Origin: an uncultured cyanobacterium
GTDB taxonomy: Bacteria; Cyanobacteriota; Cyanobacteriia; Cyanobacteriales; CAWCAG01
DNA length: 64,000 nt
Assembly: GCA_963803805.1 (NCBI GenBank)
Contig: CAWDOD010000002.1
Span: forward strand, 1,056,001-1,120,000
Direction: 5' to 3'
Part shown: positions 1 to 64,000 of the stretch, piece by piece
Layout: each line of letters starts with the position of its first letter
How positions within the stretch are numbered: the first letter of the stretch is position 1
Translations under genes and position numbers: made by a program
The notes under the pieces: generated by a model
Databases searched by the model: none
Told to the model about the DNA's origin: nothing
What the model saw: the letters and a program-made list of their open reading frames with translations, nothing else

Positions 1-1666
1 AATTAATTATTTTGATATTTCTACCAATATTATCTTTAGTGCTTTTTTCAATTTTTTGAGAGCTAAGTTTTTGAATTAGCCAACGAACAAATTCATCAAT
101 ACTTCCCTTTAATTTTTCAGCTTCATGTTCTATGCCTGTGATTTTAAAGCCCTTGTATTTTACAGGTTCAACTTTATAAAACTGTTCAATTCTCTTCGCT
201 GTTTTTTCATTATCTGCTACTCCAACACAAACATAGCCAGTTGCATTGGGTGAATGATTAGCCATTGCTGTAAGAGTTTTGATTATTTTATCAAAATTAC
301 CTTGATCAAATTCTCTTTCTCCATCTATTTTTGTAAAACCTTGCTTGAAATCATATAAAGTCTGTTCAGTTTTGGATTTGGTGAGTAAAGTTTCAAACTC
401 TGTTATCCAGCAATCATAAGCAGGATCTTCAGTATTTCTCTTTTTGAAAAACTCTCTAACGATACCTTTTATTTTCTTGATATTGCGTATTTTATTTTGA
501 TAAGACCAAGTAGGACCACTAGGCGTATCTATATCTTTCTTTATATTTTTCAAAGAGTCTATTAAACCATCACAGTCAGATATTTCCATCTTTTCTTCAA
601 CAATTAAATCATAGAAAGCTAGAAAAACTATTTGAAAAGGACGTGGTATGTATTTTAAATTACTTCTGCATATAAGATTATTGAAAGTTTTGTTAGACTC
701 CCTTAATATCTTACGAAGATTATCGTAGATTAAAATAAATTGTTGTTTAATTAAGTCAGGCTCTTTTAACTTCAAAGCAGCTTCTATTTTCTTCTCTTCT
801 TCTATTATTTCCTTTGTATTACCTTTTCTAAATCCATAATAGCCATCTAAAACTGAGGCATTGCTTCTTGGAGTTTCAGATAGTAGCATATAAGCAAGAA
901 TATCAGCTACAATTTCTTCATCTTTTGATTCTCTCAGCATTTCTTTTGTTAATATTTTATTCTTTACCCAAAAGATGTCGTCTACTCTAATACCATATGG
1001 AAGCTTTTTATTAGTTATACTAATCTCTTTCATATTGTTAAGAAGAAGAATATCAGAATCTGATGTGTCAGTTCTTATTTGGGTAGAAATTAGTCTAACT
1101 AAGTTGGCAAATCTAGAAGTTGCACCGGCCGATCTTAGCTCTTGCTTAGATAGATGCTTACCATTAGAGTTAATTCTTCTAAATACTTCGTCAACTTTTT
1201 TGTTATCATCAAATGAATAGACAGAAAGTGGAATAACATAGCTTGCTATTAACTCACAAGACTTTCTTTCAAGAATAGGATGGTTTTGTTCTAAGTTTCC
1301 TTCATCCAAGCAAGATTTAGATTCTACCATGGTTTGTAAATCAAAATACTTACCATTTATATCAAATTCTCCTTCAATAAAAGATACAATAGCGTTTAGT
1401 CTTTGCATCCCATCTATAATCTCAAATATAGGGATATTTTCTTTTTTAGTTTCAGCAAGTAGAATTATAGGTACAGGAAATCCTTGAAGAATTGAATCAA
1501 TGAAAGCCGTTTTCTCTTCAATATTCCAAACCAGCTTCCTCTGATATCTCCTATTAACGAAAAAAACGTTATTTATATAAAAGTTATATATTCTCTGAAC
1601 AGGTTCGCTTCTGATAGAAAGTTCTTTTTGATGACTAGAAGATAAAGATATATTCGGTTTAGACAT
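1..1666 (-). CDS. DUF262 (GmrS/ParB-like) domain protein fused to a C-terminal Schlafen/AlbA_2 domain; 3' end runs off the window
   Basis: Not in the ORF track. Manual translation from ATG at 1666: MSKPNISLSSSHQKELSIRSEPVQRIYNFY...RRYQRKLVW...FIDSILQGFPVP...EIIDGMQRLNAI...EVFRRINSNGKHLS (DUF262 motifs YQR, DGxQRL, FxxINxxG). The same frame near 420-1 gives EQTLYDFKQGF...AMANHSPNATGYVCVGVAD (AlbA_2 E..[ED]FK and A.AN..G....GV.D pattern). Confidence 0.8.
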   Translation of the reverse strand, partial: MSKPNISLSSSHQKELSIRSEPVQRIYNFYINNVFFVNRRYQRKLVWNIEEKTAFIDSILQGFPVPIILLAETKKENIPIFEIIDGMQRLNAIVSFIEGEFDINGKYFDLQTMVESKSCLDEGNLEQNHPILERKSCELIASYVIPLSVYSFDDNKKVDEVFRRINSNGKHLSKQELRSAGATSRFANLVRLISTQIRTDTSDSDILLLNNMKEISITNKKLPYGIRVDDIFWVKNKILTKEMLRESKDEEIVADILAYMLLSETPRSNASVLDGYYGFRKGNTKEIIEEEKKIEAALKLKEPDLIKQQFILIYDNLRKILRESNKTFNNLICRSNLKYIPRPFQIVFLAFYDLIVEEKMEISDCDGLIDSLKNIKKDIDTPSGPTWSYQNKIRNIKKIKGIVREFFKKRNTEDPAYDCWITEFETLLTKSKTEQTLYDFKQGFTKIDGEREFDQGNFDKIIKTLTAMANHSPNATGYVCVGVADNEKTAKRIEQFYKVEPVKYKGFKITGIEHEAEKLKGSIDEFVRWLIQKLSSQKIEKSTKDNIGRNIKIIN

Positions 1667-1732
1667 AAATCATTTCCTTAACAAGCAAAAGAAAAACCAC
1701 ATAATACTATAACGAACCTATAAACTTGATGC

Positions 1733-2521
1733 CTAAAGAGAAACTTCTTCAATCTCTGCGATAGAAGTTAACCAATCTTCTTTGCTTAAAGATAATTTAG
1801 TTTCTGAAGTACGGTTACACCGTGCTGCAAAATGACAGTATTGGCATTCTCCTTTAGATTCTGGCACTTGAGGAAAAGGAATTCCTTTACTGAGATAATT
1901 ATTTAACCAAACATCAAGTTGAGTAAGTAAAGTAATTAAATCTTGTTCCGTTTGTTCGTGCTGTGCTTGACTATATTGAAAGGTCAGAGATTGAGGTTTT
2001 CTCGGTAATTTCACAAACCAGTAAGTTAAAGAAACTTGTTCTGGTAAATAATCAGAAGTTTCCACTAACAAATATAAATATAAGCGGGTTTGCCAATTTT
2101 TTCTTAATACTTCTTGGTTTTCTGGTTGTAAATACGTCTTCCAATCAAGAATTTGTCCTCGATCTGTTTCGGCAATTAGTAAGTCATAAATAACACTTAA
2201 TAAATACCCTTGAAAGTTCAAAGTACGATAATGTTCTGCTTCTCGCCAAACTTGAGAATTAAGAGCAAAAATTTCTGGGGCAGCTTCGATTAACGCATGG
2301 ATAGAGGACTTAAGTTGTTGATCTTCTGTAAACAAAGCTTCAATGGGTAAGCCTAACTCCCTTTGCTGCATTAAGGTATGAAAACGATTTCCCCAAGTAA
2401 CTTTGTCTTGTTGCTCTGGACTCAAAGGAAAATTTAACCCGTCGAAATAAGTGTGTTGAAATTTACGAGGACAGGTATTTAGTAAGTTGAGTTGCCCTTG
2501 GGAAAGACGAGTTAATATCAT
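1733..2521 (-). CDS. PD-(D/E)XK nuclease family protein (AddB/Cas4-like, probable Fe-S staple)
   Basis: YDLL...ILDWKT nuclease motif, WQTRLY, an N-terminal Cys (TCPRKF) and a C-terminal CQYCHFAARC. Confidence 0.8.
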   Translation of the reverse strand: MILTRLSQGQLNLLNTCPRKFQHTYFDGLNFPLSPEQQDKVTWGNRFHTLMQQRELGLPIEALFTEDQQLKSSIHALIEAAPEIFALNSQVWREAEHYRTLNFQGYLLSVIYDLLIAETDRGQILDWKTYLQPENQEVLRKNWQTRLYLYLLVETSDYLPEQVSLTYWFVKLPRKPQSLTFQYSQAQHEQTEQDLITLLTQLDVWLNNYLSKGIPFPQVPESKGECQYCHFAARCNRTSETKLSLSKEDWLTSIAEIEEVSL

Positions 2522-2844
2522 TGAGCATTAAATTGAGCATTAAATGGAATAGGGAATAGTCACTCTTTCAACAGAAAATAGAGGTTTTGAGAAATTCCCT
2601 AGGTAACTTCCAATTTGTTAAATCGCCTTCTAGCGATGAAAGAGCAAGTATATATATACTAATTTTATAGCTTCTCTTTTAGGCATTTCAATTATGATGG
2701 TTCCAAGACATTCCTAAGTAAAAAAAATATCGAGTACTTTTACTTAAAACCCTAATTACAATGTAGTTTAAGATACTAAAAATCTCTCTAATTTGCCAAT
2801 TTAGAAATTTCTATAAATATTGGCTATTTGTTAGTAATTTATTA

Positions 2845-3432
2845 TTATTTCTCTTTCGTTAGGACGAAGACACTCCCCTCATTTCCTCTGCCTACACGCA
2901 GATCCTCATCAAGATAAGTAATATCCAACCAACCCTGTTGTTCACGGCTTTTGATACTAAAGTCAAGAGGAGAGAACTTTTGTCCAGTCTCAATTTGCTC
3001 AATAAACTCGTTGACTGATTGATAGTTAAGTAAGCGCTGTAGCCCAATTATAGAGCGTTCAAACCTAACATTTACCCGATACTCAGAGACTGGTGTGAAA
3101 CCCGCTACTACAGAAACTAATCCTTCTAAAAAGGGTATTCCCATCACCTCAGCAATATTGTAAACTCTAGCTCTAGAGGTGCGGATACATTGATAAATCT
3201 GACCAAGTTGCAGTAAGGGGAAGCGATCTAAACCCAATAGACTGTTACTGGTGGTATAAAGTAGCCTCCAGTTCCCTTCTAAGAGTTCGCTAGCCTCTAT
3301 AGGGTTGGGAGTAGGATTAGTATCCTCTAGCTGAGATACTGCTGAAAGAATAGCCGCTTTGTCTATTTCGGTAGCCAGTAAGCCACGGTTTTTGCCAGCG
3401 ATCGCCCCTAGTAACTCAGCTTTTTTGCTCAC
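2845..3432 (-). CDS. PAP/fibrillin family protein
   Basis: NPTPNP...LLEGNWRLLYTT, GWLDITYLDEDLRVGRGNEGSVFVL. Confidence 0.9.
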   Translation of the reverse strand: MSKKAELLGAIAGKNRGLLATEIDKAAILSAVSQLEDTNPTPNPIEASELLEGNWRLLYTTSNSLLGLDRFPLLQLGQIYQCIRTSRARVYNIAEVMGIPFLEGLVSVVAGFTPVSEYRVNVRFERSIIGLQRLLNYQSVNEFIEQIETGQKFSPLDFSIKSREQQGWLDITYLDEDLRVGRGNEGSVFVLTKEK

Positions 3433-3712
3433 TGTTTTTTCTCAGAAATGGAATACCCGATAAGCCTTCTTTAGCAATCTACTTTTGGGTAGTTTAAGCT
3501 ATAGTGCTGCTCATTATCTTCTATCTATCGGAGCTAATTTGCAACGATACTTTAAGTTTTATCCCAAAGATAAACTTTTTTCCCCGATTTCTCTAACACA
3601 ACTATGTAGATGAGAATCATATGGTACATCGGGGTTGCTCTAAGGGAGTTTAATGGTAAACTCTACTGTATTTAACTGTTACGATTCTTAAATTAGTAAA
3701 CCTAACTACCTG

Positions 3713-3949
3713 ATGCACAATCCTTCTTTAACTCAAGAAACTCGTTACGAACCAGCGAAAGTTATTCCCCTCAAGCAAGAATTTTCTTTATTAGATTGGT
3801 TGGAAGCCAACGGGCGTTTAATAGCGAGGGACGATAATGCTGGGAAAGTTTTACCAGATAGCGATGAAGAAATATCGGATCTTATGGAGAACGATGACCC
3901 TGACTTTGACGATGACGATGATGATGATGAAGAAGATTTGGAAGATTAA
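3713..3949 (+). CDS. DUF3134-type small cyanobacterial protein with acidic tail
   Basis: NPSL...RYEPAKVIPL...SLLDWLEANGRLIAR; lies directly upstream of mraY. Confidence 0.7.
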   Translation: MHNPSLTQETRYEPAKVIPLKQEFSLLDWLEANGRLIARDDNAGKVLPDSDEEISDLMENDDPDFDDDDDDDEEDLED

Positions 3950-4070
3950 GCTACATCCTTAGTTGATGGTAGTTTAATCAATTTTGTTCCAGAATTTTAC
4001 TGGGCATCATAACCATGGTGTAGTTCAAGCAAAAAGTATTGAGATTTATTGGTGTTGAGTGAGTTGAGTT

Positions 4071-5164
4071 GTGGACGCTAAATTTTTTACAAGATCACCT
4101 TTAAGGATATCCGGAGCAACCCTGTTAGCTTTATTAGCCTTTTTGTTAACCCTGTTTGCAATTATCTTTGATTGGGCTGTTGCTCCTTACCTAGATGCTA
4201 GGATGTCGATGTTTGTGCCTTTAGGAATTTGCGCTTTAGTCAGTGCTGCTTTAGGTTATTGGGCAGTGCCTCTGTTACAGGATTTGAAAACAGGGCAGAT
4301 TATTCGTGAAGATGGGCCTCAAGCTCATTTAAAGAAGGCAGGAACCCCAACAATGGGAGGAGCCTTTTTTATTCCTGTGGCAGTGTTGTTTGCCTTGATT
4401 TTGTCTAGCTTTAACCCAGATGTAATTGCCGTTTCAGTAGTTACCTTGGCTTATGCAGCTATTGGTTGGGTAGATGATTGGCAAGTACTAAAACACAAGT
4501 CTAATAAAGGTATATCCCCGAAGATGAAACTGGCACTGCAAATTGCTTGTGCTATAATCTTTTGCCTTTGGCTGTCGGTCACAAAGTCCCCTGAATTTAC
4601 TGATTTGAGACTACCTTTAGGTATAATCATTCCCCTCGGAGCAATGTTTTGGCCTCTAGCAGGATTTGTGATGGTTGCTGAGAGTAATGCTACAAACTTA
4701 ACTGACGGAGTAGACGGACTAGCCGCAGGGACAGGAGCGATCGCTTGTCTAGGGTTAGGAGCAATGGTAGCTTCTAACTCTCCTGGTTTAGCAATTTTCT
4801 GTGTTTGCTTGAGCGGCGCTTGTCTAGGCTTTGTGGTACATAATCGCAACCCTGCAACGGTTTTTATGGGAGATACTGGCTCTTTAGCTTTAGGTGGTGC
4901 TTTGGCTGCTGTGGGAATCATTAGCCAAAACATCTGGGGTTTATTTATTATCAGTGGAATTTTCTTCATTGAATCGTTATCAGTAATCGCCCAAGTAGGT
5001 TACTACAAAGCAACTAAAGGCCCGGATGGCAAAGGAAAGCGCTTGTTGAGAATGGCTCCTTTGCACCATCATTTAGAATTGGGGGGTTCGCTGAAACTAA
5101 TATTGTTGGTGTATTTTACTTGATTAGTTCTGGATTGGTTATTTTACCTCTTATATTCTTTTAA
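4071..5164 (+). CDS. mraY: Phospho-N-acetylmuramoyl-pentapeptide transferase; apparent 1-nt deletion in the G run at 5081-5086, true end probably 5164
   Basis: KAGTPTMGG, DD motif, NATNLTDGVDGLA, FMGDTGSLALG, MAPLHHHLEL. Adding one G restores ...LELGGFAETNIVGVFYLISSGLVILPLIFF*, the typical MraY tail. Confidence 0.92.
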
Positions 5165-5197
5165 AGTTATTAGATTGCGTCTGCATTAATTTACGAG

Positions 5198-5228
5198 GAG
5201 GGAATTGGATTAATCCAGTTCCCTCTTT
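5198..5228 (+). terminator. Probable intrinsic terminator after mraY
   Basis: GAGGGAATTGGAT-TA-ATCCAGTTCCCTC hairpin followed by TTT. Confidence 0.65.
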
Positions 5229-5561
5229 AGTTATTAATATTGGTATCTGTTGCAAGAATTACTACAATAGATTTGATTGGAAATAGTGGAGAAAACTTCA
5301 AGAAATAGCCCTATTTCTATCATGTCTATCTATGCCTTGTTACAGATTTGTCTTTCCATATCCCTATTCCTTTCGACTTAAATTAGTAGCTAAAAGGTTT
5401 AGGAAAGTTTCTATTGAAAAAATCTAAGTTAGACTACCATAGTTGATGGTTTGAGGAACAAAATAATCTGCCCATGACTCTTAGTTGTTAAAGAAAAAAA
5501 GCAGTTTGAAATTTATTTTTGAACCATTTAATCGCCCGGTTAGTGAGTAGATGCACGTAAT

Positions 5562-6560
5562 ATGCCCATAGATGTAACTATAGCCATTTGTACTTATAAC
5601 GGTGCTAAAAGGTTCCCTCAAGTCTTAGAAAAGCTGAAGCTTCAAAAGGGCATAGAGGGGATTAACTGGGAAATTCTTGTAGTTGATAACAACAGTAGTG
5701 ATGATACTCTCAAGATAGTCAAAAACCACCAAGAAAATTGGTCACAGAAATGTCATCTAAGATACCTTTTTGTTCCTCAACAAGGATTAGCAATCGCTAG
5801 GCAAAAAGCTGTAGAAGAAGCAAAGGGAGAATTAATAGGTTTTCTTGATGATGATAATTTACCCCATCTCCATTGGGTAGCAGCAGCCTATAGCTTTGGT
5901 CGCAATTATCCTCAAGCAGGAGCCTATGGTAGTCGGATTTATGGAGAATTTGAAACTTCTCCTCCAGATAATTTCCAGCGTATTGCTGCCTTCCTTGCTC
6001 TTACGGATTGAGGTTCACAGGTAAGGCTTTACTACCCTGAAAAAAAAGTTTTGCCTCCAGGAGCAGGTTTAGTAGTGCGTAAACAAGCTTGGCTAGCAAG
6101 CGTACCCAAAAATTGTTTTTTACAGGGGAGAGTGGCTGGTTGTCAGCTACCAGGAGAAGATTTAGAAGCCTTACTGCATATTCAAAAAGCCGATTGGGAA
6201 ATCTGGTATAACCCCAAAATGCAAGTTGATCATCAAATTCCTCAACATCGTTTAGAAAAAGAGCAATTACTTAATCTCTGTCGGGGAGTCGGTCTTAGTC
6301 GCTATCATACCCGAATGCTGAGTTTTTCAAGTTGGCAGTGGCCTTTTGTTTTTCCTCTTTATGTAATCAACGATCTGCGTAAGCTAATAGCTCATTTTTT
6401 CAAGTATGGCAAACAAATTAAAAGCGATACCGTAACAGCTTGCGAAATGGAGTTAATTGTCGGCAGCTTGATAAGTCCTTTTTACCTTGGTAAACAGTAT
6501 TTAAAACAAAACTTAGTAAATGGTGGTTTTGGAAGGGGAAATCTATGGATTTTACGGTGA
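5562..6560 (+). pseudogene. HpsE-like GT2 glycosyltransferase interrupted by an in-frame TGA at 6009-6011
   Basis: ORFs 5562-6011 and 6051-6560 are in one frame: ...LALTD*GSQVRLYYPEKKVLPPGAGLVVRKQAW. It is colinear with the adjacent paralogue (AIYNRGPK...PAAPGSVIRKQAW), which has Arg at this position. Confidence 0.75.
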
Positions 6561-7522
6561 CAATTTGTACCTATAACGGAGCAAAACGTATCCCAGCGGT
6601 TTTAGAACATTTACAGAATCAGGTTGGTACAGAAAAGTTGCAGTGGGAAGTTATTGTGGTTGATAATAACAGCCAAGATAACACTGCTGGAATAGTGACA
6701 GAATATCAAAAGCAATGGCGAGAAGATTGTCAATTAAGGTATATTTTTGAGGGGCAACAAGGAGTTTCTTTTGCCCGAAATCGCGCCGTCAAAGAAGCGA
6801 AAAGTCATAGTTTGATTGGTTTTTTGGATGATGATAACCTTCCTGACCGTAATTGGGTAGCCCAAGCTTATTATTTTGGTCAAGAACATCCTCAAGCGGG
6901 AGCCTATGGTGGTATTATTCATGCCAAGCTAGACGAAACTCCACCCCCTTATTTCTCTCAAATAAAACTATTTTTCGCTATTTATAATCGTGGACCTAAA
7001 GCTTTTCAATACAAACGTAATGCTAAACCTCGACGCATCCCCGCAGCCCCAGGTTCAGTAATTAGGAAGCAAGCTTGGCAAGAATGTGTAGCCGACAAAC
7101 TCTTTTTGATGGGTAGAGACGAAGCGAAAAAAACTTTGCTTGGTGCTTGCGAAGATTTAGAAGTTATGTACCGTATTCAAAACAGTAACTGGGAAGTGTG
7201 GCATAACCCGAAGATGGAGATTTGGCATCACATTCCCAGCAGAAGGTTAGAAGCAGGATATTTACAAAAGGTAGCTTATACTTCCGGACTTTCTAATCAT
7301 TTATTACGCTTAGTTAGATTGCAGCCTTGGCAAAAACCTTTGATGATCTTTTTGCTACCTTTATACTTAGCTTCAGATGCTTATAAAGTTGGTTCTTACT
7401 ATTTGAAGCATAGAGATTTACTAGCAGAAGATATTAGTAAAGCTTGTGAGTTGCAATCTAGATTGGGCAAACTCTTAAGCCCTTTTGTTAGCTTGATCTT
7501 TATTGCTAGTGTTTTGAACTAA
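6545..7522 (+). CDS. GT2 glycosyltransferase, HpsE-like (hormogonium polysaccharide family)
   Basis: DFTVTICTYNGA, VVDNNSQD, FLDDDNLP, EDLE, WHNPKM. Confidence 0.85.
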   Translation: MDFTVTICTYNGAKRIPAVLEHLQNQVGTEKLQWEVIVVDNNSQDNTAGIVTEYQKQWREDCQLRYIFEGQQGVSFARNRAVKEAKSHSLIGFLDDDNLPDRNWVAQAYYFGQEHPQAGAYGGIIHAKLDETPPPYFSQIKLFFAIYNRGPKAFQYKRNAKPRRIPAAPGSVIRKQAWQECVADKLFLMGRDEAKKTLLGACEDLEVMYRIQNSNWEVWHNPKMEIWHHIPSRRLEAGYLQKVAYTSGLSNHLLRLVRLQPWQKPLMIFLLPLYLASDAYKVGSYYLKHRDLLAEDISKACELQSRLGKLLSPFVSLIFIASVLN

Positions 7523-7525
7523 GAA

Positions 7526-8701
7526 ATGAAAATAGCTTATCTTAGTGAGTTTAATATTTTAGATCCTATGGCTCGAAGTGACCATCATCCCAAAGCAGTA
7601 GGGCAAAGGGAAAGATGCTATCAAGCCAGTAAAGCTTTACAGCGTAGTTCTACAACTGTTAATTATATTACTTCCTTAGAAACAAAAGAAGCCATAGTAC
7701 CCAAACTAAAGTGGCGATTTTATCAAAAATTTTTGCGAAAAAACTATCTCTCTTGGGCAGATCCTCAAGTGGGCGAATACTACGCAGCCCAGATTAAAAC
7801 CAAGTTAAATCACCTAGGAGATACAGACATTATTGTCGCCCCAGATATTAATCTGATTGCTTATTTAGATTACCCTCTGCCGATTGTTTTATGGACAGAT
7901 TCTCTCTATACCGGGTTAATTGATGCTTATTCAGATTACAGTAATTTGTGTAGAGAAAGTTTCAATCATTTAACAATGATGGATAGGCAGGCTTTAAGTC
8001 GTTGTCAGCTAGCTATTTTTTCCTCTGGTTGGGCAGCTAATTTAGCCCAAAAACATTATCAACTTCGGGATCATCAAGTTGAAGTTGTTCCTACAGGAAC
8101 TAATTTAGAACTTAATCATACAGTAGATAATATTAATAAAATTATTGAGGCGCGCTCTTCCCAAGTCTGCAAGTTACTATTTGTTGGTGCAGATTGGGAA
8201 AGGAAAGGGGGAGATGTGGCTATACGAGTTGTTAAAAAGCTCAATCATTTAGGAGTTAACTCAGAATTAACAATTGTGGGATGTAAACCACCAGATCATA
8301 AATCCTTACCGGAGTTTATTAAAGTAGCTGGTTTTATCAAAAAATCCGTCCCTTCTGGTCAAGAAAAATTAGCTCAGTTCTATCGAGAAGCCCATTTTCT
8401 GATTCTACCGACTAAAGCCGATTGTACTCCAGCTACCATCAGAGAAGCAAGCTTTTTTGGCTTACCTAGTCTTTCAACTAAAGTAGGGGGCATTCCTACG
8501 TTAATTAAAGATGATTACAATGGCAAAACCTTTTCCCTAGAAGCAGACATTGCTGAATACTGTGATTATGTTCGTGACGTTTTTGCTAATTACCCTCAAT
8601 ATAAAGAACTTGCCCGTTGCTCCTTTAAGGAATATCAATCAAAATTGAGTTGGAATGTAGCGGGAGAAAAGGTGGTTAGACTTTTACAAACTTGCTTATA
8701 A
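7526..8701 (+). CDS. GT4 family glycosyltransferase
   Basis: LLFVGADWERKGG, ADCTPATIREASFFGLP...VGGIP GT-B motifs. Confidence 0.85.
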   Translation: MKIAYLSEFNILDPMARSDHHPKAVGQRERCYQASKALQRSSTTVNYITSLETKEAIVPKLKWRFYQKFLRKNYLSWADPQVGEYYAAQIKTKLNHLGDTDIIVAPDINLIAYLDYPLPIVLWTDSLYTGLIDAYSDYSNLCRESFNHLTMMDRQALSRCQLAIFSSGWAANLAQKHYQLRDHQVEVVPTGTNLELNHTVDNINKIIEARSSQVCKLLFVGADWERKGGDVAIRVVKKLNHLGVNSELTIVGCKPPDHKSLPEFIKVAGFIKKSVPSGQEKLAQFYREAHFLILPTKADCTPATIREASFFGLPSLSTKVGGIPTLIKDDYNGKTFSLEADIAEYCDYVRDVFANYPQYKELARCSFKEYQSKLSWNVAGEKVVRLLQTCL

Positions 8702-8704
8702 ATC

Positions 8705-10500
8705 TCAAATAGATTCAGCAGCTTTGAGAAGACAATCTGCTTCTAAAAGAATCAATTCTTTTTCCCGCCAAATTGTACACTCTCTTATAATACTAACTAA
8801 AGCAGGAGTATTGCCTAACTTGATATTTTCCCTTGCTTCTTTAACAAAATTAGGAAGTTGATCATCCTCGAATCCTGGTTGCAAAAATTGTTTTAGCAAA
8901 CGTGAGTCTCGGAAATACTGACTCGTAAAAGCCGACTCATCAAGTAACCAGAAATCCACATCATACTTTTTAATAAACCTAGCTACTGTGCTAATATCCT
9001 GGCTATATTGTGCCTGAATTAAATCCCCCATACGCTGGCGAAACTGTTGGTAATAACCAGATTGATAAGGATTAGAATATTCTCCAGCAATGAGGACTGA
9101 TCTAAGGGCATAGGTTGGTATATTGTTAGCTTCTTTTGCTAGAGAGGCCACCATAATGTCTTTGGGCTGCTGATTTAATAACTGATAGAGTGAGGGAACT
9201 TCCCCAACGTGGTAATTGTTATTTGTTAATGAGTTATAGTTCTTGACTTTAATGATTACTGGATAAGTAACAAGCAAAGCCACAACAACTAATACAGCTA
9301 TAACACTAGCCCCTTGAGGTAATCCAACTTTTCTCTGGCATAACTGTAAGACTTTATCTAATAATATGAGCAGTACAAAACTGGCGAGAATTGGAGTGAT
9401 AATCCTCAGACTATGTTGGGTAAAGCGGCTTGGTAAATATAACTTGAATAGTAAAGTGTGGGCGGCGAAATACCAAAAAAGGGAAACAATAACTAGTTGA
9501 GGAATGAGAAGGATTTTTGGGGTAAACTTTTTAGTTAGAGGAAAAAAAGCAGAGAAAGCAAATAAGATAGGCAGAAATAAACTAAGTAAGAAAACCAAGA
9601 AAAAGTATTTGTTAGGCCATAGATACCATTCTGACGGTAATATGCCACTGCGAAGCCCCCAAATCCAGAATTGTTGCGGGGTATCTAAGAAAAAGGCTTT
9701 CCTGCCCTGGGGCCTAATTCTGGTAGTTGTTGAGCCTCTGCTAGGGTTAAGGTTGGTCCAAATTCTGAAGTTCCTAATAGGTAAGGTAACAGCATAGCTA
9801 CGGTTACCCCAATACCTAAAGCGACGAGGATGTAAGTACGACGGTCATGAGAAAACTTAGGGGGCCAACTACGCCAATTAACTAGTTGTAGTAATAACAT
9901 CCCCGCTACTATTAACATCGGAGGAGGGTAAAACAAACCTAGCAAAATAATAGAAGCAGTTAGAGGAATTAAAGAACGACGGAGTAAATAATAAAGAAAG
10001 GCCAGAAGAAAGGGATATAAAAAAGCCCTGGGAGTGCCAGAGATAATATCCTCATGTCCCCACAGATTTTGATTCATAAGCACAGTTGCTACGAATCCTG
10101 CTACGGGAATAGGTAGCATTTCTAGGCAAATACCAAAACAATATGCTGTAGTTGCTATTCCCAATAAAATAGGGATAAACTGATTAAATAACAATGGCTT
10201 AATCCCTAGCCATGCTACCAAACGGTAGAGAGATTTGAAGCCAAGTGGTACAGCAGTTTGATGATAATCAGCAATAAGATCATTAGGAAAAAGTTCTGGA
10301 TCAAGGAATCGTTGCATCCAGAAAATATGCTGCCTGGTATCATCATGAACGATATATTGATAATCAAAAGTCTGTTGTACAGCAGCGAAACTAATGATAG
10401 TACCAATAACTAAACTTAAGCAGAACCAGAAAATCACTGAGGAATTAGCTAAATTAAGTTTAGGAGTTATTAGTTTTGCTTGTATATATCGAGGCAACAT
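8705..10500 (-). CDS. Polytopic membrane protein, GT-C-like; split by an apparent 1-nt deletion in the G run at 9709-9712
   Basis: ORFs 9685-10500 and 8705-9598 join with +1 nt into ...ELGPQGRKAFFLDTPQQFWIWGLRSGILPSEW..., colinear with paralogue 10652-12418 (EFSEEGRTRLFINDPIEFWLYGGRTGFFPVEW). DDTRQH motif after TM1. Confidence 0.75.
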
Positions 10501-10651
10501 AAAAACAATTAAATTATGATGATTAAGTTATTTTTGGTGTTTGGTAAACTCCCAAAATTCAAGATAGCAACTATATTAATTTGAAAATCAACCAAAAAGA
10601 TAGAACTTTAGTAATATATTTTCAATTTCTCAAAAAAAAATATAATATCTT

Positions 10652-12418
10652 ATGCTTACTTCTAAAAGTTTAATGCCGTTAGCCAAAGTTTCAACTCAAG
10701 CTCAATTATTTTGGTTGAGTTTAAGTCTCATAATCAGCCTTTTTTTTGGTGCTATATCTTTAAAAGAAGCGTTTAGAGGAGAGTTTATCATCCAAGATGA
10801 TGCCCAACAACACGTATTCTGGTTTTGGCGCTTTGTTGACTCAGAACTTTTTCCTAATGATCTTATTGCTGATTATTATCAATCAATAGCACAACCTGGA
10901 TATATATTCATCTATAAGTTTGCTGCTTTTTTAGGAATTGAACCTATTTTCTTCAGTAAACTTATTCCCCCCCTTCTAGCTTTAATAACTACAGCTTACT
11001 GCTTTTATATAGTTCTACAAATATTTCCTGTACCTGTTGCTGGTTTCGTCTCAACTGTTTTACTCAATCAAAATATTTGGTTGAAAGATGATTTAGCATC
11101 CGCTACAGCAAGGGCTTTTCTTTACCCTCTGCTTTTCGCTTTTCTTTATTATTTACTTAAAAAGAGCTTGTTTCCCTGTTTAGCATCATTACTTCTTTTA
11201 GGTTTAATTTATCCTATTCCTTTACTCATTTGCGCCGGTATTTTACTGTTACGCTTAATTAAATATCAAAACCGTAAACTCAGTTTTTCTCGTCACAAAA
11301 AAGATTATCTTTTGAGCTTGTCGGGGTTAGGAGTTATCTTTCTGGTCTTACTACCTATTTTACTAGAAACGTCTACCTATGGCCCTACGGTTACAGCAGA
11401 TGTAGCGAGAAACATGATTGAGTTTTCTGAAGAGGGGCGAACCAGACTTTTTATCAATGATCCAATTGAATTTTGGTTGTATGGAGGACGAACAGGATTT
11501 TTCCCTGTGGAATGGGAAGATTTACCTGCTTTTTATTTCCCTATTTTGGCAGCTATCGGTTTTAGTTTACCTCTACTTAAAAAATACCCTAACTATTTTC
11601 CTTTAGTTCAACGTGTTAATAGTAATGTATTTGTTTTACCCCAGCTTTTATTGGTATCAACAGTTCTCTTTTTAGCTGCTCATGCTGTTCTGTTTAAGCT
11701 ATATCTACCTAGTCGCTATAGCCAATATAGCTTGCGCATTTTTATGGCTATTGCAGCAGGCATCGTTTTAACAGTTGTGTTCGATAAAATCTTTAAAATC
11801 CTCTTAGCAACAACTCAACAAAAACGTCTAGCTGTTGCCATTAGCTTACTTGCTCTTTTTATTACTTATCCTCTAATTTTAAGAAGTCAGGATATAGGAT
11901 TAGCAGATCCACTTTCCTATAAATCAGGTTATCCCACAGGACTATATAGCTTGTTACGAAGACAACCTAAAGATATTTTAATTGCCTCTACTTCTTCTCA
12001 AGTTAATCGTATTCCTGCCCTTGCTAAGCGCTCAATTTTAGTTGGTCAAGAACATAGTATTCCTTATCATGAAAAATACTATAGTCAGATCAAAAAAAGG
12101 CTTCTTGATTTAATTGAAGCTCAATATAGTCCTGAACGGGATACTTTAATCAGTTTTATTCAAAAATATGGTGTGGATTTATGGCTTTTGGATAAAGACT
12201 ATTTAATCTCTCCCTATGGAGATGAGGATATAGCCGAAGAAGATTTAAGGTCGATAGATGTTTGGTTAAGGCAATTTCCTGAGTCTAAAGCTGCTGATCT
12301 TAGGGCAAAACAAGGTATTAAACCAGAGTTGCTTAAGTTTGTACCAAACTGTAGTATTTTTGAAAACGAAGACCTAATTCTTTTAAAAGCTGAATGTATT
12401 TTAACCCAAAGTAAGTAA
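10652..12418 (+). CDS. Polytopic membrane protein, GT-C-like; paralogue of 8705-10500
   Basis: QDDAQQHVFW...FPNDLIADYYQS in the first loop, many TM segments, LYLPSRY, soluble C-terminal domain. Confidence 0.7.
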   Translation: MLTSKSLMPLAKVSTQAQLFWLSLSLIISLFFGAISLKEAFRGEFIIQDDAQQHVFWFWRFVDSELFPNDLIADYYQSIAQPGYIFIYKFAAFLGIEPIFFSKLIPPLLALITTAYCFYIVLQIFPVPVAGFVSTVLLNQNIWLKDDLASATARAFLYPLLFAFLYYLLKKSLFPCLASLLLLGLIYPIPLLICAGILLLRLIKYQNRKLSFSRHKKDYLLSLSGLGVIFLVLLPILLETSTYGPTVTADVARNMIEFSEEGRTRLFINDPIEFWLYGGRTGFFPVEWEDLPAFYFPILAAIGFSLPLLKKYPNYFPLVQRVNSNVFVLPQLLLVSTVLFLAAHAVLFKLYLPSRYSQYSLRIFMAIAAGIVLTVVFDKIFKILLATTQQKRLAVAISLLALFITYPLILRSQDIGLADPLSYKSGYPTGLYSLLRRQPKDILIASTSSQVNRIPALAKRSILVGQEHSIPYHEKYYSQIKKRLLDLIEAQYSPERDTLISFIQKYGVDLWLLDKDYLISPYGDEDIAEEDLRSIDVWLRQFPESKAADLRAKQGIKPELLKFVPNCSIFENEDLILLKAECILTQSK

Positions 12419-12506
12419 TCTATCTTAAGTTAGATTATCTAATAGAAATTTAGCCAATTTTTACCATAGTTTGTAAGCTTTTGAAGTAACCTGAAGTGAA
12501 AAAATA

Positions 12507-13406
12507 ATGAATGAAAGCCAAGTGCCAAGTATTAGAAAAGACGAGTATATTTGTCCACCTTTTTCTCTTATTCTTCCTACCTACAACGAAGAAAGAGGCA
12601 TTTTGCCAACCCTTGATCATCTCCAGAATAGCCTCAAAGATTCTAGCTGTGAATATGAGATTATAGCAGTTAATGATGGTTCTATAGACGGTACAGCAGA
12701 ACTTTTACAAACTCGCGACGACATCCGAGTAATTGAACACCGTGTTAATAGAGGATATGGTGCAGCTTTGAAAACAGGGATTCGCAATGCTAAATATGAC
12801 TGGATTGTCATTACCGATGCTGATGGCACTTATCCCAATGAGAGGATACCACAACTGGTCGCGTTAACCCAAAAGGCTGATATGGTTGTAGGTTCTCGTA
12901 CCGGGGCTAATGTCAACTATTCTAATTTGAGGAAAATTCCTAAGTGGTTTTTAGTCCGTTTTGCTCAATGGATTACTGATACTAAAATACCTGATCTCAA
13001 TAGCGGATTACGGGTTTTTAGTAAAAGTGTAGTGCAGGAATTTATTAAAATTTTACCTGATACTTTTAGCTTTACTACAACTATTACCGTGGCAATGCTA
13101 ACTAATGGTTATGTGGTACATTACGAACCCGTTGATTTTCACCATCGCAAGGGTAAAAGCAAGATTAAACCGATTCGAGATACTTTACGCTTTGTACAAT
13201 TGATTATGCGAACAGGATTATATTTTGCTCCTCTGAGGGTGTTTTTACCCATTGCCGCTTTCTTTTTCCTGGCTTTTATATTTACTTTTATACAAGATAT
13301 TGTTGTTAGGGAAAACCTAACAGAAAGAACTTTAATTCTTTTGATTGCTGCAACTCAAATGTCTATGTTTGCTCTTTTAGCAGATATGTTAGATAAGCGG
13401 ACTTAA
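12507..13406 (+). CDS. GT2 polyprenyl-phosphate glycosyltransferase (DPM1/GtrB-like) with two C-terminal TM helices
   Basis: LPTYNEE, VNDGSIDGT, NRGYGAALKTG, ITDADGTYP, DLNSGLR. Confidence 0.85.
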   Translation: MNESQVPSIRKDEYICPPFSLILPTYNEERGILPTLDHLQNSLKDSSCEYEIIAVNDGSIDGTAELLQTRDDIRVIEHRVNRGYGAALKTGIRNAKYDWIVITDADGTYPNERIPQLVALTQKADMVVGSRTGANVNYSNLRKIPKWFLVRFAQWITDTKIPDLNSGLRVFSKSVVQEFIKILPDTFSFTTTITVAMLTNGYVVHYEPVDFHHRKGKSKIKPIRDTLRFVQLIMRTGLYFAPLRVFLPIAAFFFLAFIFTFIQDIVVRENLTERTLILLIAATQMSMFALLADMLDKRT

Positions 13407-13423
13407 AAAATTAGCCATTGGTA

Positions 13424-13990
13424 ATGAAAAAGATCGCTCTTTTTGGTACTAGCGCAGATCCTCCCACCGCAGGACATAATGCCATATTAAAATGGCTATC
13501 CCAACGTTACGATCTAGTTGCTGTTTGGGCTTCAGATAATCCTTTTAAATCTCATCAAACCAACCTACAACATCGAGTCGAGATGTTGAAGGTACTGATT
13601 GATTCGTTGGAACCTGATTATTATAACGTTAACCTGCATCAAAATTTTAGCAGCCGCAGAACCCTAGAAACAGTCAAACAAGCAAGACAGGTTTGGGGTG
13701 AATCACCTGAATTCACCCTAGTAATTGGTTCCGACTTGCCTCCACAAATGCCTAATTGGTATCGTATCGAAGAATTATTACAACAAGTCGTACTTTTAGT
13801 TATTCCTCGCCCAGGCTATTCTATAAAAGAAAAAGACTTAGTTAGCTTACGGAATTTAGGAGGAAAATGCGCCATCGCCGATTTCCATCCCCCCTCAGTT
13901 TCTTCTACTGCTTATCGCGAACATCAAGACCCAGAGGCAATAATACCATCTGTTCAAGACTATATTCAGCGAGAGCAACTATACATATAG
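13424..13990 (+). CDS. nadD: Nicotinate-nucleotide adenylyltransferase
   Basis: LFGTSADPPTAGH, VIGSDL, VSSTAYR; ATG at 13424 preferred over TTG at 13418. Confidence 0.88.
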   Translation: MKKIALFGTSADPPTAGHNAILKWLSQRYDLVAVWASDNPFKSHQTNLQHRVEMLKVLIDSLEPDYYNVNLHQNFSSRRTLETVKQARQVWGESPEFTLVIGSDLPPQMPNWYRIEELLQQVVLLVIPRPGYSIKEKDLVSLRNLGGKCAIADFHPPSVSSTAYREHQDPEAIIPSVQDYIQREQLYI

Positions 13991-14015
13991 CTAATTGCTA
14001 ATTGCTAGTTGCTTA
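13990..14015. repeat. Heptamer short tandem repeat (TTGCTAA/G)
   Basis: GCTAA TTGCTAA TTGCTAG TTGCTTA. Confidence 0.7.
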
Positions 14016-14101
14016 TTACTAATTGAGATGTACCTAGATAGAGTATTCAATATGAAGAAAAAACATCACTTATCAATCCCTTTTGACTTTTGAATTGCTA
14101 T

Positions 14102-14833
14102 ATGTCAGTACAGGTAGACCCCGTGACGAAAAAGAATCTTGCTGATTTTAAGGTAGGAGTTGATAATGTGATTTTTTCGGTAGATGACAAGAAAAATCGC
14201 TTGTTAGTGCTATTAATTAAACGTCCTGATCAACCTTTTCAAAGTCAGTGGAGTTTACCAGGAACATTAGTTCGCCAAGGAGAATCCTTAGAAAAAGCAG
14301 CACATCGCATTTTAGCTGAGAAAATTTGGGTTAATAACCTTTATTTAGAACAACTTTATACATTTGGTGGTCCGGAAAGAGATCCCAGAGAATCTCCAAC
14401 TAGTTTTGGAGTACGTTATCTATCAGTTAGTTACTTTGCTTTAGTGCGTTTTGCTGAAGCAGAATTGATTAGTGATAATAGTTATAGTACAACTTGGTAT
14501 TCTTTAAAAGAAATTCCTCAATTAGCTTTTGATCATAACCAGATTCTTACCTACGGTTATGGGCGTTTACGGAACAAGTTAGAGTATAGCCCTATCGCTT
14601 TTGATGTCTTACCAGAAGTGTTTACTTTAAATGATGTTTATCAGCTTTATTGTACAGTTTTGGGAGAAAACTTTTCTGATTATTCCAATTTCCGTTCCCG
14701 TTTATTAAAACTAGGTTTTTTATCAGATACGGGAATAAAAGTTTCTAGGGGAGCAGGTCGTCCTGCTAGTTTATATAGTTTTGATGCTAAAGCTTTTGCA
14801 CCTTTAAAAGATAAGCCTTTAGTATTTATTTAA
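14102..14833 (+). CDS. nrtR: Nudix-related transcriptional regulator of NAD metabolism
   Basis: Degenerate Nudix box (WSLPGTLVRQGESLEKAAHRIL), LEQLYTFG..RDPR, C-terminal wHTH (NFRSRL...GRPASLY); lies between nadD and nadE. Confidence 0.85.
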   Translation: MSVQVDPVTKKNLADFKVGVDNVIFSVDDKKNRLLVLLIKRPDQPFQSQWSLPGTLVRQGESLEKAAHRILAEKIWVNNLYLEQLYTFGGPERDPRESPTSFGVRYLSVSYFALVRFAEAELISDNSYSTTWYSLKEIPQLAFDHNQILTYGYGRLRNKLEYSPIAFDVLPEVFTLNDVYQLYCTVLGENFSDYSNFRSRLLKLGFLSDTGIKVSRGAGRPASLYSFDAKAFAPLKDKPLVFI

Positions 14834-14889
14834 TTGCTAATTGCTAATTGCTAATCGCTAGTTGCTAGTTGCTAGTTGCTAGTTGCTGA
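14834..14889. repeat. STRR-type heptamer tandem array, 8 units
   Basis: TTGCTAA x3, TCGCTAG, TTGCTAG x3, TTGCTGA. Confidence 0.9.
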
Positions 14890-14960
14890 TTTTCAGCATT
14901 TATTATTGCTTCTTACCTTATTCAAAGTATTAGCTATCTTAAACAATCTAATTTTAAAAT

Positions 14961-15284
14961 ATGAGCATAATTTACGAAGACGAATACCTTACTTGTGATG
15001 ATCTTGGTATGACTATCAAGTGGTACTACTTTCCTATTGGAGAGAAAAAGATTCTCTACGCTTCTATAGTTAATGTAACAGAAAGAAATATGGAGTTATT
15101 CTCAGGTAAAGGTCGTATCTGGGGTATGGATTTAAGTCCAGAATGGTTTCACTTAGACCCTAAACGTCCTTTCAAAGATAAATGTATAGTTTTAGATATT
15201 GGAGAATGGATTAAACCAGTTATTACTCCAGAAAATCACTTTAGAGTTTGGCAAATACTACAAGAGAAAGTTGACTCGCATTAA
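14961..15284 (+). CDS. Conserved hypothetical protein
   Basis: 107-aa ORF with globular composition (WYYFP, KGRIWGM, WFHLDPKRP, KPVITP). Confidence 0.65.
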   Translation: MSIIYEDEYLTCDDLGMTIKWYYFPIGEKKILYASIVNVTERNMELFSGKGRIWGMDLSPEWFHLDPKRPFKDKCIVLDIGEWIKPVITPENHFRVWQILQEKVDSH

Positions 15285-15320
15285 TTTGAGTTGTTCTAAA
15301 ATACTCAAATGTTGATTAAA

Positions 15321-15355
15321 GATGTTGAGGCTGGATGTTGAGGCTGGATGTTGAG
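15321..15355. repeat. 13-bp tandem repeat, about 2.7 copies
   Basis: GATGTTGAGGCTG x2 + GATGTTGAG. Confidence 0.8.
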
Positions 15356-15449
15356 AGATTTTTAACGCTTTAATAGACGTTGCTACTTGAAAATAGCCTT
15401 ACGCTATTCTCTAATTTTATACAAGCTTTAGAAACTTTTGTAATTACTA

Positions 15450-15785
15450 TTAACTTACTGCAAACTCTGTATATTGACGAACATCAGGAGGATGAAAAGC
15501 AAGAACAATATTTTTTTTAGCAATACCGGCTTCTAAAAGTTCGATGGTAATTCCGTCTTCAATACCATCACGATGTAGCCAAATTTTCTCACCACGAATT
15601 TCTGCATGAACGATAACCCCATAAACTCGTAAGCCATCTTGCCAACCTTCATCCATTAGTAAAAAGTGTTTGTCATTCCTACTAACAACCACAAAGGTAT
15701 TAACATCTCCATAACGATAGGGAATAGCTGCGTGTTCTTGTAAAATACCTTCTATAATTTCGCCGTACCGATTTGAGGTATCCAT
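15450..15785 (-). CDS. xisI: XisI family protein
   Basis: GWQDGLRVYGVIVH...KIWLHRDGIEDGI...LLEAGI...IVLAFHPPDVRQYTEFAVS. Confidence 0.9.
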   Translation of the reverse strand: MDTSNRYGEIIEGILQEHAAIPYRYGDVNTFVVVSRNDKHFLLMDEGWQDGLRVYGVIVHAEIRGEKIWLHRDGIEDGITIELLEAGIAKKNIVLAFHPPDVRQYTEFAVS

Positions 15786-15862
15786 TGCAAAATCTCCTTA
15801 TTTGTAGCATCAAAAACAATCAAACGTAGCTCAGTTGTTTCTAAAATAAGCTGACCAATCTC
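15752..15862 (-). pseudogene. xisH: C-terminal remnant of xisH
   Basis: Manual translation EIGQLILETTELRLIVFDATNKEILQWIPQIGTAKL* overlaps the xisI start (CAATGGATA) as xisH normally does. It is preceded directly by an in-frame TGA, with no N-terminal part. Confidence 0.7.
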
Positions 15863-15965
15863 TCATAGGAATTGGAATAATTAGTTTAAGAGTAGAAAAA
15901 TCATAGGCTATCATCAGTTTAAAACAATGTAACTCTTTCCTACTCAACGCTCCCTAATATAAGTT

Positions 15966-17621
15966 ATGAAAATAGCGATCGCCCAAATAAACCCCCTCAT
16001 TGGTGACATCTCAGGTAATAGGCAAAAAATTCTCACCTCTGCCCAAGAAGCTTCTAACCTCGGCGTTGAACTACTTTTAACTCCGGAACTTTCTCTTTGT
16101 GGCTATCCTCCGAGAGATTTACTTTTAATTAAAGATTTTGTTGAGGAAATGGTAGCTAACTTAGATATCTTGGCACAACAGCTACCTCCCCAAATAACTG
16201 TATTAGTAGGAACTGTTGCTATAAATATTGATGCAGAAATACAAGGAGAAAAACCTCTTTTTAATAGCACAGCGTTATTAACAAAAGGTCAAGTAAAACA
16301 TATCTTTCATAAGCGTCTTTTACCCACTTACGATGTTTTTGATGAAGAACGTTATTTTGAACCAGGAAAAGAAGCGAATATTTTCACCCTTAATAATCTT
16401 AAAATTGGTGTCACTATTTGCGAAGACTTATGGAATGATCCTGACTTTTGGGGCAAACGCAACTATGAAACTAATCCTATTGAAGATTTAGCTAAAGCAG
16501 GGGTAGACTTCCTCGTTAATCTTTCTGCTTCTCCCTACACGGTGGGTAAGCAAAAATTAAGGGAAGCAATGTTGAGTCATAGTGCCAAACAACATCAACA
16601 GCCGCTCCTTTATGCTAACCAAGTTGGAGGTAATGATGACCTACTTTTTGATGGTAACAGTGTCGCTTTTAATCGTCATGGCCAAGTAGTTGGTCGTGGG
16701 GCTACTTTTGAGAGTGATTTATTAGTTTTGGAATTTGATGAGGAAACAAAAGATTTACTGCCAGGAAAGATTACTCCTGTACCAGAATGCGAAGAAGCAG
16801 AAATTTGGTCAGCATTAGTTAGGGGAGTAAAAGATTATGCCCACAAATGTGGTTTTTCCCAAGCAGTCTTAGGTTTAAGCGGTGGCATCGACTCGGCTTT
16901 GGTTGCTGCGATCGCAGCAGCGGCTTTAGGCAAAGAAAACGTACTTGGAGTTTTAATGCCTTCTCCCTATAGTTCTGACCATTCTATTCAAGATGCAGAA
17001 CAATTAGTTACTAACTTAGGCATCAAAAGCCAACAGCTACCCATTAAAAAAGCCATGACTGCCTATGATGAAATTCTCTTGGATTTATTCACAGGAACTT
17101 CCTTTGGAGTCGCAGAAGAAAATCTTCAATCTCGCATTCGCGGTAACTTATTAATGGCGATCGCTAACAAATTCGGCCACCTCCTCCTCTCCACAGGTAA
17201 CAAATCAGAAATGTCCGTCGGTTATTGCACTCTCTACGGCGATATGAACGGTGGTTTAGCCGTAATAGCAGATGTCCCTAAAACTAAAGTTTTCGCCCTT
17301 TGTCGCTGGCTTAATCGCCATCAGGAGATCATTCCTAACCACATCATCACCAAACCACCTAGTGCAGAACTAAAACCCGGTCAAGTAGACCAAGATTCTT
17401 TGCCTCCCTACGAAATTCTTGATGATATTCTCCACCGCTTAATTAATAACCATCAATCTTCACAACAAATTATTGCTGCTGGTTATGAAGCAGAAGTAGT
17501 CAATAAAGTAATCAAGCTAGTCACTCGCGCCGAATTTAAACGCCGACAAGCCCCCCCAGGACTAAAAATTGCTGATCGCGCTTTTGGTACAGGTTGGAGA
17601 ATGCCCATTGCTAGGGGGTGA
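15966..17621 (+). CDS. nadE: Glutamine-dependent NAD+ synthetase
   Basis: N-terminal nitrilase domain (PEL, KRLLPTYDVFDE, ICEDLW) plus synthetase domain (GLSGGIDS, ENLQSRIRG, TGNKSE, PPSAEL). Confidence 0.95.
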   Translation: MKIAIAQINPLIGDISGNRQKILTSAQEASNLGVELLLTPELSLCGYPPRDLLLIKDFVEEMVANLDILAQQLPPQITVLVGTVAINIDAEIQGEKPLFNSTALLTKGQVKHIFHKRLLPTYDVFDEERYFEPGKEANIFTLNNLKIGVTICEDLWNDPDFWGKRNYETNPIEDLAKAGVDFLVNLSASPYTVGKQKLREAMLSHSAKQHQQPLLYANQVGGNDDLLFDGNSVAFNRHGQVVGRGATFESDLLVLEFDEETKDLLPGKITPVPECEEAEIWSALVRGVKDYAHKCGFSQAVLGLSGGIDSALVAAIAAAALGKENVLGVLMPSPYSSDHSIQDAEQLVTNLGIKSQQLPIKKAMTAYDEILLDLFTGTSFGVAEENLQSRIRGNLLMAIANKFGHLLLSTGNKSEMSVGYCTLYGDMNGGLAVIADVPKTKVFALCRWLNRHQEIIPNHIITKPPSAELKPGQVDQDSLPPYEILDDILHRLINNHQSSQQIIAAGYEAEVVNKVIKLVTRAEFKRRQAPPGLKIADRAFGTGWRMPIARG

Positions 17622-17640
17622 AGTCAACTGAATAATTGAG

Positions 17641-17669
17641 GAGGGCAAAAGTTTTATCCTCATGCCCTC
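17641..17669. terminator. Possible hairpin between convergent genes
   Basis: GAGGGCA...TGCCCTC inverted repeat. Confidence 0.35.
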
Positions 17670-17675
17670 ACCTTC

Positions 17676-18287
17676 TCATCTTTCTTTTTGGGCATCCACT
17701 TGGGCAAAGGCATATTGAGCGATCGCTAAACTTAAACGGGCTTTTTCTACTGGGGAAACATCTTCCCAGTTAGTGTTTTCTAGCTTACTAAGTACAGTAT
17801 CAGCTTTATTTTTTTGGCTACTACGCATAGCATAAACTAGAGGACGAGCGAACACCTGTAAGTCTTCTTCAGTCCAATTGAGTAGTAGAGGCTTCATAGA
17901 CTCAACTAATCTTTCCATTTTAGAAAGATTACTATCAACCATTTTTTTCGCTTCTTGGGCGATCGCCTCTAACCAGGAACTAGGTACGGCACTGCCAAAT
18001 TTCGCATCTAAGACTTCTTGAATAGAAAAAGACGATTGGGTAGGCCAGCAACTATTGAGACTGGTAAAAAGACTTTCTGTCCGTTCCTCAATTTCAATAG
18101 CTGACCAATCTTCAAGAGAAAAATTCTCTTCGGTTGCTTCAAAATAGTCTTGGGCTTCAACTTCTGCTGGATTCCACGGATAAGGTTTTTCCTGTTCTAG
18201 CAAATAATCTAGCAGTTGCTTTTCCAAGTTTTCCAGTCCGCTTAGGGTTTCTTTTTTAACTTGGTAATCTGTCTGTTGGTCTTTCAT
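17676..18287 (-). CDS. Conserved cyanobacterial hypothetical protein
   Basis: 203-aa ORF with YPWNP, EDLQVFARPLVYAMR, ARLSLAIAQYA. Confidence 0.7.
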   Translation of the reverse strand: MKDQQTDYQVKKETLSGLENLEKQLLDYLLEQEKPYPWNPAEVEAQDYFEATEENFSLEDWSAIEIEERTESLFTSLNSCWPTQSSFSIQEVLDAKFGSAVPSSWLEAIAQEAKKMVDSNLSKMERLVESMKPLLLNWTEEDLQVFARPLVYAMRSSQKNKADTVLSKLENTNWEDVSPVEKARLSLAIAQYAFAQVDAQKER

Positions 18288-18472
18288 ATTACTCCTCGAT
18301 GGTCGGTGCTTGTTACTCCAAGCATGGGTATCTACACTGGAGTTTGACTAATTTCCAAATAAATCGGAAATTTTTACTATTGCTATTTTAAAGAAGCAAA
18401 TTAATTGGCTTTCTTCTTCAATTATTCTGAGCTAAACCCATAAATAGAGGTTGTCCCAAGAATAATTAAGGC

Positions 18473-19810
18473 TTAACCATTTATATTTTTAGGTAAAGTA
18501 ACAATAAATTCAGTGTAAATATTTGCTTTTGTCTCTACTCGCAAGTTACCTTTATGTTGATTGATGATAATGTCATGAGCCATACTTAAACCTAAGCCCG
18601 TTCCTTCTGTGGCAGGTTTGGTAGAGTAAAAAGCTTCAAAAATCTTCGTAGTTATTTCTGGTGGGATGCCTATGCCATTATCGCGAATGCGAATTTCTAC
18701 ACTATCCTGAAGATCAATACTTTTTACTAACACTTCAGGAACAAAGTTCACCTCTTGACAATTTTGATGTTTAGCTAGGACGGCATAGCAAGCATTATCA
18801 AGTAAGTTAATCAAAGCACGGCTGAGGTCTGAAGGAATCAATTTAATGTGACCAATAGATTGATCGAAGCTAGTAGAGAACTTGATATGGCAGCTTTCTT
18901 GAGATGCTCGTTTACCCCACTTAGTAAATTCCACTGCTTCTGCTAAGATTGTATTGAGATCAGTTAATTGAGATAAATTATTGTTGGTCTTAGTATGCTG
19001 CATCATACTATTAATGATGTCAGCGGCCCTGTGACCATGGTTGCCAATGGAAGAGGCATTATCTTTAAGGTCTTGCACTATTTCTTGAAGATCTTGCCAC
19101 TCTTGGGGAGCTAATTGGGTTGGCTTTTTGTGTAGTTGAAGAAGTACTTCTTGGGCCAATTCCTCTGAACCTTCAGCATAGTTATTAATAAAATTAAGAG
19201 GATTGCGTAATTCATGGGCAATGCCAGCGCTTAAGGTAGCGATAGAAGCTAGTTTTTCTTGGGCAATAAGCTGTTTTTGCGCTGCTTGAAGCTTTTCTAA
19301 AGTTTGATTTAAAACCTTCTCTGCTTCTGTACGTTGTTTAATTTCTTCTTGAAGTAGGAGGTTTTGTTGTTTAATAGTTTGATTTTGCAGGTGAAGAGAT
19401 TGATTTAAAGAATTTAATTGTAGATGAACTTTAATTCTGGCTAAAACTTCTTCTGGCTGAATAGGTTTAATAATATAATCTACTCCTCCAGCTTCCAAAC
19501 CCTTAACTTTATCCTCTGTACCGGAAAGGGCCGTCATAAAAATTACTGGAATAGCCTCGGTTTGAGAATTTGCCTTCAAACGACAACAGGTTTCAAAGCC
19601 ATCTATTCCTGGGGGCATCATCACATCTAACAAAATCAAATCCGGGCAAGCATACTCAGCCCTTTCCAGGCAACTTTCACCACTGCGAGATGTGAGAATT
19701 TCTACACCATATTCATCTAAAAAATCTACCACTACCCCCAGGTTAGTAGGATTGTCGTCTACGACCAAGATAGTATGGTTTTTGAAGTTAAAGTCACTGA
19801 TGTTGCTCAT
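18473..19810 (-). CDS. Hybrid response regulator-histidine kinase (REC-coiled coil-HisKA-HATPase)
   Basis: ILVVDD, LLDVMMP, AHELRNPLNF, NLLDNA, DNGIGI, GTGLGL. Confidence 0.92.
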   Translation of the reverse strand: MSNISDFNFKNHTILVVDDNPTNLGVVVDFLDEYGVEILTSRSGESCLERAEYACPDLILLDVMMPPGIDGFETCCRLKANSQTEAIPVIFMTALSGTEDKVKGLEAGGVDYIIKPIQPEEVLARIKVHLQLNSLNQSLHLQNQTIKQQNLLLQEEIKQRTEAEKVLNQTLEKLQAAQKQLIAQEKLASIATLSAGIAHELRNPLNFINNYAEGSEELAQEVLLQLHKKPTQLAPQEWQDLQEIVQDLKDNASSIGNHGHRAADIINSMMQHTKTNNNLSQLTDLNTILAEAVEFTKWGKRASQESCHIKFSTSFDQSIGHIKLIPSDLSRALINLLDNACYAVLAKHQNCQEVNFVPEVLVKSIDLQDSVEIRIRDNGIGIPPEITTKIFEAFYSTKPATEGTGLGLSMAHDIIINQHKGNLRVETKANIYTEFIVTLPKNING

Positions 19811-19826
19811 TAGTAATTTAATTTAG

Positions 19827-21233
19827 TTATTTGCATAGATCAATTGGTAGTTGTACGAAAAAGCGAGTATCTCCTGGCTGAGAAACAACGCGAATACTCC
19901 CTTTATGCTGTCCTTCGACGATACGACGGACAATATCTAAGCCTAAACCTGTCCCTTTACCTACTTCTTTGGTAGTGAAAAATTGTTCAAAAACTCGCCT
20001 TTCAATATCTGAGGGAATACCTACCCCATCATCGGCAATTTCTACTAAGATGCGATCCCCTTCAGGGCGGGTGCGTATCCAAATAGTTCCTTGACCACCT
20101 GTAGCATCGATAGCATTATCAATCAAGTTCGTCCACACCTGGTTTAATTGGGGAGCATAGGCAAAAATAGGTGGTAAATCGCCATATTCTCGCTTAACTG
20201 TCATACCATATTTAAGTTTATGCTTCAGAATAGTCAAAGTGGTTTCAATTCCTTGATGAATATCTATCTTTTGTAAAGGCGCTTGATCTCTATAGGAATA
20301 ATCCTTCATCGCCTTAATCAATTCAGATATTTTCTCTGTACTCTGTTGAATCTCCTCCAACAAACACATTCCACTCAGGGTTGCTTCTAACCAAGTTAAA
20401 AGATTGCCTAAGCATTTTGAATCAACTTGAGTAGAAATCTCTTCTAGTTTTCCCTTATCTAGTCCTGCATTCACTAAGGTAGGAGCCAATTGCCAACTAT
20501 TTTCTATATTTTGTGTTTCTAACCAGTCTGTTAAAGTATCCTCTGCTTCACTTTTAGCTAAAGGGTCAAGTTGAGGGAGCTTTTTCCCTTCTTCAGTAGC
20601 TTGTTGATACAAGTTAGATAAAAAAGTCAATTGTTCTTTTTCGATGGATTGTTCATGGAGTTTTAATGCCAAAGTTGGTAACTTTTTCAATACTTCCCCT
20701 AAACTACATACACCCCTCGCTATAGCCGCAGCAGGATTATTCAATTCGTGAGCCAAACCAGCAGATAATGTACCAAGGGATATAAGTTTAGCTTGCTGTT
20801 GAGTTACCGATTCGTGAATCTGCGATCGCTCAGTAGATATTTTCAGAAGGCCTCGCAATACCGAAGGACAGAGGGTTAACATTTGCCAAAAAGCATCAGG
20901 TTCAAGTTTATAAAGACAAACCTCCGTAATCGCTTTCCCTGTAGTAGGATAAGGTTCGTCTAATAGGAGAATAAGTTCACCGAAAACCTCTCCTCCTTGA
21001 AGAGTCACAGCATGAACCTCTTGACCTTCAACAGTCCTTGTCCACTCCGTTTCACCTTCTAAAATTATATAAAAACCATCAGAAGAATCTCCTTGTCTAG
21101 CAATATATGCTCCTGGTTGAAGCTTAATTTCTTGACCTTCTTGACTAATGCACTTTAATTGTTCATTATTAAGAGTCTTAAAGATTGGTACTTGGCGCAA
21201 ACTGTCGATTAAATCCATAATATATGGCCTCAA
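19827..21233 (-). CDS. Cyclic-nucleotide-binding-domain histidine kinase, cytoplasmic; start may be ATG 21218
   Basis: cNMP fold (QGD...FYIILEG...GEVFGE), AHELNNPAAA, NQVWTNLIDNAIDA, GKGTGLGL. Confidence 0.9.
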   Translation of the reverse strand: MRPYIMDLIDSLRQVPIFKTLNNEQLKCISQEGQEIKLQPGAYIARQGDSSDGFYIILEGETEWTRTVEGQEVHAVTLQGGEVFGELILLLDEPYPTTGKAITEVCLYKLEPDAFWQMLTLCPSVLRGLLKISTERSQIHESVTQQQAKLISLGTLSAGLAHELNNPAAAIARGVCSLGEVLKKLPTLALKLHEQSIEKEQLTFLSNLYQQATEEGKKLPQLDPLAKSEAEDTLTDWLETQNIENSWQLAPTLVNAGLDKGKLEEISTQVDSKCLGNLLTWLEATLSGMCLLEEIQQSTEKISELIKAMKDYSYRDQAPLQKIDIHQGIETTLTILKHKLKYGMTVKREYGDLPPIFAYAPQLNQVWTNLIDNAIDATGGQGTIWIRTRPEGDRILVEIADDGVGIPSDIERRVFEQFFTTKEVGKGTGLGLDIVRRIVEGQHKGSIRVVSQPGDTRFFVQLPIDLCK

Positions 21234-21252
21234 GCTGTACCAAGGAATATAA

Positions 21253-22362
21253 CTAAAAAGTAATCACACTGCGAATAGACTCTCCTTTGTGCATCAAATC
21301 AAAAGCCTGATTAATTTCTTCTAAAGGCATAACATGGGTGATGAGGTCGTCAATATTAATTTTTCCTTCCATATACCAATCAACTATCTTTGGTACATCT
21401 GTCCGCCCCCTAGCACCCCCAAAAGCTGTTCCCTGCCAGACTCTCCCTGTTACTAATTGAAAGGGACGAGTGCTAATTTCCTCTCCGGCCCCAGCTACAC
21501 CAATAATGGTAGAAACCCCCCATCCTTTGTGACAAGCTTCTAAGGCTTGGCGCATCACTTTGACATTACCAATACACTCAAAAGTATAGTCTGCACCCCC
21601 TTTAGTTAAATCAATGAGATAGGGAACTAAATCTCCTGCCACTTCTTGGGGGTTAACAAAGTGAGTCATACCAAACTTCTCTGCCAAAGGTTGTTTATCA
21701 GGATTAAGATCCACACCAATAATCATATCGGCCCCCACTAACTTAGCCCCTTGGATCACATTCAGACCAATACCCCCTAAGCCAAAGACAATAACCTTAG
21801 CCCCTGGTTCCACCTTGGCTGTATTAATAACAGCACCGATGCCAGTGGTCACACCGCAGCCAATATAACAAACCTTTTCAAAAGGAGCATCTTCCCTAAT
21901 CTTTGCTAGGGAGATTTCTGGTAAAACCGTATAGTTAGCAAAAGTAGAAGTCCCCATGTAATGGTGAATTTTCTCTCCATTTAACGAAAATCTACTTGTA
22001 CCATCAGGCATAACTCCTTTTCCTTGGGTAGCCCGTACAGCCTGACAGAGATTAGTTTTAAAGCTTAAACAATATTCGCATTGGCGACACTCAGGAATGT
22101 AGAGAGGGATAACGTGATCCCCTGGTTTAAGACTAGTTACATTTGGGCCAACTTCCACCACAACCCCCGCCCCTTCATGACCTAAAATTGCGGGAAATAA
22201 ACCTTCTGGATCTGCTCCTGATAGAGTATAAGCATCTGTATGGCAAACTCCAGTAGCTTTAATTTCTACTAATACTTCCCCTTCTTGAGGCGTTGCCAAT
22301 TGAACTTTCTCAATGCTCAATGGTTGTCCTGCCCCAAAAGCTACTGCTGCTTTGACTTCCAT
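21253..22362 (-). CDS. frmA: S-(hydroxymethyl)glutathione dehydrogenase / class III alcohol dehydrogenase
   Basis: [43 protein letters not shown]. Confidence 0.95.
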
Positions 22363-22375
22363 ACAATCGTACCTC

Positions 22376-22403
22376 TTATCAATTATCAGTTATCAATTAT
22401 CAG
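22376..22403. repeat. Heptamer tandem repeat TTATCAA/G x4
   Basis: TTATCAA TTATCAG TTATCAA TTATCAG. Confidence 0.8.
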
Positions 22404-22633
22404 TGATCGAGGAAACTTCAGGCTTTAAAACATCTTTTCTGTTTGCCGGCCACTAAGGTTTTAACAACCCATGCAACAAATATCACTATAATTCTTCTTC
22501 TAGCTCAAGAATAGTTCTGGAGTTGAGCCACATTCTCAAACCATACCATAATCGTTTGTGTAGCACCTTCGTAAGGAGAAGACATTATTGACAACTAATC
22601 ATTAAAATATGTAAAACTTTTGGTGTAAAGCGA

Positions 22634-23767
22634 GTGAAAAATATTCCCCCTCTTGATCTGACACGACAGTACGCAACAATTGAAGATGAAGTTAGTGCTG
22701 TCGTTTTTGAAGTACTCAAATCTGGCCGTTATATTGGCGGTACTAATGTCACAGAATTTGAACAAAACTTTGCTGATTATATTGGTGTAACCGAATGTGT
22801 AAGTTGCAATTCCGGTACAGATGCGCTTTATCTTACTTTACAGGCTCTAGGTATTGGTAAAGGGGATGAAGTTATTACAACTCCTTTCACCTTCATTGCT
22901 ACCTCAGAAGTGGTTGCTAACGTAGGAGCAACTCCAGTATTTGTAGATATTGACCCTGTTACCTTTAACCTTAATCTTAATCAGATCGAAGCAGCTATTA
23001 CCAATAAAACTAAAGCCATTATTCCTGTCCACCTTTTTGGACAACCTGTAGATATGGGACAATTAGTAGCTATAGCCGAAGCCCATAATCTCGTGGTTAT
23101 TGAAGATTGCGCCCAAGCTACTGGGGCTGAATGGGATGGGCAGAAAGTTGGTAGCATCGGTCATGTCGGTTGTTTTAGCTTTTTTCCTACAAAAAATTTA
23201 GGTGGTTGCGGCGATGGAGGTGCAATCACAACCAATAATCCTCAACTGGCTGCCGATCTCAAAATGCTCAAAGAACATGGTAGCAGAGTCCGCTACTATC
23301 ACGAAGTTGATGGTGTTAATAGTCGTCTTGATGCTTTGCAGGCAGCTATTTTAAAAATCAAACTCTGTTATCTCGATACTTGGAATCAACAACGTCGTCA
23401 GGTAGCCCAACATTATCATGACTTGCTCAGGAATATACCCAGAATTAAGCCTCCTCAGCAATTACCGGGAGGAAAAGCTGTTTGCAACCAATATACAATT
23501 AGGGTTGTAGGTGAAGAATCACCTCAAGATTCTTCAAAACGTGATCACCTACGTCAAAGTCTTCAAGAACAGGGAATTAGTTCAATGATTTACTATCCTA
23601 TTCCCTTGCACCTCCAACCGGTTTATAAGCATCTTGGCTATCAACCAGGGCGATTTCCAGAAGCTGAACTGGCAGCCAAGGAAGTTCTGTCCTTGCCAAT
23701 GTTCCCTGAACTTACCCTTACTGAACAAAAACAGGTAGTTAACAGCTTAGAAGTTTCCCTTGCATAG
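22634..23767 (+). CDS. DegT/DnrJ/EryC1/StrS PLP-dependent aminotransferase
   Basis: NSGTDAL, EDCAQA, SFFPTKNLG..GDGG, NSRLDALQAA. Confidence 0.92.
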   Translation: MKNIPPLDLTRQYATIEDEVSAVVFEVLKSGRYIGGTNVTEFEQNFADYIGVTECVSCNSGTDALYLTLQALGIGKGDEVITTPFTFIATSEVVANVGATPVFVDIDPVTFNLNLNQIEAAITNKTKAIIPVHLFGQPVDMGQLVAIAEAHNLVVIEDCAQATGAEWDGQKVGSIGHVGCFSFFPTKNLGGCGDGGAITTNNPQLAADLKMLKEHGSRVRYYHEVDGVNSRLDALQAAILKIKLCYLDTWNQQRRQVAQHYHDLLRNIPRIKPPQQLPGGKAVCNQYTIRVVGEESPQDSSKRDHLRQSLQEQGISSMIYYPIPLHLQPVYKHLGYQPGRFPEAELAAKEVLSLPMFPELTLTEQKQVVNSLEVSLA

Positions 23768-23819
23768 AACCTTTTACACTATTTGCAAGTCTAAACTAGA
23801 GACAACTAACTGGTGAGGA

Positions 23820-24410
23820 ATGCTTGTGCCTGTGTTAGCAGACGACCTGGCTACTGCTACGGATAGTGAGTTGGTGCTACGGTGTCAAAGGGGCGATCGC
23901 CATAGTTTCCAAATTTTGTACCGACGCTATCACAAGCGAGTTAGGTCAACGCTTTATCAACTTTGTGGAGCTAGTATTCTTGATGATTTAATGCAAGAGG
24001 TTTTTCTGCGAGTTTGGAAGAGTTTGCCTCAATTGCGACAAGCATCTAACTTTTCTACTTGGCTGTATCGTATTAGCTGGAATGTAGCTTCTGATCAAAG
24101 GCGTAAGTTTGCCCGCACCAAGCAAGAACAATTATGTTCAGAAGACCAGGAAAAAATTATTAGCAGTACTTCTGCCCAAGAAAATACTCCAGATTTAATG
24201 CAGCTATACTACCAAGATTTGGTGCAGCAAGGACTGCAAGCTCTTAAATTCGATCAACGGGTAGTTTTGGTTTTACATGACTTAGAAGATGTTCCCCAAA
24301 AGGAGGTAGCAAAAATTTTAGGCATACCAGTTGGTACAGTTAAATCTCGTCTTTTTCATGCTAGAACTGCTCTGCGGAAATTTCTCCAACAACAAGGAGA
24401 ACAACTATGA
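23820..24410 (+). CDS. ECF sigma factor (Synechocystis SigH-like context)
   Basis: QEVFLRVW...FSTWLYRI region 2, IPVGTVKSRLFHAR region 4; followed by anti-sigma and Spy/CpxP genes. Confidence 0.88.
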   Translation: MLVPVLADDLATATDSELVLRCQRGDRHSFQILYRRYHKRVRSTLYQLCGASILDDLMQEVFLRVWKSLPQLRQASNFSTWLYRISWNVASDQRRKFARTKQEQLCSEDQEKIISSTSAQENTPDLMQLYYQDLVQQGLQALKFDQRVVLVLHDLEDVPQKEVAKILGIPVGTVKSRLFHARTALRKFLQQQGEQL

Positions 24411-24883
24411 GAAAATTCCCCCAAGATAATGACCAGGGCTTAGTGGCATTTTTGCGACAAAATCGTCCTGTTCCTCCGACCGAGTCTTGTGACTTTGAAG
24501 ACAAGTTAATGCAACTAGTAGAGGAAGAAACTAATTCTTCTGATTATGGCCAGACTTCTTCTTTACCTTCAGCAAATTCTCGCTATTATTGGGCTTTTCC
24601 TGGGGTAGTTGCAGCTAGTCTTTTATTTGTTTGGAGCAACTTGCAGACATTAAGTCCTCCTAAAACTGCTGTAGTTGAGGTTGTAGAATTAGAAAGTTTT
24701 TTGGTTAACAGTTGGAATGGTGTGATTGGTGAGGTTGAGCCTCAAAAGGTTAATTATTCTGGAGAAAATAGTTGGCTGCTACTCTCTAACTTAACTGCGG
24801 ATTCTCAACCTTTACCTCAAGTTTATAATTTCCCCCCTAGCCACCCTCAACCCAAATTACATAATGTTCAATATCAAAACTAG
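24407..24883 (+). CDS. Putative anti-sigma factor (single TM)
   Basis: ATGA overlap with the sigma gene; LVAFLRQNRPVPP N-terminus; central hydrophobic segment. Confidence 0.7.
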   Translation: MRKFPQDNDQGLVAFLRQNRPVPPTESCDFEDKLMQLVEEETNSSDYGQTSSLPSANSRYYWAFPGVVAASLLFVWSNLQTLSPPKTAVVEVVELESFLVNSWNGVIGEVEPQKVNYSGENSWLLLSNLTADSQPLPQVYNFPPSHPQPKLHNVQYQN

Positions 24884-24892
24884 GTAAAAGAT

Positions 24893-25393
24893 ATGTCCTG
24901 GCATCGTATTTCTGTGGCAGCAATTTGTTTATTGGCTGTGGGGGGAACTATCGCTTTAGCCGATTCCCTACCGAAAAATCGTTCTTCCCAAATCCTCGCT
25001 CAAAATTCAGAACAACCCCTCGGTCTAGGGCAAGAAAAATCCGAGTTTCTAGAAGAACTTGGTCTTTCAACACAGCAAAAGCAACAGTTGCAAAGAATTC
25101 GTACTGAAGAGCGAGAAGAGATGAGGCGACTGCGGGAATCTTTATATCAAGAAAAGCAAACTTTGGAAAGGATGGCTGTTGGTACTGCATCTGCTGTAGA
25201 AGTTCGGGAGCAATACCAAAAAGTTAGAAATTTACAAATACAAATAGGAGACTTGCATTTTGAAAATATACTGGGTATGCGAGAAGTATTAACTCCCCAA
25301 CAGCGACAAAAGTTTGCAGAGTTAATGGCACAACGCCGCCCAAAGTCCCGTGAGGGTCAAGAAAATCGCCGCTTTTCCCCTAATAGACCTTGA
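24893..25393 (+). CDS. Spy/CpxP family periplasmic chaperone
   Basis: Signal peptide; LSTQQ and LTPQQ LTxxQ motifs. Confidence 0.85.
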   Translation: MSWHRISVAAICLLAVGGTIALADSLPKNRSSQILAQNSEQPLGLGQEKSEFLEELGLSTQQKQQLQRIRTEEREEMRRLRESLYQEKQTLERMAVGTASAVEVREQYQKVRNLQIQIGDLHFENILGMREVLTPQQRQKFAELMAQRRPKSREGQENRRFSPNRP

Positions 25394-25418
25394 AGCTTGT
25401 ATAAATTCAACAACAAAA

Positions 25419-25460
25419 GAGTGTAAGCAATTAGCTTTACTACTCAACTTGCTTACACTC
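25419..25460. terminator. Bidirectional hairpin between convergent genes
   Basis: GAGTGTAAGCAA...TTGCTTACACTC, 12-bp perfect arms. Confidence 0.65.
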
Positions 25461-25483
25461 CAATATTTTGCTTAAGTAAGCTA

Positions 25484-26782
25484 TTATCTAACTCCTGCTT
25501 CTATATTCTCCCCTGACCATTCACCTTTGCTGAGGCGATCGCTGAGTTGCTTTAAAGCTTCAGCAAATTGCGGATCTTCTTTCGTACCTATTCTCGCACG
25601 ATCGCCTTGCAGTTCTTTACGCTGTTCCTCGCTTAACTCAAAAGTGATATCCGGCTCGATGCCCATTTTATTGATATCTCGACCACTAGGGGTTAAGTAC
25701 TTAGCGATAGTTACAGCTAAACCAGAACCATCTCCTAAACCCCGCACGGACTGTACTAAGCCCTTACCAAAGGTTTTTGTTCCAACCAAAATTGCTCGGT
25801 CATTATCTTGTAAGGCTCCGGAGAGGATTTCGCTAGCACTAGCTGAACCTCCGTCTACCAATACAACCAATGGTTTATCTGTTAAAGGACGGTTGGTGGC
25901 TGTCTTACGGTCTACTTCCCCTTGTCTATCAACAGTAGAAACAATAGTTCCTTCTTCTAGCCACATACGAGCAATTTCTATACTTGAGTAGAGCAAACCA
26001 CCAGGATTAGAACGCAAATCAAGGACATACCCTTCTACGTTTTTATTTTCTAAATCCTTAATCGCATCACGCATTTCTTTAGTAGCATTGGCACTAAATT
26101 GAGTAAGACGAATATAGCCAATCTCTCCCACAGGAGACTGTTCAGTTCTCGCTCGCACCGGGTGAATTTCGATTCTAGCCCTAGTTATAGGGTAGTCTTT
26201 GTCTTCTGTCCCTCTTTGAATAGTTAAAACAACTTCAGTTCCGGGCTTGCCACGAATAAGCTTAACAGCTTCGTTGACATCCATCCCTTTAGTATCTTGA
26301 CCATCAATTTCTTTAATAATATCTTTAGCGATAATTCCTGCTTCAAAAGCTGGAGTATCTTCAATAGGAGAAATCACGATCAGCCTATCTGTATCTTCAT
26401 CTTTGGCTATTTGTATGCCTACCCCTGTTAATTCTCCAGAGGTATCAATTTGCATATTCTGAAATTCTTCGGGGTCCATGAAGCGAGTATAGGGATCACC
26501 GAGCTTTTCTAGCATCTCACGGATCGCTTCGTAGGCTTTTTCTTTGCTACTATAATCTTTGTTCAAATACTCGGTGCGGACTTGACGCCAGTCTTCTTGG
26601 TTAAAAGTTGCATCGACGTAATCCCGGTCAATTATTTGCCAAACCTCATCTACTAGATTTTTGGGACTCTCTTGGAAAAAGGCTTGACTTTGAGATAGAT
26701 GAATCCCTGCTCCTGTTACAGCCATAGTCGTCAGCACGACTGCAGTTGCACCGAGAGCTAGACCGCGTTGTGTAATTACCAT
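25484..26782 (-). CDS. ctpC: Carboxyl-terminal processing protease (S41A, PDZ), CtpC-type
   Basis: LGDPYTRF, PDZ GVGIQI, DLRSNPGGLL, SASASEILSGAL, TFGKGLVQ; N-terminus MVITQRGLALGATAV. Confidence 0.8.
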   Translation of the reverse strand: MVITQRGLALGATAVVLTTMAVTGAGIHLSQSQAFFQESPKNLVDEVWQIIDRDYVDATFNQEDWRQVRTEYLNKDYSSKEKAYEAIREMLEKLGDPYTRFMDPEEFQNMQIDTSGELTGVGIQIAKDEDTDRLIVISPIEDTPAFEAGIIAKDIIKEIDGQDTKGMDVNEAVKLIRGKPGTEVVLTIQRGTEDKDYPITRARIEIHPVRARTEQSPVGEIGYIRLTQFSANATKEMRDAIKDLENKNVEGYVLDLRSNPGGLLYSSIEIARMWLEEGTIVSTVDRQGEVDRKTATNRPLTDKPLVVLVDGGSASASEILSGALQDNDRAILVGTKTFGKGLVQSVRGLGDGSGLAVTIAKYLTPSGRDINKMGIEPDITFELSEEQRKELQGDRARIGTKEDPQFAEALKQLSDRLSKGEWSGENIEAGVR

Positions 26783-26920
26783 AAGCCTTCGTTTGAGCTG
26801 GGAATCTTTATTAGGTCAGTATTTAGCTCACTCTAGCACAGGAAACAGAATTTATGCACCCTAAGACTATGCCAGTTTAAGGATCTTCACCCTGACGAAA
26901 ATTGTTGCTTAATTCAGGAA

Positions 26921-29900
26921 CTATTGGCATAAATTTCTGTCACTGTCTCTTACTTGAGGATTGTTTTGCAAATAATTTTTTAACCAATCGCAGCTCAAAT
27001 CCGTCAATGCTTCTATATCTAAGTTCCAGATAATAATTGTGTGGTCTGAAGAACCTGTCGCGATCGCCTTACCATCTTTACTCCAACTCACACTAGTAAC
27101 ACGGTCTTGGTGACCTTCCAAACTGTGTAAGAGAGTATCATCTAGTCGCCAAAGTTGAATTGTTTTATCCCAAGTTGTTGTCGCGATAATTTCCCCTGTA
27201 GGATTAAAACTCAAACGAGCTACGCTATCAGTATGCCCTTTTAGGGTTTTCAGTTTTTCTCCTTCTAGATTCCACAATCTTACAGTATTGTCGTAACCAG
27301 CCGTAGCCAGAATTTGATTTGATTGAGATTCTGGTTTGGTTTGAAATAATTGAGGGGATTGAAACGGGAAATCACCTCGTTGGGCAGGAATCAATTTAAA
27401 GTTGTTAGGGGGAGAAAAACTAGTATCTAAAACCCAACTGTTATTACCTGATAAAGTTTTGACTCTCTGATTAGAAAACTCACCTTCTTGACCAGCTATC
27501 CACAATTTTAGGGTTTTATCATCGCTTCCTGAAGCTAATATTTGGTCATTTGCACTAAAACTGAGACTATTAACTCTTTCTGCGTGTCCTGTTAAAGTAT
27601 TTTGTAACACACCGCTTTGAGCATTCCAGATTTTAATTGTTTTGTCGCGGCCAGCAGAAGCAAGTAGTTGACTATCATTGCTCCAAGCTATGTCTAAAAC
27701 CCAGTCTTCATGTCCTGATAATGTTTTCAATAACTCTCCACTACGGCTCCAGAGTTTAACTGTTTTATCGTGGCTAGCTGATGCAATCAACTCCCCATCT
27801 GGAGAGAAACTAACACTAGAAACAGGTTCTGTATGATCTTCTAGAGTTGCTAATAACTGACCTTCTCTAGTCCATAATTTAACTGTATGATCTTTTCCTG
27901 CAGAAACAATTAACTCCCCATCTGGAGAGAAACTGACATCTTTAACCTCATCAGTATGTCCTCTCAAGATCTGGCGATTGAGTTTACTCCGTCCCCATAG
28001 CTTAATAGTTTTATCATAGCTAGTTGAGGCTAGGGTTTGACCGTCTGGAGAAAAACCAACTCCGGTAACGCCATCGCCATGGCCTTTGAGAGTTTGTAGT
28101 AATTGGCCTTCACGACTCCAAAGCTTTATTTGACTGTCATCACTAGCTGAAGCAACTAACTGGCCATCTGGAGAGAAACTAACAGAAAACACCCAACCTT
28201 CGTGACCCTGCAAAGTATTAATTAATTGGCCATCAATATTCCAAAGTTTGACCGTTTTATCATCACTAACAGAAGCAATTGTCTTACTATCTGGGCTAAA
28301 AGTTAAATGGTTAACTTTCCCAGTATGACCTTGAAGATTTTTTAGTAATTTTCCTTCAATACTCCAGAGTTTAACTAACTGATCTTCCCCAGCCGAAGCA
28401 ATAAACTTACCATCAGGGCTAAAGCTAGCCCAGTTAACAGCACCTACGTGGCCAGAGATGGTTTTTAAAAGTTTACCTTGTAAGTTCCAAAGCTTGATCA
28501 GTCCATCTCCCCCAGCAGTAATTAAATATTGACCATCGTTGCTAAAATCAACACTGTAAACATTATTGCTATGAACAGGAATAGTTAATATTTCTTCGCC
28601 ATCAGGCTGCCAAAGTTTGACTGTTCCATCCCAACTACTAGAAGCCAGCAAACTACCATCGGGGTTAAATACAACGCTAGTTACGCTATCATCATGTCCC
28701 TTGAGAGTTTGCAGTAAACTACCATCAGGATGCCAAATTTTAATCGTCTTATCGCGGCTAGCTGTAGCAATGGTTTGCCCGTCACTATTAAAACTAATGT
28801 CCCAGACTACATCATCATGGCCTTCAAGGCGATTGCTCTCAATTACGCCATAAACTGCTTGCTCTAAAGCCGTTATGACTTTCAATTTAGTATCAGATTT
28901 GATTGTTACCCCTTTTTCTTTGTTTTTGAGGCGATGAGCTGCTCTTAAGCCTTCTAAAAGGGCATCAAAGGGTTTACTGGAAACAAATAATGTTTCTGAA
29001 GAAGCGCTCAAAGCATTTAATTCCGCATTAAAAGAGAGATTATAAGCTACTTTTCTTTCTACCTCAGCTCGCCACCCAAAAGCTCCTGCAGCTATTGCTA
29101 AGATGGCCATTGTTGCGCCAATAGCAATAGCTTGTAGTCGCTGTTGTCGCACACGGGATATTTCTAATTGATTCCTTTTCAGGCGTGCTTCAATAACCTG
29201 CTGTACTCGTCGTTTATACTTGTTGCGAATAGTGGGAACAAGATAGTCATGAACAATTTGGTAACGGTCTTCTGGCTCTTCTCTAACCCGAAATACTAAT
29301 CCAGAATCAACAAGAATATTTAAAATTAAATTAAGCTGACTGCCAGTCACTAGCTCTTTATCTTTACTACGCCGTCTCTTTTCACTTAGTCCTGATTCTG
29401 GTGAGTTGACCAGTTCTGCTTTTGTTTTGAGAGGTCTAGTTCCTCTTTCATTGGTTAAAGAAAACAAAATCTGCCAGACAGCATCTTCATTTTGTTGACC
29501 ACAATCGCTAATTACTGCTTGTAGAGAATGTCCTACCAAAATTGTTTTGGGATTAGGGCCCAACTGGCGATATTTTTGTAGAGTAGCAATTTTTTCTGCT
29601 TGTAGTTGCGCTCCCACTACTTGTAGCTCTACTGGACGCACTGTTCCCCTAGCAAGGGCTAGATCCTGAGCTAAAACTTTAATTAAAGAATCCTCTAACT
29701 GAAACTGGGACTGAGCAGTAAGAGTTTTAATCATGTTTAGGGCTTCTTCATGGCTTAACTCTCCTAAGTGGTAACGAGTTTGCCGAGTCAGAATATTATT
29801 ATCAATAACATCTAAATCTCCTAAACGTTCCCAATGCAAAAGATGATGTAAGTAATCTTCCCTTAAAGAAAGGACAACTTTGACATAAGGAATATTCAGA

Positions 29901-31837
29901 CAATCTTTGAGGAAACGATAGAATTTAAAGCGTTCAGTTATTTCTGTGCAGAGAAAAAATAGCTCTTCAAACTGATCAAAGATCAGAACTGTCAAAAAGT
30001 TTCCCTCTGCATTTTGTTGTAACTGTTTGAGTATGGTGGCGGCAGTTGCAGGTTGCTCTTGTTGGGCTTTTAATTCCCAATTGGGATGAAGTTCCTTTAT
30101 TGCTCTAGCTAATTCTTGGGTTAAATCTTTTTCCCAATCCCACCTTACAGTTTGAACTATAGGTAGAACCTCTCGCGCTCCAATGATCTCTCCCCATAAA
30201 GAGGGAACTAAGCCGGTTTTAATTAAATAGCTTTTTCCTACTCCAGAAGAACCATGAATTACCGTGAGTTTATGATGGCTACTACTCAGGCGTTCTATCA
30301 AATTATTGATATCTCTTTGTCGTCCTGAAGCAGCAATAATACGAGATATATCTAAGTGAGATAAAGGCCCTGAAGGTGAATGACTTGTACCTAAAAAAGC
30401 TCGCAATCCACATTGTTGTTCAATAGATTGCTTTTCTTTTTTTAGCTTGAAAGCAGAGAAATAGTCTTGTTGAGAAAAATAAAGTGATCGCAGTTCTGTT
30501 AAAATTTGTAGATAAAGTTGGGGATTTTCCCTAAGATTAGGTTTTAATCTCTCTACTTTCTTAGCTCGTTCTAAATTTTTGAGAGCTGTTTGTATTTCTC
30601 CCAATTGACCTTGGGCTTGGGCTAAAAGAAATAAATATAAAGCTTGTTGGTTATTGATTTCTGAAGAGGAAACACTTTGAACTTCTAGAGCATTTTCTGC
30701 TAGGGATTTAGCTTCAGTGTAGTCTGAGTTTGCTAACGCCACTTGAGCAAGAAAACCGTAAGCTCTGCCTAAGCGTTGAGTCGAATTATAGGTAGCAGAT
30801 TGCTTGAGAGAAAGCAAAGTTACAGCTTGCAACTCTTCCCAATGGCGAGTTTGTTGTAAGACTTCACTGAGTTTAATGGTCAACTCTGCAACCCACTCCA
30901 AATGGTTTTCTACAGCAAAAAGTTCTATGCAGAGTTGAAAACAGTTCTTAGCCTGCCTCCATTTGGGATGAGAAGGTGAATTGCTTTTCCTGGCTTGATG
31001 ACAATGACACAGAGCCATATGAAACAGTAACAGACCATATATTTCATTAGTCTGGGATTGTTGTTTGCCATCAGGGATTGCTAGTTGTAAAGAATTCCAA
31101 CTTTGTTCATAAAGGTACAAAGCTTTATCTATTTGCTTGTCTTCATAAGCATCTCTACCTAAAATAAAAGACCAAATTGCTTCCAGGATTGGTTCTAAAT
31201 CTATTTGAGCAGCCCTCAAATCTGACTTTGCAAATTCAAGAGCTTGGCGGCGATGACCGACTGGAGAGAGATCGAGGGCTTGGTTAGGTAAGAACTTTGT
31301 GGCACCAGATTCTAATAATTGATTAATGGAATTACTTATGGTTTGTTGCCAAAGTTTGATTAATTCCTGTGTTGGTAATTCAAATTTAATGGAAGTTGAA
31401 GCCCAACTTTTAAAATCTGGAGCAAAGCGAGTTAGTTTTTGGAGAATGTCATCGGTTATCCAAATTACTAAAGGCACAGAGAAATGTTTACGAAATTCAT
31501 CTCTGACTTGATTGGTGGCCACCAATAAAGTCTCTATAGCTTCAACTGATTCTAAACCAAATACTATTAATGCTGAAAAAGAACCAGAATTAATTTCTGG
31601 TTCTAAATTACTAAATAAAGTAGTAACTGAAGTTGGTAAACAAACTTTTTTTAGAGGTGAAGGTAAACCTTCTAAGCTTTCTATTTTTTGAGTGATTTTT
31701 TCCTGGAGAGCAATATAGTTACAACGAACTAGTATTAAGGAAAATTGCCCTAAAGACATTTCTATCGCTCTTTTCAAAGTAGATAGAGAACGCTGATTGA
31801 CATCAACTATTAATTTAGATTGTTTTAATTTACTCAT
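26921..31837 (-). CDS. Large STAND-class NTPase: degenerate N-terminal P-loop-like domain, TPR-like helices, nSTAND1-type NTPase, TM helix, about 14 WD40 repeats
   Basis: GSSGVGKS Walker A, LIFDQFEELF Walker B, LSLREDYL, PVELQVVG, QIVHDYLV, TM IAIGATMAILAIAAGAFGW, repeated GH..V..V.FSPDG..IASAS.D.TVKLW. Confidence 0.88.
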   Translation of the reverse strand: MSKLKQSKLIVDVNQRSLSTLKRAIEMSLGQFSLILVRCNYIALQEKITQKIESLEGLPSPLKKVCLPTSVTTLFSNLEPEINSGSFSALIVFGLESVEAIETLLVATNQVRDEFRKHFSVPLVIWITDDILQKLTRFAPDFKSWASTSIKFELPTQELIKLWQQTISNSINQLLESGATKFLPNQALDLSPVGHRRQALEFAKSDLRAAQIDLEPILEAIWSFILGRDAYEDKQIDKALYLYEQSWNSLQLAIPDGKQQSQTNEIYGLLLFHMALCHCHQARKSNSPSHPKWRQAKNCFQLCIELFAVENHLEWVAELTIKLSEVLQQTRHWEELQAVTLLSLKQSATYNSTQRLGRAYGFLAQVALANSDYTEAKSLAENALEVQSVSSSEINNQQALYLFLLAQAQGQLGEIQTALKNLERAKKVERLKPNLRENPQLYLQILTELRSLYFSQQDYFSAFKLKKEKQSIEQQCGLRAFLGTSHSPSGPLSHLDISRIIAASGRQRDINNLIERLSSSHHKLTVIHGSSGVGKSYLIKTGLVPSLWGEIIGAREVLPIVQTVRWDWEKDLTQELARAIKELHPNWELKAQQEQPATAATILKQLQQNAEGNFLTVLIFDQFEELFFLCTEITERFKFYRFLKDCLNIPYVKVVLSLREDYLHHLLHWERLGDLDVIDNNILTRQTRYHLGELSHEEALNMIKTLTAQSQFQLEDSLIKVLAQDLALARGTVRPVELQVVGAQLQAEKIATLQKYRQLGPNPKTILVGHSLQAVISDCGQQNEDAVWQILFSLTNERGTRPLKTKAELVNSPESGLSEKRRRSKDKELVTGSQLNLILNILVDSGLVFRVREEPEDRYQIVHDYLVPTIRNKYKRRVQQVIEARLKRNQLEISRVRQQRLQAIAIGATMAILAIAAGAFGWRAEVERKVAYNLSFNAELNALSASSETLFVSSKPFDALLEGLRAAHRLKNKEKGVTIKSDTKLKVITALEQAVYGVIESNRLEGHDDVVWDISFNSDGQTIATASRDKTIKIWHPDGSLLQTLKGHDDSVTSVVFNPDGSLLASSSWDGTVKLWQPDGEEILTIPVHSNNVYSVDFSNDGQYLITAGGDGLIKLWNLQGKLLKTISGHVGAVNWASFSPDGKFIASAGEDQLVKLWSIEGKLLKNLQGHTGKVNHLTFSPDSKTIASVSDDKTVKLWNIDGQLINTLQGHEGWVFSVSFSPDGQLVASASDDSQIKLWSREGQLLQTLKGHGDGVTGVGFSPDGQTLASTSYDKTIKLWGRSKLNRQILRGHTDEVKDVSFSPDGELIVSAGKDHTVKLWTREGQLLATLEDHTEPVSSVSFSPDGELIASASHDKTVKLWSRSGELLKTLSGHEDWVLDIAWSNDSQLLASAGRDKTIKIWNAQSGVLQNTLTGHAERVNSLSFSANDQILASGSDDKTLKLWIAGQEGEFSNQRVKTLSGNNSWVLDTSFSPPNNFKLIPAQRGDFPFQSPQLFQTKPESQSNQILATAGYDNTVRLWNLEGEKLKTLKGHTDSVARLSFNPTGEIIATTTWDKTIQLWRLDDTLLHSLEGHQDRVTSVSWSKDGKAIATGSSDHTIIIWNLDIEALTDLSCDWLKNYLQNNPQVRDSDRNLCQ

Positions 31838-31929
31838 GAGAGTTTTTTAATAGCTCTCTTTCAAAAGAATTATTATCAATTTATAATTAAAAATTGGAAA
31901 ATTTGAAATTGAGATTTATCGATGAGATA

Positions 31930-33258
31930 TCAACTAGCTGAAGCTAATAAAGATTGAAATTTAACTGTCTCGGATAAAGCTGGATTAATACCAAACCAAC
32001 GACCTAATTCATCACGATATTCAAAGACAAACATACTGCGTAAAAGAGTGTGATATTCTTTCTCACCTGTAATTACTTGCTGTTGAACTACTTGAGATAT
32101 TAATTCCCATTCATTTTTTTCAATAGCTAAAAGTATGTCATCTCGGTAACCTTTAATAACGTGTTCTAAACATTCCCTCGATAAAGGTGGATCTTCTTGT
32201 TGTAAGCAGTTGTAGAGAAGGCCAAGGAGATTACGAACATGACCCCCACTAATTAAACAAAGTCGGTCTAAGGTTTCAGGACTATCAAATACCTGGGACA
32301 TTGAAGCTAATCTAAATTGGGGGTCGAGATGAGGAAATGCTCTTGCGAGTACTAATTGCCGTAGTAAAGCCATACCTTGAGTATTTTCTTGTCCATCTCT
32401 TTGCTGGGCTGGGACCATAGGCAAAACCTTGGGCGCTACACCGCCACCTAGTCGATTTTTGAGAGCTTGATATTCATTAGAAAAAATTAATGATAATGGT
32501 ATGGTATAAACTACATGACAACTGAGTCTTTGTAGTTGTGGTCCCCGGTCAATAAATAGATACTCTGGCAGTAATCTTTCTTTAGTTGCAGGGCGAGGAG
32601 CAACTCGGTCTAAATTATCAACAATTACTACTAATCCTTTGTAGCCCCTGGCTTTGAGTTCCCTAATTGATGGCTCTAGTATCTCTTCATTGATAGCCCT
32701 TAAAATTCCTTCTACCCTAGGTTCTAAAGATTGTCTAAGCTGTTCCCTTAGTTTGGGGCTTTCTTGAGTTCTTGCGGTTATCCTAGCAATACCTACAGAT
32801 AATTCTGCTTCACCAGAAAGATCAATTGGTGTTTGGAGAAAATCTTTGATATCAGCAAAGAGATTAGCAAAGTATCCTGGCTTTGGCTTAATACCTTCAC
32901 CTTCAAGACTTTCGCTCACAGAACGAGCAATAGCTAAAAGAATATCGCTGATACTAACGTCTACCATATCTAAGTCACGACTGGACTGAAGATAAACCAC
33001 ATGAAACTTTTGTTGTTCTAAGTTGGCTTTTAAGCGCAATAATTCTGTAGACTTGCCACAACCAATATGTCCTGTAAATAGTTGACAAGTGGGATCATCA
33101 GGGGCAAGGCGGGTAATGGTACGCCCTAAAGCTTCAATGATTTTTCCTCCTCGAACTCCCGAAAAATCGATATAGTAATTACGATCTTCAGGTTTGGCTA
33201 GGTCTAGAGTTTTGCTGGGGTTGCAAGCTTGAAAAAATCTGAGTAAGTCTAATTCCAT
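31930..33258 (-). CDS. P-loop ATPase (partner of the STAND-WD40 protein)
   Basis: FTGHIGCGKSTEL Walker A, VVIVDNLDR Walker B, SGGHVRNL. Confidence 0.85.
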   Translation of the reverse strand: MELDLLRFFQACNPSKTLDLAKPEDRNYYIDFSGVRGGKIIEALGRTITRLAPDDPTCQLFTGHIGCGKSTELLRLKANLEQQKFHVVYLQSSRDLDMVDVSISDILLAIARSVSESLEGEGIKPKPGYFANLFADIKDFLQTPIDLSGEAELSVGIARITARTQESPKLREQLRQSLEPRVEGILRAINEEILEPSIRELKARGYKGLVVIVDNLDRVAPRPATKERLLPEYLFIDRGPQLQRLSCHVVYTIPLSLIFSNEYQALKNRLGGGVAPKVLPMVPAQQRDGQENTQGMALLRQLVLARAFPHLDPQFRLASMSQVFDSPETLDRLCLISGGHVRNLLGLLYNCLQQEDPPLSRECLEHVIKGYRDDILLAIEKNEWELISQVVQQQVITGEKEYHTLLRSMFVFEYRDELGRWFGINPALSETVKFQSLLASAS

Positions 33259-33730
33259 ATCAAGGTTTTGGGAGATTTGTACGATTGATGTTAACTACTG
33301 AATTGAGAGTATTTCACCGAGACTCTATTTTCTTTGAGCAGATAATAATAAGAAAAGAAATATTGAACTTTAGGTTTAGCTTGTCTGGGGAGGAAATTAG
33401 GGGACAACTGTGCAAAAAATGGACGGGAACCCAAAAAAGTCAAAGCCAAGTACTTTTTAGCTATTCTCTCTTCAATTCATTTAAAGGAGAATAGCTGAGA
33501 AAAAGGTTGTTTCTCTTCTAATTTCTACCATCCACGTTCCCCCTCTTACCTTCAAGAGGTAAGTCACCCCTCACCCCCAAAAAACAAGGGGTGATTGATG
33601 TGTAGCATTCTTTTTTGATTCTCAGATAAAATCACCAACTTGGAAGTGGTTAAATTAAAATAAGCACAAGCTCTATCCAAGCTAATTTACTTAGGTAGAG
33701 GTAGTCCCAAGTTGTATTGAGAGTGAGTAG

Positions 33731-34534
33731 ATGACAAGCATCACATCAGTCTCTCCGGCAGAACTGAAGAATAGACGGCAAAAATTACAGCGTCGTCGGC
33801 GCATAAAATTTTGGCAAGGCATTTGGCGATCGCTACTTGTTTCAGGTATGGCAGGAGGACTAGTGTGGGCTGTTGCCTTACCCAACTGGGTAATTCGCAA
33901 GCCAGAACAAATCGAAATTGAGGGTAATCAGCTTCTTTCGGTACAAGCAGTTCGCGCTCTCATCCCTATGTCTTATCCCCAGTCAATTTTGCAATTACAA
34001 CCTTCTTCAGTAAGCAAAGGGCTAGAAGATCAAGGTCCTATTGCAGAAGCTAAAACAACAAGACAGCTACTTCCTCCCAGTTTGACAATTGAAGTAAGCG
34101 AACGCAAACCTGTAGCAATTGCCCTACCAAATCAAGGAACTAATTCAGAGATTGGCTATCTTGACGAGGAAGGGGTTTGGATGGCTAAAAGTAGTTACAC
34201 AGGGATAGAACACAATATTCAACTTCCGACCCTCAAAGTTACTGGCTTAAACTCTCAATATATTACTTACTGGCAGGAGATTTATCGAGCTATTATTCGT
34301 TCTGGTGTCAAGATATTTGAGATTAATTTTCAAGATCCTAACAACCTAGTTTTAAAGACGGATTTGGGAGAAGTACATCTTGGTTCTTATACCACCCAAA
34401 TTTTTCCTGAACAGCTTAGGATATTAGCTCAAATGGGTAATCTTAATAGCAAAGTTGAAGGCAGTAAAATTGATTACATCGACCTCCAAAATCCCCAAGC
34501 CCCTGCTCTAAAAATGAAAGATGCTAAAGGGTAA
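33731..34534 (+). CDS. ftsQ: Cell division protein FtsQ
   Basis: Basic N-terminus, TM, POTRA (IEIEGNQLLS...ERKPVA), YIDL C-terminus; lies upstream of ftsZ. Confidence 0.88.
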   Translation: MTSITSVSPAELKNRRQKLQRRRRIKFWQGIWRSLLVSGMAGGLVWAVALPNWVIRKPEQIEIEGNQLLSVQAVRALIPMSYPQSILQLQPSSVSKGLEDQGPIAEAKTTRQLLPPSLTIEVSERKPVAIALPNQGTNSEIGYLDEEGVWMAKSSYTGIEHNIQLPTLKVTGLNSQYITYWQEIYRAIIRSGVKIFEINFQDPNNLVLKTDLGEVHLGSYTTQIFPEQLRILAQMGNLNSKVEGSKIDYIDLQNPQAPALKMKDAKG

Positions 34535-34784
34535 AGTACTATTATTCAAATAGGTAAAAGCCGACCAAAAAACTAATTTCCCCCTTAGGGAGGAATTTCA
34601 TTGGCAGTAGCAACGTCGAAACTAAATCCAGAATCTATCTATATTGAGGGGATAATGCTTGACAAATCTCATATTAAGGAATAGAGATTAGACGTAATTC
34701 AACTGGATTAGATAATATTTGACATAGTTGACTAGCTACATCCTTTAAACATATATAGTTGTTTATTAAAATTTTCTAACTGCA

Positions 34785-36053
34785 ATGACGCTTAATAGTA
34801 AACTAGGGCTAACAGATGAGAACTTTAACAATTCAGAATATACTGACTTGTCGGTGACAGTGAAAAACACTCATCCCTTTAATAATTCTGGGCTACCTTT
34901 CCACCCAAGCAACGATACCAAAGGAGTACCCAGCCAAGAAACAAGGAGTGATAATATCGTGCCAGGTAACGTTGCCAAAATAAAAGTTATTGGTGTTGGT
35001 GGGGGAGGGTGTAACGCTGTCAATCGTATGATTGCTAGTGATATTACAGGGGTTGAATTTTGGTCAATTAATACTGATGCTCAAGCTTTAGCTTTAGCAG
35101 ATGCTCCTAACCGCTTGCAACTTGGACAAAAATTAACCAGAGGACTCGGAGCAGGAGGAAATCCAGCTATTGGTCAAAAAGCGGCTGAAGAATCCCGCGA
35201 TGAGATTGCCCATGCTTTAGAAAATACCGACTTGGTATTTATTACCGCTGGTATGGGAGGAGGGACTGGGACTGGAGCCGCGCCTATTGTGGCAGAAGTA
35301 GCCAAAGAAATGGGTTGTTTAACAGTAGGTGTAGTAACTCGCCCTTTTACCTTTGAAGGCCGCCGCCGCACCACCCAGGCAGAAGAAGGTATTTCCGCTC
35401 TACAAACGCGGGTGGATACTTTAATTGTAATTCCTAACAATAAGCTTTTATCAGTAATTTCTGAACAAACTCCTGTACAAGAAGCCTTTCGAGTTGCAGA
35501 TGATATTCTACGTCAAGGGGTTCAAGGGATATCAGATATTATTATTATTCCCGGCTTGGTAAATGTCGATTTTGCCGATGTTAGGGCAGTGATGGCAGAT
35601 GCTGGTTCTGCTTTAATGGGTATCGGCTTAGGATCTGGTAAATCTCGCGCTAGAGAGGCGGCTGTGGCTGCAATTTCTTCTCCTCTTTTAGAATCTTCTA
35701 TTGAAGGAGCCAGAGGGGTGGTATTTAATATTACTGGGGGAAGCGATCTTACCCTCCATGAAGTTAATTCCGCCGCAGAAACTATTTATGAAGTTGTTGA
35801 TCCCAACGCTAATATTATTTTTGGTGCAGTGATTGATGAGAAGATGCAAGGGGAAATTAGGATTACTGTCATTGCTACTGGTTTTAGTGGTGAAGCCCCA
35901 CCTCCTGCCCCAAAAGGTAAAGCGATCGCAACTCCTAGTAGACCAATAACTCCTCCCCCTAGAGCAGCTAAACCATCTCCTGCCCCTGAACCTAGTGGTA
36001 ATCGTTTAGATATTCCTGAGTTTCTCCAAAGGCGACGTTTCCCTCGGCGATAG
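34785..36053 (+). CDS. ftsZ: Cell division protein FtsZ
   Basis: [36 protein letters not shown] tail. Confidence 0.98.
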
Positions 36054-36129
36054 TTATTTAATAACAAAATTTGCTGACATTTACTTGAAATTTCTACTAT
36101 TCTTAGCTTAAGTAAGTTTTGCTATAGTT

Positions 36130-36726
36130 ATGACCTTTAAATCTCAAAGCAATCCCCCCATGCAAAACCCGACGGTTAATGCACCTAAACCAGGCACTGG
36201 CTCTAGCTCCTATCGCCCTTCTGTACCAATCACCGTTTACCGACAACTAGCGGCTGAATTACAATCAACCCAGTCTCAGCTAGGTTCTCTCAAGGCTCAA
36301 AATCAGCAACTAGTTCAACAAAACCAACAGCTACGACAGGAAGTAGATAAACTGCTTCATTCAGCACGGGATGTTCAGCATCTCCTTTCTTCCCTAGATA
36401 GTTCCGGTAACATAGGCACTGACTTTGTTGCGCCTATGATGCCCCCCCAGCCTCAATCTTTTACAAACCAAATTCCTCCTGCCCCACCTCTACCTTCTGT
36501 AGATGTACCTCCAATTCCTTATCTCCCCGAAACTCCTCCTGAAGCTCCTGAACAACTGATAGTAGAAGTTTCAGAAAGTAAGCCTCGCCGCTCTCCCCAA
36601 CCAGAAAGTTCCTCTGATGTGAGTGGTTGGTTGTTGATTTTGGCAATTATTTTGATTGTTTTGACAGCTTTCAGTATGGGATTTTTGATTGTACGACCTT
36701 TACTTAACGGAGATAGCAATCGTTAA
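36130..36726 (+). CDS. Hypothetical protein: coiled coil, Pro-rich linker, C-terminal TM
   Basis: SVPITVYRQLAAELQ...NQQLRQEV; GWLLILAIILIVLTAFSMGFLIVRP. Confidence 0.75.
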   Translation: MTFKSQSNPPMQNPTVNAPKPGTGSSSYRPSVPITVYRQLAAELQSTQSQLGSLKAQNQQLVQQNQQLRQEVDKLLHSARDVQHLLSSLDSSGNIGTDFVAPMMPPQPQSFTNQIPPAPPLPSVDVPPIPYLPETPPEAPEQLIVEVSESKPRRSPQPESSSDVSGWLLILAIILIVLTAFSMGFLIVRPLLNGDSNR

Positions 36727-36770
36727 GGCTTAAGGAAGATTATATTATCAACAGTCTAGGACTTTTGTCT

Positions 36771-36808
36771 TTGCTAATAGCTAATGGCTAATGGCTAATA
36801 GCTAATGG
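36771..36808. repeat. Heptamer tandem array T(A/G/T)GCTAA x5
   Basis: TTGCTAA TAGCTAA TGGCTAA TGGCTAA TAGCTAA. Confidence 0.85.
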
Positions 36809-36872
36809 TTTTACTTCCTCCCTCAGCAAATACCCTGTGCAAATAAACCGGGTTTGGTTGGTTATGTTGCCC

Positions 36873-37682
36873 CTAGCTACCGAGGAATGCCACTAAAGGT
36901 TTGAATATGGGGAGCAATCTTTCTTGGGAAGATACCAAGGTGGGAAAAGGGCAACTGCCGTAATCTTCTCCCACTTTGAGGGGAAAAGCCGGTTCTGATT
37001 TTAAGGAAAGGAAAATACCTCCTGCGGCTTGGACAATAACCCAAACAGCAGCAATATCCCACACTTTAGGGGTCGCTTCTACACCTCCTAAAGCTGTGCC
37101 AGAAGCTACTAAAAGGCAATTATAACTAGCAACACCGATTAATCTTATTTTGCAAGGAAAAGGTTCTTTGAGAACGGCTGTACTGCGGGCGCAGAGGTTA
37201 AAGAGATGATTTTGACTGGGGGAATCTTGGCTAGTTTTGATTAGTTCACCATTTTTGTAAGCCCCTGTTGGACCACTTAAGCCTGATTCTCCATACCAGT
37301 AGCCATGGAAAAACTGCTCAAATTCAGGGAAATAGACTGCTCCAAATAGAGGTGTTCCTTGATAAAGTAAGCCCAGGGAAATACCCCAGATAGGAATCCC
37401 TCGCGTAAAGTTAGTTGTACCGTCGATAGGATCTACAATCCAGCACCAGTCATTTTCTGGGAAGATATGGAGAGTTTCTTCTGTAAGAATGCCGTGTTCA
37501 GGAAAACGAGCCGCGATCGCTTTGCGAATTACTTCATCAGCCCATTGATCTGAGGCTGTAACTAATGTGCCATCAGCCTTACGGGTTGCTTGCACCTGGC
37601 CAAAATCCAACTTAAGCTGGCTACCAACTTCTTTGGTAATGGTACGAGTAAAATCTAAAATATCAATCCAAAAATCTTCCAT
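36873..37682 (-). CDS. Inositol monophosphatase family protein
   Basis: TEE, WIVDPIDGTTNF, KVWDIAA. Confidence 0.9.
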   Translation of the reverse strand: MEDFWIDILDFTRTITKEVGSQLKLDFGQVQATRKADGTLVTASDQWADEVIRKAIAARFPEHGILTEETLHIFPENDWCWIVDPIDGTTNFTRGIPIWGISLGLLYQGTPLFGAVYFPEFEQFFHGYWYGESGLSGPTGAYKNGELIKTSQDSPSQNHLFNLCARSTAVLKEPFPCKIRLIGVASYNCLLVASGTALGGVEATPKVWDIAAVWVIVQAAGGIFLSLKSEPAFPLKVGEDYGSCPFPTLVSSQERLLPIFKPLVAFLGS

Positions 37683-37866
37683 ACTCGATCCTTTTGTGAC
37701 TTGTGAAGTGGTGCGCGATTCTTTCTGAGGAGATGCTTCTCCCGAAGGAGGCGCTGCGCAAACGCTAACGCCAATAAGAATTTTATACCCATAATCTAAG
37801 GAAAAGAAAACAAGTCAATATCTGCTGGCTATAGAACTATTGGCAGAAATTTTAAGGTAAAATTTT

Positions 37867-37891
37867 ATACCCGACTAATTTGGTCGGGTAT
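37867..37891. promoter_or_regulatory. Rrf2-family (IscR type-1-like) operator palindrome
   Basis: ATACCCGAC-TAATTTG-GTCGGGTAT has perfect 9-bp arms and matches the IscR type-1 consensus ATASYYGACTRWWWYAGTCRRSTAT at 24/25 positions; 70 bp upstream of the thrC-like start. Confidence 0.7.
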
Positions 37892-37961
37892 GTTTGACGA
37901 GTATTGTGAGCTGTGTTACTGTTTGTGGAACATTGACAGAAACGAAGATTAGAGTAGAGCT

Positions 37962-39266
37962 ATGACCCAGGTTATCACCCGCGAAAAACAAAGCGATTCG
38001 GCCACTTTTACGAAGCTGGTTTCTAAGGAATCTGGCGCTGAGTATCCCCTCAAGGCACTCCATATTTGCGAAGAGTGCTTTGGTCCTTTAGAAGTTGCTT
38101 ACGACTATGACAAAATTCGTTCTCAAGTAAGCCGGGAAACTATCAAAGCTGGCCCCAACTCGATTTGGCGCTATCGTCCTTTTTTGCCTGTGGCTACGGA
38201 TAACTATATTGATGTTGGCACTGGCATGACTCCTTTGGTTGAATCCAACCGTTTAGCTCGTCGCTTGGGTCTGAAAAAACTCTATATCAAAAACGATGCT
38301 GTCAATATGCCCACCTTGAGTTTTAAGGATCGGGTTGTTTCTGTGGCTTTGAGTCGCGCCCGTGAATTGGGTTTCTCGACAGTTTCTTGTGCTAGTACAG
38401 GGAACTTGGCTAATTCTACTGCGGCGATCGCCGCCCATGCGGGTTTAGATTGTTGTGTCTTCATTCCTGCTGATTTGGAAGCAGGCAAAGTTTTAGGGAC
38501 TTTAGTTTATAGTCCTACGGTAATGGCTGTCGAAGGAAATTACGACCAAGTTAACCGCCTTTGTAGCGAAGTTGCCAATACCCACAAATGGGGTTTTGTT
38601 AACATTAATCTGCGTCCTTACTATTCTGAAGGGTCAAAAACCCTTGGTTTTGAAGTAGCAGAACAACTAGGATGGCAATTACCCGATCATATTGTTGCGC
38701 CTTTAGCTTCTGGTTCTCTCTATACCAAAATCTACAAAGGTTTCCAAGAATTTATCAAAACTGGTTTAGTTGAAGACAAAAAAGTACGCTTCAGTGGCGC
38801 ACAAGCAGAAGGTTGTTCCCCCATTGCTCAAGCCTTTAAAGAAGGAAGGGACTTCGTAACCCCAGTTAAGCCTAATACCATTGCTAAATCTATTGCTATT
38901 GGCAACCCTGCTGACGGTATTTACGCTTTGGATCTGGCTAGGAAAACCAACGGTAATATTGAGTCTGTTACTGACAAAGAAATTATTGATGGCATTAAGC
39001 TTTTAGCTGAAACCGAAGGAATATTTACTGAAACTGCTGGTGGCACAACCATAGCTGTTTTGAAGAAATTAGTAGAAGCAGGTAAAATCAACCCTGATGA
39101 AACCACCGTCGTTTACATTACTGGTAATGGTTTGAAGACCCAAGAAGCTGTACAAAACTATGTTGGCCAGCCTTTGACCATCGAACCCAAGTTAGAAAGC
39201 TTTGAGAGGGCTTTAGAAAGGGCGCAAACTTTAGAGCGCTTGGAATGGCAACAGGTTTCGGTTTAA
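37962..39266 (+). CDS. Threonine synthase-like PLP enzyme (paralogue linked to a sulfur carrier)
   Basis: PTLSFKDR PLP lysine, CASTGNLANS, EGSKTLGFE, IAIGNPADG, TGNGLK. Confidence 0.85.
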   Translation: MTQVITREKQSDSATFTKLVSKESGAEYPLKALHICEECFGPLEVAYDYDKIRSQVSRETIKAGPNSIWRYRPFLPVATDNYIDVGTGMTPLVESNRLARRLGLKKLYIKNDAVNMPTLSFKDRVVSVALSRARELGFSTVSCASTGNLANSTAAIAAHAGLDCCVFIPADLEAGKVLGTLVYSPTVMAVEGNYDQVNRLCSEVANTHKWGFVNINLRPYYSEGSKTLGFEVAEQLGWQLPDHIVAPLASGSLYTKIYKGFQEFIKTGLVEDKKVRFSGAQAEGCSPIAQAFKEGRDFVTPVKPNTIAKSIAIGNPADGIYALDLARKTNGNIESVTDKEIIDGIKLLAETEGIFTETAGGTTIAVLKKLVEAGKINPDETTVVYITGNGLKTQEAVQNYVGQPLTIEPKLESFERALERAQTLERLEWQQVSV

Positions 39267-39405
39267 ATAGAGGAATAACTGGCTGACGGGCAACCAATTT
39301 ATGACTATAATTTACCTTGCTACTTCGTTTACATAGCTTTTAAAGTAAAGAGAAAGCAGGTTGCCCTTAAAAAAAATTGATCATTGGTAATTAATAATTG
39401 AAACT

Positions 39406-39681
39406 ATGGCTATCAAGGTATTAATCCCCACTCCCTTACAAAAATTTACTAACTCTCAAGCAGTAATTGAAGGGGAAGGCAAAACTGTTAACGAATTAAT
39501 TGATTCATTAGAAAGTACTTGTCCTAGTATTAAAGGGCGTTTACGAGATGAAGAAGGTAAGCCTCGTCGCTTTTTGAATCTTTATGTAAATGACGAAGAT
39601 ATTCGTTTTTTAAAAGGTGCAGATACTCCTCTCAATGATGGAGATCAAGTTAGTATCGTTCCAGCAGTAGCTGGCGGTTGA
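39406..39681 (+). CDS. MoaD/ThiS/CysO-like ubiquitin-fold sulfur carrier protein
   Basis: [16 protein letters not shown]-terminal IVPAVAGG. Confidence 0.9.
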
Positions 39682-39733
39682 AGAATTCAGAATACGAAGG
39701 TAAATCATCGACAACTTAAACAACTTAAGGAAT

Positions 39734-40177
39734 ATGCCAGAAGAAACTGCCCCCCAAGAAAACAAAGCTAAAGCTGCTAAGGCCAAGAAAAAGAAACCCT
39801 CAGCAGTAGAAGATAAACCTTTTACAGAATTTATGGCCCAGGATTTTACCCCGGCTTTGCAGAAAGCTTTATCTGAAGAAGGTATTGAGGATGCTGAGTT
39901 GGATTTAGTGAAAGAAAAATTACCAATAGCTGGTGCAAATTCCGACGAACAATGTTGGCAGTTTATTGGTAAATGGGAAGGAGGAGAACGGCAGTTTAAT
40001 CTTTATTTTCTAGATGAAGATATTAAAGGTCAAAAAGGCTTTTCTTGCTCTACAAATGGGGCATCTCCTAGTACCATTGAGTCTTTTATGATTGATGAGC
40101 GTCGGGTTAATTTACCTTTGTTGGTGATGTATACAGTACAGCGTTTAAATGGGCAGAAGTGGTTGGCGAAAAATTAA
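39734..40177 (+). CDS. DUF2996 family protein
   Basis: EDKPFTEF, RQFNLYF, ESFMIDERR, QRLNGQKWL. Confidence 0.8.
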   Translation: MPEETAPQENKAKAAKAKKKKPSAVEDKPFTEFMAQDFTPALQKALSEEGIEDAELDLVKEKLPIAGANSDEQCWQFIGKWEGGERQFNLYFLDEDIKGQKGFSCSTNGASPSTIESFMIDERRVNLPLLVMYTVQRLNGQKWLAKN

Positions 40178-40290
40178 AGAGTGCTAGTTGCTAATGGCTA
40201 GTTGCTGAAGATACAAATAACTAACTATTACCTATTGCCTGCCTAGCTCCCTACTAAAGCCGCCAAGAGTTTAAATGAGGAGAAACTGCT

Positions 40291-40402
40291 GTGACTACAA
40301 CTTTAGTTATCCAAACAGAAGGAATTCCTTGGACGGTTTCTTTACCTGCGATCGCCTGATGCTGCTTGGGTTAAAAATGACAGACAAGCATATTCGCTTT
40401 GA
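40291..40402 (+). pseudogene. Uma2-family endonuclease remnant with an internal deletion joined at a HIP1 site
   Basis: GAGGAG SD + GTG...MTTTLVIQTEGIPWTVSLPAIA*. A different frame entering at the same GCGATCGC (40348-40355) reads RSPDAAWVK, the Uma2 core motif. Confidence 0.65.
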
Positions 40403-40901
40403 TTGGGCGATTAAAAGACTACTAAGGGATAAAGCTAACTATATATAGCAGGGTAATTGCTTTTTGGAAATCAGCGATCGCCGCCTCTGTTTTTTCCTGT
40501 AAATTCGTTGCTATGATTTGTCGCAAAGTGAAAACACCCCTTGGAATTAAAGTAAAATTTGTCTCGAACTTTCTTTATCAGTACAAATAGCTATTTAATC
40601 TCCGTAATTAGTTTAAAATACTTAGATGGATAAATCAAGCTTGTGACCAAGCGGAAACCTTTTTCTCTATTTAATATTGTGAAATAGCTAAAATTCTGAT
40701 GGGATCGCTTGAGCAAAACCTTAAACCTTAATTTATTTTTGCCTTACCAAAGTTCTTCTTGATAAAGCTTTGTAACTATTGACAGGAAACTATCCAACAG
40801 CTTGCCGAGAGATTGATAAACTAGAACGCAGCAGAAAATGGACATCTGTTGCCTTTAATTCCTAAAGCACTACATTGTCTTTATAAAAAAATCTAAAACT
40901 C

Positions 40902-41978
40902 ATGGTAAATACCCTCAAAAAACCTGAATTTGAAGAAATCCGTCCAGGAGTCAAAAATCCTGCCAAGGAAAACCTTTTAACACCTCGATTTTATACCACT
41001 GATTTTGAGGAAATGGCGAAGATGGATCTTTCGCCTAATGAAGAGGAATTAAAAGCTATTCTTGAGGAATTTCGCGTTGACTATAACCGTACCCATTTTG
41101 TGCGGGATGAGGAATTCAATCAATCTTGGGAACATATTGACGGGGAAACACGCCGCTTATTTGTAGAATTTTTAGAGCGTTCTTGTACCGCAGAATTCTC
41201 TGGCTTCCTGCTTTACAAAGAACTAGGCAGACGTTTGAAGAAATCCAACCCACTTTTAGCTGAATGCTTTAACTTAATGTCTAGGGATGAGGCACGTCAT
41301 GCAGGCTTCCTTAATAAAGCCATGTCTGACTTTAATCTTTCTTTGGACTTGGGCTTCCTCACCAAAAACCACAAATATACTTTCTTCAAGCCAAAATTTA
41401 TTTTCTACGCCACCTACCTCTCAGAAAAAATTGGTTACTGGCGCTATATAACTATCTATCGTCACTTAGAAGCCCATCCAGAAGACCAAATTTATCCTAT
41501 CTTCCGCTTCTTTGAAAACTGGTGTCAAGATGAAAATCGCCATGGTGATTTCTTTGATGCCGTAATGAAATCTCAGCCTCATATTTTAAACGACTGGCGG
41601 GCTAAATTATGGTGTCGTTTCTTCCTGCTTTCTGTGTTCGCCACCATGTATCTTAATGATATTCAGCGTTCTGGTTTCTATAAATCTTTAGGTTTAGATG
41701 CCCGTGAGTATGATATTCACGTTATTAAGAAAACTAACGAAACCGCAGGCAGGGTATTTCCTATCACCTTAAATGTGGAAGATCCAGAATTTTATAATCG
41801 GTTGGATGTTTGTGTGGAAAATAATCGTAAGTTAGCCTCAATTGCTAGTTCTGAAGGCATTAAACCTGTAAAATTCTTGAAGAAACTGCCCCTTTATCTT
41901 TCTAGTGGTTGGCAACTTTTGAAGTTATATTTCATGAAACCTTTAGATGCTGCTAGCGCTCAAGGTATGGCTCGTTAA
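40902..41978 (+). CDS. acsF: Mg-protoporphyrin IX monomethyl ester oxidative cyclase
   Basis: [40 protein letters not shown] di-iron motifs. Confidence 0.97.
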
Positions 41979-41984
41979 ATCATT

Positions 41985-42017
41985 TTATAGAGGCGTTAGG
42001 ATACAACGTCTCTATAA
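41985..42017. repeat. REP-like palindrome / hairpin after acsF
   Basis: TTATAGAGGCGTT-AGGATAC-AACGTCTCTATAA. Confidence 0.6.
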
Positions 42018-42019
42018 TT

Positions 42020-43222
42020 TTGCTAGAGGTGCAGAAATTGAAAACCTTAGCTAAAGTTGCGATCCCGAAGGCTACGCAGAGCGTAATCACCGCTTTTTTA
42101 CTAATTCTGTTAACAGCTTGCGGTGCATCCAGAATTACTGCCCAAGAGCGACTATTTCCAGAATTATCCTTGGAATTTTTGGGAGAATATCAACTCCCTA
42201 AAAAAGTTTTCCAAGATACTCCCGTAGGCGGTTTATCGGCTTTAACCTACAACCCCAAACTTAAGCGTTTCTACATTCTATCCGATGACCGTAGTCAATT
42301 TGCTCCGGCTCGTTTTTATACTTTTAATATTCCCTTCCAGCAAAATGAAGCAGGAGAGATTGGTTTTGGTGAAGTAGCTATAGAAAGAGTAACCTTTCTC
42401 AAAGATTCTCAAGGGAACACCTATCCTGCCGGAAGCATTGATCCTGAAGGAATCGCCTTCTCTCCCCAAGGCAACCTTTTCATCTCTAGTGAAGGAATTC
42501 CCAGCCAAGGCATCCCTCCTTTCATTAGAGAATTTGACCTCGAAACAGGGCAAACATTGAGCGATTTACGCCTTCCCCAACGCTACTTACCTCCAGAGCA
42601 GGAGGAAGATTTACCTCGCGGGGTTAGGGAAAACTTAGGATTAGAAGCCTTAACCCTCAATCCTTTTAGCGCGGCTGTTCCCCAAGCAGATCCCTTCCGA
42701 TTATTTGCCGCTTTTGAATTTGCCTTGCAACAAGATTATAACTCTGAAGCAGAAGGAGAAACAGGAGAGATACCCCTGCGTTTCATGCACTATCTTTTTA
42801 ACCCCATCGGACTACCAAATTTTGTAGCGGAACATCTTTATTACCTAGATGCTACCCCTGCTGGTGTCATTAGCAATGGGTTAACGGAATTAGCAGCGAT
42901 TGAACCAGAAGGTTATTTCCTCAGTTTAGAACGGACTTACGGCTTAACTGGGGCAGGGGCAAAGATTTACCAAGTCGCATTAGCTACGGCTACTGATACG
43001 ACCTTAGTAGAGAGTTTTCAGGGCAATATAGGAGGGGTTGTACCTTTGAAAAAAAAGCTACTCCTTGACCTTAAGGGACTAGAAATTTATCTCGATAATT
43101 TTGAAGGAATGGTTTTGGGACCCTTATTACCTGATGGTAGTAAAAGTCTTCTTTTAATCAGCGATGATAATTTTAGTGAAGAACAAATAACACAGTTTTT
43201 ACTATTTCGTTTAAATGATTAA
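42020..43222 (+). CDS. Phytase-like (esterase-like activity of phytase) lipoprotein
   Basis: Lipobox LTAC, GGLSAL, LSDDR, DPEGI, NLGLEAL, DNFEGM, SDDNF. Confidence 0.85.
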   Translation: MLEVQKLKTLAKVAIPKATQSVITAFLLILLTACGASRITAQERLFPELSLEFLGEYQLPKKVFQDTPVGGLSALTYNPKLKRFYILSDDRSQFAPARFYTFNIPFQQNEAGEIGFGEVAIERVTFLKDSQGNTYPAGSIDPEGIAFSPQGNLFISSEGIPSQGIPPFIREFDLETGQTLSDLRLPQRYLPPEQEEDLPRGVRENLGLEALTLNPFSAAVPQADPFRLFAAFEFALQQDYNSEAEGETGEIPLRFMHYLFNPIGLPNFVAEHLYYLDATPAGVISNGLTELAAIEPEGYFLSLERTYGLTGAGAKIYQVALATATDTTLVESFQGNIGGVVPLKKKLLLDLKGLEIYLDNFEGMVLGPLLPDGSKSLLLISDDNFSEEQITQFLLFRLND

Positions 43223-43330
43223 TGGGCAACTGACGATTGGTAAAGGCAGGTTTATTAAGATTTGTGATAAGCTCATAAATTTACGAGAACCAGCCCATAC
43301 ATTCTACTTTTTATATTAACTAACTGAAAA

Positions 43331-43918
43331 ATGTCTCATTCTCAAGATATTAAAACTCTTGCTCGTTTAATGGCAGCAGATTTTAGTAACCAAGAACAAG
43401 CTTTTGAAAATCCACCTTTTTTTGCTCATATTCGAGTTTGTATCCGACCTTTATCAGAGGAATTATTCGGAGAAACAAGTCTTTTTTTAGAACAAGCTTA
43501 TGATATAGCCATCAATGAACCTTATCGCTTACGGGTATTCAAATTAACTGCTGTAGAAGATTATATTTTCTTAGAAAACTTTAAAATAAAAGACCAAGAG
43601 AAGTATTATGGCGCTTCTCGTCATAAAGAACGTTTGCAAGACTTAAAGGTAGAAGAGTTGGAAAAATTACCTGGCTGCGACATGATTATTAAATGGACTG
43701 GCAGCAGTTTTAATGGAGTTGTTGTACCAGGTAAAAATTGCATCGTCGAACGCAAAGGCAAAGTAACTTATCTAGATAATAGTTTTGATGTTAGCGAAGA
43801 GAAGTTAGTTAGTTATGACAGAGGCAGAGATCCAGAAACTGACGAATTAGTATGGGGATCTGTGGCAGGGCCTTTTGAGTTTTACCGTAAAACCAGCTTT
43901 GCTTCTGAAATCAATTGA
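43331..43918 (+). CDS. cpcT: CpcT/CpeT phycobiliprotein chromophore lyase
   Basis: DFSNQEQAFENPPFFAHIR, EQAY, PYRLR, C.VER, DRGRDPET..VWGS. Confidence 0.88.
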   Translation: MSHSQDIKTLARLMAADFSNQEQAFENPPFFAHIRVCIRPLSEELFGETSLFLEQAYDIAINEPYRLRVFKLTAVEDYIFLENFKIKDQEKYYGASRHKERLQDLKVEELEKLPGCDMIIKWTGSSFNGVVVPGKNCIVERKGKVTYLDNSFDVSEEKLVSYDRGRDPETDELVWGSVAGPFEFYRKTSFASEIN

Positions 43919-44506
43919 CAATCTGTTGGGTGTTAATCAGTAATATAGACTGAATTAATTTTAGGAACGCATCTTTTCCACCGTGTACAGAATACCATGT
44001 TCAGGAAGAGGAAAGCGCATGAAGTAGCAAGAGTTTTTTTTAGTTAACATCAATAAGCAAAACTTTTCTTTCTTATCGTCAAAGTTCAAATCATTTAAAG
44101 TCAAACAATTTTTGAGCGGCTCTATAAATTTATGTTAAGAACGGTTGAATAAGCTTTTGAGAGGGGTTTCTTTTGTAATAGAATTAATTAAGATTTATAA
44201 ATAATGCGAAACTGGCCGTTTTTTGCTCAAAACAATCTTCAACTGAGAGAAGCCACGAGATAATGGGGCTTGACTTGAAATAAAGCAAGTTGAAGGAAGG
44301 AATTCCATAATACTAAAAGCATGAGAGAATCACTTTCTTTTTAGACTGAATTTAATCGCCTATTGACAAAATGCAAATTTAATGTTTTCTTGCTTCTCTT
44401 AAACTTAGCAAAAATATTAAGTAGTCCAACAAGATTATTTGTATATTTACCACTCAGTTGTATTCGGTGTACCCTAGTCCCTCATTTTCCACCAGCTCCC
44501 TATTCT

Positions 44507-45271
44507 TCAATAAGATTCTTCTTGATAAGCAAGATAAACAGCTTCTAAAAATTGATTTGCTGTCACGCCAGGGGGAACTTTCTCTAAGGCAATAATCTCT
44601 TTAATTTGGCTAGCTAAACGTAAGCTAACTTCTTTTCTGGCTGAAGGTATCATCCCTTTGCGGCGTTGTAAATAGTCGCGAATAATCGCAAAATCTTCTG
44701 GTAATAAACTAGATAAATCAGTTACGATGGGAAGTTCTTGAGCTAAAGTCTTAGCTTCTGTTGAAATAGAAAACTTAGTGTCATTAATAGTTTGTTCTTC
44801 TTGTACTACTAAAGTTCCTGCTACCAAGTCTCCAATACGTTTTTCTTGCTTATTAAAAATAATAAAAAACATACCTACAAACAACAAGTCATCTACAGGG
44901 CGAAGGAGGGAGCGAATAGTTGCTTGTTGTATTTGTACTGGTCTGCCATCATCTTGAATTACCCTGATTTTAACTCGACGTTTGCCAGGGGTTTGTCCTT
45001 GCCAAATGGTTTCAAAAAAAACAAAATAACCAACTTGAATAGCAAAAACAACTAGTAATTGAATAGCTAGTAAAAATTGAGACAAGCTATCATATTGGGC
45101 CAAATAATTGAAAACCAAAAATACCAAGGTGACTTGGCATAGCAAAACAACTGATGACCAAAGAAAATAATCGATTAAAAGAGCATGAACTCGATTACCA
45201 ATTCCGGCTAGGGAAAACTCTAGTTCAACACTTTCTGGCGTTTCTAAACTAACTCGATTAAAAAAATTCAC
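44507..45271 (-). CDS. RDD family membrane protein
   Basis: TPESVEL...AGIGNR..A.LID, GQTPGKR, KRIGDLVAGT. Confidence 0.88.
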   Translation of the reverse strand: MNFFNRVSLETPESVELEFSLAGIGNRVHALLIDYFLWSSVVLLCQVTLVFLVFNYLAQYDSLSQFLLAIQLLVVFAIQVGYFVFFETIWQGQTPGKRRVKIRVIQDDGRPVQIQQATIRSLLRPVDDLLFVGMFFIIFNKQEKRIGDLVAGTLVVQEEQTINDTKFSISTEAKTLAQELPIVTDLSSLLPEDFAIIRDYLQRRKGMIPSARKEVSLRLASQIKEIIALEKVPPGVTANQFLEAVYLAYQEESY

Positions 45272-45350
45272 AAATCAGTTATTGGTTGTCTTATAAATAA
45301 ATGCTATACAGCTTACCATTGCCCCAGACTAAACTGTTAATAGATAACTG

Positions 45351-46322
45351 TCAAATAGTATCCCGTAGCTGTAAATCTAACCCTTCTTTACGATTACGTA
45401 AGTCGTAATAAATTACAGCTTTAATTGCTTGCCAAAAAGCTAAAGTAGCTATGTTGGCGGTAAAGAAGAATAAAATAGTTAACAACAATGGTCCTATCAA
45501 TGCAGATACAACGGCTGTGGGGTTTAATCCTCCTCCGACACCTAATATACCGCCAAAAGAAGCCAATAAAGAAGCAAAGCTGATAATCAGGGGAACCATG
45601 GCTATTGCATAAATTGGTAAAGTAATTAGGAAAGCAACAAAAACAATTAAAGCAATTTGTGTAGCCATTCCTTTACTTAAAGTCCAACTACGATTTAAAG
45701 CATCAGAACTACTAACTTTAGTTTCTATCGCTAAAGGAACTTCGGGGATGAAAAATCTAGCATAGACCCATAAATAAATACCTAAAAGAAGGAATTGCCC
45801 AACTACAGTAATCAACAAAACCAAGGGGTTATTATTACCCAATATTCTCGCTAAAATAAATGTGAGCGCACCTACAGTTAAACTCTGCACCAGAGACAAA
45901 CCTATATTAACAACACCCATAACAGCAGAAAGCAAAAGTTGTACCCAGAGGAAATCCCACATTTTGGGTTGAATACTTTCACTAGCTAAGGTTTTAGTTT
46001 CGGGCTTGTCGGCTAACATTCCGAAAGCTAATCTAGAGATGAGGGCAGAATTTTTTAAGGACTTAGCCCCACAATAAAATACGGCTACTAACCAAACAAG
46101 AAAAACGAGAATTATTATGGGGATTAATGAAGTATTCGTACTAAAATTAAGAGCAATTAGTCCTGCGATTACTAAACCTAGTAAAAATGGTGAAAATGCC
46201 CACAAACTTGCTGTTAAAGCAATCCCTAAATAGGTTTTTAAATTATCCCTATACAGTCGCAAACTAGCACTAACTACATTACCTATACTCAAGGGGCCGA
46301 TAGAACTGGAACTTCTAGACAT
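45351..46322 (-). CDS. Multi-TM membrane protein (GDPD-membrane-domain/DUF975-like)
   Basis: PLSIGNVVS, AL.RSW.L.KG, YYDLRNRKEGLDL; ATG 46322 preferred over TTG 46328. Confidence 0.7.
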   Translation of the reverse strand: MSRSSSSIGPLSIGNVVSASLRLYRDNLKTYLGIALTASLWAFSPFLLGLVIAGLIALNFSTNTSLIPIIILVFLVWLVAVFYCGAKSLKNSALISRLAFGMLADKPETKTLASESIQPKMWDFLWVQLLLSAVMGVVNIGLSLVQSLTVGALTFILARILGNNNPLVLLITVVGQFLLLGIYLWVYARFFIPEVPLAIETKVSSSDALNRSWTLSKGMATQIALIVFVAFLITLPIYAIAMVPLIISFASLLASFGGILGVGGGLNPTAVVSALIGPLLLTILFFFTANIATLAFWQAIKAVIYYDLRNRKEGLDLQLRDTI

Positions 46323-46390
46323 CTTCAAATTGGCATCGTTGCTGTTTACACCAATCCTAAGCTAGGTTGGGCTAGATATGGGGAGATGTT

Positions 46391-47359
46391 ATGAATATTA
46401 AACGTTGGATTGGCCGTAGAGAGAAAAATTGGCAGCGTTTAGATAATTTGTTAAATCAGGTAGAAAAGAAAGGCCTAAAGTCTTTGCAAGCTGATCAGAT
46501 TATAGAATTAGCAGGTTTATATCGTTCTGTTTCAGCAGATTTAGCTAGGGCAAGAACCAACAAAGTTGGCAAAACCTTGATCCAAAGCTTACAAAAACTA
46601 ACCTCCCGCAGCTATAACCAAATTTATCAAGGTTCCCGTCGCCAAGAATGGCAAAAAGCAATTGAATTTTGTTTATGGGGGTTTCCCGCCTTAGTACGGC
46701 GAACTTGGGTTTATATTGCGATCTCCACGGGACTTTTTATTGGTAGCGGTTTAATCGCTTGGTGGTACTCCTGGCAAGATCCTAGTTTTATCGCCTTAGT
46801 TGTTCCCCAAGGGATTATTTCTCAAGTTCGCGATCGCCAAGAGTTATGGATGGGTTCGATTTTAGGGACTGAACCTTTAGCTTCTAGCGGCATTATGATT
46901 AATAACCTCAAGGTATCTTTTAATGTCGTTGCTGGAGGTATAACCGCAGGAATTCTTACTGTTTATATCTTAATTTACAACGGTTTATTAATTGGCTCCG
47001 TAGGGACTTTAGTCGGACAACATAACTTAGCTTATCCTTTTTGGGCCTTTGTTTGGCCCCACGGTGCTTTAGAATTACCGGCAATCTTTTTTGCTGGGGC
47101 TGCGGGTTTATTAATCACCAGGGCGCTTTTATTTCCTGGGCAATATCGCCGTCTTGATGCTTTCAAAGTTTATGGTTCCCAGGCAGCACAATTAGTTTTT
47201 GGTGTTGTTATCATGCTGATTCTTGCCGGAATAATTGAAGGTTTCTTTTCTCCTAATCCTCTTTTTCCAGATTCTTTTAAATATCTAATTGGGATAGCAA
47301 TTTTAACTTCTTTAGTGATGTATTGTATTAGGAAAAAAGGTGTAATTGGTAATGGCTAA
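46391..47359 (+). CDS. Stage II sporulation protein M (SpoIIM/DUF95) family membrane protein
   Basis: LYRSVSADLARART, INNLKV, PHGALELPAI, AGIIEGFFSP. Confidence 0.85.
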   Translation: MNIKRWIGRREKNWQRLDNLLNQVEKKGLKSLQADQIIELAGLYRSVSADLARARTNKVGKTLIQSLQKLTSRSYNQIYQGSRRQEWQKAIEFCLWGFPALVRRTWVYIAISTGLFIGSGLIAWWYSWQDPSFIALVVPQGIISQVRDRQELWMGSILGTEPLASSGIMINNLKVSFNVVAGGITAGILTVYILIYNGLLIGSVGTLVGQHNLAYPFWAFVWPHGALELPAIFFAGAAGLLITRALLFPGQYRRLDAFKVYGSQAAQLVFGVVIMLILAGIIEGFFSPNPLFPDSFKYLIGIAILTSLVMYCIRKKGVIGNG

Positions 47360-47378
47360 TGGCTAAATTATTCTATCA

Positions 47379-47444
47379 CCCTAGCTCCCTAGCTCCCTAG
47401 CTCCCCATCTCCCGATCTCCCCATCTCCCTATCTCCCTGCTCCC
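47379..47444. repeat. Octamer tandem repeat (CCCTAGCT / CCCCATCT)
   Basis: CCCTAGCT x3 then CCCCATCT/CCCGATCT/CCCTATCT variants. Confidence 0.75.
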
Positions 47445-47549
47445 TTCTTCAAAAGTTATACATCAAGTTGAACAAATTTATTTAATCTCTCCTCAAATAA
47501 AACGTGATCGCTAACATCTTATTTTCATACTAGGAAAAACTAAAAACTT

Positions 47550-47756
47550 ATGATGGAGATAGGATTTAAGGTGGATATAGAAGAACTAGAGACTCGTTAT
47601 AGAGAAGAAATAGACGGCTTAGGCAATCAATTACAAAACGCTACATTAGAAATCTCTCAAATAGAAACAGTAATCTTGCAAATGGGACAATCTATTGAAA
47701 ACCTCAGTAATATTCTCGAAGAATTTATTCAACAGCAGCGAAATAGAGAAAATTAA
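47550..47756 (+). CDS. Small coiled-coil hypothetical protein
   Basis: 68-aa helical ORF. Confidence 0.55.
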   Translation: MMEIGFKVDIEELETRYREEIDGLGNQLQNATLEISQIETVILQMGQSIENLSNILEEFIQQQRNREN

Positions 47757-48127
47757 TCAGAAAGATTTAATTCTTCGGCAATCACTTGATTAATTTTAGT
47801 TAAAACCGTAGGCTTTACCAGGAAACGACGCGCCCCTAATTCCCAGGCCCTTTCTTTATCTTTAGGAAAAGAATAAGCAGAAAAGACAATTACAGGAAGA
47901 AAATACCAGGGCGATCGCCTCAGCATTGCCATCAAATCAAAACCATCAATACCACCTGGAAGCTTAATATCAAGCAAAATCAAATCTGGCTGAAACTCTT
48001 CTAAATGATCTCTGAAATTCAAGCCATTTGGTACACTTAGAATTTCATAACCCCTTGAATTAAGATACTCTGTAACGACTTCACGATGGAATTCATTGTC
48101 CTCAATAAACAGGATTTTGCCACTCAC
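47753..48127 (-). CDS. Single-domain response regulator
   Basis: ILFIEDN, ILLDIKLP, FSAY, FLVKP. Confidence 0.88.
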   Translation of the reverse strand: MSGKILFIEDNEFHREVVTEYLNSRGYEILSVPNGLNFRDHLEEFQPDLILLDIKLPGGIDGFDLMAMLRRSPWYFLPVIVFSAYSFPKDKERAWELGARRFLVKPTVLTKINQVIAEELNLSD

Positions 48128-48243
48128 AACATTCTAACTTCAAGCTATCACTGAAAATAGCCTGAATTAACTTACTTTTCATCTAGACTAGAAGTATTGT
48201 TTAAAAAGCCGTTTTACCCTTAGCTGCTCAAATTAATTTAGCA

Positions 48244-50202
48244 TTAAATATCTGGCACATTTTCAATAACAGGAGGAGAAGGTTGGAGAATTTCTTGCCA
48301 GCGCTGAATATCTCTCCTGGCTTCTTGATAAGCTTCTGTTCCAGAAGGAACTTTTTTAGCAATACTAATAGCCTCATTCAAAGAATTATTACTAGCTCTG
48401 TCTTGGGCAATCCTCAAAATTTGATAGCTCCAATTATTAGAGTATTGTACACTTTGAGAGCTAAGTTTTGTTCCCGAAGGAACTTGCCTCGCAACACTAA
48501 TGGCTCTGACATAAGCGTCTGGAGTTCTTCCTTCAGCAATACCTACAGCTTGCTCGAAATTATCTCTAGCTTGAATCTCCCTTTGAGAAGCATCAATTAT
48601 CTTTTGGGCATCTCCTGATAAAGCTCTATTCGGACCAATTTGTCTGGCTGCTTCAATGGCTTCTGAGGTGTTTCCTGATTGCAATAAAGTTTCCGCTTGG
48701 TTTAAATAAGGCTGATCTTGTAAAATCTGAATCTTATTTCTCCACTCACTGGCTTTCCGCTGCGCTTCTGAGTAAAGAGGACGACCAGGAGCAATAGAAT
48801 TTGCTTCATCAATAGCTCTTTCTAAAGAGCCAATATCGCCATAACTAGCTAGTTGATTAGCCCGCTCTAAAAAAGGCCTATCTTCAGCATTTTTAATTTG
48901 ATTTGACCACTCTTGTATCGCTCCTTGGGCTTCTTGATAGCGAGGATTATATTGAGGAATCAGCCGCGCTTCAGCAATAGCTGCTGACAATTCCCCTACC
49001 CCTCCAGAGCGAGCTAGTTGTCTGGCTCTTTCTAGGTGTGCCACATCTTCAATTTCTCTTTGCCAGCGAGTAATTAAGCCTTGTGCTTCTGAGTAAAGGG
49101 GGCGGCCTGCACTTACTTGTTGAGCTTGAGCAATACCTCTTTCTAAACCAGCTACAGTGCCAGCACTAGCGCTGATACCAGCATTGGCTAAACTAGTCCA
49201 GTCTGTGACTTGTTTTTGAAGTTTGAGGCTAGAAGGAATAGCATTAGCGATGCGTAACAGTCCTGACCAATCTCTCTTATCTAACCTCTCTTGAGCGCTG
49301 GTAACTAACTTGTTACCCGCCTCTTCAATAAGTCTTTGAGCTTCCTTATAAGCGGTGCTAGTAGAGGAGATTTCTTGAGCTATGGAAATGGCTTGAATAT
49401 AATTTTCGTATCCCCCACGGCGCAGTGCTGCGTAGGCTTTGTCTAACTTAGAACTCTCTTCTTGAGCTAATTGAATTTCCCGTACTAGTTTTTCATACTG
49501 AGTACTAGACCAATATTTATTATCTAAATAAGTTAACTTAACCCCTTCCCGTAAAGCTTTACTCCAATTGGAGTTTTCTAAATCTTTCCTGGCTTGGGCA
49601 TAAATCTTTTCTCCTTTAGCCCAAATTGAGCGCCAACGCTTAATTCTTTCTTGAACTATTTCGTAAGCGCGGACTTGTTCAGGAATTTTATAGGCAACAG
49701 CGATCGCCTGTTTAAATTGACCCGCTTGAAACTTCTTCTCCCCTATTTTGAGAATTTCTAAAGCCCATTCCTCAATATTTCTATCAATTTCTTTCCTCAT
49801 GGGATGGTCATTTGGCAAGTCTGCCACCAACTTAATAGCTTCTAGATAATCATCCACAGTTTGCTTATTAGCAGCTAACTGAGCGCAATAAATACGTACA
49901 GATGCCGATGCCATAGGCCAGAAAATAGCTGGGCAGTTAGGCACCGTAGGCAACTTCAATAACAAAGCTGTAGCAATAAAGCCAATACCCCCTGAAAAGA
50001 TGATGGCTATGATTGACCAAAACTGCCAACTGCTAGGTACAGAAAGATTAAAGCGGTTACGATTAGGAGTTTCAACAAGTCCAGATGAAGAGGAGTGAGG
50101 AGTGTGGAAAGGAGGTTCCGGAGCCAGAGAGGAGGGCTTTTCTACACTATTTGGTATATTAATATTTCTATTTCTGGCCATAACTGGAATAAAACTCCTC
50201 AT
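48244..50202 (-). CDS. Membrane-anchored helical-repeat protein (conserved cyanobacterial hypothetical)
   Basis: N-terminal TM, PNCPAIFWP.ASAS.R.YCAQ, repeated AI..A..I....PLY.EAQ..I..W units. Confidence 0.75.
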   Translation of the reverse strand: MRSFIPVMARNRNINIPNSVEKPSSLAPEPPFHTPHSSSSGLVETPNRNRFNLSVPSSWQFWSIIAIIFSGGIGFIATALLLKLPTVPNCPAIFWPMASASVRIYCAQLAANKQTVDDYLEAIKLVADLPNDHPMRKEIDRNIEEWALEILKIGEKKFQAGQFKQAIAVAYKIPEQVRAYEIVQERIKRWRSIWAKGEKIYAQARKDLENSNWSKALREGVKLTYLDNKYWSSTQYEKLVREIQLAQEESSKLDKAYAALRRGGYENYIQAISIAQEISSTSTAYKEAQRLIEEAGNKLVTSAQERLDKRDWSGLLRIANAIPSSLKLQKQVTDWTSLANAGISASAGTVAGLERGIAQAQQVSAGRPLYSEAQGLITRWQREIEDVAHLERARQLARSGGVGELSAAIAEARLIPQYNPRYQEAQGAIQEWSNQIKNAEDRPFLERANQLASYGDIGSLERAIDEANSIAPGRPLYSEAQRKASEWRNKIQILQDQPYLNQAETLLQSGNTSEAIEAARQIGPNRALSGDAQKIIDASQREIQARDNFEQAVGIAEGRTPDAYVRAISVARQVPSGTKLSSQSVQYSNNWSYQILRIAQDRASNNSLNEAISIAKKVPSGTEAYQEARRDIQRWQEILQPSPPVIENVPDI

Positions 50203-50299
50203 GTTACCTGTATAGATTTTTAGGAATTGCTTTACCGCTTCTCAATCTTCAAGTTCTCTGAATTCTGCCATATTTTTTAGTAATTTGGTTAATTGACAA

Positions 50300-51190
50300 C
50301 TAACTCCCTTCTCCGGCATGGTAGGAACTACGTACTAAAGCCCCGGAACGAACGTGGGAAAAACCCAAGGTACGGGCAACAGCGCCTAATTGTTCAAATT
50401 GCTCAGGAGTGCAGTATTTTTGTACGGGAAGATGTTGCAATGAAGGGCGCAGATATTGTCCAATGGTAAGGCGATCGCACTTTACTTGGCGTAAATCTTG
50501 CATCGTTTGTAACACTTCTGCTTCTGTTTCCCCATGCCCTAACATCAAACCGGATTTAGTTGGGATCTGGGGTGCTAGCTCTTTGACGAAGCGCAACACC
50601 GCTAGGGAGCGCTCATATTTAGCCCCCCTTCTAACTTTGTCTTGCAAACGTCGTACTGTTTCAATATTGTGGTTATAACAAGCGGGATTAGCCGCCACGA
50701 CTTTTGCTACCCTTTGCTTTTGTTGTACCACCGCATCTTTACCACTCCAAAAGTCAGGAGTAAGTACTTCAATTTGGGTTTGAGGATTAATTTGCCTAAT
50801 GGCTGTCATTGTGGCGACAAAACAACTTGCTCCCCCATCAGCTAAATCGTCCCTAGCCACAGAAGTAAGAACCACATAGCGTAGGCTTAATAGATTAACT
50901 GCTTCAGCAACTTTCTGAGGTTCTTGGGGGTCTAAACTTTGAGGGGGACGACCTTTATCTACCTGACAAAAAGCACAGGCACGGGTACAAGTAGAACCCA
51001 TCAACAAAAAAGTTGCCGTTTTGTTAGCATAACATTCACCTCGGTTGGGACAGCGCCCTTCCTCACAAATGGTGTGAATCTGCCTTTTTTTGATAATTTG
51101 CTGTACCGTAGAAATTTCGGTGGCCTTACCAAGGGGCTTTTTTAACCAAGCTGGAAGAGACGAAATTTCTCTTTGCACAGAATTAGTCAT
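50300..51190 (-). CDS. lipA: Lipoyl synthase
   Basis: [27 protein letters not shown]. Confidence 0.95.
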
Positions 51191-51350
51191 AAAATCAACA
51201 AGGATATGATCATAAAAATATAGTAAGCTGCTTCCAGTTGGATCGCCATAATGCAGTTTGCTTTAAATCAGATCTAGACTTATTTTTGTAGAACTTGTAT
51301 TTGAAACAAATAAGTGTAATATTTTTGAATCGCCTCTCAAGGAGTAAGTT

Positions 51351-51917
51351 GTGGCAAGTCAGAAAATCCTGGTTATTGATGACAGCCGGGTTATCAGGAT
51401 GCGTGTTAAAGATATGTTGCCTTCGGGTAATATAGAAGTCCTCGAAGCTAAAGATGGTTTGGAAGGGTTTAATTTGATTCGTTCTGAAAACCCCAACCTA
51501 ATTATGCTCGATTTTCTCTTACCGAAAATGAGCGGTTGGGAAGTCTATCAAGCAATTCAAAAGCAAGCTGAATTGCGAGCAATTCCCCTGGTGTTGATGT
51601 CGGGGCGTAAAGAAGAGGTGACAGAGAAAATCCCTGAACCTTTTGAGTATTTTGCTTTTGTAGAAAAGCCTTTTGAGAAAAAGCAGTTGATGGCCGCAGT
51701 TCAAGATGCGATGCGTAAGGCTAAGTTACAGCCTCAACCAGCAACTACTCAATCTACTTCTGTGACGGATACCAACGGTGGCTCCACAGATACCTCAGCC
51801 TTAGAATCAGAAATTAAAGCCCTCAAAGGGAAAGTTGACAAAATGCAGGCAGAAATTGATGCTTTGAAAAAGCAACTAACCAAAGTATTAACTTTTATTA
51901 AACAGAAATTAAAGTAA
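51351..51917 (+). CDS. Response regulator with C-terminal coiled coil
   Basis: ILVIDDS, MLDFLLP, EKPF; coiled-coil tail. Confidence 0.88.
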   Translation: MASQKILVIDDSRVIRMRVKDMLPSGNIEVLEAKDGLEGFNLIRSENPNLIMLDFLLPKMSGWEVYQAIQKQAELRAIPLVLMSGRKEEVTEKIPEPFEYFAFVEKPFEKKQLMAAVQDAMRKAKLQPQPATTQSTSVTDTNGGSTDTSALESEIKALKGKVDKMQAEIDALKKQLTKVLTFIKQKLK

Positions 51918-51933
51918 AGAAATTGGTGTTCGC

Positions 51934-51949
51934 TGTAACATTGTTTACA
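51934..51949. promoter_or_regulatory. Putative NtcA binding site
   Basis: TGTA-ACATTGTT-TACA is the full TGTA-N8-TACA consensus, 57 bp upstream of ATG 52007. Confidence 0.55.
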
Positions 51950-52006
51950 GAATTATTTTCTTAGTATGGAGGTTACGGCTGACAGGTTTAACGGGGGTAG
52001 TTCCTG

Positions 52007-54772
52007 ATGAGTAGCAAACAATTGCTAGGTCAACAAGAAGATGCTTCTGTGGTGAAGGTAGGAATTTTACATTCTTCAACTGGCACCATGGCAATCAGCG
52101 AACCTTCCCTAGTAGATGCAGAACTAATGGCGATCGCCCAAATCAATCAAACTGGTGGCGTTCTCGGTAAGATTATTCAGCCTGTAATTAAAGACGGAGC
52201 TTCCAATGCTAAAATTTTTGCTACTCAAGGGCAAAAGCTAATTCAGCAAGATGAAGTGGCCACAATCTTCGGCTGTTGGACTTCTGCAAGTCGTAAAGCT
52301 GTTTTGCCAGTAGTAGAAAGATTCAACAAACTGCTGTGGTATCCTCTCCAATACGAAGGCTTGGAATGCTCTCCCCAAATTGTCTATAACGGTAGTTGCC
52401 CCAACCAACAAATAGAGCCAGCAGTGAGTTGGTTATTAGAGAATAAAGGCAAGAGATTTTACCTCCTTGGCTCAGATTATGTTTTTCCTCGTACCGTTCA
52501 TAAGGTTATCCAAGCCCAACTTAAGCGTGAGGGGGGTGAATGTGTCACCCAGAAATTCGTTCCTTTAGGCAGTAAGGATTTTCAAGAGATAATTCAAGAA
52601 GTTAAACAAATTCAACCAGATGTTGTTTTTAGTACCCTCAACGGCGATAGTAATTTAGCTTTCTATCAGCAGTATCAAGAAGCAGGGATTAATGCTCAAG
52701 AAATTCCGATTATGGCAGTTAGCGTTGCTGAAGAAGAACTAAGACGCATTGGTGGAGAAGTTGCCATAGGACATTATGCTGCTTGGAGTTATTTTCAAAG
52801 CCTTGATACTAAGGAAAATCAAACTTTTGTCAAGAATTACCAAAGGCGATATGGCAAAGAAAGGGTAACTAGCGATCCTATCGAGGCAGCTTATGCCCAA
52901 GTCTATTTATGGAAATTAGCTGTTGAGAAAGCTCAATCTTTCGCCACAGATAAAGTAAGAGAAGCTTTCCCTGGTATTGGTTTTGAAGCACCAGGAGGTT
53001 GGATTAGTATTGAAAGGAATCAACATTTAGCTAAACCCTGTCGTATAGGTAAAATTTTATCAACAGGTCAATTTGAAGTTGTCTATGATAGCGAACTAAT
53101 CAAACCTAAACCCTGGTTAGGTGTGGAGGATATAGCTAATTCCCGACAAGCAGTTATTATTGACTTACTAGCAGAAGTTTCTCCCAGCATTGAGTATAGT
53201 TGTCAACTCGAAGAAAATTCCCGTGCTAGGGAGAAATTGATGGCGGAGTTAGTTGATTCTAATCAGCAGTTGCGAACTACCCAAGAAAAACTCCTAGCCT
53301 CAGAAGCTCAATCTCAAGAATTACGCAAAAGAGAAGAACTACTTAAGCATCGCTTATCTAGCCAAATTCGTAATTCTTTAGAGCTAGATAAAATTTTAAC
53401 CATTGCGGTAGAAGAAGTTCGCCATCTTTTACATATCGATCGTTGTGAGTTTCTTTTCCTTGATAAAAGATTGCCTCAAAGAAGTTATCTTGCTTATGAA
53501 ATTTCTTTGGCAGATGATTTAACGAAACAGGATAATAGTTTGGTGTTTGAGCTAGTAGAAAAATTACTTGAAAATACTGAGCTACTAAAAATTGATGATA
53601 TTTCCCAAAGTGAGCATTGGCAGCTAAAGCAATTAGGCTTAAAATCTTTGTTAGCTATTCCTGTCGGTATTTATAGTAAAAAGAATTTTGTCCCCAGAAA
53701 AGGCATTATTATTTGTCAACAATATACCCACAGCAAAATTTGGGTAGATCAAGACATAGAACTACTACAAATGGTAGTCGAACAGTTAGCGATCGCCATT
53801 GAACAAGCCACTCTTTATGAACAAAGTCTTCAAGCCGCAGCCCATGCCCAAGCCCAAGCTCAACAGTTAGAAAAAACCATCACAGAGCTTCAAGAAACTC
53901 AAGCTCAACTGATCCAAACAGAAAAAATGTCTACCTTGGGGCAATTAGTAGCGGGTATTGCTCACGAAATTAATAATCCTGTCAGTTTCATTTGCGGCAA
54001 CCTTGATTATGCCAAAGAATATGTGGCTAATTTGCTCCAAATTATTGAACTATATCAAAAACACCAAAGGGAATCGAACCAAGAAATTGACGATTATGTT
54101 GAAGAAATTGAACTAGATTTTCTGAAAGAAGACTTACCCAAAACCATCAATTCTATGGAGTTAGGGGCCCAGAGAATTATGAAATTAGTCTTATCTTTAC
54201 GTAACTTCTCCCGTCGTAAGCAATCTCATTTGCAAGAAGTAGATATTCATGAAGGTTTAGATAGTACCTTGGTGATTTTAAGCAACAGAATCAAATCCCA
54301 AGGCTCCCGCCCCCAAATTAAAATAATTAAAGAATATGGAGATATTCCCTTAGTAGGATGTTATCCTAGCGAGATTAATCAAGTATTTATGAACATATTG
54401 GGCAATGCTATTGATGCTCTTGAAGAGTCTTGGCAAAAAGAAGAGATTTCGCCTCCAGAGAGTTTAACCCTCAAGATACATACAGAATTAGCAGAGCAAA
54501 ACACAGTAATTATCAAGATTGCCGACAATGGTGCTGGTATTGCTCCTGATACTCAAAGCCATTTATTTGATCCCTTTTTCACCACTAAACCCATGGGAAA
54601 AGGTACTGGTTTAGGATTATCCATCAGCCACAGTATTGTGGTAGATAAACACGGAGGAAAACTAGAGTGTAGCTCAATTCCAGGACAGGGAACAGAATTT
54701 CTTATTAAGCTAGCCGTCGCTCCGCAATCTACTAAAACTCAAGACTCTTCTCCATCTTCTGTAATTGCTTAA
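52007..54772 (+). CDS. Histidine kinase with N-terminal UrtA/AmiC-like amide/urea-binding domain and GAF domain
   Basis: VKVGILHSSTGTMAISE, FGCWTSASRK, YEGLE, GSDYVFPR; GAF (IRNSLEL...QLAIAIEQA); AHEINNP, GKGTGLGL; no signal peptide or TM seen. Confidence 0.9.
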   Translation: MSSKQLLGQQEDASVVKVGILHSSTGTMAISEPSLVDAELMAIAQINQTGGVLGKIIQPVIKDGASNAKIFATQGQKLIQQDEVATIFGCWTSASRKAVLPVVERFNKLLWYPLQYEGLECSPQIVYNGSCPNQQIEPAVSWLLENKGKRFYLLGSDYVFPRTVHKVIQAQLKREGGECVTQKFVPLGSKDFQEIIQEVKQIQPDVVFSTLNGDSNLAFYQQYQEAGINAQEIPIMAVSVAEEELRRIGGEVAIGHYAAWSYFQSLDTKENQTFVKNYQRRYGKERVTSDPIEAAYAQVYLWKLAVEKAQSFATDKVREAFPGIGFEAPGGWISIERNQHLAKPCRIGKILSTGQFEVVYDSELIKPKPWLGVEDIANSRQAVIIDLLAEVSPSIEYSCQLEENSRAREKLMAELVDSNQQLRTTQEKLLASEAQSQELRKREELLKHRLSSQIRNSLELDKILTIAVEEVRHLLHIDRCEFLFLDKRLPQRSYLAYEISLADDLTKQDNSLVFELVEKLLENTELLKIDDISQSEHWQLKQLGLKSLLAIPVGIYSKKNFVPRKGIIICQQYTHSKIWVDQDIELLQMVVEQLAIAIEQATLYEQSLQAAAHAQAQAQQLEKTITELQETQAQLIQTEKMSTLGQLVAGIAHEINNPVSFICGNLDYAKEYVANLLQIIELYQKHQRESNQEIDDYVEEIELDFLKEDLPKTINSMELGAQRIMKLVLSLRNFSRRKQSHLQEVDIHEGLDSTLVILSNRIKSQGSRPQIKIIKEYGDIPLVGCYPSEINQVFMNILGNAIDALEESWQKEEISPPESLTLKIHTELAEQNTVIIKIADNGAGIAPDTQSHLFDPFFTTKPMGKGTGLGLSISHSIVVDKHGGKLECSSIPGQGTEFLIKLAVAPQSTKTQDSSPSSVIA

Positions 54773-54776
54773 GTAT

Positions 54777-55268
54777 TTAATCAGAAGCATGACTTTTTTT
54801 ACGCTGGGATTCTTTATTAAAACCTGGTAAATCTTTAGCATGGGGAGTTTGGTAACAAACTAGTAACAATGCCCCCATAACTAAAAGGAAAGCACAAACT
54901 GCTAAAATCTGTTCCCAATGGATTTTTAGCACTCCCTCAACAATAATTTCTCGCAAAGCAGAAACAATCGCCACCTCCACTGCTACTTCTACAGAAATAC
55001 GATGTTCTTGTAAATAAACTACCAGTAATCGAAATAGCTCTACTAAAATCAATAAAAAAAGAATATCTGAGGTAACAGCCTCAAATGCTAGAGGAGGAGC
55101 AAGTAAAGAGCGAAATACTTCTGTCAGCAGAATCAACATTGCCCCTAGTAGCCACACCCCCAGAGAAATAACGATGAAGTCTTGAACAATCTCTAAATTA
55201 CGAATAATTCTGCGTCGGTGAAACAACCACCGATACCAAGTGTTAACTTTCTTATTGCGAAAAGACAT
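54777..55268 (-). CDS. Phosphate-starvation-inducible PsiE family membrane protein
   Basis: ILFLLILVELFRLL..YL, VEVAIVSALREII. Confidence 0.8.
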   Translation of the reverse strand: MSFRNKKVNTWYRWLFHRRRIIRNLEIVQDFIVISLGVWLLGAMLILLTEVFRSLLAPPLAFEAVTSDILFLLILVELFRLLVVYLQEHRISVEVAVEVAIVSALREIIVEGVLKIHWEQILAVCAFLLVMGALLLVCYQTPHAKDLPGFNKESQRKKSHASD

Positions 55269-55444
55269 TTGCTTTAATTAAGTTGGAGTTCTCTGTTCCA
55301 GTTTATTATTAGTTAATGTCCAAAATATTTTTCGGAGCAAAGTATATTTCCCTAATTCCTAAAGACATGGGTGAAAATCAGACATTGGTTCAATTTAGCA
55401 ACAAAATTAATAAAAATTATTCTATTTGTTATTAAATAATTAAT

Positions 55445-55639
55445 ATGGATAAGCAATTAGGATTTATTATAAAACTTTTCCTTATTTCCAGTTTATTTTC
55501 TTTATTCATCAAGTATGTTGCTCCTTCCTTTGCTATTACCCCAACCACAAACAATACTTTAATTGCTATATCTTTACCTTCTCTGGTAATAGCAGTATTA
55601 CTTATTTGGCGCAATTTTAAAACCTCAAAAGGAGATTAG
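55445..55639 (+). CDS. Small two-TM membrane protein
   Basis: FIIKLFLISSLFSLFIKY...LIAISLPSLVIAVLLIWR. Confidence 0.65.
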   Translation: MDKQLGFIIKLFLISSLFSLFIKYVAPSFAITPTTNNTLIAISLPSLVIAVLLIWRNFKTSKGD

Positions 55640-55687
55640 CTAAACAATTGTATTCAATGTATAAAAAATGAGGAGAATGTCTAATTT

Positions 55688-56833
55688 ATGAATTTAGGTA
55701 AATGGATTGGCTTTTTTACCTTTGTTGTTTCTTTATATATTATTTGGCAAATCAAGCAAATAATCTTACTTCTATTAACAGCAGTAATTTTAGCTAATGC
55801 TTTGAATATTTTAGTCAAAAAGTTTCAAAAATTACGTATCAAGCGTGGTTATGCAGTACTGCTTACTGTTATTGTTTCTTTAATAACTATTATCGGCTTT
55901 TTCTGGTTAATTGTTCCCCCTTTTATTAATCAATTTCAGCAGCTAGCTGAATTAGTTCCTCAAGGTATAGAACAACTTAATACCTGGGTTAATAAATTAG
56001 AAAACCGAATCGATCCGGCGGTAATTGAGTCTTTACCTAAAGTAGATAGATTATTCGATCAACTACAACCACTATTAAATAGACTTTTAGGGGGGGGATG
56101 GACTGTTTTCTCTAGCTCTTTGAGTGTATTGCTCAACATTCTGCTGGTGCTAGTTATTAATTTGATGCTTTTAGTTAATCCTGACCCCTATCGTCAAGGA
56201 TTTATCCGGCTATTTCCTTCTTTTTATCGGCGACGAGTTGACAAAATTTTGTTGCTTTGTGAAGAAGATTTGCAAGGCTGGCTAGTTGGTATCTTATTCA
56301 ATATGGCAGTCATTTCTGTCATGAGCTTCATTGCTCTTTTAGTTTTGAAGATTCCTCTAGCTTTATCCCAAGCAACTCTAGCCGGCTTATTAACCTTTAT
56401 TCCTAACATCGGGCCCGCTTTAAGTGTGATTCCCCCTATAGCCCTTTCTTTATTGGAAGAGCCTTGGAAAGCTATTGCGGTTTTAGGAGCTTATGTCCTG
56501 ATTCAACAAATTGAAAGTAATTTACTAACGCCCCTAGTAATGGCTCAACAGGTATCTTTACTACCAGCCTTTACCTTACTCGCTCAAGTCTTTTTTGCCA
56601 GCTTCTTCGGCTTCTTAGGGCTATTTCTTGCTCTACCCTTAACTGTAATTGCTCAAGTCTGGATTAAGGAAATGCTGCTCAAGGATATTTTAGATCAATG
56701 GAAACGCAAAGAACACCAAGAATTTCAGCTAGTTCCTCTCACTGTTCCAGCAAATCCTATACCTGTAGATAGTTTACCGGAAGAGAAAGTTGGGGAGGTA
56801 GACGATATAGGAGAAATAGGGGAAGAGGAATAA
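55688..56833 (+). CDS. AI-2E family transporter
   Basis: GLLTFIPNIGP, QQIESNLLTP, FGFLGLFLALPL. Confidence 0.88.
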   Translation: MNLGKWIGFFTFVVSLYIIWQIKQIILLLLTAVILANALNILVKKFQKLRIKRGYAVLLTVIVSLITIIGFFWLIVPPFINQFQQLAELVPQGIEQLNTWVNKLENRIDPAVIESLPKVDRLFDQLQPLLNRLLGGGWTVFSSSLSVLLNILLVLVINLMLLVNPDPYRQGFIRLFPSFYRRRVDKILLLCEEDLQGWLVGILFNMAVISVMSFIALLVLKIPLALSQATLAGLLTFIPNIGPALSVIPPIALSLLEEPWKAIAVLGAYVLIQQIESNLLTPLVMAQQVSLLPAFTLLAQVFFASFFGFLGLFLALPLTVIAQVWIKEMLLKDILDQWKRKEHQEFQLVPLTVPANPIPVDSLPEEKVGEVDDIGEIGEEE

Positions 56834-56865
56834 TATTACTTATTACTTATCCTACTCTCCCCATT

Positions 56866-58080
56866 ATGCGAACAATAGCAGAAATCAACGACAAAATTAG
56901 CCGTTCCTGTGCAGTTGTTTTAACTGTTGAAGAACTTAAAACTAGGGTTGCAGAAGTGGGAATAACCCAGACAGCTAAAGAAGTGGATGTGATCACAACC
57001 GGAACCTTTGAGCCGATGGAATCTTCTGGGGCTGTTATAAATTTGGGTCATACAGATCCCCCCATTAAAATTCGTCAATGCTGGTTAGATGGGGTTCCTG
57101 CTTATGCTGGGCTTGGGGCAGTGGATCTCTACCTTGGGGCTACAGCCATGGCTGATTATGGTAGTACAGGGGAAAGTAGTGATCTAGATAGCCGTTCAGG
57201 AATATCTAACCAAGAGCGAGGAGGAGGTCATGTTATTGAGGATCTGATTGCAGGTAAAGCAGTAAATTTGAAAGCAGTTGGTCAAGTTACAGACTGCTAC
57301 CCCAAAGCTTCTTTAGATACAACAATTACTCGTGATCGCATCAATCAATTTTACCTATTTAATCCCCGCAACCTCTATCAAAATTTCATTGTTGGAGTTA
57401 ATGGAGGAGAGCAACCTTTATTTACCTATCTTGGCCCTTTACAACCACGACTTGGTAATGCTGTTTACTCTAGCCCTGGAGCAATTTCCCCTTTGCTCAA
57501 TGACCCAGACTTACAACTGATTGGTTTGGGGAGCAAGATTTTTTTAGGCGGAGGCATCGGTTATGTTACCTGGGAAGGGACGCAACACTTTCCTTTACAA
57601 AAACGCCTACCTAATCGTACCCCCATCGGCCCAGCCGCAACTTTGGCTCTCATTGGCGATGCCAAACAAATGAATTCCCGTTGGGTTAGGGGTTGTTATT
57701 TTAAAAAATATGGTTCTTCTCTGATGTTAGGAGTTGGTGTACCTCTACCAGTGTTGGCAGAAGAAGTAGTAGTGCATTGTGCGGTTAAAGATGAAGAAAT
57801 TGTTGCTCCAGTGGTAGATTTTGCCATTCCTCGCCGGGTTCGTCCTACCTTTGGTTTAGTTACTTATGCTCAATTGAAAGCAGGAGTTATTACCATTGAA
57901 GGTGAAAGAGTTCGGGTGGCTCCTTTAGCCAGTATTTCTTTGTCTCGGAAAGTAGCTCAAGAATTAAAACAATGGATTGATTCTGGTCAGTTTACTTTAA
58001 CTGAACCAGTAGCTCCCATTCCCAAAGAAAGCTCATTTTTACCCCAAGAGCATTGGGGGGCAGAAATCAGTTTAGAGTAG
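56866..58080 (+). CDS. DUF39 homocysteine biosynthesis protein (aspartate-semialdehyde sulfurtransferase-like)
   Basis: MRTIAEINDKI, VDVITTGTFEPM.SSGA, GGGHVIEDL, NPRNLYQN, WEGTQH. Confidence 0.82.
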   Translation: MRTIAEINDKISRSCAVVLTVEELKTRVAEVGITQTAKEVDVITTGTFEPMESSGAVINLGHTDPPIKIRQCWLDGVPAYAGLGAVDLYLGATAMADYGSTGESSDLDSRSGISNQERGGGHVIEDLIAGKAVNLKAVGQVTDCYPKASLDTTITRDRINQFYLFNPRNLYQNFIVGVNGGEQPLFTYLGPLQPRLGNAVYSSPGAISPLLNDPDLQLIGLGSKIFLGGGIGYVTWEGTQHFPLQKRLPNRTPIGPAATLALIGDAKQMNSRWVRGCYFKKYGSSLMLGVGVPLPVLAEEVVVHCAVKDEEIVAPVVDFAIPRRVRPTFGLVTYAQLKAGVITIEGERVRVAPLASISLSRKVAQELKQWIDSGQFTLTEPVAPIPKESSFLPQEHWGAEISLE

Positions 58081-58108
58081 AGCTTTGGTGCTTTACTCTA
58101 AACTAATC

Positions 58109-59044
58109 CTATTTTTCTTGACGTTTAGTGGGTTTAGGAGTGGGTTTAGGAAGAGGTTTACTAGTTGGTGATTTGTCTGTCTTAGGACGAGGACGATTCC
58201 CTGAAAAAGACTTGCGCCCTTGTTGGGGACGGCGACGGCGGTTGCCGCCAGGAGATTTTTTCCCTTTTCTTTTTTTGATTGGCATAACCCCAATGTCTGT
58301 AGCTTCTAGAAGTAACAGCTTGTCACCTTGGAGTTGTACCTGGAAGTCCCAAAAATGCCCTACAGCGCGATCGCTACTCAGATCACCACTAAGTTCCAAT
58401 TTAAAAAACTTTGTGCTTTCTGACTCCCGGCGAGGAGCTTGTTGAATTTTGACAACGACTTTTTCCTGTTCTTTGGAGTGATAAATCACCTCGCCACGAA
58501 TGGAGAAGAAGCCATCTTTAACATCATCAGAAGAAACATCTTCTGATGACTCTTCTTTGGTTGAGTCAACATCATCTGATTCTGTCTGACTTAAGGTTTC
58601 TGGCTCCCAGACACCCACAATCTGTACGTGTAAGTCACCATCATTTTGTCTGGTTCGAGGATAAACAACCCAAAGATGGGATTCCTCCAAATTCAAATGA
58701 TTTTTTACCAAACTAATAACGCGACCTAACAAAACAGAATCTAAGGGATTATCTTCTGAGGTAAAGAGGTTACCTCTAGTTAACTGCTCTTCGGAAGGTT
58801 GATATTTACCTCGAACCAAACCAATAGCCCGGTATTGCCTAGGCTCACTAGGTGGGGGAATTGGATGCTGTCGAGATGGGGGAGCCGAATTGAGTTTATT
58901 TGTATCATCAGAAGCTGATTTATCTGGCAAGCCAGAAGTTTTAGTTTCTGTGATTTCTGTTGAATCTGACAAGTTGGGTGGAACTGGCGAAGCTTCGCCA
59001 GAAGGTTGATTTGCTTGCTGAAAACCGTTTCCAGAGGGGTTCAT
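58109..59044 (-). CDS. Conserved cyanobacterial hypothetical protein with basic, disordered C-tail
   Basis: PIPPPSEPRQYRAIGLVRG, HLWVVYPRT, QIVGVWEP, FSIRGEV; start placed at ATG 59044 (AAGGA SD) rather than GTG 59068. Confidence 0.75.
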   Translation of the reverse strand: MNPSGNGFQQANQPSGEASPVPPNLSDSTEITETKTSGLPDKSASDDTNKLNSAPPSRQHPIPPPSEPRQYRAIGLVRGKYQPSEEQLTRGNLFTSEDNPLDSVLLGRVISLVKNHLNLEESHLWVVYPRTRQNDGDLHVQIVGVWEPETLSQTESDDVDSTKEESSEDVSSDDVKDGFFSIRGEVIYHSKEQEKVVVKIQQAPRRESESTKFFKLELSGDLSSDRAVGHFWDFQVQLQGDKLLLLEATDIGVMPIKKRKGKKSPGGNRRRRPQQGRKSFSGNRPRPKTDKSPTSKPLPKPTPKPTKRQEK

Positions 59045-59529
59045 AGAAAATCCTTGCAGCGGAGACACATTCCCTTATGGGAGTCAGTATGACATCCTAT
59101 TTAAAATAGAGTAGTTTCACCAGCATCTTTAGCTCCTTGAGTATTTATTTAATTGTTCCTATAGGAAAAGGAACAATCAATTTTAAGACTAAATGAACTT
59201 GCTGTTGACCTGCTCATTGTACTCAATGCAATAGGTTAAAAGGTATATCAGTACAATTTACTAAACTTTTTTTGATTACTTAATTTAATCTGTCAAAAAA
59301 TTCCTTTGTCTTAAATTCTCCCTAATCTAGATTTTAATCACTAACACAATAGTTTTAGGAATTATTACCCTCTCAATTAAAGCAAGCTTATTTTAGATAA
59401 AATAGCTAATAGGGCAGAGTGAGTTTGTGCCTATTCTCCTGTAACCTTTCTAATGGTAGTTCAATTTCTTAACTTAAAGATTTAACCTTCAGTTCAAGAG
59501 CAAATATTGTTTAGATAGAGTTTAAGATC

Positions 59530-60414
59530 GTGAGAGCATCCCAACAAAAGCGCAGCCGCTGGCTATATGCAAGTGTTGTCATATTAATCCTCATATTCGT
59601 TGGCTTTTCCATTTTACCTGTACTCAATACTGTTGTTAGAGACAATGTATCTTCTACCAAAACAAGGAGTACAGTCAGTGAAAATCGCCAAGAAGAGCTA
59701 GAAACTGAAGCGAGGGGTTATGAGTTGGTTCTAGAGCGCGAACCCAACAATACCGCCGCCCTCAGAGGTATTATTGACATCAAGCTACAACAGAACGATA
59801 TCCAAGGAACCATTAAGCCTTTGGAGACTTTAGCTAATCTTAAACCAGAACAAACTGATTACAAAGTATTATTAGCCCAAGCAAAACAGCAAGTCAGAGA
59901 TTATGATGGCTCGGCACAGGCTTATAATCAAGTTTTGGAGTTAAGACCAGGAAATATCAACGCTTTACAAGGACTAGTTGGTTTGATGTTACAGCAGGAT
60001 CGCCCCGAAGGTGCTGTTGGTTTACTTCAAGAGGAGTTGAAAAAAGCAAACCAAGCTAATGCTGTAGAACCAGATACCATTGATGCTACTTCTATTGAAT
60101 TGTTGTTAGGGCAAGTCTACGCTCAACAACAGCGTTATACTGAAGCCGTAGCTGTTTATGACCAAGCAATTGATAGTGATAAGCAAGATTTTCGTCCTGT
60201 ATTAGCTAAGGCTTTAGTGTTGCAACAGCAAGGCAAATATGCTGAGTCAAAGCCTCTATTTATTACTGCTGTTTCTTTAGCACCACCTAAATATAAAGAC
60301 CAAATTAAACAAATGGCTTTAGAACTACCGATTCCTGATGTGGTTCCTCCCCAAGCAAGCTCTGATAATGAAGCAACAGAGGAAAATGCTGCTGAAGCTA
60401 CTGAAGAAGAATAG
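59530..60414 (+). CDS. TPR-repeat protein with N-terminal TM
   Basis: GYELVLEREPNN..AL, DFRPVLAKA TPR-like repeats. Confidence 0.82.
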   Translation: MRASQQKRSRWLYASVVILILIFVGFSILPVLNTVVRDNVSSTKTRSTVSENRQEELETEARGYELVLEREPNNTAALRGIIDIKLQQNDIQGTIKPLETLANLKPEQTDYKVLLAQAKQQVRDYDGSAQAYNQVLELRPGNINALQGLVGLMLQQDRPEGAVGLLQEELKKANQANAVEPDTIDATSIELLLGQVYAQQQRYTEAVAVYDQAIDSDKQDFRPVLAKALVLQQQGKYAESKPLFITAVSLAPPKYKDQIKQMALELPIPDVVPPQASSDNEATEENAAEATEEE

Positions 60415-60607
60415 GGATTCTTGCCAAGAAAACTTTAGATACAAGGTGAAGACATTTGCCAATCAATAATATTTTTCTAGCAAATTTTAAGATTTTTAAC
60501 AAATAGTGTTGAGAATTATTTAAACTTGGTTGTTCTTCAAAGAGATTTTGAAGACAGCATGGTAACTTCAATGGGAGATTTGTAAATTATATTGAGTTAG
60601 AAAAAAT

Positions 60608-60814
60608 ATGTTGAACGTGCAGTCTACTCAAACAGAAGGGGAATTATTTCGCGAAGATATCAGCGAATATGTAGCTCAGCTACAACTCCATATGGCGTTG
60701 CAAGCACGTAACTTAGTTCCTAACCTGACTCAACAAGTAGCTGGCAGTAGAGAGCAGCTATTGCAAGAAACCCAGGCTAATATCGAAAAATTAGTTTCTC
60801 GTCAGGAAATCTAA
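60608..60814 (+). CDS. Small conserved cyanobacterial hypothetical protein
   Basis: YVAQLQLHMALQARNLVP...SREQLL.ETQA..EK. Confidence 0.7.
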   Translation: MLNVQSTQTEGELFREDISEYVAQLQLHMALQARNLVPNLTQQVAGSREQLLQETQANIEKLVSRQEI

Positions 60815-60825
60815 AACTGCAACTC

Positions 60826-62451
60826 TCACTCTAAAGTTTTTTGCTCTGGCTTTCTTTGAGTTTGATAGACATTAACTAGTCGATCAAAGCCCTTAAAGCG
60901 ACGGGTTTTCGAGTCAGTAAAAATGCTTGCATCTTTAAGTCGCTTGTAAGTTGCTTCACTAACTACGCACTCTCCTGGAGGGCAAACAGCTTCCATTCGA
61001 GAAGCCAAGTTTACTGCACCTCCTAAAACTGTATAGTCTACCCTTTGGGAACTACCTACATCTCCCACTACCGCCTTACCACTATTAATTGCTACACGCA
61101 GTTGTAGGGGGTGACTCCAAGTTTTCTTACTGTTGAGATGGTCAAGATGGTTTAGCATTTCCATTGTGGCTTTTACTGCTCTATCAGCATGATCAGCTTG
61201 GGGTTCAGGGGCTCCGAAAAAAGCCATGATACAGTCGCCAATAAATTTATCTAAAGTACCGCCGTATTTAAAGACTGGCTGTAGCATCTCCTCAAAGAAA
61301 CGATTCAGTAATTCGGCAATTTCCCCTGGACTTAAACGTTCAGAGAGGGCGCTAAAGCCTACTAAATCAGCAAAGAGAATCGTTATATCAGCTTCTTTGG
61401 GTGTTATGCGGCCATTTTCTATCGCCCCCAAAGAGAGCAATTGCTGCACAACAGCAGGAGAGTGATAGCGTTCCAGTTGCTGACGAATTTGAGCTTCTCC
61501 TTGCAGTTTCCTGGTCAACAACCAACGCTGTACACTAGAGGCCACTAAATTTGCTAAAGCCGAAAAAAAGCTCAAGTCATCTTCATCTACTTTGTCTGAC
61601 TCTGTTAAACGTAAATGAGCATCAGCATAAAGTACTCCTACTACTTCCTTTTCATCCCACAAAGGAACAGCTAAAGCACCACGTATACCATTGGCCAGAA
61701 TACTATTTTCTCCTTCAAAACGCTTATCAGTTTGAGCATCAACGGTTTTGATCGCTACTTTTTGCCCAAATACTTTTTTACAGATGCTACGGCTGATCCA
61801 ATTACTATCCTTTTTAAAATCCCGGTCTAGGGTCGGCGCTCTTGTGGCAGCGTCTATAATAGATAAATCTCCTGTGCCACGTACATCTACTAAAAGTGCT
61901 AAACGTCCAATATCTTTAAGTTCTCGGAAGACAACCTTTTGTACTTGCTGGAAAATCGCATCAATAGACTCTGCTGAGTTTAACCCTTTGGCAATTTCAA
62001 CTAAATCTTTGAGTCTGGCGATCGCTTGTTTTTGATTATCCTGAATGCTCTTATCTCGATCAGCCTTAATCCACTTTTGTTGCAGCTCTTCTGCGTTACG
62101 TAAAATTGTCCTTCTTTGGCTTCCTGGAGATAAAGGTAAGGTTTCTTTTGCAGCTTGTTGTGGTAAGTAAACAATGAGAACAACATTGCCAATTTGGATC
62201 ACATCTCCATGAGTGATCTTTTGGGGAGAGCCAGAATTGAGGCGAAAACGATTTAAAATAGTTCCATTGACACTATTCATGTCCTCAACAGTCCATTCTC
62301 CAACCTCTGTTTTTTTAATACAGGTATGGGAACGAGATACTTCAGGAAAAGGCAAACAAAGATCACACTCTGGCAAGCGGCCAATGATAAACTCATCTTT
62401 TGCCACATCCACTGTTTGATTTGTTTTTCCCTGAATGTGTAGACTTAGCAT
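60826..62451 (-). CDS. Class III adenylate cyclase, FHA-GAF-cyclase (CyaD-like)
   Basis: FHA (IGR...VSRSH...SVNGT), GAF, ILFADLVGFS, LDKFIGD, YTVLGGAVNLASRME. Confidence 0.9.
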   Translation of the reverse strand: MLSLHIQGKTNQTVDVAKDEFIIGRLPECDLCLPFPEVSRSHTCIKKTEVGEWTVEDMNSVNGTILNRFRLNSGSPQKITHGDVIQIGNVVLIVYLPQQAAKETLPLSPGSQRRTILRNAEELQQKWIKADRDKSIQDNQKQAIARLKDLVEIAKGLNSAESIDAIFQQVQKVVFRELKDIGRLALLVDVRGTGDLSIIDAATRAPTLDRDFKKDSNWISRSICKKVFGQKVAIKTVDAQTDKRFEGENSILANGIRGALAVPLWDEKEVVGVLYADAHLRLTESDKVDEDDLSFFSALANLVASSVQRWLLTRKLQGEAQIRQQLERYHSPAVVQQLLSLGAIENGRITPKEADITILFADLVGFSALSERLSPGEIAELLNRFFEEMLQPVFKYGGTLDKFIGDCIMAFFGAPEPQADHADRAVKATMEMLNHLDHLNSKKTWSHPLQLRVAINSGKAVVGDVGSSQRVDYTVLGGAVNLASRMEAVCPPGECVVSEATYKRLKDASIFTDSKTRRFKGFDRLVNVYQTQRKPEQKTLE

Positions 62452-63015
62452 AGATTCCTGTCTAGATGGACTTCCCTTACCCAGAGTCAGCTAGGGTTTG
62501 TCACCACTAAAAAATTGCATTATTAAGTTGCGGCTTAAATACTTCTACAATATGGGCAAACAATTTTCCCAGAAGCCGTAGTATTAAGCCACTTCTAGAA
62601 GTTACTTACTGAGAGTAATTGATAATAATAAATCCTTTGATAGATTGAGCAAATGCCATACAGGCGTTTGTCTGGTTGAATTAGAGGTTGAATGAGCTAA
62701 AACGATATTTAGGTGGCTAGATAAAGTATTAATCAATCTTACCGAAGTTGGATTTAAGTTCGCTGTAGAATTTGCTAATGGCTCAATATTTGTAGATGCT
62801 GTAGTCTGAAATCTTAAAATAGGTAAGACCAAGCAATGTTTCCCTGAAGTAGTTATTGACTTTTTTGGTTCTATATTAAATTCTAACTGATTTCTTCCGG
62901 GGTTAAATGCCAATTTTTAACTATGGCTACTCTACTTGGTCTTGCTACCAGTTTGAGGTCTAAATCAGTTAATCTTGCTCTTAATATTAATTTCTGTAGC
63001 ATTTTCATTTCATTT

Positions 63016-64000
63016 ATGAATAAAATTCTGTACCGAACAGCACTGAGTAGTGTTTTCGTAGGAAGTGTGTGGCTAGAATTAGCTACTATGGCTCAAGCAG
63101 AAACACCTCTATTTCTTTCCTATCCCCCTAATAATCACACCACTACTGCTTCACAAATATTCTTTATTGGCAGTGGAAATCCGGATATTGATGTCTCTGT
63201 TAATGGTGAAGTGATTGAACTTAGTTCTCAAGGATATTTTGCCCCCAGTTTCCCTTTACAAATAGGAGAAAACTTATTTACTGTTCGTCAAGGAAACCAA
63301 GAAGTTAAGCTAAACATAACCAGGGCTTCTGCGCAGCCTGTTATACCTCCAGGAGTAACCTTTGCTGAAAATTCCCTAACCCCCAAGACCGATCTAGCTA
63401 GATTGCCAGGAGAGTTAATTTGCTTTGGGGCGATCGCCCCAACTAATGCTACTGTTTCTGTACAAATAGGGACTGAAGATATTTCCTTATTTCCCCAAGA
63501 TTCAAGTACAGATTTACCATCTAACTCCGCTGCTTTAACTGCTGAGAATATTGCTGCTGCTAAGACTATTGGCAATCAATATCAAGGCTGTACCTCCTTT
63601 GCTAATCCAGGCAGTTTAGGGCCGCCTCTTTACCAAATGAGTTTAAATGGAGAAACTGTTAGTCAGAAAAGTTCTGGACAAGTAGAAATACTCGTTCCTC
63701 ACCAACTACAAACCGTTGAAGTAATAGTACCAGCAGGAGTTACCCAAACCGGCCCTAGTACCAATTATTCTCGCCTCACGCCTTTACCCCAAGGAACTAG
63801 AACTACTGTAACGGGCAAAGAAGGAGAATGGTTACGGTTGGATTATAGTGCTTGGATGAAAGCAGAAGAAACTCGTCCTTTACCAGGAATTATTCCCCCT
63901 CAATCTTTAATTCGTAGTATTATCTCTCGGAAAGTATCTGGAGCTACAGAAATAGTTTTTCCCTTACAAACGCCTGTACCAGTAAGTATAGAACAGGGTG
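63016..64000 (+). CDS. N-acetylmuramoyl-L-alanine amidase, N-terminal part; runs off the window
   Basis: Not in the ORF track. Manual translation MNKILYRTALSSVFVGSVWLELATMAQAETPLFLSYPPNNHTTTASQIFFIGSG...GYFAPSFPLQIGEN...TGPSTNYSRLTPLPQGT...GEWLRLDYSAW resembles the cyanobacterial amidase N-terminus with an SH3-like segment. The catalytic domain is not in the window. Confidence 0.7.
   Translation, partial: MNKILYRTALSSVFVGSVWLELATMAQAETPLFLSYPPNNHTTTASQIFFIGSGNPDIDVSVNGEVIELSSQGYFAPSFPLQIGENLFTVRQGNQEVKLNITRASAQPVIPPGVTFAENSLTPKTDLARLPGELICFGAIAPTNATVSVQIGTEDISLFPQDSSTDLPSNSAALTAENIAAAKTIGNQYQGCTSFANPGSLGPPLYQMSLNGETVSQKSSGQVEILVPHQLQTVEVIVPAGVTQTGPSTNYSRLTPLPQGTRTTVTGKEGEWLRLDYSAWMKAEETRPLPGIIPPQSLIRSIISRKVSGATEIVFPLQTPVPVSIEQG

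Follow-up and report, generated by a model that had tools for sequence, protein, structure and literature searches.

A predicted metM-metO operon for homocysteine synthesis in an uncultured cyanobacterium, with a conserved palindrome as candidate operator of an Rrf2-family protein

Genes and palindrome at the locus

We identified two genes on the same strand, preceded by a 25-bp palindrome, in the 64,000-nucleotide stretch of cyanobacterial DNA that was analyzed (the window; Table 1). The product of the first gene is a PLP enzyme of the ThrC family that scores 338 bits against the TIGR00260 thrC profile, above the cut-off, and also matches PF00291. Identity is 84-89% to 80 cyanobacterial orthologues, among them those of two Microcystis loci (L080 and L086, 85-88%), and only 34% to the canonical ThrC of the same genome. 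The product of the second gene matches the ThiS family (69.8 bits) and has a C-terminal GG. Of the 95 loci compared (the window and 94 related loci), 91 have a metO-type gene downstream of metM in the same orientation, and 89 of the products end in A[VIQ]AGG. In loci L106 and L107, metO was not found within 1.5 kb downstream.

Table 1. Features of the metM-metO locus, in window coordinates.
Feature	Position	Strand	Description
Palindromic operator, predicted	37867..37891	.	25 bp, ATACCCGAC-N7-GTCGGGTAT, IscR type-1 form
-35 hexamer TTGACG, predicted	37894..37899	+	Starts 2 nt past palindrome; cross-locus comparison
-10 hexamer TACTGT, predicted	37917..37922	+	17 nt past -35 box; cross-locus comparison
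metM-type gene, ThrC-family PLP enzyme, 434 aa	37962..39266	+	Predicted MetO-thiocarboxylate-dependent homocysteine synthase; TIGR00260, PF00291
metO-type gene, ThiS/MoaD-fold sulfur-carrier protein, 91 aa	39406..39681	+	Ends AVAGG; PF02597

The palindrome (ATACCCGACTAATTTGGTCGGGTAT) has perfect 9-bp arms separated by an A/T-rich spacer of 7 nt, and 70 nt separate its last base from the ATG at 37962. A first-pass annotation of this DNA had described a 25-bp palindrome 70 bp 5' of a ThrC-like gene, followed by a ubiquitin-fold protein ending in AVAGG; both the coordinates and the domains were confirmed. It had also proposed that the palindrome fits the IscR type-1 consensus, and this holds: 24 of the 25 positions agree, with one mismatch, with the E. 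coli consensus as given in PMC6599224 (ATASYYGACTRWWWYAGTCRRSTAT).

The site is rare. Within the window it is the only match to the consensus with three or fewer mismatches, and 100 shuffles gave none. The genome-wide scan that the first-pass annotation had suggested also returned a single site, as the palindrome is the sole match at this threshold in the 5.3-Mb genome and the reversed control pattern gave none. In a PWM scan of the genome it was the only site above noise; the arms-only matrix is itself noisy, with scores of up to 27.9 bits in the reversed-genome control, and weak second sites are possible.

Gene content and the predicted homocysteine route

The two genes resemble the MetM/MetO system of S. 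albulus, in which a ThrC-like PLP enzyme adjoins a ThiS-fold carrier and is associated with a MoeZ-type E1, a JAMM (Mec-type) peptidase and ThrB-derived O-phosphohomoserine. Compared with that system, the window carrier already ends in GG. The MetM/MetO/MoeZ/Mec homocysteine pathway was reported for Streptomyces by Hasebe et al. (2024), and is the ThrC-like enzyme and carrier acting on O-phosphohomoserine that the first-pass annotation had correctly described. Cyanobacterial MetM/MetO homologues have already been noted in print, with reported identities of 51.6% to S. albulus MetM and 47% to MetO for the M. aeruginosa orthologues, and MetM/MetO are included in GapMind (2026). Thus, the pathway assignment for the operon is probably right, but the pathway itself is not new.

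Genes for the other components are present in the genome. We identified ThrB (297 bits in the genome profile search), a MoeZ-like ThiF+rhodanese E1 of 391 aa encoded away from the operon, a JAMM peptidase (Prok-JAB) of 152 aa, MetH (1596 bits) and a second, canonical thrC. The E1, the peptidase and the second thrC are genes that the first-pass annotation had singled out to look for. MetE, MetX and MetA/HTS were not found in the genome, nor was any member of the Cys_Met_Meta_PP family, for which there were only partial matches of 22-29 bits. No candidate homocysteine route other than MetM/MetO was identified in the genome. This gene content supports the earlier suggestion that the enzyme may be a carrier-dependent synthase rather than an ordinary threonine synthase.

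By analogy with Streptomyces, from which we infer the enzyme chemistry, ThrB would make the O-phosphohomoserine that the MetM-type enzyme takes as its substrate. Sulfur would be supplied by the C-terminal thiocarboxylate of the MetO-type carrier, after charging by the MoeZ-like E1/rhodanese, and the homocysteine produced would be methylated by MetH to form methionine. The predicted use of a thiocarboxylated ThiS-fold carrier by a PLP enzyme is shared with CysM/CysO/Mec of Mycobacterium tuberculosis. Unlike CysM, however, the window enzyme belongs to the ThrC family and its predicted product is homocysteine, not cysteine; an ordinary CysK is present in the genome.

The distribution of MetM across cyanobacterial families was also surveyed. 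Every one of the 148 genomes sampled from families f2-f25 and f27-f33 has an orthologue, as do seven of the 29 genomes of the picocyanobacterium-like family f26; none was found in the 223 genomes of families f34-f43. Within f26, three Cys_Met_Meta_PP genes are present in each of the 22 genomes that do not have MetM, and six of the seven genomes with MetM have none.

The main activities of the enzyme could instead be those of a threonine synthase and deaminase, which is what has been proposed for Microcystis, with the carrier serving some other function. Both activities were reported in vitro for the Microcystis orthologue, in assays described without thiocarboxylated carrier, and the window protein does score above the thrC cut-off. 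We consider this quite unlikely, given that the genome has a separate canonical thrC, that a GG-ended carrier adjoins the gene in nearly all loci, that MetH is present and other homocysteine routes were not found in the genome, and that the distribution of MetM is complementary to that of Cys_Met_Meta_PP enzymes in f26. Frequent misannotation of MetM as threonine synthase is reported by the GapMind authors. Gene content and complementary distribution thus back the MetM assignment in cyanobacteria, where the sole biochemical study read the protein as a threonine synthase/deaminase. A homocysteine route via MetM/MetO would fill a gap acknowledged in a 2020 review, according to which Synechocystis is without MetA, MetB and MetC and the steps that precede MetH had yet to be assigned.

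Promoter geometry and conservation of the palindrome

Sites with conserved arms were found 5' of the metM-type gene in 93 of the 95 loci when orthologous promoters were inspected, as the first-pass annotation had advised. Among the zero-mismatch sites listed, 25 of 26 are located just 5' of a MetM gene. In 84 of the 93 sites the palindrome is closely followed by TTGAC, which begins 2 nt past it in 82 loci and 3 nt past it in two. All 84 of these loci also have TAnnnT, at 17 nt from TTGAC in 71 loci and at 18 nt in 13. The nine sites that have no TTGAC show TAnnnT beginning 25 nt past the palindrome. The seven f26 loci all retain the arms, around a spacer that is now GC-rich; they have no -35 consensus, and the distance from the palindrome to the -10 box, here of the extended form TGnTAnnnT, is retained.

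The predicted metM promoter emerged from this cross-locus comparison and was not listed by a simple promoter scan, because its -10 hexamer matches at only three of six positions. Transcription is predicted from the sequence to start near 37929-37930, which would place the palindrome at approximately -62 to -38. This would leave a 5'UTR of about 32 nt, in line with the 28 nt that are reported as mapped for the Synechocystis orthologue, sll1688.

The palindrome acts at the DNA level rather than as RNA. If the palindrome were transcribed, a stable hairpin would form (z = -3.2 for the region), which might suggest a role in the leader RNA as attenuator, riboswitch-like element or processing site; so might the symmetrical change of both arms in one lineage, in which the palindrome reads ACAGAC-N7-GTCTGT. 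Such a role in the RNA is very improbable. The conserved -35 and -10 boxes are downstream of the palindrome, and in 79 loci the end of the site is 54-137 nt away from the start codon, in contrast to the 28-nt 5'UTR of Synechocystis. An Rfam scan of 37600-39800 matched no family. The 6-bp core is fully paired in only 28 of the 70 distinct sites, and at arm pair 9/17 C.A (10 times) is as common as T.G (12 times), with compensated T.A found once. The arm changes are mostly uncompensated, which identifies the palindrome as a DNA operator rather than an RNA stem.

The proposed control at the DNA level would distinguish the locus from Streptomyces metM, for which a SAM riboswitch is described (Kim et al., 2025); here there is a DNA palindrome, and no riboswitch was found by the Rfam scan. 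The Microcystis orthologues are also described as being without a SAM riboswitch. The operator thus offers a testable answer to how metM is controlled in cyanobacteria that do not have the Streptomyces riboswitch, and the compact, well-defined promoter/operator pair could be useful in strain engineering.

The candidate Rrf2-family regulator and its mode of action

The genome has one Rrf2 gene, on another contig. It encodes a protein of 147 aa without cysteines, with a winged-helix domain (PF02082, 119.5 bits). The nearest solved structures are those of IscR (4CIC, 9e-29, and 4HF0; E. coli IscR at 1e-22), and E43, with which IscR reads DNA, is invariant among 27 orthologues, with R59 nearly so. 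The cysteine ligands of the IscR cluster (Cys92, Cys98 and Cys104, which act with His107; PMC6599224) are absent, and no cysteine is conserved across the 27 orthologues. Full-length orthologues were identified in all cyanobacterial families sampled other than f26, and within f26 Rrf2 matches occur in exactly the seven of 29 genomes that have MetM. The recognition helix is altered in the same lineage in which the palindrome became ACAGAC-N7-GTCTGT.

The best explanation of the locus, and one that sequence comparison makes probable in our view, is that metM and metO form an operon for carrier-dependent homocysteine synthesis, the palindrome of which is most likely bound by the sole Rrf2 protein. 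We infer which protein binds the site, as well as the sign of control and the signal. The operon would be transcribed from a sigma-70-type promoter (TTGACG, 17 nt, TACTGT), with the palindrome, directly next to the -35 box, serving as a DNA operator to which a dimer of the Rrf2 protein binds. The operon would apparently be the only target of this protein. Repression would occur by occlusion of the -35/UP region and would be relieved at methionine shortage. A single expression dataset, from Microcystis, points to methionine as the signal as opposed to sulfur control of the CymR type: the orthologues are reported to be induced by threonine, and induction of thrC to be reverted by methionine.

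The palindrome may alternatively be a DNA operator to which some other regulator binds. The co-occurrence of Rrf2 and MetM is confounded by phylogeny, as it may reflect one or two evolutionary events and is a pattern common to many genes. In addition, the Rrf2 protein does not have the cluster on which E. coli IscR depends to bind type-1 sites well (apo-IscR binds them more weakly than the cluster form; PMC6599224), and no operator site was found upstream of 26 Rrf2 genes, hence there is no link through autoregulation. We nevertheless view another regulator as rather unlikely, because the site agrees so closely with a consensus that was worked out independently on an Rrf2 protein, a single Rrf2 gene and a single site are present in the genome, the nearest solved relatives of the protein are IscR proteins, with E43 invariant and R59 nearly so, and the sole operator that differs is found in the lineage with the altered recognition helix. 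There is a tension in that a type-1-like site would have to be read by a protein that keeps E43 but is without the usual cluster cysteines.

If the Rrf2 protein is the regulator, it could also act as an activator, recruiting RNA polymerase from a position at about -50. Consistent with this are the fixed distance of 2 nt between palindrome and -35 box, seen in 82 of 84 loci, and the distance to the -10 box that is kept in the seven f26 loci without a -35 consensus. Activation is somewhat unlikely, however, as the promoter looks competent unaided (TTGAC, 17-18 nt, TAnnnT, and the extended -10 in f26). In P. aeruginosa, type-1 sites of IscR located at -59 to -34 (nfuA) and -67 to -43 (iscR site A) are described as repressing (PMC6599224), and the palindrome is similarly placed with respect to the -35 box. 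By analogy, we think that repression by occlusion is the likelier mode.

The proposed regulator can be compared with two known systems. It shares with IscR of E. coli and P. aeruginosa the Rrf2 winged helix, the invariant E43 and nearly invariant R59, and an operator that agrees at 24 of 25 positions. Unlike [2Fe-2S]-IscR, it is without cysteine ligands and falls below the IscR equivalog cut-off (TIGR02010, 102.9 vs 207.55), and its predicted target is a methionine-pathway operon with the single genome site, not isc or suf. Like CymR of Bacillus subtilis and Staphylococcus aureus it is cluster-free, and control of sulfur amino acids is predicted for it, but it scores below the CymR cut-off (NF047409, 90.6 vs 195), and CymR acts in complex with CysK. 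The CymR regulon comprises many genes.

More tentatively, the cysteine-free Rrf2 protein may be a dedicated methionine regulator of cyanobacteria, with one operator and no role in Fe-S control. The operator would be maintained in an unchanging arrangement at the metM promoter throughout the class, and the protein would read this type-1 site without a cluster and sense a methionine-pathway metabolite or, via its conserved C-terminal tail, -SF[VI][VI], a partner protein. If this is true, the group-wide Rrf2 protein would gain a function, and would be the second example, after CymR, of an Rrf2 regulator that controls sulfur amino acid metabolism without a cluster, with IscR-type DNA specificity. 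The Synechocystis orthologue is annotated as 'IscR, uncharacterized' in one review, and the title of the one experimental paper on a Synechocystis Rrf2 protein ties that protein to psaAB expression, not methionine (Midorikawa et al., 2009). In the literature covered, we found no link between Rrf2 and thrC, metM or sll1688 in cyanobacteria, nor the operator on metM; this scope is that of papers, and curated regulon databases (RegPrecise) may hold the motif.

The possibility that the tail mimics the CysK-binding tail of serine acetyltransferase was dropped, since CysE of this genome ends in ...GTGIAKR, not Ile. A complex prediction for MetM and the Rrf2 protein, with the enzyme as co-regulator via the C-terminal tail, was run without controls; its score of 0.00 weighs neither in favour of this idea nor against it. 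All sampled cyanobacterial genomes with MetM also encode the Rrf2 protein.

Enzyme, carrier and a predicted route to homocysteine

The first-pass annotation described a palindrome 70 bp before a threonine synthase-like gene, followed by a carrier ending in AVAGG, and all of these elements are present as described. Between the palindrome and the ATG start codon of the metM-type ORF lie 70 nt, and 139 nt separate metM from metO.

Features of the metM locus and of other loci discussed in the text
Feature	Coordinates	Strand	Evidence or description
Inositol monophosphatase-family gene	36873-37682	-	HisN/CysQ-like; below all equivalog cut-offs
Palindrome	37867-37891		ATACCCGACTAATTTGGTCGGGTAT; perfect 9-bp arms, 7-nt A/T-rich spacer between
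Predicted -35	37894-37899		TTGACG; comparison of related loci
Predicted -10	37917-37922		TACTGT; comparison of related loci
metM-type ORF	37962-39266		434 aa; 338 bits on TIGR00260 (thrC), PF00291 match
Zinc-ribbon position in MetM	38022-38081		residues 21-40; N-terminal CxxC...CxxC
Promoter-like site	39283-39311		CTGACG, 17 nt, TATAAT; 10/12 matches
metO-type ORF	39406-39681		91 aa; PF02597 (ThiS family) match, C-terminus AVAGG
DUF2996 protein	39734-40177		PF11210, 189 bits; beyond metO
Rrf2 gene	L005 1447-1887	-	locus on another contig of the window's own genome
cbiB	L005 402-1406	-	adenosylcobinamide-phosphate synthase, 285 bits
Chance match to control matrix	C4:321649-321673		window's own genome; reversed arms-only matrix, 27.9 bits

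The window enzyme and carrier belong to a kind of pathway that is already published. GapMind (2026) lists Streptomyces albulus MetO, MoeZ, Mec and MetM as experimentally supported for conversion of O-phosphohomoserine to homocysteine, with Hasebe et al. (2024) as the source, and gives threonine synthase as a frequent misannotation of MetM. A Microcystis aeruginosa orthologue is 51.6% identical to MetM, with a neighbour 47% identical to metO; the authors interpret it as a threonine synthase that moonlights as a deaminase, from assays without thiocarboxylated carrier (Kim et al., 2025). Window MetM is 85-88% identical to the proteins of two Microcystis loci (L080 and L086). The zinc-ribbon motif is complete in 17 of 24 aligned MetM orthologues. 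The window protein has SKES...CEEC in this position and six others, one from a Microcystis locus, have SKEG...CEET, so that two or three of the four ribbon cysteines are gone in this subgroup.

A canonical thrC, MoeZ/MoeB and a JAMM peptidase had been proposed as genes to look for, and counterparts of all three were identified in the window's own genome (97% complete by marker genes): a second thrC-family gene on another contig (335 bits; 367-aa product, 34% identity to window MetM), a 391-aa ThiF+rhodanese protein of MoeB/MoeZ type and a 152-aa Prok-JAB peptidase. Homoserine kinase (297 bits) and MetH (1596 bits) are also encoded. Searches of this genome for MetE, homoserine O-acyltransferase (a 22-bit fragment for MetX, nothing for HTS) and Cys_Met_Meta_PP enzymes (five partial matches, 22-29 bits) found none. 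As MetH is present, homocysteine is required, and the metM-metO pair is the sole candidate source found. For Synechocystis, a 2020 review of its metabolism gives MetA, MetB and MetC as absent and the steps before MetH as undetermined.

Distribution and neighbourhood of metM

A search of 401 genomes from the phylum, the window's own among them, identified MetM orthologues (E <= 1e-100) in 156. They are present in all 148 genomes of families f2-f25 and f27-f33, in 7 of 29 of f26, a family of small (1.6-3.0 Mb), picocyanobacterium-like genomes, and in 0 of 223 of f34-f43. Cys_Met_Meta_PP enzymes were sought (E <= 1e-30) in 62 genomes, comprising all 29 from f26 and 33 picked across other families. 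Each of the 22 MetM-less f26 genomes has three members, whereas the seven MetM-bearing ones have none (six genomes) or one (G142); outside f26, one or more members occur in 11 of the 33 genomes and the other 22 lack them. Such complementarity would be expected if the homocysteine step had been taken over by non-orthologous enzymes.

Of 95 metM loci (the window, the 80 closest and 14 further related loci), 91 have the carrier gene downstream in the same orientation, and in 89 of these its product ends in A[VIQ]AGG. Two of the four loci lacking it have <200 nt of downstream sequence; in L106 and L107, 1.5 kb of downstream sequence gave no match. In Synechocystis, sll1688 is mapped as a single-gene transcription unit with a 3'UTR of 138 nt (Kopf et al., 2014), and the window has a promoter-like site in the metM-metO gap; thus, in some species the carrier may be transcribed separately, from a promoter in front of it. 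The DUF2996 gene occurs in just 18 of the 95 loci and is therefore not a conserved operon member. Among these loci, the divergent inositol monophosphatase-family gene adjoins metM in the window only.

The palindrome and the metM promoter

The fit to the IscR type-1 consensus claimed for the palindrome holds, with one position differing from the published E. coli consensus (PMC6599224). Allowing <=3 mismatches, it is the sole match in the window (0 in 100 shuffles) and in the 5.3-Mb genome (0 for a reversed control pattern). The scan of orthologous promoters that had also been suggested recovered AWWCCCGAY-N7-RTCGGGTAT in 79 of the 80 closest loci (Nostoc, Microcystis, Microcoleus, Leptolyngbyaceae and others), with 54-137 nt (median 72) from site end to aligned metM start; L010 has no palindrome within its mere 213 nt of upstream sequence. 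With a symmetrised weight matrix built from related sites, the window palindrome (37.7 of 40.8 bits) is the one site in the genome above 8 bits. Scoring of the arms alone is noisy: the window palindrome reaches 34.3 bits and the next best 13.2, and the reversed control gave up to 27.9, a chance match. Given that control, no second site stands above noise, and weak ones are possible.

Across the phylum sample, CCCGAYW7RTCGGG (<=1 mismatch) was found in nearly all non-f26 cyanobacterial families (f3 25/25, f6 44/45, f7 19/20, for example) and in 1 of 29 f26 genomes. Among the 26 zero-mismatch sites listed, 25 are directly upstream of MetM coordinates, the exception being G312:C61. The seven MetM-bearing f26 genomes also have the palindrome arms, which the A/T-spacer pattern missed because their spacers are GC-rich. 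Genome G053 has a variant, ACAGAC-N7-GTCTGT, upstream of metM (L104), with both arms altered symmetrically.

The palindrome could in principle act as an RNA stem. Among 70 distinct sites, however, arm changes are mostly uncompensated: pair 9/17 is C.A in 10, T.G in 12 and T.A in 1, pair 4/22 shows 19 non-Watson-Crick combinations versus one compensated A.T, and the 6-bp core is completely paired in just 28. No Rfam family matched in 37600-39800. Judged from these alignments, it is half-site sequence, rather than pairing, that is under conservation, and the palindrome is a DNA site.

Its position relative to the promoter points the same way. TTGAC follows 84 of 93 sites, starting 2 nt past the palindrome in 82 loci and 3 nt past it in two, and all 84 have a TAnnnT hexamer 17 nt (71) or 18 nt (13) further on. 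In the remaining nine, TAnnnT starts 25 nt past the palindrome, the same offset; seven f26 loci (L108-L114) have no TTGAC -35 but a CTGnTAnnnT extended -10 at unchanged distance. Measured from these conserved boxes, the palindrome spans roughly -62 to -38 and so precedes the predicted transcription start. The window boxes predict a 5'UTR of ~32 nt. By analogy, the 28-nt 5'UTR of sll1688 in the Synechocystis primary transcriptome (Kopf et al., 2014, supplementary file 2) supports promoter placement downstream of the palindrome; the transcription-unit figures imply a 1302-nt gene, the length of MetM.

A candidate Rrf2 regulator and its possible mode of control

The window's genome has a single Rrf2-family gene, adjoined by cbiB, whose 147-aa product contains zero cysteines. 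The protein passes the superfamily model only, falling short of the curated thresholds for IscR (102.9 vs 207.55) and CymR (90.6 vs 195). Its closest solved relative is Thermincola potens IscR (4CIC, 9e-29), followed by E. coli IscR (4HF0, 4HF1, 4HF2, ~1e-22) and B. subtilis CymR (2Y75, 8e-19). Residue numbering in the DNA-binding domain is the same as in E. coli IscR throughout, where E43, Q44, S40 and R59 make base or groove contacts; in 27 orthologues E43 and K44 (IscR Q44) are invariant and R59 nearly so. The orthologues have no conserved cysteine, so the usual cluster ligands (PMC6599224) are missing.

Every non-f26 cyanobacterial genome in the sample encodes a full-length orthologue (E <= 5e-36, identity >=48%). 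In f26, Rrf2 matches (E <= 1e-5) were found in 7 of 29 genomes, the seven that bear MetM; these proteins are 34-43% identical, have the DLRSWQ C-terminal motif in common with the orthologues and are separate from a second paralogue group. Very few evolutionary events may suffice to explain this shared distribution. In the variant-palindrome genome G053, a single case, the Rrf2 orthologue (L120) has the altered recognition helix SPALLEKLL versus PAPYLEKLL elsewhere. None of 26 Rrf2 genes has the palindrome upstream. Given a single Rrf2 gene, a single site and the fit of that site to a consensus obtained independently, the Rrf2 protein is the best candidate for binding the palindrome.

Type-1 sites of P. 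aeruginosa IscR in comparable positions repress (nfuA, -59 to -34; iscR site A, -67 to -43; PMC6599224). As the metM promoter also looks competent unaided, we favor a repressor that occludes the -35/UP region. The fixed spacing between palindrome and promoter would fit an activator too. In Microcystis, where no SAM riboswitch is present, added threonine raised ThrC 10.5-fold and the neighbouring gene 6.8-fold (Kim et al., 2025). Methionine reversed the thrC induction, and this response suggests that the signal is tied to the supply of methionine. Apo-IscR of E. coli has low affinity for type-1 sites (PMC6599224), and the way in which a cluster-free protein that keeps E43 would read such a site may be a point at which the signal acts.

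The enzymology is ordinary and of a published kind. The searchable literature yielded neither this operator nor its pairing with a cluster-free, IscR-like Rrf2 protein. The only experimental paper on the Synechocystis Rrf2 protein is reportedly that of Midorikawa et al. from 2009. One review enters this protein as 'IscR ... uncharacterized'.

The Rrf2 orthologues (L005, L115-L120, L143-L162) have a conserved tail, GE(E/A)TSF[VI][VI], in which >=90% of them keep F145; the C-terminus reads GGL[ML][LV]G in the f26 forms and M[YF][YF]I in the second paralogue group. MetH is B12-dependent. In the window's genome, cbiB follows the Rrf2 gene after 38 nt in the same orientation. Of 26 other Rrf2 loci (20 with just 350-nt flanks), 9 have a CbiB-like match next to the regulator gene.
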